Of a stretch of DNA of 32,000 bases, positions 1 through 32,000 are shown one piece after another. The DNA comes from Thermococcus indicus. Its GTDB lineage: Archaea; Methanobacteriota_B; Thermococci; Thermococcales; Thermococcaceae. The notes under the pieces were generated by a model. It searched no databases and was not told the DNA's origin. It worked only from the letters and a program-made list of their open reading frames with translations. The position numbers and the translations under genes were made by a program. How positions within the stretch are numbered: the first letter of the stretch is position 1; the number at the start of each line of letters is the position of its first letter. The stretch is from positions 1,029,041-1,061,040 of the forward strand of contig NZ_CP040846.1 in assembly GCF_006274605.1 (NCBI RefSeq), written 5' to 3'.

Positions 1-209
1 TAGAGGTAGTATCTGAAGGGTCTTTCATCGCCGAGCTTGTCTCCTATCCCCTTGAGCGCCACTAGTATGAGTATGGCTCCGACGAGAGATAACGACCCAC
101 TCAGTGCTCCGACGTACGGGATAACTCCAGTAAATCCGCCCACGAGTCCCAGGATGGACCCTACAAGGCCGAGGGTTCTCTCGCTCTTAACGTCAACCCC
201 CACATGCAT
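1..209 (-). CDS. Partial small integral membrane protein (DUF996-like); only the N-terminal part is in the window, and the gene runs off the left edge
   Basis: From ATG at 209-207 the reverse strand reads MHVGVDVKSERTLGLVGSILGLVGGFTGVIPYVGALSGSLSLVGAILILVALKGIGDKLGDERPFRYYL, with no stop before position 1. It has Gly-rich TM helices, and a TTTTATA-like box lies at 219-226. It is absent from the ORF track because it is truncated. Confidence 0.45.
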   Translation of the reverse strand, partial: MHVGVDVKSERTLGLVGSILGLVGGFTGVIPYVGALSGSLSLVGAILILVALKGIGDKLGDERPFRYYL

Positions 210-237
210 CACCGGGTTGTATAAAACCTTGCTTCCT

Positions 238-272
238 AAAAAAGTTTACGATTGGAAGGGAAAAGAGAAAGG
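238..272 (-). terminator. Oligo-T terminator zone downstream of mbxN
   Basis: On the minus strand, directly after the mbxN stop (276-274), the sequence reads CCCTTTCTCTTTTCCC followed by a T6 run (complement of A6 at 238-243). This is the archaeal oligo-T termination pattern. Confidence 0.4.
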
Positions 273-273
273 G

Positions 274-1020
274 TCACTCCTTCTTCTCGTCGGGCTTTGC
301 CTGGGCCTTTTCTTCGGTCTTCTCTGGGGCTTTCTCAGCAGGCTTCTCTTCCTTCTTTTCGGCAGGTTTGGCGGCCTCTTTCTTCTCCGGAGCCTTGGCA
401 GGCTTCGCAGGTGGCTTGGCCGGCGTCGGCTTCTTGGGTGGCCTCAGACCGTAGCCGAGTATCTTGAACTCTATGGTTGAGCCGTCGCGGAGGTGGTAGA
501 TGTGCGTACCGTCCTCCTTCTTCTCTATCCTCTCAACGGGGAAGCGGTAGTCCCTGAACTTCTCGTTGAGCTCCTTGACCTTCTTCGGGTCTATGGGTAC
601 CCAGTCGTAGAGCTCCAGGTCCTCCTCAAGACCGCCGGTGGTGAGGTAGTAGTTCTCGGTGAAGTCGAGGGCACCGGTCGGGCAGACGTCCACACAGAAC
701 TGGCAGAATGTACAGCGGCCGTAGTCCACCTTCGGGTGCGGCCTCTTCTCCATCTTGCCGTCCACTTCTATCCAGGTCATCTCTATGGCTCTGGCGGGGC
801 ATATCTGGCCGCAGAAGTTACAGCCGACGCAGGTCTTCCAGTTCAGCGTGTGGAATCCCCTGTACTTCGGTGCCGGCTCTATCTTCTCGAAGGGTATCTT
901 TATCGTGACCGGCTTCTTGAAGAGGTACTTGATGCCCATCCATGGCTTGACGAATGACTTCTTGAGCTTGACCTTCTCCTCGCCGACGACCCTAACCTTT
1001 GGCTTCTCAACGCTCTCCAT
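274..1020 (-). CDS. mbxN: Mbx/MBS subunit N (NuoI-like 2x[4Fe-4S] ferredoxin subunit) with a Lys/Pro/Glu/Ala-rich C-terminal tail
   Basis: It carries two ferredoxin motifs, CVGCNFCGQICP and CTFCQFCVDVCP, and is the last gene of the cluster. I chose the ATG at 1020 behind AGGTGA. GTG 1029 and ATG 1026 are alternative starts. Confidence 0.85.
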   Translation of the reverse strand: MESVEKPKVRVVGEEKVKLKKSFVKPWMGIKYLFKKPVTIKIPFEKIEPAPKYRGFHTLNWKTCVGCNFCGQICPARAIEMTWIEVDGKMEKRPHPKVDYGRCTFCQFCVDVCPTGALDFTENYYLTTGGLEEDLELYDWVPIDPKKVKELNEKFRDYRFPVERIEKKEDGTHIYHLRDGSTIEFKILGYGLRPPKKPTPAKPPAKPAKAPEKKEAAKPAEKKEEKPAEKAPEKTEEKAQAKPDEKKE

Positions 1021-1025
1021 CTTCA

Positions 1026-2216
1026 TCACCTGTCTATGTCCGGCGGGCAGTTGTCAAGGGTCTTCAGGATGACCGGCACGTCCGCAAGGCGGGCCCCCTT
1101 GAGCAACTCCTCAAGCACGGTAACACCGTGACTCTGGCTCGGTCCGCGAACGTGGACGCGGTAGGGCTTGTGGGTTCCATCGCTGACGACGTAGGCACCG
1201 AAGTCGCCCTTAGTGCTCTCCACGTGCGCGTAAGCGTCTCCCTTCGGCGGCTTGAACCTCGGCAGGGCCTTGAGCCTGGCGTCCTTCACCATGTACGGTC
1301 CGCTCGGTGGCCCCATGTCGAGGAGCTGCTCGAGGATGTAGAGGTCCTGCTCCATCTCGTACCTCCTCACGAGTACCCTGGCCAGGCTGTCGCCCTCCTT
1401 AAGCACCGGAACCTCGAACTCGAGCTCGGGGTAGAACAGATACGGGTCGTCCTTCCTGACGTCGTAGGGAACTCCGGTAGCGCGGAGGTTCGGACCGGTC
1501 ACTGCGTGCTTCAGGGCGAACTTTCTGTCCATCACACCGACGCCTTCAGTCCTCTCGAAGGTGATGTAGTTGTCGAAGAGTATCTCATCGAAGTCCTTGA
1601 GCTTGCCTTTGATGTACTCGACGGTGTCCCTGAGCTGGCGGAGCCACTTGTCGCCGGGTATGTCTCTCCTGACTCCTCCTGGCACGGTGTAGATGTGGTA
1701 AACCCTTCCTCCGGTCAGCTCCTCAAAGAGGCGCATGAACCTCTCACGGTAGGCAGCTGCCCACTGGCCGGCGGTGTAGAGGCCTATCTCGTTTCCAAAG
1801 CCCATTATCCAGAACATCCACGCACTCATCCTGGCCATCTCGAGGACTACCGTCCTTATCCACTGGGCCCTCTCGGGAACCTCCCAGCCGACTATCTCAT
1901 CAACGGCCATGGAGTAGATGTTCTCCGGCACATCGCTCTCTGGAACACAAATACGAAGGAGCAAGGCGATGTTGGTGAAGTAGGGCCTCTGCTCTGCGAG
2001 CTTCTCGAATCCCCTGTGGAGGAAACCCGGGTTGACGATGGCCTTCTCCACCCTGTTGCCGTCCATCTTGAGGATTATGCTGAAGTTCTCTGTCGCCATG
2101 TGCTGCGGACCGAAGAACAGCTCGTAGGTATCCTTGTCAATTGGGTGAAGGTACATGTCGTGTGCCTTTGCCTCTTTCTTAAGCTCCTTCGGGACTTCCA
2201 AATTCGCCATGATCAT
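1026..2216 (-). CDS. mbxL: Mbx/MBS subunit L (NuoD / [NiFe]-hydrogenase large-subunit-like catalytic subunit lacking the full NiFe Cys set)
   Basis: It is NuoD-like over its full length. The N-terminal motif reads RICVPES instead of RxCGxC, and the C-terminal motif reads DNCPPDIDR instead of DPCxxC. Only 2 of the 4 NiFe cysteines are therefore present. The start is ambiguous (GTG 2219, ATG 2216 or ATG 2210). Confidence 0.9.
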   Translation of the reverse strand: MIMANLEVPKELKKEAKAHDMYLHPIDKDTYELFFGPQHMATENFSIILKMDGNRVEKAIVNPGFLHRGFEKLAEQRPYFTNIALLLRICVPESDVPENIYSMAVDEIVGWEVPERAQWIRTVVLEMARMSAWMFWIMGFGNEIGLYTAGQWAAAYRERFMRLFEELTGGRVYHIYTVPGGVRRDIPGDKWLRQLRDTVEYIKGKLKDFDEILFDNYITFERTEGVGVMDRKFALKHAVTGPNLRATGVPYDVRKDDPYLFYPELEFEVPVLKEGDSLARVLVRRYEMEQDLYILEQLLDMGPPSGPYMVKDARLKALPRFKPPKGDAYAHVESTKGDFGAYVVSDGTHKPYRVHVRGPSQSHGVTVLEELLKGARLADVPVILKTLDNCPPDIDR

Positions 2217-2220
2217 CACC

Positions 2221-2820
2221 TCATATCACGTAGTTGGTCTTGCTCTCGTCGTATCTGTCGAAATCCTCGCCGTAGATCATCTTGACGTAGCCTATCATGT
2301 TGAAGTCCTTCCTGAGCGGGTGCTTCTCGTGCTCCCTCGGCTCGAGGATGAACGGACCGAGCCTCGGGTTGCCCTCGAATATTATACCGAAGAACTCGTG
2401 GGCCTCCCTCTCGTAGGTCTCTGCAACCGGCCAGATGTCCATGACGGTCGGCATCTTCGCGTTTTCTCTGGGTATCCTCGTCCTCACGAAGGCGTGAGTG
2501 GTTTCGCTTACGCTCCAGAGCTGGTAGACGAGCTCGAACTCACCCTCCTTGAGCCAGTCGACGACGCTTATCTGGATGAGCATCTCGAACTTCTCACTCG
2601 CGAGCTCAAGGAACTCCTTTATTCTGTCCGCGGGAACTTTGAACTCAACGCGTCTCTCGCGTCTGACGTTGCCCTCGGCGTAGGGTGCCTTCTCGAGCAC
2701 CTCCGCGACGAGCTTTCCCTCCCTGGTGTCGGGGAGCTTTGGAGTCTCCACTTCCGGAACCTCCTGGGGCTTCTGCTCCTCAACTTTCTCCTCGACCTTG
2801 GGCTTCCCGTTCATATCCAT
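2221..2820 (-). CDS. mbxK: Mbx/MBS subunit K (NuoC-like)
   Basis: It has a NuoC/30-kDa-subunit-like core (…VDWLKEGEFELVYQLWS…EREAHEFFGI…) and sits between the NuoB-like and NuoD-like genes. I chose the ATG at 2820 behind AGGAGGTGG. The track start at 2853 would overlap mbxJ by 43 nt. Confidence 0.8.
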   Translation of the reverse strand: MDMNGKPKVEEKVEEQKPQEVPEVETPKLPDTREGKLVAEVLEKAPYAEGNVRRERRVEFKVPADRIKEFLELASEKFEMLIQISVVDWLKEGEFELVYQLWSVSETTHAFVRTRIPRENAKMPTVMDIWPVAETYEREAHEFFGIIFEGNPRLGPFILEPREHEKHPLRKDFNMIGYVKMIYGEDFDRYDESKTNYVI

Positions 2821-3401
2821 GCCAGCCACCTCCTGGCGTCCTTCTCGCGCCATCCTTCTCCAAACAGCTCGTCCTGATTCTTCCGGTAGTACTCGTAGTT
2901 CTCCCTATAGCGCTTCCAGCCGTCGGCGGTTCCGTCCTCTATCTTGCGCATTATCTCCATTATTCCGTCCATGACTGCTTCAGCCCTCGGCATGCAGCCG
3001 GCTATGGCAACGTCAACCGGCAGGTACTTGTCGAACTGCTTGACCACGTTGTAGGAGTCCCAGTAAACGCCGCCGTTTATCGGGCATGAGCCGTGTATCA
3101 TGACGTACTTGGGATCCTGCATCATCTCGTAGGTTATGATTATCCTCTTGAGGGTCTTGGGGGTGACGTAGCCCGTGATGAGGAAGAGGTCACCCATCCT
3201 CGGTGCGGGATTCGGCATTATTCCGAAGCGCTCGAAGTCGTATCTGGCGGTGGCCAGCGGCGGCATCTCGATACCGCCGCATCCGGTACAGAACGCCACT
3301 ATCCAGAGGCTCTTCTTCCTGGCCCACTTGAACAGGGGCTCAAAGAGCTTGAACTCCTGGAGCTCGTAGCTTACGAAATCGTCATTCTTCCTCTCGCTCA
3401 T
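2811..3401 (-). CDS. mbxJ: Mbx/MBS subunit J (NuoB-like, proximal [4Fe-4S] subunit)
   Basis: It shows the NuoB-type Cys pattern FCTGCGGIE … GSCPINGG … AGCMPR. The ATG at 3401 lies 7 nt after GGTGA. GTG 3410 and ATG 3407 are alternative starts. Confidence 0.85.
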   Translation of the reverse strand: MSERKNDDFVSYELQEFKLFEPLFKWARKKSLWIVAFCTGCGGIEMPPLATARYDFERFGIMPNPAPRMGDLFLITGYVTPKTLKRIIITYEMMQDPKYVMIHGSCPINGGVYWDSYNVVKQFDKYLPVDVAIAGCMPRAEAVMDGIMEIMRKIEDGTADGWKRYRENYEYYRKNQDELFGEGWREKDARRWLAWI

Positions 3402-3411
3402 CCACATCACC

Positions 3412-4305
3412 TCACACCGTCAGGAGCACGGCTATTATTCCCAGTATGGTCGGCCACTTCCAGAAGAACTTGGCCGCCTGGTCTATGGTGAACCTCGGGT
3501 AGATGCTGGCCACGAATATCGCTATGAAGAGCACCGCTATCTGCTTGACCAGCAGCTCGAGCAGGTTGCTCGCACCGCCGAGGAAGAGTACGGCGAAGAA
3601 GGCGGTCTCTGCGAAGAGCTGAACGGCGTGCTGGGTGAAGAGCAGTGCCGCGTGCTTGCCGCCGTACTCGACCATCGGTCCCATGGAGATTTCCGCCGGG
3701 GCGGTGATGATGTCGAACGGCTCCAGTCCGAGCATCGCCTGGAAGACTATGTCAAAGACTATCAGGGCGAGGAGCAGTGCAGGAACGAGAATGCTCCATC
3801 CCTGGGTCTGCTGGAGGGCCACTATCTCACTGAGCTTGAAGGTGCCCCAGTGCTGGATGAGGGCTATCAGCGCCAGGCCGTAGGGCAGCTGCATGGCCAC
3901 CATGGTGAGCAGACCACGCTGGACACCGACCGCTGAGTACGGGTTGCCCGAGCTCATGGCACCGAGCATTATGCCGAGCATCGGTACCTCAAGGAGGTAG
4001 GCGACGACGATGAGGTCTGCGTTGGCGCTGAAGAGCTGGAAGTTGGCGAGGGGGATGAAGAGGAGCGCAGCTATGCTGGCCCCAAGCGCGAATATCGGTC
4101 CGAAGTCGTAGATGAAGCCGTGGGTAACGCTCTCCTTTTTGCCGAGGAGCTTGAGGGTGTCTATTATCGGCTGGTATATTGGAGGTCCGACGCGTCTCTG
4201 TATCCTGGCCATTGCCTTTCTCTCAATGCCCATGAAGATGAAGCCCATGAAGGTGGCGTATATCAGCATTCCTATGACTTCAAGCACAAGTTTCCAGTCT
4301 ATCAT
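3412..4305 (-). CDS. mbxM: Mbx/MBS subunit M (NuoH-like membrane subunit)
   Basis: It is a 297-aa polytopic membrane protein with NuoH-like sequence. Its start abuts the mbxH' stop (TGAATG junction at 4303-4308). Confidence 0.85.
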   Translation of the reverse strand: MIDWKLVLEVIGMLIYATFMGFIFMGIERKAMARIQRRVGPPIYQPIIDTLKLLGKKESVTHGFIYDFGPIFALGASIAALLFIPLANFQLFSANADLIVVAYLLEVPMLGIMLGAMSSGNPYSAVGVQRGLLTMVAMQLPYGLALIALIQHWGTFKLSEIVALQQTQGWSILVPALLLALIVFDIVFQAMLGLEPFDIITAPAEISMGPMVEYGGKHAALLFTQHAVQLFAETAFFAVLFLGGASNLLELLVKQIAVLFIAIFVASIYPRFTIDQAAKFFWKWPTILGIIAVLLTV

Positions 4306-6150
4306 TCACAGCACCCCCCACAGCGCGAGTATAAGGAGCACTATCACCAGATACCATGAGTAGCTCTGGACGTTTCCGTTGTAGAACGCCTGCCTGAGAG
4401 AGTCCGCGAAGTCCTCCGCCATGCCCGCTAGCCTCTCGTAGAACCTGTCGAAGCTCCTCTTGAGCCAGAAGTCGAGGGCCTCGGCGAGTGGCCTGTAGAA
4501 GTTCTTCCTGATGCTCAGGTTGAACTCCTCAGTAACAGGGTTACCGGACTGGTAGGTGTTGGTCACGCTTATCCTCCTCACCTTTGCGCCGTAGAGGTAT
4601 ATCAGCCCGGCTATGGCGAGGCCTATCGTGAGGACTATCGTCACGAGCAGGGCGTTGTAGGTTCCGGTCGGGGTAACGAGCTTGTAGTAGTCACCGCCGA
4701 CTACCTCTCCACCGAGCATCTTGTTGATGTACCCCGTGACCAGGCCCGGAGCCACACCGAAGAGCAGGTTCGGGATGGCCAGTATGGCCATGGCTATCAG
4801 GAGCGGAAGCGGGGCCTCCTTGACGTCCTCAAGGTCGCTCGGCCTCTGGCCGAACCAGACTGAGTAGAGGAACCTGACAACGTAGGCAAAGGCCAGACCG
4901 CTTCCGAGGAATATTGCACCAGCGACGAGTGGCATGTGGGCGCTTATCGCTGCCTCGTAGATGAGCCACTTGCTGGCGAAGCCTGCCAGCGGCGGGATTC
5001 CCGAAAGGCTCAGCACCGCTATGAGGCCCATCGCGAAGGTGAAGGGCATCTTCTCGGCAAGGCCGCCCATGTCCTTGAACTGGGTCTTGCCGGTCTGGAG
5101 GATTATGGCGGCCGTGACGAGCCAGAAGAGGCCCTTGAAGACCGCGTGGCTGAGCACGTGGAAGAGGCCTCCCGCGAATCCCAGGGTGCTTCCGAGGCCG
5201 AAGGCGAGCAGTATGTAGCCGACCTGGCCAACGGAGGAGTAGGCAAAGAGCTTCCTGATGTCCTCCTGAAGCACGGCCAGGAAGCTGGCTACCACGACGG
5301 TGATGGCGCCTATCCAGGCGATTATGTACGCGAAGACCAGGTGGTTGTGGAAGGTTCCGAAGGCGGCGTAGAGCTTGTAGCCCATGAGGATGTAGAGCAG
5401 GAGGAAACCGTAGGCTCCCGCCTTGCTGAGGGCGCCGCTGAAGAAAGCGGTGTAGCTCTGGTCGGTCTCGCTGTAAGCACCGGGCGCCCAGACGTGGAGC
5501 GGGAAGGCACCTGCCTTGACGCCGAAGGCGGTCAGGAAGAGACCGAATATCACTGCCATCTCCCTGGTCGTTATGGTGCCCATGGCGGCGTCCATGTAGA
5601 GCGCCTGCCGGATGGATGCAAAGTCAAGGGCACCGGTCTTGGCGTAGAGCATTCCGATGGCTATGAGCATGGCGTAGGCGCCTATGACGCTGAGCACGAA
5701 GTACTTGAGGGACTCGTGCCTGTTCCTCCTGAGCACCATCATGAAGCTGGCAAAGGTCATGAGCTCCCAGAGCAGGAAGAAGCCCACGAAGTCCTGGCTC
5801 AGGAAGACGCCGAGCACTCCCGTGAAGCTCATCAGGGCGAAGAGCCAGTCGTAGCTCTCCCTCGATGTGACGGCCATTCCGAAGGCCATCGCGAGGCCGA
5901 CAAGGGAAGCGACGGCCGCGAAGTACCAGCTCATGGTGTTGAGCTGGAACTGGAGGGTGAACCCGCTGACTGTGAGCGAGTACTCGACCGGCTCGCTGAG
6001 GACGGTCGAGTAAAGCTTGGCCAGCATGGCCAGAGGTACGGCGGCACCGATGATGCCGATTCCCTCCCTGAGACCCCTGATGTCAAGCGCCCACGCGATG
6101 ACACCGGCAATCAGGGGCGCGAGGAGGATGATAAGCAGCTCGTTAATCAT
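4306..6150 (-). CDS. mbxH': Mbx/MBS subunit H' (second MrpA/MrpD/NuoL-like antiporter-type subunit)
   Basis: It is a 614-aa polytopic protein with proton-antiporter-type (NuoL/M/N, MrpA/D) sequence. Having a second H-type subunit is what distinguishes Mbx/MBS from Mbh. It overlaps mbxH by 4 nt. Confidence 0.85.
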   Translation of the reverse strand: MINELLIILLAPLIAGVIAWALDIRGLREGIGIIGAAVPLAMLAKLYSTVLSEPVEYSLTVSGFTLQFQLNTMSWYFAAVASLVGLAMAFGMAVTSRESYDWLFALMSFTGVLGVFLSQDFVGFFLLWELMTFASFMMVLRRNRHESLKYFVLSVIGAYAMLIAIGMLYAKTGALDFASIRQALYMDAAMGTITTREMAVIFGLFLTAFGVKAGAFPLHVWAPGAYSETDQSYTAFFSGALSKAGAYGFLLLYILMGYKLYAAFGTFHNHLVFAYIIAWIGAITVVVASFLAVLQEDIRKLFAYSSVGQVGYILLAFGLGSTLGFAGGLFHVLSHAVFKGLFWLVTAAIILQTGKTQFKDMGGLAEKMPFTFAMGLIAVLSLSGIPPLAGFASKWLIYEAAISAHMPLVAGAIFLGSGLAFAYVVRFLYSVWFGQRPSDLEDVKEAPLPLLIAMAILAIPNLLFGVAPGLVTGYINKMLGGEVVGGDYYKLVTPTGTYNALLVTIVLTIGLAIAGLIYLYGAKVRRISVTNTYQSGNPVTEEFNLSIRKNFYRPLAEALDFWLKRSFDRFYERLAGMAEDFADSLRQAFYNGNVQSYSWYLVIVLLILALWGVL

Positions 6151-7634
6151 GCTCCCACCCCCATCAGTGGAACGTTCTTAATGTACTGGGCCACATTGAA
6201 GATGTCGTTTCCAGCCTTCTGGGCGATGCTCCAGGCGTAGTCGGGGTAAACGCCTATGACTATCACGAGGGCCGCGAGGAAGAGCAGCATGAGGCTGACG
6301 GCAAGTCCCTCGTTTATCCTCTCGCCCTCTCCGGCGAACCACATCCTGTGTATCAGCCTGAAGTAATAGACCGCCTCGACGACGCTGGCCGTCAGGACGA
6401 CCGCGGCGGCCCAGGCGTAGTCCGCGCCGATGGCGGCGAGGAGGATTCTGAGCTTGCTCCAGAATATGTTGAACAGCGGTATTCCCACGGCGGCCACCGC
6501 TCCGACGGTTATGGCGAAAGCTGTTAAGGGCATCCTCTTTCCAAGGCCCTCGAACCTCTCCATCTCCGCCCCGCCGAGGGTAACCGCGACGTGCCCGACG
6601 GCGAGGAACAGGAGGGCCTTGACTATGGCGTGGTTCACCATGTGGAAGACTCCGGCATCGACGCCGCTCTGGGTTCCGAGGGCGAAGGCCAACCCAATGA
6701 GGCCTATCTGGGCTATACTGGAGTAGGCTATCATCCTCTTGACGTTTCTCTGCCTAAGCGCCGCGAACTCGGCGACGAAGACGGTGAGGGTGGCCATTAT
6801 TACAAGCAGCCTGAGGACGCCCTGCCAGCTCTCGACGGCCTGCATGAGGTAGAGTATCCTGGCCATCGCGTAGAGGCCCGCCTTGACGACGAAGGCCGAG
6901 AACATGGCCGTTATCGGGTGCGGCGCGGCCTGGTATGCATCTGGTGCCCAGGCGTTGAGCGGGAAGAGCTCGGCCTCAACGGCCAGGCCGAAGACTATGA
7001 GCGCCAGCCCGACCTGGGCGACGGTGGCGTTCATTCCGCCGGCGAGCTGGGCTATCTGGGCCATGTTGAGGGTTCCGAGCGAGCCGTAGATGAGGGCTAT
7101 GCCGATGAGGAAGAAGCTTGAGCCTATCCCTCCGAGGACTATGTACTTCATTGAAGCCTCCGCCGCCTCGCCGGTCTTGTTGTAGGCGGTTAATGCGTAG
7201 GCGCTTATTGCCGTTATCTCCATGAAGACGAAGAGGTTGAAGATGTCTCCCGTCGCTATCATGCCGGTGGCTCCGAGCATCAGCAGGAGGAACAGCATGG
7301 CGTATTTGTCTATCGGCTCGACCTCGATTGCCCTGAGGCTGAAGACGGCCATCATGAAGCTGACCACGGCAACGATGAGCACGAACAGCGCCGCGAAGTG
7401 GCCGATGTAGAGGTTGATTCCAACGGGCGGTCTCCAGGCGCCGGCCATGACTATTATCGGCTGTCCGGTGGTGTAAACCTGCTGGAAGATCCACGCCGCG
7501 ATTCCGGTCTGGACTGCGGTGACGGCTATGAGGTAGTACTTAACGGCCTTCTTTCCGGCGCCCTTTATCAGGGGCACGAAGAAGGCGCTTATGAGGGGCA
7601 ATGCTATGAGGAGTGAAGCGTACTGCCCGTTCAT
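6147..7634 (-). CDS. mbxH: Mbx/MBS subunit H (MrpD/NuoN-like antiporter-type subunit)
   Basis: It is a 495-aa polytopic antiporter-like protein with 4-nt overlaps to both neighbouring genes. Confidence 0.85.
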   Translation of the reverse strand: MNGQYASLLIALPLISAFFVPLIKGAGKKAVKYYLIAVTAVQTGIAAWIFQQVYTTGQPIIVMAGAWRPPVGINLYIGHFAALFVLIVAVVSFMMAVFSLRAIEVEPIDKYAMLFLLLMLGATGMIATGDIFNLFVFMEITAISAYALTAYNKTGEAAEASMKYIVLGGIGSSFFLIGIALIYGSLGTLNMAQIAQLAGGMNATVAQVGLALIVFGLAVEAELFPLNAWAPDAYQAAPHPITAMFSAFVVKAGLYAMARILYLMQAVESWQGVLRLLVIMATLTVFVAEFAALRQRNVKRMIAYSSIAQIGLIGLAFALGTQSGVDAGVFHMVNHAIVKALLFLAVGHVAVTLGGAEMERFEGLGKRMPLTAFAITVGAVAAVGIPLFNIFWSKLRILLAAIGADYAWAAAVVLTASVVEAVYYFRLIHRMWFAGEGERINEGLAVSLMLLFLAALVIVIGVYPDYAWSIAQKAGNDIFNVAQYIKNVPLMGVGA

Positions 7635-7975
7635 CCTCTCAACCTCCTTATTTCCTCAACGTTAAGGGTTCCGTACTTCTCGTGGAGTATCATGGCGACG
7701 CTAAGGGCCATGGCGGTGGTGGCAACGCCTATGACTATTGCCGTGAGAACCAGCGCCTGGGGAATCGGATCGACGGCCTGGTTAGGCCCGATTCCCTCGC
7801 TCAGTATGGGCGCGCTCCTTCCGGCAACGTAGCCGACGCTGACCAGGAGGAGGTTCACGCCGGTCTCCATTATGCTGAGTCCGATGAGCATCTTAAGGAG
7901 GTTCTTCTTAACGAGGACCGCGTAGAGGCCTATCAGTATGAGGGAGATGGCACCGAAGTAGTAGACTGAAATCAT
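7631..7975 (-). CDS. mbxG: Mbx/MBS subunit G (MrpC/NuoK-like)
   Basis: It is a 114-aa three-TM protein of NuoK/MnhC type, in the conserved position in the cluster. Confidence 0.8.
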   Translation of the reverse strand: MISVYYFGAISLILIGLYAVLVKKNLLKMLIGLSIMETGVNLLLVSVGYVAGRSAPILSEGIGPNQAVDPIPQALVLTAIVIGVATTAMALSVAMILHEKYGTLNVEEIRRLRG

Positions 7976-8679
7976 TTGCTCACCTCCTCCTTGAGCATGT
8001 TGTCGATGATTCCGCTCAGCTCGGTGCCGACCTTGAGGCCGATGATGGTGTAGATTATGGGGATGAATCCTCCGCTGAGGAGCCTGCCGATGTTGTCAAC
8101 GCCGAAGCCCCAGTCCTGCCATATCCAGTCGTAGAGGAAGTAGCCACCTATGGCGAGGCCTATGAGGCCGACGAGCACGTAGGCCATTCCGACCGCACCC
8201 TCGGTCTTCTCGAAGGCCTTGTGTGGTATCTCGTAGGTGGTAAAGGCCATGTAGAGCAGCAGGAACGCGGTTGCTATGGTGGCTCCGCCGGGGAATCCTC
8301 CACCTGGGGTGAGGTGTCCGTGGATGAAGATGTACGCACCGAAGAGCATCACAAACGGCACGAGGAGCCTGGTTCCGGTCGTGAGAACTATCGAGCCCTC
8401 GGTCTTGGCGGTCCTCTGCTTCTTCCTCCTCCAGAGGAGAGCACCCACGCCGGTTGAGGCTATGAACAGAACCGTGACCTCACCGAGGGTATCGAATCCA
8501 CGGTAGTTAACGACTATTGCGGTGACGGCGTTGACCGCGCCGGTCTGTTCCTTAACGTGGTCAAGGTAGTACTGGGCAACGAGCATCCTGTCCTGCCCGA
8601 AGGGAACTCCGGCGAGTCCCTGGGCTATCCAGTAGCCTATGAGGAGCAGGGAAATTATCGCGAGCGCACGCTTGAGCAT
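7972..8679 (-). CDS. mbxF: Mbx/MBS subunit F (MrpB-like membrane subunit)
   Basis: It is a MnhB-like polytopic protein. The ATG at 8679 follows GGTGAGGTGGTG and lies 2 nt after the mbxD stop. The track start at 8697 is a GTG inside mbxD. Confidence 0.8.
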   Translation of the reverse strand: MLKRALAIISLLLIGYWIAQGLAGVPFGQDRMLVAQYYLDHVKEQTGAVNAVTAIVVNYRGFDTLGEVTVLFIASTGVGALLWRRKKQRTAKTEGSIVLTTGTRLLVPFVMLFGAYIFIHGHLTPGGGFPGGATIATAFLLLYMAFTTYEIPHKAFEKTEGAVGMAYVLVGLIGLAIGGYFLYDWIWQDWGFGVDNIGRLLSGGFIPIIYTIIGLKVGTELSGIIDNMLKEEVSK

Positions 8680-8681
8680 TT

Positions 8682-8966
8682 TCACCACCTCACCCACCAG
8701 CCGGGCTTCTCCTCTTCCTCGGTCTCAAAGCGCTGGGTTCTTTTGATGGCAAAGATGAATATCGCACCGCTGAGCGCTGCGCCTATGGCAGCCTCTGTCA
8801 TCGCAACGTCCGGGGCCTGCAGCATGAAGAACAGCAGCGAGGCGAAGAGACTCACCGCCGCCATTCCAACCGCCGCCGCCAGGAGGTCCCTCCACTCGAC
8901 GGCAAGTACTGCGGAGATTATCATTATGCCCACTATCAGGTACTCGATAAGTGCTATGCCGTTCAT
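8682..8966 (-). CDS. mbxD: Mbx/MBS subunit D (small MbhD/MrpB-N-like membrane subunit)
   Basis: It is a 94-aa protein with about three TM helices, in the conserved position, and overlaps mbxC by 4 nt. Confidence 0.75.
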   Translation of the reverse strand: MNGIALIEYLIVGIMIISAVLAVEWRDLLAAAVGMAAVSLFASLLFFMLQAPDVAMTEAAIGAALSGAIFIFAIKRTQRFETEEEEKPGWWVRW

Positions 8967-9358
8967 TCCTCACCACCCTCCTTGGGAGTCTCTTCGGGGG
9001 CTTTCGCCTTGGCCTCGATGTGCTCGCGGTACTTATCGACAACGCTGCCCTCCCAGAGGGGGATTCCGCTCTTGTAGGCGGCCCTTATGAGGGCGTGGGC
9101 GCTTATCGGGTTGGTGAGCAGCAGGAAGACCGCGATGACCACGGTCTTGGTGAGCCATGCCGCGCTTCCGAAGTCGGTACCGAGCGCCCAGATTCCGACA
9201 CCTACCATGACGCCGAGGCTTCCAAGGGTCGCGCTCTTGGTCGAGGTCTGCATCCTGTTGTACACGTCGGGCATCCTGATGAGACCCAGGGCTGAGAGGA
9301 AGTAGAAGAACGTTCCTATGAGGACGAGAGCTTCCCCTATCGCGGCCAGAGCGTTCAT
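8963..9358 (-). CDS. mbxC: Mbx/MBS subunit C (MrpG/MnhG-like)
   Basis: The N-terminus …LIGTFFYFLSALGLIRMPDVYNRMQTSTKSATLG… is typical of MnhG. Confidence 0.8.
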   Translation of the reverse strand: MNALAAIGEALVLIGTFFYFLSALGLIRMPDVYNRMQTSTKSATLGSLGVMVGVGIWALGTDFGSAAWLTKTVVIAVFLLLTNPISAHALIRAAYKSGIPLWEGSVVDKYREHIEAKAKAPEETPKEGGEE

Positions 9359-9609
9359 AGTCCTCCCTCCATGTAGCGCGCGAACGCTATGACTCCACCG
9401 AAGGCGAGTATCGCGTAGACCAGGGCCACGTCGAGGAATATCATTCTCTTGTAGTAGAGTGCGAAGAGCACCATGAGTCCAGCGGTGATGGTGGTCATGA
9501 TATCAACCGCAACGAGCCTGTCGACGGTGGTCGGTCCCCTGAAAACCCTGTAAACGCTGAGCAGTGTTGCTATCGCTATCAGGGCGAGGTAGATGTTTAT
9601 CCCTATCAT
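9355..9609 (-). CDS. mbxB: Mbx/MBS subunit B (MrpF/MnhF-like)
   Basis: It is an 84-aa three-TM protein (…YRVFRGPTTVDRLVAVD…) of MnhF type. Confidence 0.8.
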   Translation of the reverse strand: MIGINIYLALIAIATLLSVYRVFRGPTTVDRLVAVDIMTTITAGLMVLFALYYKRMIFLDVALVYAILAFGGVIAFARYMEGGL

Positions 9610-10136
9610 CCGAAGATCACCTTCAGGAACTTTTCGAAGGGAACAGTTATTCCCTCGGAGGAGGCCTTAACGTGCTCCTCTTCGCTCTCGGTCAGGGCCT
9701 CATCCGGAACCCATATCCAGTGGATGAAGTATTCATCTTCGTCGACATCGAGGGTTATTGTTCCGGGGGTCAGTGTTATCGAGTTGGCCAGGGCGAGCTT
9801 TCCGACATCGCTGCTGAGAACGGTTTTGCACTTCACTATTCCGGGCCTTATGGGCCTCTTGGGGTGGAGGACCCTGTAGGCAACGTCGAGGTTGGCCATG
9901 ATCATGGCCCAGAGGAAGTAGGGGATGTACGCTATCATGTACGCTATCCTCTTGGGGTGGAGGTTCGCCAGGCCGTTGGTGGTGAATATCTCGTAGGTGA
10001 ATGCCGCGACTATGAGCGACAGCAGTAGGCCGAATCCCAGCTCCTGTACGTCCAGACTGGCCGTTATGGCCAGCCATATCAAGAACAGTACGATCACCGT
10101 GTACAGGTATCTGCTTATTTTGCTTGCTTCTCCCAT
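9606..10136 (-). CDS. mbxA: Mbx/MBS subunit A (MrpE/MnhE-like)
   Basis: It has the MnhE hallmark …LANSITLTPGT…. It is the first gene of the operon, and its ATG is preceded by GGAGGT at a 7-nt spacing. Confidence 0.8.
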   Translation of the reverse strand: MGEASKISRYLYTVIVLFLIWLAITASLDVQELGFGLLLSLIVAAFTYEIFTTNGLANLHPKRIAYMIAYIPYFLWAMIMANLDVAYRVLHPKRPIRPGIVKCKTVLSSDVGKLALANSITLTPGTITLDVDEDEYFIHWIWVPDEALTESEEEHVKASSEGITVPFEKFLKVIFG

Positions 10137-10197
10137 ATCATCAACCTCCAGCGGTTGGTGGACATGTCCGAACAGAGTTAAGGGAAGCTAATCTTTG

Positions 10198-10257
10198 GTT
10201 TTTAACATTGACTTATAAACCTTACCTGCGAATAACAAAGGTTTAAAACTTTTGGTT
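10198..10257 (-). promoter_or_regulatory. Candidate mbx promoter: a TATA-like box flanked by two SurR-type motifs
   Basis: GTTTAAAACTTTTGGTT at 10241-10257 matches the extended SurR consensus GTTn3AACn5GTT exactly. GTTTTTAAC at 10198-10206 matches the core GTTn3AAC. On the minus strand, TTTATAA (10219-10213) lies between them, about 80 nt upstream of the mbxA ATG. Confidence 0.5.
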
Positions 10258-10462
10258 GAAATGAAGGCATCAGATTTGTTCTTTAATGACAAGAGGGGTT
10301 CTTCATGGAGCACCGCTTTATAGGAGCAAATATATCCAGTTTGTCCATCTCCATCTGGGGATGAGAAACCACCGGAATTGCGTTTAGAAATCGGAATCCC
10401 AGAGCACGCCTGTGCGTGGGGTGAAGAAGATCGGGACAAGAACCGCCGATTCAAATCGAATT

Positions 10463-10478
10463 CAAAATGATGAAAAAG
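10463..10478 (-). terminator. Oligo-T terminator after the ACT-domain gene
   Basis: The minus strand reads CACTTTTTCATCATTTTGAA within about 40 nt of the stop at 10501. Confidence 0.35.
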
Positions 10479-10500
10479 TGGGAACAACGAGAACGGACCA

Positions 10501-11007
10501 TCAGTATATCGAAATCCTCTTGACGCCCTCGAGCTTTGAAAGCTCGTTGATGAGGTCGCCGGGGATGGGCTTCTCGGTGATTATCGTGAGGGTTGCCTCG
10601 GGGTACAGTTCGGGGTCCTCCGCGACGACCTGGACGATGTTGATGTCGCGCTCGGCTATCTTGAGGGCTATCTTGGCGAGTATTCCAATGGCCCTCGGCT
10701 CCGGCTCTATCTCGATGACGCCGTAGCCGACGTGTCTGCCGACGTACTTCATGTGGACCGTCGGCTCGAGGTTGGTGTATATCTCCTTCAGCTCGGGTAT
10801 CTTGAGTATCATGCCGACGGTCTCCTTGACGACCCTCCTGTCCACGTCGAGGGCCTTGGCGATCTTGGTGTACGGAACCTCTATGTCGCCGGCCTTGATC
10901 TTGAGGTCATCGGAGACCTTGAGGCCGTACTTGAGGAGGGTCTTGGCTATCTGCTTCCTGACGGGATATTCGTCAAAATAATGCTCGATCTTTCCCCACA
11001 TCAGCAT
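10501..11007 (-). CDS. ACT-domain protein, predicted regulator of amino-acid metabolism (COG2150-like)
   Basis: It has an N-terminal wHTH-like region (…YPVRKQIAKTLLKYGLKV…) and a C-terminal ACT-like region (GVIEIEPEPRAIGILAKIALKIAERDINIVQV). The start is ambiguous (GTG 11016, ATG 11007 or ATG 11001). Confidence 0.6.
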   Translation of the reverse strand: MLMWGKIEHYFDEYPVRKQIAKTLLKYGLKVSDDLKIKAGDIEVPYTKIAKALDVDRRVVKETVGMILKIPELKEIYTNLEPTVHMKYVGRHVGYGVIEIEPEPRAIGILAKIALKIAERDINIVQVVAEDPELYPEATLTIITEKPIPGDLINELSKLEGVKRISIY

Positions 11008-11188
11008 CACCCACACTAGTCCATTGTTAGACTGTTTAATTCAATAATATTAAAATGTTTCCATGCCCGCATGATGCCAACAGGTCTTCCCTTAAAAACC
11101 TTTGGGCAGTGACGCCCCTGGAGGCCCACCCGTGCCGGGATGTTTTATCCATCGTCGGGTTTTTAAGAACGGTTCCAAACCCCGGAAC

Positions 11189-12448
11189 ATGATCGAGGTT
11201 CACCTTCCCCACGTCACCTTCGAGGATGCCGGCGAGAGCATCAGGCTGGTCTGGAGAGAGACCCTCTACGCGGACCTCGACAAGGGCGAGCTGGCGAGGG
11301 TGATAAGGAGAAAGTACCGGGTTAAGCCTGAAATCTCCGTGAGAAACGGCCTTCTCGTCATCGACACGGACTATCCCGGCATCGAGCAGTACATTTCGAT
11401 ATACATCCAGAACAACCTCGGAGCCCTCCTGAGAAACCGCTACACCAACAGAAGGGTCCTCTATATCCACGAGGGACTTGACGTCCCGCTCCTGGGGTAC
11501 AACGCCTTCGGCCTGATCGACAGGGGAACGAATCTGATTCAAATCCGCGGCGTGAGCGGCTGCAACCTCAGCTGCGTCTTCTGCTCGGTTGATGAGGGGC
11601 CGTATTCGAGGACGAGGAAGCTGGACTACGTCGTTGATATCGACTATCTCATGAAGTGGTTCGATGAGGTCGCGAGGATAAAGGGAAAGGGTCTGGAGGC
11701 CCATCTTGACGGCCAGGGCGAGCCGCTTATCTATCCCTTCCGCGTTGAGCTCGTCCGGGCGCTCAGGGAGCACCCGAACGTGTCTGTAATCTCGATGCAG
11801 AGCAACGGGACGCTTCTCAACGACAAGTTGGTTGAGGAGCTGGCGGAGGCCGGCCTCGACAGGGTGAATCTTTCGATTCACTCCCTCGATCCGGACAAGG
11901 CGAGGATGCTGATGGGCAGGAAGGACTACGACCTCGGGCACGTTCTGGACATGGCCGAGGCCATGGTGAACGCTGGAATCGACGTCCTCATCGCCCCGGT
12001 CATTATCTTCGGCATAAACGACGACGAGGCCGAGGCCTTCATAGAGTTCGCAAGGAAAATCGGCGCCGGAAAGCGCTGGCCGGCCCTCGGCTTCCAGAAC
12101 TACATCCCCTACAAGTTCGGAAGGAACCCAACGATAGCGAAGCTCGTCCCCTTCAAGGACTTCTACGCCTGGCTCAGGAAGCTCGAAGAGAAGACCGGGA
12201 TGAAACCGCTCGTCCTGAAGCCCAGGCACTTCGGGATGGAAAAGCGCGAGTTCATCCCCCTCTCCTTCCGGCCTGGGGAAATCGTCAAGGCGGAGGTCGT
12301 CCTCCCGGGCAGGATAAAGGGCGAGATGCTCGCGAAGGCCCGGAACCGCCTCATCGAGGTCATCAACACCGACGCCGAGGTTGGGGACAGGATCAGGGTG
12401 AGGATAGTCAGGACGAGGCACGGTATATATATTGGTACGGAGATTTAG
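11189..12448 (+). CDS. Radical SAM protein with a C-terminal TRAM/PUA-like beta domain
   Basis: It has the CNLSCVFC (CxxxCxxC) radical-SAM cluster motif followed by GQGEPL. I chose the ATG at 11189 (MIEVHLPHV…) because the track start at 11102 is a TTG with an implausible Pro/Gly-rich leader. Confidence 0.75.
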   Translation: MIEVHLPHVTFEDAGESIRLVWRETLYADLDKGELARVIRRKYRVKPEISVRNGLLVIDTDYPGIEQYISIYIQNNLGALLRNRYTNRRVLYIHEGLDVPLLGYNAFGLIDRGTNLIQIRGVSGCNLSCVFCSVDEGPYSRTRKLDYVVDIDYLMKWFDEVARIKGKGLEAHLDGQGEPLIYPFRVELVRALREHPNVSVISMQSNGTLLNDKLVEELAEAGLDRVNLSIHSLDPDKARMLMGRKDYDLGHVLDMAEAMVNAGIDVLIAPVIIFGINDDEAEAFIEFARKIGAGKRWPALGFQNYIPYKFGRNPTIAKLVPFKDFYAWLRKLEEKTGMKPLVLKPRHFGMEKREFIPLSFRPGEIVKAEVVLPGRIKGEMLAKARNRLIEVINTDAEVGDRIRVRIVRTRHGIYIGTEI

Positions 12449-12465
12449 GGTCTCCTGAAAATATC

Positions 12466-12476
12466 GTATTTTTTGG
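12466..12476 (+). terminator. Oligo-T terminator after the radical SAM gene
   Basis: A T6 run at 12469-12474 lies 20 nt after the stop. Confidence 0.4.
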
Positions 12477-12548
12477 AATGTTTTGGAGTTTTAACAATAC
12501 TGCAGTAACTTTTAAATTTGAAGAACCGTACTTAATGTAGGGAGGATT

Positions 12549-12926
12549 ATGAGAAAGGTCGTGACAATTATCATCATGTTTATTCTAATGGCAATGGTGT
12601 ATTCGGGTATCCTCTCCTCCTTTGGCTCGCTCTCAAAGACGCTGGAAGGACTTAACGGGGAGGTTTCATTCACGTGGACTTCACCAGCGGAGGGGGCAAA
12701 AACGCCCGGACCCCGAGTTCCGGATTACAACCAGTCCGCTGGTGGGATGGGAATATCCCTGGAGGGCGGCGTCTACAATGCAAGTGACCTGAACTCTTCC
12801 ATGATCCGTGAACTCCTGGACACTACAGATCGGTACGTTGGGAACAGCTCCCTGAGCTCTGAGTACGCGCTGAGGGTTTACATTTTTCTTTTGAAGGCCT
12901 TGCCGTTCACAGCGGGGATGCAGTAA
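12549..12926 (+). CDS. Hypothetical N-terminally anchored/secreted protein; its 3' end probably runs into the IS left end (possible 5' fragment of a disrupted gene)
   Basis: It has a strong RBS (GGGAGGATTATG), a TATA-like CTTTTAAATTT upstream, and an N-terminal TM helix MRKVVTIIIMFILMAMVYSGIL. The body is Asn/Ser-rich. The last ~15 codons are hydrophobic and are encoded by the putative IS end. Confidence 0.5.
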   Translation: MRKVVTIIIMFILMAMVYSGILSSFGSLSKTLEGLNGEVSFTWTSPAEGAKTPGPRVPDYNQSAGGMGISLEGGVYNASDLNSSMIRELLDTTDRYVGNSSLSSEYALRVYIFLLKALPFTAGMQ

Positions 12927-14350
12927 GCAATCAACCAGCATTCAAGCGGGAAAGCGACACTCTTTTAAAGCCTAAAAACAATACCACACTCTAAAATGAA
13001 GCGGACGGTAACAGTAAAACTACAACCCTCAAAAGAGCAGGAAAAAGTTCTTTCCGAGTTAGCTGACCTTGGAGCCAAAGTCTGGAACCGGGTGAACTAC
13101 CTGAGAAAACAGCAATTCTTCGAGGGCAAAATCGTGGACTTCAATACAACCGAGAAAACCATTTATGAAGAGTTTAAGAGAGAAATCGGTTCTGCCACAG
13201 TCCAGCAAATATGTCGCAAAAACGCGGAAGCCTGGCGGAGTTTCTTCTCCCTCCTCCGGAAAAAACGCAATGGAGAACTACCCGACCGGCTCAAGCCAAA
13301 ACCACCAAACTACCTCAAAGAAGACGGGAGGAGAAAACCGTTAATAGTCCTGAGAAACGACCAGTACAAAATTGACGAGAACAAGCTTATTCTAAAAGGT
13401 CTTGGTAAATTCAAACGCCTCGAAATCCAATTCAAGGGCAGAATACACTTGAAGGGTAAAATGGGGCGGCTGGAAATAACCTACGATGATGTCAAGCGGA
13501 AATGGTACGCTCACGTCAGCTTCACGGTGGGGGAAAAACTTGAAAATGGGGAGTGGGTCAAACTCCCAAGAAAGCCAGAAGGAAGTCTCTCAGCGGGGAT
13601 AGACTTAGGAGTGAACAACCTAATGGCTGTTTACGTGGAGAATGGAGAAAGCTTTCTGGTCAATGGAAGACCGTTAAAGAGCATTGATTTTTACTGGCGG
13701 AAGAAGATTGCCGGGTACCAGTCCAAACTCAATAAATCTGGTGCTAAGACAAGCAGAAAACTCAAAAGAATGCACGATAAAGCGAAACTTCAGGCGAGGC
13801 ACTACATTAACACAGCAGTTAGACAGACTGTTAGGAAACTCTACGATTTGGGAGTCTCAAGAATAGTCGTTGGTTATCCAAAGGGTATTGCTCAAAGCCC
13901 TGGGAAGGGTAAAAAGCAGAATTTCCTCATCTCTCACGTTTGGCGGTTTAATTACGTGATTAAACGCCTCACTGAGGTTGCGGAAGAGTATGGTATCAAA
14001 GTTGTGCTCGTTGATGAGGCTTTCACTTCGAAAACTTGTCCCGTCTGCGGGAAGCCCCACGAGGGGGTGAGGTTTGTTCGTGGTCTTTATTCGTGTCCCG
14101 CAACGGGGCTTATCTTCAATGCCGACTTGGTTGGAGCTTTCAACATTTTGAAGAAGATTGTGAAAACCATAACCCCGAATCTGAGTGGCTTGTACGCTCA
14201 GAGGAGGGGTAACTGGGGGGAGACCCTCCCGGAGGGGTTCGAAGAACCCTTTTCAAAGGTTGCCCTGATGAGAACCCCTCAAACCTCCCTGCCGTTGGCG
14301 AGGGGTTAAACCGTTGGAACCCTCGCCCTCAAGGCGGGGAGGAGGTCAGA
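12882..14350 (+). mobile_element. TnpB-only IS200/IS605-family (IS1341-like) element; boundaries approximate (+/- ~20 nt)
   Basis: It is a single tnpB gene with no Y1 (HUH) tnpA. A nested hairpin spans the tnpB stop at the right end. Both ends share the 7-mers TGCCGTT and GCGGGGA (12901-12919 and 14290-14340). It looks lower in GC than its flanks, and a TTAC lies at 12878-12881. Confidence 0.65.
12996..14309 (+). CDS. tnpB: IS200/IS605-family RNA-guided endonuclease TnpB (OrfB transposase accessory protein)
   Basis: The RuvC-I motif is SAGIDLGVNN, the RuvC-II motif with zinc finger is VLVDEAFTSKTCPVCG, and the RuvC-III motif is FNADLVGAFNILKK. The N-terminus MKRTVTVKLQPSKEQ… is typical of OrfB. 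A TATA-like TTTTAAAG lies at 12963-12970. Confidence 0.9.
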   Translation: MKRTVTVKLQPSKEQEKVLSELADLGAKVWNRVNYLRKQQFFEGKIVDFNTTEKTIYEEFKREIGSATVQQICRKNAEAWRSFFSLLRKKRNGELPDRLKPKPPNYLKEDGRRKPLIVLRNDQYKIDENKLILKGLGKFKRLEIQFKGRIHLKGKMGRLEITYDDVKRKWYAHVSFTVGEKLENGEWVKLPRKPEGSLSAGIDLGVNNLMAVYVENGESFLVNGRPLKSIDFYWRKKIAGYQSKLNKSGAKTSRKLKRMHDKAKLQARHYINTAVRQTVRKLYDLGVSRIVVGYPKGIAQSPGKGKKQNFLISHVWRFNYVIKRLTEVAEEYGIKVVLVDEAFTSKTCPVCGKPHEGVRFVRGLYSCPATGLIFNADLVGAFNILKKIVKTITPNLSGLYAQRRGNWGETLPEGFEEPFSKVALMRTPQTSLPLARG

Positions 14351-14365
14351 ACGATACTCTGAAGG
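14190..14365 (+). ncRNA. Predicted omega-RNA / right-end scaffold region of the TnpB element (extent uncertain)
   Basis: By analogy with characterised TnpB systems, the guide RNA derives from the tnpB 3' end plus the right end. An imperfect nested hairpin lies at 14283-14346. Its outer stem is ACCTCC/GGAGGT plus CTGCC/GGCGG, its inner stem is GGCGAGGG(G)TT/AACCCTCGCC, and its loop is AAACCGTTGG. Confidence 0.3.
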
Positions 14366-14556
14366 TCGTTAGAAACTCTACGGAGACCTCTAAAGGGATA
14401 ATTGAGAAATTCTTCGCCATCTTTGGAGAACACGGCGGGCAGAATGGGGAGGAGCTCTCACGAACCCTTGAAGAAACTTTTCAGCGGGCCCAGAACCTCA
14501 CGAGAACGGTCGAAGATATGCTGGGCAAAGCACTATCTTCAAACTCTGGTCGTTAG
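14314..14556 (+). CDS. Hypothetical 80-aa ORF; possibly the 3' remnant of the gene split by the IS
   Basis: It has a TTG start inside the IS right-end hairpin and no RBS. The Asn/Ser/Thr-rich composition matches the upstream fragment. The frame is open from the IS end. Confidence 0.3.
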   Translation: MEPSPSRRGGGQNDTLKVVRNSTETSKGIIEKFFAIFGEHGGQNGEELSRTLEETFQRAQNLTRTVEDMLGKALSSNSGR

Positions 14557-14661
14557 TGTCCTATAACTCCAATTCAGTAACCCATGGAGGACCCCTGTTC
14601 GTTTAACTGTAACTTCGAAAAGTTTAAATTTTTAGAGTTTTATTGCGTTTGGGGGGAGTGC

Positions 14662-15240
14662 ATGAGGAGGGCATATATCGCCATCGTAGTTTTGGTGGTT
14701 TTGGTTCTCGCGCTCTACTTCGGCGATTTTGCTCTGGCAAAGTCCGAAACACATTCAACCATTCAGGTTGGGAGCTCAAAGGACGCCAACGCGACCTTCA
14801 ACGAGGGCTTTTGTGTGTACCCGGATTCTCCTTTTGGAAATTTGGTCGCCGACGAATTGAGGGCCGGAGGGCACAAGGTCCTGATTCTCTCCGCCCCGGT
14901 GGAATGTGATGGTCAGTTTCTGGCCGTTTGGATCGAGGGACTCAACATCAACTATTCCCCTGTGCTCTCGAAGGGGCGCGTGAGGGCCGTCGCCTTCTAT
15001 TCTAGCGCCGGCGATCCAACCCACTACATAAACTACCGGAACGCTGCGGATAAGAAAACGGCCCTGACGTCCTTTGAGAAAACCGGCAGGGCCCAGTTCC
15101 AGGCCTACATCATCGCTGAAGTCTCGGACGAATCCGAGGGCTTCATTGCCTTCAGGGGCTACCAGGACTACCTCATGAGAAAGGCCGCTGAGGTGGTCGC
15201 CAAGCAAGCCGAGCTTTTCCACGCGGGGGGTGGGGAATGA
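14662..15240 (+). CDS. Hypothetical membrane-anchored protein (N-terminal TM helix), paralog of the next gene
   Basis: The ATG at 14662 follows GGGGGGAG, and a TATA-like AAGTTTAAATTTTTA lies at ~14611-14626. The N-terminus reads MRRAYIAIVVLVVLVLALYF. The track start at 14584 adds an implausible Cys-rich leader. Confidence 0.6.
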   Translation: MRRAYIAIVVLVVLVLALYFGDFALAKSETHSTIQVGSSKDANATFNEGFCVYPDSPFGNLVADELRAGGHKVLILSAPVECDGQFLAVWIEGLNINYSPVLSKGRVRAVAFYSSAGDPTHYINYRNAADKKTALTSFEKTGRAQFQAYIIAEVSDESEGFIAFRGYQDYLMRKAAEVVAKQAELFHAGGGE

Positions 15241-15947
15241 GTCGGCCGAAGCTCTTCGTTTTTTCTATAGCAATTCTGTGTCTTCTAATCGGATACCTCC
15301 TAGCGAATGTTTCGGTGGGGTGGAAATCAAAGGGTGAGTTTGATCGCCTCTCCAACGTCACCGTTTCTGGAAAGGTTGTTGTGGACATGCCTCTTGAACT
15401 CGAGCTCATCCCGGATGTTTATCCGGAGCTTGATTACCACGGCCAGTTTGGGGACTCCCTAAGAAATGCCATAGTCGAGGCTTTGGAATCGGAAAATCTC
15501 TTCCCCGAGTTCGCTCACGTTAGGCCGGTCGTAATCTTTCCGGATGAAGGTCTCCTCTCAAGGATAAACGACTCGGTTGTTGTCATTTTCGTCCCGTTTC
15601 GTGGACATGAGAACACGGTCTATTACGAAAACTGCTACGCGAGCATACTCGTTTACATGAGCTCCAGCGGTGACGTTGGGAGCTACCTGTCGGTGGAGGA
15701 AAGATACTCAGGGGATTCAAGCAAAAACGATGACCTGCGATATTTTGCCTCAGATCTTTTCCGCACCGCCAAAGCAAGGGCTGATCTCGATGGAAGTCCC
15801 TATTCGCTTAAGGTGGTTTACTGGAACGTTCTTGAAGTAAGACGCGGTAAGCTGGCCAATAGGAGCTGCTGGGACATCTTGGCTGAGGAAGTAGGGAGGG
15901 AAATCCAAGAATGGGCACGGACACTCGAGCCCTCAAATAAACCTTGA
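15237..15947 (+). CDS. Hypothetical membrane-anchored protein (N-terminal TM helix), paralog of the previous gene
   Basis: Its start overlaps the upstream gene's stop (ATGA). The N-terminal TM helix is LFVFSIAILCLLIGYLLANV. Blocks shared with the upstream protein include FYSSAGDPTHY / VYMSSSGDVGSY. Confidence 0.6.
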   Translation: MSRPKLFVFSIAILCLLIGYLLANVSVGWKSKGEFDRLSNVTVSGKVVVDMPLELELIPDVYPELDYHGQFGDSLRNAIVEALESENLFPEFAHVRPVVIFPDEGLLSRINDSVVVIFVPFRGHENTVYYENCYASILVYMSSSGDVGSYLSVEERYSGDSSKNDDLRYFASDLFRTAKARADLDGSPYSLKVVYWNVLEVRRGKLANRSCWDILAEEVGREIQEWARTLEPSNKP

Positions 15948-17066
15948 GCCCCTGACCATCAGTTCGCCCCTCTCATGGAGCCCCATCAGAATTTCCGCTA
16001 TCCTCTCCCCGGCCTTTCCGTCGCCGAACGGATTCGCCGCCCCTGCCATTTTCCGGTAGAACTCCCCATCCTCCAGGAGTCTCTGGAGATACCTCAGGGC
16101 GCGCTCCTTTTCCAGGCCCACGAGAACGTTGCCGCCCGCGGCGACGGTTTCCGGCCTCTCGGTGTTGTAGCGGAGCGTTAGGCAGGGCACGTTCAGGATT
16201 ATCGCCTCTTCCTGTACTCCGCCTGAGTCGGTCATTATCGCGAAGGCGTTCCTCTCGAGCTTCAGGAAGTCGAGGTAGCCGAGGGGCTTTGTCACGGTCA
16301 GGTTCTCTATTGAGGCCACCCTCTCCCAGAGGCCGAACTCCTCGAGCCTGCCCCTCGTGCGGGGATGCATCGGGTAGACCGCCCTTATTGGAAGCCCTTC
16401 TAGAATCTCAATGAGTCTTTCGAGGTTCTCCCTGCTGTCGGTGTTCTCGGCGCGGTGGGCGGTTACGAGCACGTATTCCTTCGGCTTCAGTCCAAACCTC
16501 TTGAGCACATCGCTCTTTCTCTCCGCCACCTCCGCGTTCTGGAGAACGGCATCCACAACGGTGTTGCCAACGACGTAAACGTTCTTCGTTATGCCCTCGC
16601 GCTCCAGGTTTTTCCGGGCTTCCTCCGTTGGGGGGAAGAGAACCTCGCTCGCGTGGTCTGCAAGAATCCTGTTTATCTCCTCCGGCATTGTCCGGTCAAA
16701 GCTTCTGAGGCCGGCCTCCACGTGGGCAACGGGGATTTTGAGCTTGACGCTCGCCAAAGCTCCCGCCAAAACCGTGTTGGTGTCCCCCTGAACGAGCACG
16801 ACGTCCGGCCTCTCGTCCCTCAGGACCTTCTCGATCTTAATCATCGCGAGACCCGTCTGCTCGGCCTGCGTTCCCGAACCGACCTCGAGGTGGTGGTCTA
16901 TGGGGGGCATCTCCAGCTCTTCCAGAAAGACGCTGCTCATCTCGTAGTCGTAGTGCTGTCCGGTGTGAATCAGGAGCGGCTTAACGCCCCTATCAAGGAA
17001 CGCCCGTATCACCGGCGCGAGCTTTATTATCTCCGGCCGGGTTCCGAATACAAAGGCGGGTTTCAA
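15933..17066 (-). CDS. wecB: UDP-N-acetylglucosamine 2-epimerase (non-hydrolysing)
   Basis: The N-terminus MKPAFVFGTRPEIIKLAPV… followed by HTGQHYDYEMS is a typical WecB/MnaA signature. It overlaps wecC by 4 nt. Confidence 0.9.
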   Translation of the reverse strand: MKPAFVFGTRPEIIKLAPVIRAFLDRGVKPLLIHTGQHYDYEMSSVFLEELEMPPIDHHLEVGSGTQAEQTGLAMIKIEKVLRDERPDVVLVQGDTNTVLAGALASVKLKIPVAHVEAGLRSFDRTMPEEINRILADHASEVLFPPTEEARKNLEREGITKNVYVVGNTVVDAVLQNAEVAERKSDVLKRFGLKPKEYVLVTAHRAENTDSRENLERLIEILEGLPIRAVYPMHPRTRGRLEEFGLWERVASIENLTVTKPLGYLDFLKLERNAFAIMTDSGGVQEEAIILNVPCLTLRYNTERPETVAAGGNVLVGLEKERALRYLQRLLEDGEFYRKMAGAANPFGDGKAGERIAEILMGLHERGELMVRGSRFI

Positions 17067-18349
17067 TACTCACCCCTCCCAACGCCTTTGAAGACGAACC
17101 CTTCGGGCGGCACCTCGACCACGCGGCGGCCGTCGATGAGAACGCGGTTCCGCATGAGTTTCCCGAGGGTTTCCCAGTCGAGGGATTTGAAGGCCGTGTG
17201 GTCCGTCGCTATGACCACCGCGTCGGCGCCCCTCAGGGCCTCCTCGAGGCTTCCGTGGGTTCCTTCCACGAACGGGTCGTACGTTCTTACCTCCGCCACG
17301 TCATCCATGATGGCTTCCACGAAGGTGGAGGCAGGGGAGTTCCTGGTGTCGTCGCTGTCCCCCTTGTAAGCCAGCCCAAGGACCGCGACCACGGCCTTTT
17401 CTGGCAGGAGGTTGATGGTTCTCAGCGCCTCGAAAAGAAGATCCTTGGCGAGGAGGGGCATACCGTCGTTTATCTCCCGCGCGAGCCTTATGAGGCCAAA
17501 GTCGTCCTTCGCCGGCCAGACGAGCAGGTGGGGGTCCTTTGGAAGGCAGTGGCCGCCAACGCCTATTCCAGGAACGTGGATTTTAACGCGCGGGTGGCTG
17601 TTGGCCAGTTCTATGGCCTCGAAGACATTTATCCCATACTGGTGGGCGAGGTAGGCGAACTCGTTCGCGAGGGCGATGTTGACGTCCCTGAACGTGTTCT
17701 CCATGAGCTTGACGACCTCACTGACGGTCGATTTTGTCCGGAATATCTGCCCTTTGACGAAGGAGCGGTAGAGCCTTTCGGCAAGCTCAGCACTTTCGGG
17801 GGTTATACCACCGAGGATGCGCGAGTTGTACACCAGCTCCCTGAATATCCTGCCCGGCATCACCCTTTCCGGCGCGTGAACCATGTGGAAATCCCTTCCC
17901 GGCTTCAATCCGGTCAGCTCCCCTATGAGCTCGGCCATTCTAACCGTCGTGAGCGGGGGAACCGTGCTCTCGATAACGATGAGTGCGCCCGGCTTCATCG
18001 CCTTTGCAACGGTTTTGACGGCGCTTTCCAGATAGGTGAGGTTGGGTGTCCTGTCCTCCCTCAGGGGCGTTTGGACACAGATTATGTAGACGTCCTTTTC
18101 TCTGATGTCGGCGGGGTTCGACGTTGCCCGCAGCTTTCCGCTCTCAATGGCCTTCCTGAGGAGATCGTCTATATCCGGCTCGACTATGTGGGCCTTTCCG
18201 GAGTTTATCCTCTCAACAACGTCAGTCTTTATTTCATATCCTGTAACATTGAAGCCCGCGTTGGCGAACATTATCGCGGTCGGGAGGCCGATGTACCCGA
18301 GGCCGATGACAGCTATCTCCGCCGTTCTCTTCTCTATCCTGTCCCGCAT
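17063..18349 (-). CDS. wecC: UDP-N-acetyl-D-mannosamine dehydrogenase (nucleotide-sugar dehydrogenase family)
   Basis: It has IAVIGLGYIGLPTAIMFA…INSGKAHIVEPDI, which closely resembles the WecC N-terminus. The catalytic region contains GVGGHCLPKD. I chose the ATG at 18349, and GTG 18358 is an alternative start. Confidence 0.85.
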   Translation of the reverse strand: MRDRIEKRTAEIAVIGLGYIGLPTAIMFANAGFNVTGYEIKTDVVERINSGKAHIVEPDIDDLLRKAIESGKLRATSNPADIREKDVYIICVQTPLREDRTPNLTYLESAVKTVAKAMKPGALIVIESTVPPLTTVRMAELIGELTGLKPGRDFHMVHAPERVMPGRIFRELVYNSRILGGITPESAELAERLYRSFVKGQIFRTKSTVSEVVKLMENTFRDVNIALANEFAYLAHQYGINVFEAIELANSHPRVKIHVPGIGVGGHCLPKDPHLLVWPAKDDFGLIRLAREINDGMPLLAKDLLFEALRTINLLPEKAVVAVLGLAYKGDSDDTRNSPASTFVEAIMDDVAEVRTYDPFVEGTHGSLEEALRGADAVVIATDHTAFKSLDWETLGKLMRNRVLIDGRRVVEVPPEGFVFKGVGRGEY

Positions 18350-18591
18350 TCGTGTCACCCATCAACGCTTTTCCTGCATGAATAAAAGCCTTTTCCAGAA
18401 AACGGTTTCCGGCCCGGTTTCCTGGGATGCAGGGGTTTCCAGACTATTTTACGGGACCAGGGCATATTTACAAGATTTTTACCTTTGGTCGGGGTCGTTT
18501 TCATGGAAAGAAAGCGTTCTAAACGTTCTTTTGTCTGAAAACATACTGTTAAAGCTTTGAAAAGAAGGCTTCACAACCGTTTTTGGGAAAG

Positions 18592-18615
18592 CCTTATATT
18601 GAACAGAGCTGTTCA
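18592..18615 (+). promoter_or_regulatory. Candidate DUF354-gene promoter (TATA-like CCTTATATT) with an adjoining palindromic operator
   Basis: TGAACAG-AG-CTGTTCA (a 7-2-7 inverted repeat, 18600-18615) sits between the TATA-like box (18592-18600) and the start codons (18621/18633). Confidence 0.4.
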
Positions 18616-18632
18616 GTAACATGGTGGGTAGA

Positions 18633-19772
18633 ATGAAGGTATGGATCGACATAACGAACTCCCCTCACGTTCACTTCTTCAAGGGTATAATCAGGGAACT
18701 CGAAAAGGCAGGACATGAGGTTTTGATAACCACGCGCGAATTCGACGGCCTTACTGGCATCCTCGACATGTACGGGTTTGATTACTACGTCGTCGGAAGG
18801 CACGGGGGTGCCACCCTCGAGGGCAAGCTCGTGGCCGGCACCGAGAGGATGTACCGCCTCAGCAAGCTCATAGTGGAGGAGAAACCGGACCTGGCTCTGT
18901 ACAAGCACTCCGCGGAGGCACCGCGCGTCGCCTTTGGCCTCCAGATTCCTTCGATAGGTTTCGTGGACAACGAAACCGCCGTTGGCCAGAACAAGCTCAT
19001 ACTCCCCTACACCGAACTCCTGGTGTTCCCCAAGGCCATAGACGCCTACGAACTGATCAGATGTGGCGCCGACCCCAACGGTATGAGGCCGATAAACGGC
19101 TTCTCCGAGCTGTCTCACCTCTACGGCTTCCTTCCCAACCGGAAGGTCCTGAACAAGCTCGGCGTCAGGAGGAACGGGTACATCGTCATGCGCACCGAGC
19201 CCGTGAAGGCCAACTACTTCAACGGGAACGGGAAGAGCATCCTTGAGGACGTCATACCCCTCCTCCCGGAGGTGCCCATAGTTCTCTTCCCCAGGACCCC
19301 GGAGCAGAGGGAGCGCTTCGAGCGCTTCGACAACGTGATCATGCCGGAGGAGCCCGTTGACAGCCTCAGCCTGCTCTACTACGCCAGACTTATGATAGGG
19401 GCCGGTGGAACGATGAACCGCGAGGCCATAGCCCTCGGAACCCCGACAATATCCACCTACCCAGGCAGACTGCTCGCGGTGACGCGGTGGCTCGTCGAGA
19501 AGGGCGTCAAGTTCCACTCAACCGACCCCGTGAAGGTTGCCACGATGGCAGAGCGCATGATGGAGATGAACGGAAGCTACCGGGCGTACCTCAGGAGCGT
19601 TGTGAGCAGCTTTGAGAACCCAATGGACGTCATACTCGGCGAGATCGAGACGTACGAAGAGTTCGGAACGTTCAGCGCGATGAAGATTGGGGAGGCAGGG
19701 ACCTCAGAGACCCGCAACCCTGGGGGTTACGTAGGCCTCAATGAGGGCCGCGACGAAAAGGAGCAGAACTGA
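18633..19772 (+). CDS. DUF354-family protein (predicted glycosyltransferase-like, COG1817)
   Basis: MKVWIDITNSPHVHFF… is the typical DUF354 N-terminus. It is divergent from wecC-wecB. The ATG at 18633 follows GGTGGG, and ATG 18621 is an alternative start. The C-terminal ~23 codons overlap the convergent gene. Confidence 0.7.
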   Translation: MKVWIDITNSPHVHFFKGIIRELEKAGHEVLITTREFDGLTGILDMYGFDYYVVGRHGGATLEGKLVAGTERMYRLSKLIVEEKPDLALYKHSAEAPRVAFGLQIPSIGFVDNETAVGQNKLILPYTELLVFPKAIDAYELIRCGADPNGMRPINGFSELSHLYGFLPNRKVLNKLGVRRNGYIVMRTEPVKANYFNGNGKSILEDVIPLLPEVPIVLFPRTPEQRERFERFDNVIMPEEPVDSLSLLYYARLMIGAGGTMNREAIALGTPTISTYPGRLLAVTRWLVEKGVKFHSTDPVKVATMAERMMEMNGSYRAYLRSVVSSFENPMDVILGEIETYEEFGTFSAMKIGEAGTSETRNPGGYVGLNEGRDEKEQN

Positions 19773-20273
19773 CAGGGCGAAAAGCTTCAGGCCTTTAACT
19801 GCCCCCCTTCTGAACCTTTCTCCACCCTCACCTTCTCCTGAGATTATCTCCCTGTACCAGACGATACCGGCGACGCCGGCGAGGGCTATCGCGGGTATCT
19901 CGACGACGCCGTGGGGCACCAGGCCGAGGAGTATCTGCCCCATCGGCATCCCGCCCATCCGGTGAACCGCAAGCACCACCAGTCCAACGACGAAGCCGTT
20001 GAAGGCCATTATAAACCACGGGCCGAGACCGAAGAAAAGGCCCGAAATGAATGTGAGGAGTGCCACCATCGAGTTGTTGGTGAATATTTTGATGAAGTTG
20101 TGGAAGCTGGAGTCTGAGATAGGCCCGATTTGCTCGATTATCTTCCGAACTGCCTCGAGGGCCGTGTCCGGACTGGCGGCTCCAGCCCAGTATCCTCCGA
20201 GGGCGGAGAGCAGGAACACCAGCAGCAGGTGCCCCAGGGTTCTCCTCGGAACCTTCACACCGAGCACGTCCAT
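19704..20273 (-). CDS. SpoIIM-like (DUF95) integral membrane protein
   Basis: It has …IFTNNSMVALLTFISGLFFGLGP…AFNGFVVG…HGVVEIPAIALAG…, which is the PF01944-type pattern. The ATG at 20273 shares one nt with the upstream stop (TGATG) and follows AAGGAGTG. Confidence 0.65.
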   Translation of the reverse strand: MDVLGVKVPRRTLGHLLLVFLLSALGGYWAGAASPDTALEAVRKIIEQIGPISDSSFHNFIKIFTNNSMVALLTFISGLFFGLGPWFIMAFNGFVVGLVVLAVHRMGGMPMGQILLGLVPHGVVEIPAIALAGVAGIVWYREIISGEGEGGERFRRGAVKGLKLFALSVLLLFVAALIEAYVTPRVAGL

Positions 20274-20551
20274 CACTCCTTCAGCGCGTTTTTGAGCGCG
20301 ATTTTGAAGTCCTCGATGTTTACGTAGGGCATCTCAATGTCCATCCTCATGGCAAAGAACTCGTCCATGAGGTGCTCCAGCTCGTCGATCCCGTGCCCCT
20401 CGAGCTTTTGCTCCAGCTCATGGACCGCCTCCTCGGGATGCATGAAGAAATCTCCCGTGATCCTGACGTGCTCGGCCCTGCCGTCCCTCTCATCGAACTC
20501 TATCCTGATGAGTCCCTTCTTCGCCTTGTGCTCGCCCACATGGTGTTTCAT
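20273..20551 (-). CDS. Lipoate-protein ligase C-terminal-domain protein (LplB-like stand-alone domain)
   Basis: It is about 92 aa with …GLIRIEFDERDGRAEHVRITGDFFMHPEE…, which resembles the Lip_prot_lig_C domain. The ATG at 20551 follows GGAGGTGGG. Confidence 0.55.
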   Translation of the reverse strand: MKHHVGEHKAKKGLIRIEFDERDGRAEHVRITGDFFMHPEEAVHELEQKLEGHGIDELEHLMDEFFAMRMDIEMPYVNIEDFKIALKNALKE

Positions 20552-20682
20552 TCTACCCACCTCCAAAGTAAATTGGTGGAAGAAGTTTTTAAAGGTTGGT
20601 CATGTTTCTTTGAGCTCGGCATCGCCCGCCCACAGGAGAAAGCCCTCGGCCTCGTCCGAATATTCCAGATGTATCCTTGCGG

Positions 20683-21321
20683 CTATCGATATCGACAGGC
20701 TTCCGAAGGAGTGCTTTCCCCCGACACCTCCAGAGTGCCGTCAGGATACGCTACAAGGGCCACCACCAGGGTCTTTCCGCGCCACACTGTGCGTGCCCTT
20801 ACGTACACGGGCAGCTCTTCTTTTGTAGTGTTCCCACCGAACACCCCCGGAAGCTCCAGGGGGAACGAGAAGCGCCACACAACGTCTCTCCCGGAAGGGT
20901 ACCTCTCCCGAAATTCCAGCCCCAGTTCCCCCGCCATGGAGAAAACCTCGTCCTCAATGAACCGCATGACCTCTTCCTCCACCTTCCCGCGGACCAGGGG
21001 AAGCACCGTCGATGGAACCGATGAGAGATCGACAACCGCCACGTATCCCACAACCCCATCTTCCATGGACACGCTCATGCCGGCCAGCCGTGAAAGATTT
21101 TCCATGTCGCGGGCGAACCCAGCGTAGGAGTACTCGGTTATTGTGTACCTCACCTCCGAGGGGCCGTAGGAGATGGAATTCACCTGTGTCCCTCTGGGGC
21201 TCCACCCGTCCGGGGCGGTGGACGGTACGAGAGTCCGGGGTTCGTCCATTGTGGCCACTGTTAGGATGAAAACCAGCGCTATCACCGCAAGGATGGCACC
21301 GATGATTTCCAGCGCCCTCAT
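20683..21321 (-). CDS. Hypothetical TM-anchored secreted protein; paralog of the upstream gene; probably frameshifted near its 3' end
   Basis: The N-terminal TM helix is MRALEIIGAILAVIALVFILTV. It overlaps the upstream gene by 4 nt. The alternative frame stays open and coding-like to 20600 (see findings). Confidence 0.6.
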   Translation of the reverse strand: MRALEIIGAILAVIALVFILTVATMDEPRTLVPSTAPDGWSPRGTQVNSISYGPSEVRYTITEYSYAGFARDMENLSRLAGMSVSMEDGVVGYVAVVDLSSVPSTVLPLVRGKVEEEVMRFIEDEVFSMAGELGLEFRERYPSGRDVVWRFSFPLELPGVFGGNTTKEELPVYVRARTVWRGKTLVVALVAYPDGTLEVSGESTPSEACRYR

Positions 21322-22082
21322 TTAACCACCCCGGCCACACTCTCCGCGTCCGACACCAGAGAACCGTCATGGAGGTTCCAGTCGATCTCGACCTCGACCT
21401 CAACGAACTCGAGGGGACGCAGCACGATCCTCCGGTGGTAGTCCTGGGGAACGGCCACTACAACAATGCCATAGCCGCTGGTTGATTGGATGAGGTATTC
21501 ACGTATCTCCACTTTCACATTCCCCAGCTCAACGGTGCCGTACTGGGTCCTGAACGTTCCCACAGGATATCTTGCGGACAGTTTTTTAAGCATCACCCCG
21601 TCCCTTTCCTTCCACTCCCCTTCCGAGATTATCGAGAGCCCCATTTTATTAAGCATCTTTGTGACTTCCGAATCGAGGGAATCTTTTATCTCCTTCTCAA
21701 GAACGGGTTCCAGAGCACTCTTTGCTGGCACATCTGACGTGTCTATCCATCCAACCGCCATGGTGGTGAACTCGGGGGTTTCCATGGATTCGCTGATGTT
21801 GAGAAATTCAAAAAGTCCCTCCAGCTCTTTCATCCGTCTGCGCTCATAAGTGGGTTTTCTGAAGAGCAGTATTCTGTAGGGAATTTTCACAAGGGAAAAC
21901 CCATGAATCGAAAGTTCGTAGGTTTCGGAGTATCCCTCTCCCGTTTTGACCCACCCCAGTGCTTCGGCCTCCTTGGTCATGGCTTCCAGCTTCCCTGTGG
22001 TCTCAACCTGCTCTTTTTCCCCGATGCATCCAGCCGAGAACACCAGGAGGATCATTACGAGCAGGACGGCGCCCCTCTTCAT
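21318..22082 (-). CDS. Hypothetical lipoprotein-like secreted protein
   Basis: The ATG at 22082 gives MKRGAVLLVMILLVFSAGCIGEK, a signal peptide with a lipobox-like SAGC. The track start at 22178 adds an unlikely leader. Confidence 0.6.
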   Translation of the reverse strand: MKRGAVLLVMILLVFSAGCIGEKEQVETTGKLEAMTKEAEALGWVKTGEGYSETYELSIHGFSLVKIPYRILLFRKPTYERRRMKELEGLFEFLNISESMETPEFTTMAVGWIDTSDVPAKSALEPVLEKEIKDSLDSEVTKMLNKMGLSIISEGEWKERDGVMLKKLSARYPVGTFRTQYGTVELGNVKVEIREYLIQSTSGYGIVVVAVPQDYHRRIVLRPLEFVEVEVEIDWNLHDGSLVSDAESVAGVVK

Positions 22083-22100
22083 ACCAGATCCCCTAAATAG

Positions 22101-24119
<2,019 letters not shown>

Positions 24120-25193
24120 TCACTCCCTCAACACTTTTTCCACCACGGGGTCTACTATCAGGTACTCCCCGTTCTCCTTCTTTATCCACCCCATCTTTTC
24201 CAGGTTCCTGATAAGGCTGCCCAGCCTGGCGTTCGTTATGGGGCCGCTCTTTGCCTCCACGTAGTCCTTTATTTTGGACCACCTGTGCAGTCCAATGGAT
24301 ACCGCGCGCAGAATGAGGGCGTACCTTGGGGAGCGCCTTTCAAGTTCAAGAAGCTCCTCCCGTATCATGTTCCTCGCCTTTGCTATCGTGGTTTCCAGGG
24401 CCTTTTTGGGGTCTCCTTTTTTCCAGTAATTGAATCCAAACTCAACGAGCCATCCGGGTATTCCATCCAGCTCGTCAACGGCCCTTTTGATGTCATCCTG
24501 CGGTACGTTCAACCCAACCTCCGAGAAACCCACCCTAAGGAACTCCTCGGAAAGCTCCCTTGGAAACGGTCTGACCTCAACCTCCTCGTAGATTCTTCCG
24601 TAGAGGGGGCTTGAGTAGTCATCCAGCCCCAGAAAGTCGTGGAGAAGTCCAACCTCCGAGCCGGTGAATACGAAACTCAGGTTCGGCATTGAGTCATAGG
24701 CGTGGGCTATGCCAGCCAGCAGGTCCTTTCCGCCCCGGGAGCCGTAGAATCTCAGATACTGAGCCTCGTCAAAGGCCAGGATGACTTTATGGCCTGTCCT
24801 TTCCCCAATCCAGTGGATAATCTCAAGAACGTCCATGAACCCCATATCCCGGGGTTTGATCTGAATTCCCCCAAGGTTCACCTTCTCAACGCTCATACCC
24901 CTGAGGAATCCAAAACGGCCCCTCCCCAGGAGTATCCTCCTGAGTTCGTCCGCCATTACTGGGGCGCTTATGCTTCCGCTTCCGGCTGCGTAGAGCCGGC
25001 GGGCATCGAGGTAGAGCCCGATTCCGGGATATTCGTTGAGAGCCGCCTTTAGAAGGGAGCTCTTACCCACGCGGCGGATTCCTATGATGAGGGTTATCGG
25101 ATACTCCTCCATACCCCTGAGGATGGCTTCAAGTTCCACCTCTCTGTCAAACATCTCCCCCCTTCTCTCCTTTGGTCTTGGGTCAAAGAGCAT
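24120..25193 (-). CDS. Archaeal AAA-type ATPase (Arch_ATPase family) with a C-terminal wHTH-like (DUF234-type) domain
   Basis: It has MFDREVELEAIL…IIGIRRVGKSSLL (Walker A), ILAFDEAQYL (Walker B) and a C-terminal …ILRAVSIGLHRWSKIKDYVE… region. I chose the ATG at 25193. The track start at 25325 extends through the promoter. Confidence 0.8.
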   Translation of the reverse strand: MLFDPRPKERRGEMFDREVELEAILRGMEEYPITLIIGIRRVGKSSLLKAALNEYPGIGLYLDARRLYAAGSGSISAPVMADELRRILLGRGRFGFLRGMSVEKVNLGGIQIKPRDMGFMDVLEIIHWIGERTGHKVILAFDEAQYLRFYGSRGGKDLLAGIAHAYDSMPNLSFVFTGSEVGLLHDFLGLDDYSSPLYGRIYEEVEVRPFPRELSEEFLRVGFSEVGLNVPQDDIKRAVDELDGIPGWLVEFGFNYWKKGDPKKALETTIAKARNMIREELLELERRSPRYALILRAVSIGLHRWSKIKDYVEAKSGPITNARLGSLIRNLEKMGWIKKENGEYLIVDPVVEKVLRE

Positions 25194-25206
25194 AAGTACC
25201 GCCCCC

Positions 25207-25240
25207 GATACCTGGTATCGGTACCGATACTTAAAAACTT
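25207..25240. promoter_or_regulatory. Overlapping palindromes (three GATAC/GTATC half-sites) next to a shared TATA-like box in a divergent promoter
   Basis: GATACC-T-GGTATC lies at 25207-25219. The perfect 16-bp palindrome GTATCGGTACCGATAC lies at 25215-25230. TTAAAAAC follows at 25231-25238. The whole block sits between the ATPase gene (ATG 25193, minus) and the DapA-family gene (ATG 25288, plus). Confidence 0.45.
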
Positions 25241-25287
25241 CCCGGAACCCTAAAATACCCCCTTCCCCCAGAATCTTCGGTGATTCC

Positions 25288-26169
25288 ATGCGCGGTGTTG
25301 TGGTGCCCCTTGTAACGCCCTTCAACGAGGACTACTCCATTGACTTTCCCGCCCTCGAGGAGCACATCGAGTTTCTCCAGAAGGTCGGCGTCCACGGGAT
25401 ATTCATCAACGCGACAACCGGTGAGTTCACTAGCCTGAACCTGAACGAGCGGAAGCTCCTCGCCGAGAGGGGCAGGGAGCTGGTCAAGTCGGCGTTCTAC
25501 CTGGTCGGTACGGCCTCCTCGAACACCGTTGAGGTCGTTGAGCTTACGAAGCACGCCCAGGACATAGGGGCCGACTACGTCGTGATAGCGCCCCCCTACT
25601 ACTGCCCCCTGAACGACGACGCCCTGTTCACCCACTACTCGACCGTGGCCGAGAGTACGGATATTCCGATCATCCTCTACAACATCCCCTCCTGCGCCAA
25701 CCCGCTCAGCGTTTCCCCCATCAAGCGCCTTGCCCTCGAGTATTCGAACATCTCCGGTGTGAAGGAGACGATTGACAGCGTAAACCATATCCGGGACGTT
25801 ATCCTCGAGGTCAAGGGGGAGAGGAATGACTTCAGGGTCTTCACCGGCCTCGACCAGCACCTCCTGAACACGCTCGTTCTGGGTGGGGACGGGGGGATAA
25901 TGGCCTGCGCCAACTTCGCCCCTGAGGTTCATCTGGCCCTCTGGAGGGCGTTCCATGAGAAGCGGTTTGAGGATGCTTTTGAGCATGCCAGGAGGCTGGC
26001 AAAGCTGTCCAGGGTCTATGACCTTGCCTCATCCTTCGGCTCCGCGATAAAACTTGCCATGTCACTCCGCGGCTTCTCAATAAAACCCGTCCTCAGACCC
26101 CCGTACATGATGGATGGAGACGAAGTGAAGGAGGATATAAGAAAGCTGCTCGCCGGGGTGCTGGGCTGA
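25288..26169 (+). CDS. DapA/dihydrodipicolinate synthase-family class I aldolase (exact substrate not assignable)
   Basis: It has MRGVVVPLVTPF…, NATTGEF, ILYNIP and the Schiff-base Lys context ISGVKE. The ATG at 25288 follows GGTGAT. Confidence 0.8.
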   Translation: MRGVVVPLVTPFNEDYSIDFPALEEHIEFLQKVGVHGIFINATTGEFTSLNLNERKLLAERGRELVKSAFYLVGTASSNTVEVVELTKHAQDIGADYVVIAPPYYCPLNDDALFTHYSTVAESTDIPIILYNIPSCANPLSVSPIKRLALEYSNISGVKETIDSVNHIRDVILEVKGERNDFRVFTGLDQHLLNTLVLGGDGGIMACANFAPEVHLALWRAFHEKRFEDAFEHARRLAKLSRVYDLASSFGSAIKLAMSLRGFSIKPVLRPPYMMDGDEVKEDIRKLLAGVLG

Positions 26170-26202
26170 ATTCAAGCGTCCTTCATGAATCCCCATTGGT
26201 TG

Positions 26203-26215
26203 AAGAAAAAAGAAG
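26203..26215 (-). terminator. Oligo-T terminator after the aRF1 gene
   Basis: The minus strand reads TCTTCTTTTTTCTTC (complement of A6 at 26206-26211), about 15 nt after the stop. Confidence 0.4.
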
Positions 26216-26227
26216 ACGCACAGGAAC

Positions 26228-27475
26228 TCACTGAATCTTGTACCTCAGGAACGCCGCTATTCCGCCGAAGGCCTTGTAGAACTGCTGGCCCTCCTCGGTG
26301 TCGAGGGAGATGACCTCCACCTCGGAGCCGGCCTCCTCCGCCATCTTTATTAGCTCCTCCGCGACGTCCCACTTCTCGAAGTCCAGGTTCTGACTGCCGC
26401 ACTTGGGGCAGTGAGTGAGTTTTTTCCTGTAAACATGGAACTCCTGCTCGCTCATAGTTTTTTCTTCGCTCCAGCCGCAGCTGTTGCACTTGGCCCTGAC
26501 CCTGACCCTGTCATAGCCCTCGCTGATGAGGAGCGTATCGACGGCGCCGAGCTCCAGGGCCTTCCTGACTTCGTTCTCACCGTACGTTATCATCCCTGTG
26601 TCCTTGACGAGGTGCCTGAAGAAGTTCTGTATGAGGTGGCGCTCCTTTATGGCCTCGTGGTCTTTGAGGATGTCGCTGGCCTTCTCGACGAGCTCCTTGA
26701 GGCCGTAGGCCCCGCTGTAGCTGATGTCAACGACGCCGATTATCTTCTTCCTTAGCTCGTGGTGGAGGTACTCGCCGTCTATGAAGTCCTCCTTGGTCGG
26801 TCCCGGGCCGCCTATGATGATGCCCCTCAGCTCGCCCTTCTCCAGGAGGGGGAGGAATGCCTTGTTGGCGTGCTCGGCGATGCGCTTCATGAACTCGTGG
26901 GTCTCCTGCTCACGGATGCGCTCGTAACGCCTGGCCGACTGACCACCTGCCCTGGTCTTACCGGGCACGTTGGAGGTCAGCTCGTCGATGACGTCTATCC
27001 TCTTCCCGCGCAGGAGACCTATGGTGGCTTCGTTCTTCTCAACGGTTATGAGGCCGTAGGCGTCCTTGACGCGGAGCATCTCCTCCAGCGGCTCGGTGAT
27101 GAAGGTCTGGTCGCACCGGTAGAGCCTGACCTTGAGGGGTTCTGGAGGGATTATCGCCCAGAGCTTTATGTCGCTGACGCCCTCCTGCTCGCTGACGTTT
27201 CCGACGAAGAGGGCCAGACCGGTCTCGGGGGTCTTGCGGTAGAGCTTGAGGTGCTGCATCGCCCTCTCAAGGGCACCGAGGACGTTCTTTCGGGTTGACT
27301 TGCTCTTGATGTTCTGGGCCGTCCCGTACTCCTCCCTCAGCTGCTGCATGACCTTGTTCAGATCGTATCCGGCCGGAACGTAGAGGGTCACCAGTTCGGT
27401 GGCTCGACCTCGATAACCCTTCAGCTCCTCGACCTTCTTCTTGAGTTCATACATCTCGGCTGACTTGTGAGACAT
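26228..27475 (-). CDS. prf1: Peptide chain release factor aRF1
   Basis: It has the NIKS motif (TAQNIKSKS), the GGQ motif ([11 protein letters not shown]) and a C-terminal Zn-ribbon-like insertion (CNSCG…CPKCG). The ATG at 27475 ([11 protein letters not shown]…) follows GGGGAGTG. GTG 27484 and ATG 27481 are alternative starts. Confidence 0.9.
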
Positions 27476-27583
27476 GAGCATCACTCCCCTTCAGAACGTT
27501 TTTCCAGCCAGTTTCCGCTACCTGAGAATGAAAAAAGCAGGGAATTTATAAAAGTTTAGGAACAGGGGAGGATTCGGCTAGAA

Positions 27584-27808
27584 TCACGAGATTATTATGA
27601 GGGCTATGACGCCCAGGATTCCTCCTATAGCAACCACCAGAACGTTCAGCGCCGTTAGTGGCACATCCGATATCCCTATCCAGTTCGTGAACCACAGGAT
27701 AATCAGGCCGATTATCGCGTTGGCCAGGAGGTACCTGATTATGGCAAAGCCTACCTTGACCACCAGCAGGATGACCAGGAACGGGAAAAACAGCAACTCT
27801 CCAAGCAT
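27584..27808 (-). CDS. Small two-TM membrane protein, BofA-like (pro-sigmaK processing inhibitor family fold)
   Basis: It is a 74-aa hydrophobic protein. …LLANAIIGLIILWFTNWIG…ALNVLVVAIGGILGV… resembles PF07441. Confidence 0.45.
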   Translation of the reverse strand: MLGELLFFPFLVILLVVKVGFAIIRYLLANAIIGLIILWFTNWIGISDVPLTALNVLVVAIGGILGVIALIIIS

Positions 27809-27900
27809 GGTATTACCTGAAGTAGTTAAAACGAACGGGCTTATTAATCTTTCGCAACATAAATGGGATGCCGGAAGAAATGAATAAATTCAATTTCGAA

Positions 27901-28461
27901 TTATGAAAGTTTTTCAAGGGCTTCCCTTGCTATCTCTCCCAGCGGTACCCACTTCTTGCCCTCGAACGGGAGTATAACCTTATCCTCGACGCCCACGAGC
28001 TCCTCGATGTAGGGCCTTGCATCGGTTATACCAAGCTCCCCCGCGAGGAGTGCCGCGAACCCCTTGAGGTTCCGGCCGCCCTCGACCAGCGCCCTGATTA
28101 TATCGTCACTTACCTCCGCCCGCAGCGCCCTCACAGCTCCTCCAAACTGCCCCGCGAGCTCGTAGGAGAGCACCATGGCGTTTTCCCGGACGTACGGGTT
28201 CCTATCCAGGGTAAGGGCTACAGCCTTTGGGAACACCGTCCTCAGCCGACCCTCTAGAAGCCCGGGCCTCTGCTCTGCCACCATTCCGAGCAGGAGGAGG
28301 GCGTCTCCCCTGATTCCGGGAGAGCTTTCATCCAGAAGTTCAATCAGGCCGTCCAGGGCCTTTTTGTCCTTTACAACAATCGCCAGTGCCTCGTCAAAGC
28401 GCTCCTCCTCGATGAGCTTTTTGATTTTGCCCCTCTTGGAGCCGAATGAAAAGAGTCCCAT
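27901..28461 (-). CDS. HEAT/PBS-lyase-like repeat protein
   Basis: It has repeated helical units with …SPGIRGDALLLLG…, …NPYVRENAMVLS… and …GRNLKGFAALLAGELG…. The ATG at 28461 follows AAGGTGA, and GTG 28470 is an alternative start. Confidence 0.5.
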   Translation of the reverse strand: MGLFSFGSKRGKIKKLIEEERFDEALAIVVKDKKALDGLIELLDESSPGIRGDALLLLGMVAEQRPGLLEGRLRTVFPKAVALTLDRNPYVRENAMVLSYELAGQFGGAVRALRAEVSDDIIRALVEGGRNLKGFAALLAGELGITDARPYIEELVGVEDKVILPFEGKKWVPLGEIAREALEKLS

Positions 28462-28462
28462 G

Positions 28463-28558
28463 GCGGTCACCTTAAGGGGAGGGTTGTCGGGGGAGCGTTA
28501 AAGGTTTTTCGTCCCGATATCCCAAAGATATTTAAACGCGGAGGCACACTTTTTCATA
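28463..28558. repeat. Direct repeat copy A (~95 bp); also the functional divergent promoter/leader between the HEAT gene and the cassette
   Basis: It aligns to 29772-29858 at roughly 85% identity. The identical runs are GAGGGTTGTCGGGGG (15 nt) and CGTTAAAGGTTTTTCGTCCC (20 nt). It contains the TATA-like ATATTTAAAC. Confidence 0.85.
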
Positions 28559-28580
28559 GGCATTGGAATGGTGAACGAAA

Positions 28581-29303
28581 ATGACACCTCCGGCACTTCC
28601 TGTCCAGCATGGTAACTTTGCGGGCCTGGCGTTCCCGTTCGGCAGTATGAATATTCGGCCGTTGCTGGAGGGGATATCGCGGGATGGAGGTGGACTCAGG
28701 GGCGTTTTAGAGGAGTTCAAAAAGAACCTGGGCGAAAAGGAGGGAATTCTGTTCTCCAGGTTGATGGAGTTAACTCCAGATGAACCGAGTGAGGAAGCCT
28801 ATCTTATGGCTATTGAACGTATTTATAGGCTCTTTACCGAGGAGTTCGAAGGGGACATCCATGCAATTGCCGATGCGGCGATTAACGTGGAGATGACTCC
28901 CAACGAACTTGAGGAGGAACTTAGGAACATCATCCTGCCAGAACTCGTTAAACTGAAAGCGGATATTGACCGGGCTTCTGAGCTACTGTTGAAAAAAGCT
29001 CTGGACGGCCGGCTTCCCGAGGAGGAGCTGGAAGAGATGGATGCTGTGGACAGATTCCTTTTCATTGAATCGAACATTCTTGGAATAATCATAGAGACCA
29101 GGAGCCTCGAAACTGCCAGCGAGCTGTCATCCTACTTCCTGCTGCTCATGCTTCGGTTGTTGAAACTTCTCCAGAACAGAAAGTCTCTCACCGAACTGCT
29201 TGAGGACATCAAAATAGTTGCCGGTAAGATAAGGGAAGTTCATCCGACTCCAAGTGCGGTGGATGACTATTTCCTTGATGAACTTCTTGAATCGAATACC
29301 TGA
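28581..29303 (+). CDS. Hypothetical 240-aa acidic, predicted all-helical protein; upstream partner of the MazF-like gene
   Basis: The ATG at 28581 lies 6 nt after GGTGA, and ATG 28647 is an alternative start. It is very Glu/Asp/Leu-rich and I recognise no motif in it. The C-terminus is …VDDYFLDELLESNT. Its stop lies 16 nt before the MazF-like start. Confidence 0.55.
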   Translation: MTPPALPVQHGNFAGLAFPFGSMNIRPLLEGISRDGGGLRGVLEEFKKNLGEKEGILFSRLMELTPDEPSEEAYLMAIERIYRLFTEEFEGDIHAIADAAINVEMTPNELEEELRNIILPELVKLKADIDRASELLLKKALDGRLPEEELEEMDAVDRFLFIESNILGIIIETRSLETASELSSYFLLLMLRLLKLLQNRKSLTELLEDIKIVAGKIREVHPTPSAVDDYFLDELLESNT

Positions 29304-29319
29304 GATTGGAGGTTGTCCA

Positions 29320-29700
29320 ATGGAGCAGGGTGAGATCTGGACGGCCCCGTTCCCTTATTTTGATGAGGATGGAGGGCTGAAATACAAACATCGGCCGGTT
29401 CTTATAATCTCCGGCGACACAATGAACAACAATGGGCGGGATGTAGTAGTCTGCCAGATTTCGCGGTTTGAGCTGAAGCGTGTCTCTGCCCTGTCCCCCC
29501 AGCTTAGGGAGATGGTGAGGGTTATAAAAAACGATGACCTGGACCCAAACACCAGCAGAGGGCTTAGGAACGTGAGTATGATAAAACTCTTCAAGCTGTT
29601 CACAATGCCCAAGACGAAACTCAGAAACGGTAGATACATAGGAAAGCTCAAGGAGGGCGTTATAACGGAGCTGGCAGAAAAGACACGGGAGCTTTTTTAA
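29320..29700 (+). CDS. PemK/MazF-family toxin (putative endoribonuclease)
   Basis: MEQGEIWTAPFPY…HRPVLIIS…DVVVCQIS…IGKLKEGVITEL… parallels the PemK/MazF pattern (MERGEIW…RPVLIV…VVVPVTS…). The ATG at 29320 lies 7 nt after GGAGGT. Confidence 0.7.
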   Translation: MEQGEIWTAPFPYFDEDGGLKYKHRPVLIISGDTMNNNGRDVVVCQISRFELKRVSALSPQLREMVRVIKNDDLDPNTSRGLRNVSMIKLFKLFTMPKTKLRNGRYIGKLKEGVITELAEKTRELF

Positions 29701-29771
29701 GGGCCTGTGTTGGGTCTTTGGTGCATATAGATGTTCCGGCGCCTCCTTACCTCTCCTAATTCAGCACGAAG

Positions 29772-29858
29772 ACGGCCACCTCAAGGGAGGGTTGTCGGGG
29801 GGACGTTAAAGGTTTTTCGTCCCTATGCTCAGGATATTCAAACGCGGAAGCACACTTG
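29772..29858. repeat. Direct repeat copy B (degenerate copy, no gene served in either direction)
   Basis: This is the same alignment as copy A. The TATA equivalent is mutated to ATATTCAAAC. The remnant of the HEAT-gene start (GTGGCCGTC versus GTGACCGCC) is followed by a stop after 7 codons. Confidence 0.85.
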
Positions 29859-29872
29859 TATGGTTTTCTTCA

Positions 29873-30193
29873 TTATTCAGCACCCGTGAGCTCTTTGAAC
29901 TCCTCTTCAACTTCCTGGAGAGTCTCTTTTACCTCCGGCCATTCATCCTCGAAATCCCCTTTTAGCAACTTTCTCCGGGCTTCCATAGCCTCTGCCTTGA
30001 TTTCTTCGGGCGTTAAACTCTTGGCGAGCTCTCTGGCCTCTTCAATCATCATCTGGCCAAGCGTCATGGTAACTGCGAATTTAATGAAGTCCGAACGGCT
30101 CCGAAACTCCTTTCTCTGCACCAATTCGTCAATTTTCTTAACAACATACCCTGGAAGCCTCACCGATATTGGGTATTCAACCCTCTCCGCCAT
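29873..30193 (-). CDS. Ribbon-helix-helix (CopG/Arc-MetJ-type) protein with an acidic C-terminal extension; no adjacent co-directional toxin
   Basis: YPISVRLPGYVVKKIDELVQRKEFRSRSDFIKFAV is a classic RHH beta-strand plus two helices. The start is ambiguous among four ATGs (30205-30193). Confidence 0.65.
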   Translation of the reverse strand: MAERVEYPISVRLPGYVVKKIDELVQRKEFRSRSDFIKFAVTMTLGQMMIEEARELAKSLTPEEIKAEAMEARRKLLKGDFEDEWPEVKETLQEVEEEFKELTGAE

Positions 30194-30496
30194 CCACATC
30201 ATCAACTACAAATAAACTACAATAGTATTTAAACCTACTCTTAAGTCCCAACCCTCCTATCCGCTACCTATATATTTTGAGAGTGTCTTAACCGCTTCTT
30301 TTCCACCAACTACTTTTGCTTTTCCACTTTTATACTCCTCAAACCTCTTTTCAAGGCCTTTAAGTTCCCCATCTACTTTTCCAACGGGTGGGAGGACTGC
30401 ATCGAAACTATTTAAACCTCCTCGTTGCCGTTTTTCTGTTCATATTGCTAGTTAACCAGAACGGGACGGTCTAAAAGAGAAAAATGATAACGGGGC

Positions 30497-31030
30497 TCAG
30501 ATTACCCATCCTTTCTTTTTCAGTTCCTCTAGGAACTCTCTTGGAGTCAGAATCTTGATTCTGCAAACTTCATTCCCATCTTCATCCTCAATGATTACTT
30601 CCCTGGTTTCGGGATCCCGCAGTGAAAGGAGATCGTCTTGATCTTGGGTGATGAGATACTCAACACCGGCATCACAGGCCACTGACAAAACTTCATTATC
30701 CTCCTCATCCTCACTGGCATCTACCCAGCTCTCTGGACTGATTACTACAGACTTTATTTCAAACGCTGTCATAATTGCATAAGGTTTGTACCATAGTAGT
30801 CCCCCGGTTGGCCCTGAAGATTTATTGGCCAGATACCTTTGGACACGACGACTTCCCAATTTGGCACGAAGACGGTCAAGCATCAACTTCGAAGCGAAAT
30901 TGACTATCCTGCCTTCAATCACCAGGCGAACCACGGTTGCTGGCGCCGCTGCCGGTCCTCCTAACGCGGAGGACACGGCGACGTTCAGGTCTATCACTAC
31001 GGGAATAGGCTCGAACTTCCTTCTCGACAC
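30497..31030 (-). CDS. PIN-domain protein (COG1569/TIGR00305-type putative toxin)
   Basis: It has PVVIDLNVAVSSALGGPAAAPATVVRLVIEGRIVNFAS… and …DNEVLSVACDAGVEYLITQDQDDLLSL, which match the PIN_3-type pattern. The GTG start at 31030 is two codons after an in-frame TGA. Confidence 0.65.
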   Translation of the reverse strand: MSRRKFEPIPVVIDLNVAVSSALGGPAAAPATVVRLVIEGRIVNFASKLMLDRLRAKLGSRRVQRYLANKSSGPTGGLLWYKPYAIMTAFEIKSVVISPESWVDASEDEEDNEVLSVACDAGVEYLITQDQDDLLSLRDPETREVIIEDEDGNEVCRIKILTPREFLEELKKKGWVI

Positions 31031-31319
31031 CTTTCAACACCTCCTGGATCTCATCATCACTCGGAGGTGAATCCGGCCCGAGGGCCATCATCTCCAGGAG
31101 GGCTTCATCAGAGGTAGGTACCTTAAACGCGGGAAGCTCGAAGAGTGCTTTTTGGATTGCATAATTGATGAAGTCACTCCTGCTCGGGAAAACCCCCAGG
31201 TCCACGAGGGCCTCTATCTGCTCGTATGCAAATATTGGAATCCTCACGCTGATCAATTTGGTTTTGGGGCCATCCTTCCCCTTCCCAGTCCTCCTGGTTA
31301 TCTCCAGAGAGTATGCCAT
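30915..31319 (-). CDS. Ribbon-helix-helix (CopG-type) putative antitoxin upstream of the PIN gene
   Basis: KLISVRIPIFAYEQIEALVDLGVFPSRSDFINYAIQKAL is an RHH motif. The ATG at 31319 follows GGGGGTGG, and ATG 31385 is an alternative start. Its frame reads 116 nt into the PIN gene. Confidence 0.6.
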   Translation of the reverse strand: MAYSLEITRRTGKGKDGPKTKLISVRIPIFAYEQIEALVDLGVFPSRSDFINYAIQKALFELPAFKVPTSDEALLEMMALGPDSPPSDDEIQEVLKGVEKEVRAYSRSDRPERRRVLRVRRTGSGASNRGSPGD

Positions 31320-31523
31320 CCAAACCACCCCCACAAGTACCTCGTAATACGTTTGTATTACATCTTTTAAAAACTTTTTGGTCATGTATCTGTCAAGAAG
31401 TTTAAGAATTAAGAACGCAGTTCTTAGAGAAAGTGTGAGAAGAAAATGTTACAGGGAGCCAGGTCTCACCCGCCAAAAGGTCCTCACTAAAGAACTCCTT
31501 GGAGATCCATAAGAGATCGCGCC

Positions 31524-31922
31524 TCAGCCCGCCCCAAGCGAGCAGATTATAACCTCGCACGCGCCCGCGTTGCCGTCCATGCAGTCGTTGTAGATTTTCT
31601 CAAGAGTCTTGCCGTCCGTTGAATATTCTATAACCTCCGGATAGGTGCCGGTGTAGGATGTCTTATCGACGGTGCAGGTGGTCTTGCCGTCCGAGATCGT
31701 GAGGGTTACCGTTTTGGACTTGAGTTCCTCCCAGAGCTCGTTGGCCTTCAGCTGGACGACGATGTACTGGGCGTCGTTCTGAAGCTGGAGAACGTTCACC
31801 TGCTCGCCGGTCTCTATGGTGTGGGGAAGGACGCCGTTGTTGTAGGCGAAGAGAGTTGCCAGAACGAGCACGAACATCCCGGCGAGCATGAATAGGTACT
31901 CCAGAGAAGCCTGGGCGCGCAT
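31524..31922 (-). CDS. Class III signal peptide protein (archaeal type IV pilin-like)
   Basis: The N-terminus MRAQASLEYLFMLAGMFVLVLATLF matches the prepilin-peptidase site (K/R-A/G-Q-x-S-x-E-Y) plus a hydrophobic helix. The ATG is preceded by AGGTGATC. Confidence 0.7.
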   Translation of the reverse strand: MRAQASLEYLFMLAGMFVLVLATLFAYNNGVLPHTIETGEQVNVLQLQNDAQYIVVQLKANELWEELKSKTVTLTISDGKTTCTVDKTSYTGTYPEVIEYSTDGKTLEKIYNDCMDGNAGACEVIICSLGAG

Positions 31923-32000
31923 TGGAGATCACCTGACAGGAAAATATAGAAAAAAGTATTCAATGCTTCACTGGTTGTTCCACCAATCTACAATGGCCTT

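Follow-up and report, generated by a model that had tools for sequence, protein, structure and literature searches.

The window analysed here is a stretch of 32,000 nucleotides of contig NZ_CP040846.1 from the archaeon Thermococcus indicus. Between a pilin-like gene and a gene encoding a HEAT-repeat protein, it carries a group of toxin-antitoxin (TA) genes, in which a two-gene cassette is bracketed by two copies (A and B) of an imperfect direct repeat. The initial annotation had read this arrangement as the trace of the arrival of the cassette, i.e. an att-like or long-target-duplication footprint. The features of the locus are the following, with coordinates counted from the first nucleotide of the window.

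27901-28461, minus strand: gene encoding a HEAT-repeat protein of 186 aa, a conserved Thermococcus chromosomal gene with a weak match to Pfam HEAT_2
28464-28551, no strand: copy A, read as the native back-to-back promoter region (from alignments and the BRE/TATA consensus)
28464-28513, minus strand: chromosomal 50 nt of copy A, with the HEAT leader (SD GGTGA) and the predicted HEAT BRE/TATA
28496-28515, minus strand: predicted core promoter of HEAT within copy A, GGGACGAAAAACCTTTAACG on the minus strand
28514-28551, plus strand: island-borne 38 nt of copy A, putative promoter of the ORF240-mazF operon, with its TATA ATATTTAAAC at 28528-28537
28581-29303, plus strand: ORF240, encoding an acidic (pI 4.5), all-helical protein, antitoxin candidate and presumed partner of MazF
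29320-29700, plus strand: toxin gene of the MazF/PemK family (126 aa), with a full-length match to Pfam PemK_toxin (PF02452, E = 6.5e-14)
29701-29765, no strand: cassette-distal tail downstream of mazF, homologous to Thermococcus sp. 21S7, position 29765 being the end of the shared sequence
29773-29857, no strand: copy B, probably a decayed duplicate of copy A (from alignments), with a mutated TATA (ATATTCAAAC, 29834-29843)
29867-30245, minus strand: RHH (CopG/ParD-like) antitoxin module, made up of a promoter, a 106-aa gene (29873-30193, Pfam RHH_1) and 7 nt of a PIN_3 start
30246-30449, no strand: 204 bp between the tail of PIN177 and the RHH module, with no similarity to 21S7 or to other RHH-PIN loci
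30497-31385, minus strand: second TA pair, RHH (30915-31385) and PIN_3 toxin (30497-31030; Pfam PIN_3, 6.6e-12)
28514-31523, no strand: whole TA island (3.0 kb), from the stop codon of the pilin-like gene to the HEAT core promoter, absent from T. aciditolerans and JdF3
31524-31922, minus strand: pilin-like gene flanking the island

The HEAT-repeat protein has 90 homologues, the closest of them in T. aciditolerans (92%). All orthologues are 185-186 aa long and share the N-terminus MG(F/L)FSFGSK, which fixes the start of the T. indicus gene at the ATG at 28461. Copy A had been said to hold the first HEAT codons; the repeat ends 2-3 nt upstream of this ATG and therefore contains the leader and the SD, and zero codons of the gene.

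The two products of the cassette are those initially described, i.e. an acidic protein and a MazF-like toxin. The ORF240 product matches the hypothetical protein FH039_05795 of T. indicus at 100% identity. Its conserved C-terminal motif DDYF(L/I)DELLE would be the likely region of toxin binding. No family was found for it in Pfam, NCBIfam or PADLOC, and its own family counts 11 members in 1.84e9 representatives. Its AF2 model is all-alpha (pTM 0.75), and a Foldseek search of this model against the PDB gave no fold match (best E = 1.5). As judged from its sequence, ORF240 appears to belong to no known antitoxin family. The MazF protein shares 93% aa identity with the 21S7 copy. In three further loci (L010, L011 and L012), a relative of ORF240 (38% identity) is directly followed by a PemK gene (47% identity to the T. 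indicus MazF), and ORF240 and mazF form a gene pair conserved across these genomes and 21S7. This organisation resembles that of the MazEF/PemIK type II systems, in that a toxin of the PemK/MazF fold lies 17 nt downstream of an acidic partner in the same operon and the pairing is conserved distantly. Unlike in these systems, the candidate partner is 240 aa long and all-helical, with no MazE, AbrB or RHH domain, no family and no PDB fold. As previously stated, neither an integrase nor a transposase is encoded in the cassette, ORF240 having no family and the other gene being a PemK. No match to the cassette was found in plasmid or viral collections.

On the far side of copy B, the RHH module (30245 to 29867) shares 88% nt identity with one (L006) of four loci carrying a homologous RHH gene (L006, L007, L008 and L009). 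In each of these loci, a PIN_3 gene comes after the RHH gene and overlaps it. The homology of the T. indicus sequence ends 7 nt (ATGAAGA) into this PIN_3 partner, copy B begins about 9 nt further, and no PIN remnant of the RHH partner is detectable in T. indicus. The RHH antitoxin is thus orphaned, and copy B occupies the expected position of its PIN toxin partner. The second TA pair also matches TIGR00305 (5.6e-15), with a weak RHH-type match, and shares 92-94% nt identity with 21S7. The 65-nt tail downstream of mazF, next to copy B, was also considered as a fragment of a PIN gene. This candidate was rejected, with a tblastn E value of 0.037 in a tiny database and no match to a true PIN_3 partner; the lead had been a 25-nt match to 30854-30878 and a peptide starting with RLRAELG.

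The two copies of the repeat

Copies A (28464-28551) and B (29773-29857) align co-linearly with identity in 75 of 88 columns (85.2%), the remainder being 10 mismatches and 3 gap columns. They are in direct orientation about 1.3 kb apart, with the cargo between them (unit, cassette, unit). The score of the local alignment is 108, against 14.8 +/- 2.1 (maximum 26) in 2000 shuffles, and the BLAST E value is 2e-21. The co-linear repeat of about 85% identity reported in the initial annotation is therefore confirmed and is far beyond chance. A repeat search splits the unit into a 42-nt block (93%) and a 34-nt block (82%), and the longest identical run is 20 nt. The two identical runs that had been quoted, GGGAGGGTTGTCGGGGG and CGTTAAAGGTTTTTCGTCCC, are present exactly twice each in the window, where 0-0.2 occurrences are expected by chance. 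The reported difference in the cassette-side TATA is also found, with ATATTTAAAC in copy A versus ATATTCAAAC in copy B.

Both copies had been described as keeping a small hairpin, GGGACG-N12-CGTCCC. The 6-bp inverted repeat is present, but its thermodynamic stability is unexceptional (z = -0.6 for copy A, z = -2.5 for copy B) and only ACG..CGT is retained in relatives, so that the hairpin was dropped as a conserved structure.

It is very improbable that the unit belongs to a generic repeat dispersed among intergenic regions, either MITE-like or an operator/promoter module of a regulon, occurring twice here by chance. Together with the 6-bp inverted repeat that flanks it, the BRE/TATA block might be bound by a transcription factor, but in four species the unit corresponds to the orthologous HEAT promoter at this locus. 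Moreover, two copies are present in the 32-kb window and none further in related loci totalling about 80 kb, and no Rfam family matches the unit. Metagenome scans with the 21-mer ACGAAAAACCTTTAACGYYCC and with the cassette-promoter pattern gave no match, nor did a scan of a viral collection with the unit pattern. This 21-mer is present in T. aciditolerans, JdF3 and 21S7; in a collection of genome contigs that evidently lacks these Thermococcus genomes, it had one chance match, in a Muribaculaceae MAG.

Empty sites and exchange of the island

The 17-nt ACGAAAAACCTTTAACG is identical in both T. indicus copies, 21S7, T. aciditolerans and JdF3. The empty sites of both JdF3 and T. aciditolerans contain positions 28464-28513 but not 28514-28551. 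Since the empty site of JdF3 has only the 50-nt part, copy A is a composite, with 50 nt of chromosomal HEAT promoter and leader and 38 nt of island-borne cassette promoter. In JdF3, 5-6 bp stand in place of the island, with 6 nt separating ACGAAAAACC from the pilin stop codon. In T. aciditolerans, this place is taken by an unrelated 159-bp spacer, in which no remnants of the island or of the cassette promoter were found (p = 0.58, 0.59 and 0.05). These two empty sites delimit the island to 28514-31523 and leave 28464-28513 as the sole chromosomal part of copy A. The initial annotation had envisaged an empty site free of the cassette. Cassette-free relatives do exist, but they are without the whole 3.0-kb island and not merely the 1.2-kb cassette.

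In Thermococcus sp. 21S7, the same island is found at the identical site, with the same arrangement of cassette, promoter and HEAT gene and one copy only of the unit. By blastn, positions 29765 to 27012 of the window correspond to 8697-11426 of the 21S7 locus (L004), the tail downstream of mazF being 76% identical over 75 nt. The T. indicus segment that differs from 21S7 is 29766-30449 (29766-30245 and 30246-30449), and a decayed IS607 occupies its place in 21S7. The whole unit is conserved in 21S7, where it adjoins the same cassette. Copy A is read, as previously proposed, as a native and working intergenic region, with the HEAT leader and divergent promoters for HEAT and ORF240-mazF, these promoters being assigned from the archaeal BRE/TATA consensus.

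Between T. indicus and 21S7, the divergence at fourfold sites is 0.08-0.20 for four island genes and 0.40-0.66 for the pilin, HEAT, eRF1 and ArgRS genes. This low divergence compared with the flanking core genes indicates that the island moves horizontally and is exchanged between species. The island site is exactly the same in these two distantly related species. The exchanged unit is the whole 3-kb island, which most likely moves via homologous recombination in its conserved flanks, the genus being naturally competent.

Integrated elements of Thermococcales usually target tRNA genes, and no tRNA gene was found in the 32-kb window. It is hardly credible that the repeats are a site-specific att repeat or a long target-site duplication, with an integrase or transposase acting in trans. 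Direct repeats do bracket a discrete two-gene module, as Thermococcales att sites and target-site duplications lie at both ends of accessory segments, and a serine-recombinase IS (IS607 family) adjoins the cassette in 21S7. However, no integrase or transposase was found in the T. indicus island, whose other genes are RHH and PIN only, and terminal inverted repeats are absent from the cassette ends. Unlike SSV-type or tyrosine-integrase att sites, the repeat is imperfect, has no tRNA target and includes element-specific sequence that is missing at the empty site. Furthermore, 88 nt at 85% identity is unlike the short and perfect target-site duplications of transposons, which it far exceeds in length. 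To our knowledge, IS607-family elements produce no target duplication. The footprint initially proposed is contradicted by the empty site, where only 50 of the 88 nt are found, by 21S7, where the cassette is present with one copy, and by the derived states shared by the two copies (see below). The repeats are thus probably not the insertion footprint of the cassette.

Origin of copy B

Copy B contains both the chromosomal 50-nt part and the island-borne 38-nt part (AAGTGTGC..TTTGAATATC) and spans their junction. This junction exists only with the cassette present, and copy B therefore post-dates the presence of the cassette beside the HEAT gene. In addition, the leader state CCCCCGACAACCC is common to copies A and B, the state in 21S7, T. 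aciditolerans and JdF3 being CC(G/T)GCGGCAACTA. Such derived states, found in both copies and in none of the orthologues, are as expected of a paralogous segmental duplication. From the spanned junction and these shared lineage-specific substitutions, copy B was made once the cassette was already in place.

Copy B had been said to serve no gene. In agreement with this, its cassette-side TATA is mutated, its SD is altered to GGTGG and it has no ATG, which suggests an absence of function. Its HEAT-side BRE/TATA block (29804-29823), overlooked initially, is 100% intact. These 20 nt are unchanged versus about 19% difference elsewhere, with a post-hoc chance of roughly 0.01-0.04, and copy B could keep some function. 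Private changes number about 10 (about 12%) in copy B and 2-3 in copy A; as expected, such an imbalance would fit a relic (B) beside a constrained original (A). The divergence of copy B (15%) is close to the whole divergence of the island between T. indicus and 21S7, which suggests that the duplication is either old or error-prone.

We consider copy B to be probably a decaying local segmental duplicate of copy A, i.e. a rearrangement scar in an exchanged TA island. The duplication would have occurred in the T. indicus lineage, with the cassette already adjoining the HEAT promoter, and the copy would have been placed at a distance of 1.3 kb, at the joint left by the loss of the PIN gene from a neighbouring RHH-PIN pair. 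This loss would have left the orphan antitoxin, and the event would be an illegitimate recombination. Two routes may be proposed. In the first one, a single deletion would have been patched by a template-switch copy of nearby sequence. In the second one, the cassette and the promoter would have been duplicated in tandem, and one of the two cassettes would then have been deleted along with the PIN gene. The microhomology at the junctions of copy B (ATGAA on the left, nothing clear on the right) is ambiguous between the one-step and the two-step route. Since no intermediate, i.e. an intact RHH-PIN pair beside the cassette or a tandem cassette, was seen in any genome, the route of duplication and recombination is one that we infer. 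The initial proposal of an origin by recombination or duplication thus holds in that copy B arose by some such event, but not in taking the repeats for the arrival footprint of the cassette.

Alternatively, a circle carrying the cassette and the unit could have been integrated into a resident unit by host homologous recombination (Campbell-type pop-in), from which it would be excisable. The direct unit-cargo-unit geometry is the exact product of a single-crossover integration, and the island is evidently exchanged between species. T. kodakarensis is established to be naturally competent, to take up circular DNA, to integrate it through short homology and to excise what lies between direct repeats, and the likeness to Campbell integration extends to a cargo flanked by direct repeats in a competent genus with efficient homologous recombination (PMC3370424). 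We nevertheless find this pop-in unlikely. The naive target has only 50 of the 88 nt and the repeat runs 38 nt past it, so that the left copy would lack the 38-nt part, yet copy B has this part. The recipient would have needed a prior cassette remnant fused to a truncated PIN gene, which requires at least one extra event. Moreover, the relative 21S7 has the cassette with a single copy of the unit, and copies A and B display no chimeric donor/recipient pattern. Present-day recombination would also be inefficient between copies that are 15% diverged (85% identity) and whose identical runs do not exceed 20 nt. For the same locus, it is distinctly unlikely that the cassette carries a copy of its neighbour's promoter as portable homology, recombination popping a 1.3-kb circle in and out without a dedicated recombinase. 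If this were true, TA addiction would counter-select the loss of the cassette. In a weaker variant, copy B might be kept as its intact BRE/TATA fires an antisense RNA, predicted to start at about 29785, into the 3' end of mazF, across a conserved 9-codon micro-ORF.

Both copies could also be ancestral to the island, 21S7 having lost copy B upon IS607 insertion and decay, a scenario that we regard as quite improbable. The private change of copy B (about 12%) is at least as high as the per-lineage divergence of the island between T. indicus and 21S7, and the IS607 remnant of 21S7 lies exactly at the expected place of copy B. A weak similarity was also detected between copy A and positions 8599-8670 of L004 (p = 0.011 before correction for 5 tests). 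However, the unit of 21S7 does not have the derived leader states that copies A and B share, and an ancient duplication would require a later gene conversion. As for the weak 21S7 match, it overlaps the IS-flanking ATCTAYGAAACAGCC repeat and is not significant after correction; it was not accepted as a decayed copy B.

Comparison with toxin-antitoxin hot spots

In bacteria, chromosomal TA hot spots have been described in which genes turn over rapidly, toxins are lost and antitoxins are left as orphans (Belot et al. 2026, PMC13617665). The T. indicus island is like these hot spots in several respects. An RHH-PIN pair, an RHH gene whose PIN partner was lost and the ORF240-MazF pair are clustered between two core genes. 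Some close relatives carry this cluster and others lack it; it is of horizontal origin, and one of its toxin genes is deleted. In addition, an IS remnant is found at the same spot in a relative (21S7). The T. indicus island differs from the bacterial hot spots in its archaeal host (Thermococcus) and in the 85-nt duplicate of a nearby promoter that its erosion left at the site of the deletion.

With copy B as the local segmental duplicate that we favour, the repeat pair is, as it stands, an ordinary rearrangement scar. The island would then be a clean archaeal TA hot spot, exchanged at a fixed site and then eroding, the signs of erosion being the toxin loss, the orphan antitoxin, the promoter duplicate and the IS remnant in a relative. 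The locus also calls for caution, in that empty sites should be checked before direct repeats flanking a cassette are read as an insertion footprint. The ORF240-MazF pair is the more useful by-product of this analysis: if ORF240 neutralises MazF, it would be a new type of antitoxin. Moreover, if the repeat mediated excision and integration without a recombinase, it would provide a simple mechanism for the mobility of TA cassettes in competent archaea.

The repeat and the two genes it brackets

The initial annotation described a direct repeat of ~95 bp at ~85% identity around genes for an acidic protein and a MazF-like toxin. Both parts of this description hold, with the following features.

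28464-28551: copy A of the unit, adjoining the HEAT gene
28581-29303 (+): ORF240, 240 aa, acidic, pI 4.5
29320-29700 (+): mazF, PemK/MazF (Pfam E = 6.5e-14)
29773-29857: copy B of the unit

By alignment and by direct reading of the region, the copies are co-linear and identical in 75 of 88 columns (85.2%). Their identity is well above that of shuffled sequence (local score of 108 vs. 14.8 +/- 2.1 over 2000 shuffles; BLAST E = 2e-21), and a repeat finder splits the unit into a 42-nt block (93%) and a 34-nt block (82%). The two identical runs quoted initially are confirmed, each occurring exactly twice in the window for a chance expectation of about 0. An exact 21-mer is common to L001 (T. aciditolerans), L002 (T. 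sp. JdF3) and L004 (T. sp. 21S7). With two copies in the window and no others in about 80 kb of related loci, it is very improbable that the unit is a dispersed repeat.

Some details of the unit have to be corrected. The first codons of the HEAT gene had been placed inside it; according to all 185-186-aa orthologues the ATG lies at 28461, and the unit therefore holds the leader and SD and no HEAT codons. Although an inverted repeat exists at the proposed hairpin (GGGACG-N12-CGTCCC), it is energetically unremarkable and its conservation is limited to ACG..CGT. The TATA equivalent of copy B is indeed mutated on the cassette side (A to G), and its HEAT-side BRE/TATA block is fully intact, a point missed in the earlier description.

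The island, its empty sites and its exchange

ORF240, which is 100% identical to the T. indicus hypothetical protein FH039_05795, belongs to an island of 3,010 bp (28514-31523) that is extra relative to T. aciditolerans and JdF3, the carriers of the nearest HEAT orthologues (92% and 90%, respectively). Immediately upstream of HEAT, both strains have a pilin-like 132-aa gene; in JdF3 it ends in a stop codon 6 nt from ACGAAAAACCTTTAACG, and in T. aciditolerans an unrelated 159-bp spacer separates the two genes. These empty sites are without the whole island, and therefore not only the cassette is missing there. The chromosomal share of copy A is its inner 50 nt only (HEAT BRE/TATA and leader). 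In HEAT orientation, the island comprises:

31385-30497 (-): RHH-PIN_3 pair
204 bp (30246-30449): segment with no similarity to 21S7 or to the other RHH-PIN loci
30193-29873 (-): RHH gene
copy B
mazF, then ORF240
outer 38 nt of copy A

The two genes of the RHH-PIN_3 pair share 116 nt, read in different frames (30915-31030, -). This overlap is kept in 21S7 (L004 7176-7291) and is unusually long for a toxin-antitoxin (TA) pair; one of the genes may in truth start elsewhere.

A word-indexed search of 5.8e9 proteins found an ORF240 homologue elsewhere only in 21S7, whose island occupies exactly the identical site (L004 6635-9948) in the order pilin-like gene, RHH, PIN_3, decayed IS607, PemK, ORF240, one unit and HEAT. 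At the ORF240-unit-HEAT junction, 21S7 runs co-linear with copy A, and the two islands differ only in 29766-30449 vs. L004 7756-8696. As 21S7 has the cassette with one unit, two repeats are not needed by the cassette. The decayed IS607-family element (L004 7741-8628) is a fusion of TnpA residues 1-151 with the TnpB C-terminus (last ~100 residues). This remnant sits at the position of RHH and copy B in T. indicus, with ATCTAYGAAACAGCC on either side (about 7787 and about 8614); a 32-nt direct repeat is found at 7741 and 7799.

Between T. indicus and 21S7, fourfold-site divergence in the island (RHH 0.08, PIN 0.17, MazF 0.17, ORF240 0.20) is 2.5-6 times below that of the flanking core genes (pilin 0.40, eRF1 0.48, ArgRS 0.50, HEAT 0.66), so the island was exchanged horizontally. 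The four core genes give 0.06-0.33 between T. indicus and T. aciditolerans. From the HEAT promoter through the leader to ~90 nt into the gene, 21S7 is 95-96% identical to T. aciditolerans, and identity drops to 45-70% mid-gene; a conserved 5' end with a divergent middle fits recombination in the flanks. Thermococcus is known to be naturally competent and to recombine homologous DNA efficiently (PMC3370424), and we infer that the transfer unit is the whole island, via homologous recombination in conserved flanks.

The middle of the HEAT gene (gene at 27901-28461, -), especially 28050-28300, is hypervariable, with 45-58% nucleotide identity between T. indicus and 21S7. For its 3' end, first ~90 nt and promoter, 21S7 and T. 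aciditolerans agree at 87-96%. The pattern points to a mosaic or recombinant gene, or to diversifying selection. Two extra genes lie between HEAT and a BofA-like gene in JdF3 (L002 10638-11791), and a further RHH-PIN_3 pair is found a few kb upstream in 21S7 (L004 4261-5049); as a whole, the neighbourhood is an accessory-gene hot spot.

Origin of copy B

In a five-way alignment of the unit (copies A and B, 21S7, T. aciditolerans, JdF3), copies A and B have the leader states CCCCCGACAACCC in common, and the three other leaders all read CC(G/T)GCGGCAACTA. Copy B has ~10 private changes, including the cassette-side TATA, the SD and the lost ATG, and copy A has 2-3. Copy B also carries, on its side facing away from the cassette, the 38 nt of promoter that belong to the island. 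Judged from this alignment, copy B is a paralogue made once the cassette was already in place. An ancestral island with two copies, one lost in 21S7, is improbable, since gene conversion would be needed for the leader states common to A and B.

The repeat had been read as an att-like or long-target-duplication footprint of cassette arrival. Copy B spans the chromosome/island junction and therefore cannot be a pre-existing target, and at a naive target, simple integration, be it site-specific or through one homologous crossover, would leave the left copy without the 38-nt part. With empty sites devoid of the whole island and one copy in 21S7, this reading is disfavoured: the repeat lacks what defines an att site or a target-site duplication, and a true case of either is extremely improbable. 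Re-insertion of a cassette circle by Campbell-type crossover half fits the repeat, but the recipient must already hold a cassette-promoter remnant, and we consider it unlikely.

Left of copy B lies an RHH gene (29873-30193, -; CopG/ParD-like) from a family of 39 homologues. In every context retrieved (L006, L007, L008, L009), a PIN_3 toxin gene comes next and overlaps the RHH homologue. Over 30245-29867 the T. indicus sequence is 88% identical to this module, and the match ends after the first 7 nt of the PIN gene (ATGAAGA); copy B starts about 9 nt further. A PIN remnant was looked for beside this RHH gene and none was detectable. The RHH antitoxin is thus orphaned, with copy B in the toxin gene's place. 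Copy B is probably a local segmental duplicate, from illegitimate recombination during PIN gene loss. The gap from a single deletion could have been filled by template switching to a site 1.3 kb away, or a tandem duplication of cassette and unit could have come first, with the first cassette copy and the PIN gene deleted together afterwards; the sequences at the junctions are ambiguous and do not discriminate between these routes. The repeat is real and ordinary in kind, a rearrangement scar. In TA hot spots of bacterial chromosomes, TA pairs are clustered, with high turnover and toxin loss (PMC13617665), and the T. indicus locus resembles them in clustering, turnover and toxin loss.

As initially annotated, copy B serves no gene, its cassette-side TATA and SD being damaged and no ORF lying downstream. 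Its 20-nt HEAT BRE/TATA block has 0 changes, compared with 13 differences in the other 68 columns (chance roughly 0.01-0.04, post hoc). Speculatively, this promoter would fire antisense into the mazF 3' end, across a 9-codon micro-ORF (MHQRPNTGP, 29726-29697, -) that is convergent with mazF, with overlapping stop codons. The micro-ORF lies downstream of the intact, predicted HEAT-type promoter block, is preceded by a GGAGG-type SD, and reads MH(Q/K)RPNTGP across T. indicus and 21S7 (L004 about 8735-8764, +), where three of the changes are synonymous and one is conservative. It seems improbable that copy B harbours an antisense promoter or that the repeat supports recombinase-free pop-in/pop-out.

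The ORF240-MazF pair

ORF240 falls into no Pfam, NCBIfam or PADLOC family, and HMMER, run in full on 1.84e9 representatives, gave only 11 relatives, with a conserved C-terminal motif, DDYF(I/L)DELLE. The best distant relative (38% identity; L010 4001-4696) is directly followed by a PemK gene, 47% identical to T. indicus MazF, for which no solved relative was detectable by sequence. The AlphaFold model of ORF240 is all-helical (pTM 0.75), with no fold match in PDB. The pair thus resembles a MazF module in which the partner is non-canonical, ORF240 being the antitoxin candidate. Outside known families and PDB folds, and paired with PemK/MazF in distant genomes, ORF240 is a candidate new antitoxin type.

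Follow-up and report, generated by a model that had tools for sequence, protein, structure and literature searches.

A PemK/MazF-family toxin gene of Thermococcus indicus is preceded on the same strand by a gene for a 240-residue acidic protein, here called ORF240, and the two genes recur together in several lineages of hydrothermal archaea. We consider it reasonably likely that the pair is a type II toxin-antitoxin operon, in which ORF240 founds a new antitoxin family whose C-terminal segment neutralises PemK. The features on which the argument draws are given below in coordinates of the window, that is, the whole 32,000-nt stretch of DNA that was analysed.

28477-28551 (no strand assigned): left copy of an imperfect direct repeat of about 80 nt, found by repeat search (families D2 and D3)
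28517-28536 (+ strand): inverted repeat ATATC-N5-GATAT (28517-28531) abutting a TATA-like TTTAAA (28531-28536), read from the sequence
28570-28574 (+ strand): GGTGA, Shine-Dalgarno-like, read from the sequence, 6 nt before the ATG of ORF240 and conserved in Thermococcus sp. 21S7
28581-29303 (+ strand): ORF240, putative antitoxin gene; ORF call from ATG at 28581 to TGA at 29301-29303, 240 aa
28698-29240 (+ strand): helical body of ORF240, residues 40-220, from the secondary structure of the model and the hhalign match to PIN-linked relatives
29094-29300 (+ strand): C-terminal module of ORF240, residues 172-240, comprising the last two body helices and the tail; the sole part kept in a truncated lineage
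29262-29291 (+ strand): tail motif DDYFLDELLE, residues 228-237, a predicted short helix, marked by its invariance in the alignment
29304-29319 (+ strand): intergenic spacer of 16 nt, with GGAGG at 29308-29312 and no T-run
29320-29700 (+ strand): PemK/MazF-family toxin, 126 aa, pI 9.6; ATG at 29320 to TAA at 29698-29700, Pfam PF02452
29693-29698 (+ strand): T6 run overlapping the PemK stop codon, read from the sequence; candidate oligo-T terminator of the operon
29785-29857 (no strand assigned): right copy of the repeat of about 80 nt (D2 and D3: 93% and 82% identity, spacing about 1307 nt)

Results

The product of 29320-29700 is a genuine PemK/MazF-family protein. It matched the Pfam profile PF02452 (PemK_toxin) with an E-value of 6.5e-14, scoring 52.5 bits where the gathering cut-off is 23.1, and the match covers positions 1-108 of the 109 in the profile. 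The profile of the toxin family matched the MazF proteins of S. aureus, B. subtilis, and M. tuberculosis in the PDB over their full length (E=6e-6). In the alignment with S. aureus MazF, Arg25 (codon 29392-29394) falls on an Arg and Ser48 (codon 29461-29463) on the Thr of the ...AAIT... segment, residues taken to be catalytic because of published work on the B. subtilis and S. aureus enzymes. Arg25 was invariant and position 48 was Ser or Thr in all eight aligned toxins, and these two residues are the predicted catalytic pair. In a Foldseek search of the PDB with the AlphaFold2 model of the toxin (pLDDT 79.5), the best 50 matches were all MazF, Kid, MoxT, or EndoA (probability 1.00, TM 0.58-0.76), which points to a predicted SH3-like beta-barrel fold of the CcdB/MazF type. 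Thus, the PemK/MazF hallmarks that the initial annotation had read in this gene reappeared in the Pfam match, the Arg25/Ser48 pair, and the MazF/Kid fold of the model, and a toxin lacking the SH3-like fold, which that annotation had named as a result that would speak against it, was not what the model gave. The toxin gene is under purifying selection (dN/dS 0.12).

ORF240, labelled in the database as hypothetical protein FH039_05795 of Thermococcus indicus (identical to P0001), is a real protein-coding gene, since its dN/dS of 0.19 against Thermococcus sp. 21S7 indicates purifying selection. An alternative in-frame start at Met23 would give a protein of 218 aa. The 240-aa version is preferred, because GGTGA lies 6 nt upstream of its ATG and because this ATG and the open frame are kept in T. 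sp. 21S7; the first 49 codons had a dN/dS of 0.24 in the same comparison. The protein had been described as lying 16 nt upstream of the toxin gene, with 240 (or 218) residues, as strongly acidic and Leu-rich, and as ending in an aromatic/acidic tail. All of this was found as described: the pI is 4.52, the net charge -22, and the Leu content 17.1%, and the translation ends in ...AVDDYFLDELLESNT.

The AlphaFold2 model of ORF240 (pLDDT 74.8, pTM 0.75) is all-helical and contains no beta strand. Nine main helices span residues 40-237, residues 1-37 are disordered, and the helical body has a net charge of -18. ORF240 had no match at E<=1 in Pfam or NCBIfam, hence none to RHH, AbrB, or HTH, and a Phd domain was not found there either. 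In Pfam, no match to AbrB/SpoVT (PF04014), RHH/CopG (PF01402), or DUF4065 (Panacea, PF13274) was obtained at E<=5 in any of the 11 family members, nor did any of them match HEPN. The neighbouring gene 29873-30205 matched RHH_1 and served as a positive control of the Pfam search, so such domains are detectable. The R-x(4-6)-H motif was not found in ORF240, and in its relatives it occurs sporadically, at non-equivalent positions. The lack of RHH, AbrB, HTH, and HEPN motifs previously noted by eye is therefore borne out by Pfam, NCBIfam, and the motif scan. In PADLOC-DB 2.0, no family was matched at E<=1 by ORF240, by PemK, by P0015, or by the PIN-like protein described below, and PHROGs, Pfam, NCBIfam, and PADLOC gave nothing consistent for ORF240 alone or for all 11 family members. 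A profile search of ORF240 against PDB sequences returned designed helical repeats and nothing else, all with E>0.1, while Foldseek of the model against the PDB and BFVD gave a best E-value of about 1.5 with TM <0.3, which was treated as no match. Neither profile nor fold comparison thus assigned the 240-aa protein to a known family or to a PDB or BFVD fold.

The ORF240 family is tiny, with 11 matches among 1.84 billion representative proteins. Word-indexed homology searches found T. indicus and T. sp. 21S7 only, and exhaustive HMMER was needed to reach the family. A HMMER match of 6527 aa (P0011) was rejected as a compositional/repeat artefact, being a vertebrate plakin-repeat protein, and P0009, which looks like a C-to-T converted (bisulfite-like) copy, was left out of the evidence. 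In ten distinct lineages, a PemK gene is immediately preceded by a member of the family; these are the window, T. sp. 21S7 (L024), P. horikoshii (L002), L017/L025, L018, L026, Methanothermococcus (L019), L016, L020-22, and L027. The hosts of these linked pairs are Thermococcus, Pyrococcus horikoshii, Thermococcaceae MAGs, Methanothermococcus, and vent metagenomes; the family is confined to hydrothermal Euryarchaeota. The spacer between the two genes measures 3-28 nt and contains GGAGG, as a ribosome-binding site of PemK, in every homologous pair, the linkage to PemK persists down to about 26% identity, and the intact pair is found across genera and classes (Thermococci, Methanococci). The flanking genes differ between lineages (downstream neighbours are, for example, DUF257, aspartate kinase, and DUF2299), and because they are not conserved, the pair itself stands out as the conserved unit. 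A conserved third gene was considered and rejected, as the genes that follow the pair are different ones in each lineage, and T. sp. 21S7 has no counterpart of the window's RHH gene. ORF240 evolves faster than the toxin, and lineages with similar ORF240 proteins tend to have similar toxins (Pearson 0.94 between the pairwise identities; the 36 pairs are not independent). No ORF240 homologues were found in plasmid, phage, and IMG/VR collections, and literature searches returned no paper describing the ORF240 family or P. horikoshii BAA30283 (UniProt O58913).

The pairing is more than chance: ORF240 is under purifying selection, and its homologues in ten lineages each have the same partner directly downstream. 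Membership of a known housekeeping family, with no linkage to MazF homologues elsewhere, had been named in the initial annotation as an outcome that would count against a new antitoxin family; the searches gave no family match, and the linkage was present in the ten lineages.

The invariant columns of the family cluster in the C-terminal module, where the tail consensus is DDYF[LI][DE]E[LF]LE. In alignment A4, D228, D229, Y230, F231, E234, L236, and E237 are invariant, and D228, D229, Y230, and E234 are invariant in nine of nine PemK-linked members. The tail helix (residues 229-237) was modelled by AlphaFold2 with a pLDDT of about 60. On the basis of this conservation, we propose that DDYFLDELLE may act as a toxin-binding element. 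In a further lineage (L007-L012), only the last 66 residues of the upstream protein are left, before an intact PemK gene; the truncation is known from one population, represented by six contigs identical over 644 nt. A tblastn search of these contigs with a full-length homologue detected only residues 168-237, upstream of the intact PemK, and the last 55 codons had a low dN relative to dS (0.083 and 0.68, respectively).

Two distant relatives, P0014 and P0015, share the helical body, as seen when the profiles of the PemK-linked and PIN-linked subfamilies were compared (hhalign 97.6%, E=3.5e-12, columns 44-223); against the window protein alone, their match was marginal (E ~1e-3). Their tail differs, and the DDYF motif is absent from it. 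They sit 1-2 nt upstream not of PemK but of PIN-like proteins of 218-232 aa, encoded at L013 4725-5423 and L023 875-1531. These partners show an N-terminal PIN match below the Pfam threshold (E=3e-4 and 1.4e-3), conserved Asp/Glu/Asp/Asp positions, and an insertion of about 100 aa, and a PDB sequence search with the PIN-like partner gave no match. They are probably PIN-like nucleases. The type of tail tracks the type of toxin, with DDYF accompanying PemK and the other tail accompanying the PIN-like proteins. Together with the truncated lineage, this lends indirect support to the idea, raised in the initial annotation, that the aromatic/acidic tail may bind the toxin.

The 16-nt spacer between ORF240 and PemK contains GGAGG and no T-run, suggesting co-transcription and coupled translation of the two genes. 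Oligo-T tracts serve archaeal transcription termination, and the T6 run at the end of PemK is likely such a terminator of the operon. Archaeal promoters have a BRE/TATA layout, and from the palindrome and TATA-like element at 28517-28536 we infer a candidate operator and promoter of the two-gene operon; this region is conserved in T. sp. 21S7, with a spacer one base shorter. No RNA family was found by Rfam in 26000-32000.

The left copy of the repeat corresponds to the divergent intergenic (promoter) region between a HEAT-like gene (27901-28470, minus strand) and ORF240, a region of high conservation in T. sp. 21S7. A 19-mer inside the repeat has exactly two occurrences in the window, where 0.01 would be expected. 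The two copies were considered as the attL/attR sites of a cassette; as a shared feature, this was rejected because the right copy is absent in T. sp. 21S7 despite the same pair locus. That genome has the left copy only, and the homology breaks at window position 29766. The right copy, specific to T. indicus, probably lies outside the functional module. The pair itself was probably acquired horizontally. Its GC3 is 0.56-0.62, compared with 0.84 in the neighbouring aRF1 gene, and a PIN/RHH pair adjoins it in the window. In L018 and L026, tRNA genes adjoin the pair, and in T. sp. 21S7 the pair, at the same locus, adjoins an IS607-like remnant.

Discussion

The arrangement of the two genes is that of a type II toxin-antitoxin operon: they are adjacent and co-oriented, the putative antitoxin gene comes first and is larger than usual, and the unit is conserved while its neighbourhood is variable. 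A DNA-binding domain was not found in ORF240 with Pfam and NCBIfam; such a domain, together with autoregulation, is present in most type II antitoxins but is not universal. In the proposed mechanism, the downstream gene would encode a MazF/PemK-fold endoribonuclease and the upstream gene its cognate antitoxin. By analogy, the acidic C-terminal segment (about residues 172-240) may bind the basic toxin dimer and, once bound, may block the RNA-binding and active-site groove, and the binding would be done above all by the amphipathic DDYF[LI][DE]E[LF]LE helix. In MazE-type antitoxins it is likewise the C-terminal part that blocks the toxin groove. The helical body would form a module of its own, to which tails specific for different toxins can be joined. 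It is unlikely to be a DNA-binding domain because it is too acidic, and its role would more probably be in oligomerisation, stability control, or other regulation.

A new antitoxin family, as put forward in the initial annotation, is therefore the best-supported reading, since ORF240 shows no detectable relationship to curated families and is linked to PemK in ten lineages. The accompanying idea of a three-function module did not fare as well, and no evidence was found for a sensor or chaperone role. It seems rather doubtful that the 180-residue helical body is a new fold, used by hyperthermophilic archaea as a portable platform that regulates nuclease toxins or senses signals on their behalf, and that times toxin release while its short neutralising tail is swapped between PemK- and PIN-specific versions. 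Virus infection or proteolytic stress, for example, might trigger the release, and such a platform would be an archaeal counterpart of hyperpromiscuous or trigger-sensing antitoxin domains.

The pair resembles MazEF and PemIK (Kis-Kid) in its toxin family, its predicted toxin fold, and its catalytic Arg and Thr/Ser. The putative antitoxin gene is likewise upstream, in the same operon, and separated by a short spacer, and an acidic antitoxin with an acidic/aromatic end would again face a basic toxin (pI 4.5 and 9.6 here). However, ORF240 has about three times the length of MazE or PemI and lacks the AbrB/SpoVT (PF04014) or RHH domain; its model is all-helical and globular, without structural neighbours, and no DNA-binding module is recognisable in it. 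The epsilon antitoxin of epsilon/zeta (PezAT-type) systems is also all-helical and without a DNA-binding domain of its own, and in omega-epsilon-zeta systems a separate RHH protein supplies the regulation. ORF240 shares with epsilon the predicted all-helical structure and the lack of a recognisable DNA-binding domain. In contrast, epsilon is a three-helix bundle of about 90 aa whose toxin is the unrelated zeta kinase, and the PDB profile search and Foldseek found no sequence or fold similarity between the two proteins. Panacea (PanA, DUF4065) is a comparatively large, globular helical antitoxin domain that is combined with several unrelated toxin types. The ORF240-type body similarly occurs with both PemK and PIN-like partners, but the family lacks PF13274, is tiny and archaeal, and was seen with two partner types only. 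P0014 and P0015 recall VapBC (PIN-domain) systems, as they lie upstream of proteins that show a PIN-like match at the N-terminus and keep a set of acidic positions; they depart from them in the sub-threshold PIN match, the insertion of about 100 aa, and an upstream partner that is not of the VapB type (AbrB, RHH, Phd).

Non-canonical partners of MazF have been reported before. The XF1863 family (Makarova et al., 2009, PMC2701414) and the DUF3018, winged-HTH, DUF104, and DUF2281 proteins (PMC3879964) were identified by guilt by association, in line with the 'mix and match' principle of toxin and antitoxin families (PMC3337138). ORF240, as a putative antitoxin, would likewise combine a MazF toxin with a family unrelated to MazE. 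These partners are small, however, and none of their families matches ORF240 in Pfam. The survey in PMC3879964 required an upstream ORF of 40-90 aa, so partners of the ORF240 type would have been excluded by this filter.

ORF240 might instead be co-transcribed in an accessory capacity, as regulator, scaffold, or sensor, with PemK either solitary or checked by a conventional small antitoxin encoded elsewhere. We regard this as unlikely. It would explain why ORF240 has no known antitoxin domain, and small genes of conventional type, which might encode a separate regulator or even a neutraliser, do occur near several pairs: the RHH gene 29873-30205, which has an acidic/aromatic C-terminus and is convergent, 173 nt downstream of PemK; an AbrB/SpoVT gene in L016 (1249-1437), also convergent, 95 nt downstream of PemK; an AbrB/SpoVT gene upstream of the pair in L021 (2-109); and a PF04014 gene 2 kb from the pair in P. 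horikoshii. However, none of these genes is kept with the pair. T. sp. 21S7, with the same pair at the same locus, carries the IS607-like remnant where the window has the RHH gene, the neighbours downstream at other loci (DUF257, aspartate kinase, DUF2299) are unrelated, and cognate antitoxin genes are not usually convergent with their toxin genes. ORF240 alone is invariably upstream, at 3-28 nt, and its tail type tracks the toxin type. A decaying relic, in which a catalytically weakened PemK stands beside a conserved hypothetical gene (ORF240) that is unrelated to it and does not act with it, is far harder to credit. Purifying selection acts on both genes (dN/dS 0.19 for ORF240 and 0.12 for PemK), Arg25 and the Ser/Thr at position 48 are conserved in 8/8 aligned toxins, and the pair is intact across Thermococci and Methanococci. 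Moreover, RNase activity in vitro is documented for many MazF homologues of archaea, with 132-133 active among 186 screened homologues, 164 of these being archaeal (PMC13107127). Decay would nevertheless fit the Ser48 found where characterised MazF proteins have a catalytic Thr, the very small and patchy family, and the degraded upstream gene in L007-L012.

The pair could also be an anti-virus or abortive-infection module, in which ORF240 both inhibits PemK and senses a trigger through its helical body, releasing the toxin. This too we judge improbable: the PADLOC defence models gave no match, no homologues were found in phage, plasmid, and IMG/VR collections, and the ORF240 model showed no structural likeness to sensor domains with Foldseek against the PDB and BFVD. 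Such a role would be consistent with a body that is large, conserved, and independent of the toxin type, and that is dispensable in the L007-L012 lineage, as expected of a regulatory layer over a minimal neutralising tail. A variable-island setting, suggested by nearby toxin-antitoxin genes, tRNA genes, and IS/integrase remnants, would also accord with it.

Conclusion

Few toxin-antitoxin components are as well studied as the MazF toxins, and to our knowledge almost nothing is known about their control in archaea. Archaeal MazF enzymes are being mined as thermostable RNA-cutting tools (PMC13107127). The present finding is of limited scope: the family has very few members and a narrow ecological range, and it is not unusual for new antitoxin families to be discovered through gene neighbourhood. 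If ORF240 is indeed the antitoxin of PemK, it would represent a new antitoxin family without recognisable relatives, possibly with a new fold, and surveys limited to short upstream ORFs would miss such partners. The C-terminal segment, 20-70 residues long, could then be used as a thermostable and specific inhibitor when these RNases are to be produced or controlled. In this family, an antitoxin would also have been separated naturally into two parts, a tail specific for its toxin and a body reused with both MazF- and PIN-type partners.

Gene Organization and Products

The ORF240 product, the putative antitoxin, is 100% identical to FH039_05795, a hypothetical protein of Thermococcus indicus, and the product encoded downstream is annotated in this species as a PemK/MazF-family toxin. 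The pair contains the following features:

28531-28536 (+), TATA-like TTTAAA abutting the palindrome ATATC-N5-GATAT, 5' of ORF240
28570-28574 (+), GGTGA, 5' of the ORF240 start
28581 (ATG) to 29301-29303 (TGA) (+), ORF240
29304-29319 (+), intergenic spacer of 16 nt with GGAGG and no T-run
29320-29700 (+), PemK toxin gene (126 aa), with a T6 run at its end (29693-29698)

This layout of 5' signals, a GGAGG spacer without a T-run, and a terminal T6 indicates a predicted bicistronic operon, in which TTTAAA is presumably the promoter and T6 the terminator, as is general for archaeal signals.

The 29320-29700 product scored above the Pfam cut-off for PemK_toxin across the full domain (E=6.5e-14), and a profile of 8 toxin family members matched the solved MazF proteins of S. 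aureus, B. subtilis, and M. tuberculosis (best E=6e-6). In this alignment Arg25, invariant in the profile, and Ser48 of the toxin correspond to the catalytic Arg and Thr, respectively. The AlphaFold2 model (pLDDT 79.5) retrieved only MazF/Kid-type proteins among its top 50 PDB matches (probability 1.00, TM up to 0.76); absence of the CcdB/MazF fold, which would have refuted the initial reading, was thus not observed. The toxin has a pI of 9.6, and its gene shows a dN/dS of 0.12 against Thermococcus sp. 21S7. By family, predicted fold, and catalytic residues, it is an ordinary PemK/MazF family member.

ORF240 is a real gene. Its dN/dS against T. sp. 21S7 is 0.19 overall. The upstream protein had been proposed to span about 218-240 aa; T. 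sp. 21S7 retains the ATG at 28581 together with a reading frame free of indels, and dN/dS over the first 49 codons is 0.24, so a start giving 240 aa is preferred to one giving 218 aa. With a pI of 4.52, a net charge of -22, and 17% Leu, the protein is acidic and Leu-rich, as described initially. Its AlphaFold2 model, built from a 10-sequence alignment, is all-helical (pLDDT 74.8, pTM 0.75), with residues 1-37 disordered, a body at about 40-220, and a tail of lower confidence than the rest (pLDDT about 60) with a short helix at 229-237. ORF240 had zero matches in Pfam and NCBIfam at E<=1, no match in PADLOC, and no relative among PDB sequences, and Foldseek found no neighbour of the model in PDB and BFVD (E>1, TM<0.3). 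The 11 family members gave no consistent weak match in Pfam or PHROGs. The R-x(4-6)-H motif is absent as well, and the early observation that RHH, AbrB, HTH, and HEPN motifs are lacking stands. As a MazE/AbrB, RHH, HEPN, or Panacea protein, ORF240 failed each family test.

Family and Linkage to PemK

When 1.84 billion representative proteins were searched exhaustively with HMMER, only 11 matched at E<=1e-3, and one of these, a plakin-repeat protein, was rejected as spurious. Among members with the C-terminal DDY motif and recoverable gene context, all lie directly upstream of a PemK gene.

ORF240-type genes directly upstream of PemK
T. indicus, the window
T. sp. 21S7, L024
Pyrococcus horikoshii OT3, L002, 232 aa (BAA30283) with PemK BAA30282
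Thermococci MAG, L017 / L025
Thermococcaceae MAG and related metagenome contig, L018, L026
Methanothermococcus sp., L019
Divergent vent-metagenome lineage, L016 (protein P0010)
Divergent vent-metagenome lineage, L020-22 (protein P0013)
Internal-deletion variant, L027 (protein P0008), spacer 21 nt

The spacers are 3-28 nt long with GGAGG in each. The flanking genes vary from lineage to lineage. The other outcome that would have refuted the initial reading, assignment of the upstream protein to a housekeeping family with no linkage to MazF, was likewise not observed. The pairwise identities of upstream protein and toxin are correlated (Pearson 0.94 over 36 non-independent pairs), and the upstream protein is more diverged in every comparison; antitoxins usually diverge more than their toxins. 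A 143-aa 'homologue' (P0009; L028-L030) occurs on many short contigs of Logan runs SRR252062xx/SRR252064xx and departs from P0006 in a systematic manner (L>F, P>L/F, S>F, and A>V). This is the pattern expected of C-to-T converted (bisulfite-like/deaminated) reads, so P0009 is probably an assembly artefact, not a natural variant.

Body and Tail of the Upstream Protein

Invariant positions of the PemK-linked members are concentrated in the final third of the upstream protein. The closer set has D228-D229-Y230-F231...E234.L236-E237 without exception, and all nine members retain DDY and E234. Two distant relatives, P0014 and P0015, match the helical body of these members (hhalign probability 97.6%, E=3.5e-12, columns 44-223), but the alignment ends short of the tail and their tails are unrelated to the PemK-linked one. 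The gene directly 3' of them encodes not PemK but a PIN-like protein, and a separate lineage carries a truncated upstream gene before PemK:

L013 4725-5423 and L023 875-1531, PIN-like partners (218-232 aa), 1-2 nt downstream of P0014/P0015
L007 700-1312, also L008-L012, truncated upstream gene (66-residue C-terminal remnant, TTG start) with PemK

The N-terminal PIN matches of these partners are below the Pfam threshold (E=3e-4 and 1.4e-3). Both share Asp6, Glu42, Asp167/Asp170, and Thr192-x-Asp194 and have an insertion of about 100 aa, a pattern expected for a PIN nuclease with an insertion. Because no relative was found among PDB sequences, we regard them only as probable PIN proteins. They could belong to an unusual family of PIN toxins, either split or carrying an insertion.

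In L007-L012, from one metagenomic Thermococcales-like lineage, only the last 66 residues of the upstream gene are left, 16 nt 5' of an intact PemK gene (136 aa). The truncation was counted as one event because the six contigs do not differ over 644 nt. Just 5' of the 66-residue ORF in L007 there is a short remnant in another frame (…AIILETKDSEV…), and the last 55 codons show dN 0.083 and dS 0.68 against a full-length relative. Antitoxins typically combine a toxin-specific C-terminal neutralizing segment with a separable N-terminal module. The shared body with different tails and the natural truncation fit this design, although the N-terminal module of ORF240 is a large acidic helical domain, whereas that of standard antitoxins is a small DNA-binding domain.

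Genomic Setting

GC3 is 0.56-0.62 in the pair versus 0.84 in the neighbouring aRF1 gene. Copies in L018 and L026 adjoin tRNA genes, and that in L025 adjoins an integrase-like fragment. The patchy distribution is typical of mobile toxin-antitoxin cassettes; no copies were found in plasmid, phage, or IMG/VR collections. The surroundings include:

26228-27484, aRF1 gene, and 27584-27808, BofA-like gene, both preceding the HEAT-like gene
27901-28470 (-), HEAT-like protein, 189 aa, weak sub-threshold HEAT-repeat matches
28477-28551, direct repeat, left copy, which is the bidirectional promoter region between the HEAT-like gene and ORF240
29785-29857, direct repeat, right copy, downstream of PemK
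29873-30205 (-), stand-alone RHH_1 protein, 110 aa, E=1.9e-5, convergent with PemK
30497-31385 (-), second toxin-antitoxin-like pair (PIN_3 and RHH-like) beside ORF240/PemK
30497-31030 (-), PIN_3/TIGR00305 protein, 177 aa
30915-31385 (-), RHH_8/YlcI-like protein, 156 aa, preceding the PIN_3 gene
L016 1249-1437 (-), small stand-alone AbrB/SpoVT (PF04014) gene, convergent, downstream of the pair
L021 2-109 (+), small stand-alone AbrB/SpoVT (PF04014) gene, upstream of the pair, same orientation

The imperfect direct repeat (~80 nt; two blocks, 93% and 82% identity) flanks the cassette. Its right copy is absent in T. sp. 21S7, where homology ends at window 29766; speculatively, its minus strand may run antisense into the PemK 3' end and its plus strand antisense into the RHH gene. 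The RHH_1 protein has an acidic/aromatic C-terminus (…DFEDEWPEVKETLQEVEEEFKELTGAE), and no cognate toxin gene adjoins it. T. sp. 21S7 lacks this gene and has there a chimeric IS607-like remnant (L024 6650-7393: HTH_17, partial Resolvase, and TnpB TNB domain). The PIN_3/RHH_8 pair is kept in T. sp. 21S7; its ORFs overlap by 116 nt as listed, so that one of the two start codons has probably been misplaced. The divergently transcribed HEAT-like gene is also conserved there. The AbrB/SpoVT genes directly adjoin the two most divergent PemK-linked pairs and could be separate regulators or merely neighbours in toxin-antitoxin islands. Elsewhere, G+C dips to 0.45 at 13001-14000 (window average 0.55; AT skew +0.255), in or near a 437-aa ORF (12996-14309), and this may be another foreign segment.

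Proposed Function

Our results suggest that ORF240 is probably the antitoxin of PemK. PemK would act as a MazF-type endoribonuclease, and ORF240, as its cognate antitoxin, would bind and neutralize it. The chances are about even that the C-terminal segment does so; its acidic amphipathic helix would lie in the RNA groove of the dimeric toxin, assisted by the two preceding helices. The net charge of the body (-18) argues against DNA binding, and possible roles of the body are oligomerization, stability control, or signal sensing.

ORF240 could instead be an accessory protein, with a small RHH or AbrB protein as the real antitoxin. Genes of this kind occur close to some of the pairs (29873-30205 in the window, L016, L021), but none is conserved with the ORF240-type/PemK pair, and the IS607-like remnant replaces the RHH gene in T. 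sp. 21S7, which makes this explanation unlikely. An equally doubtful reading is a defense-type, trigger-sensing module; it is compatible with the data, while the blank PADLOC result and the searches of plasmids, phages, and IMG/VR speak against it. That the pair is a decaying relic is very improbable, being contradicted by purifying selection on both genes.

The MazF partners listed in two previous surveys are AbrB, RHH, and XF1863 (PMC2701414), and AbrB, CopG, DUF3018, winged HTH, DUF104, DUF2281, Phd, and RelB (PMC3879964). The ORF240 family is not among them, and it falls outside the scope of the latter survey because of the length filter of 40-90 aa. Antitoxins were not considered in a 2026 screen covering 164 archaeal MazF homologues (PMC13107127). 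ORF240/PemK is thus probably a MazF toxin-antitoxin module with a toxin of known kind and a new, oversized antitoxin family. The family is tiny, and new antitoxin families from gene neighbourhood are not rare; its interest lies in a separable body, with no structural relative found, that would be common to two toxin classes.
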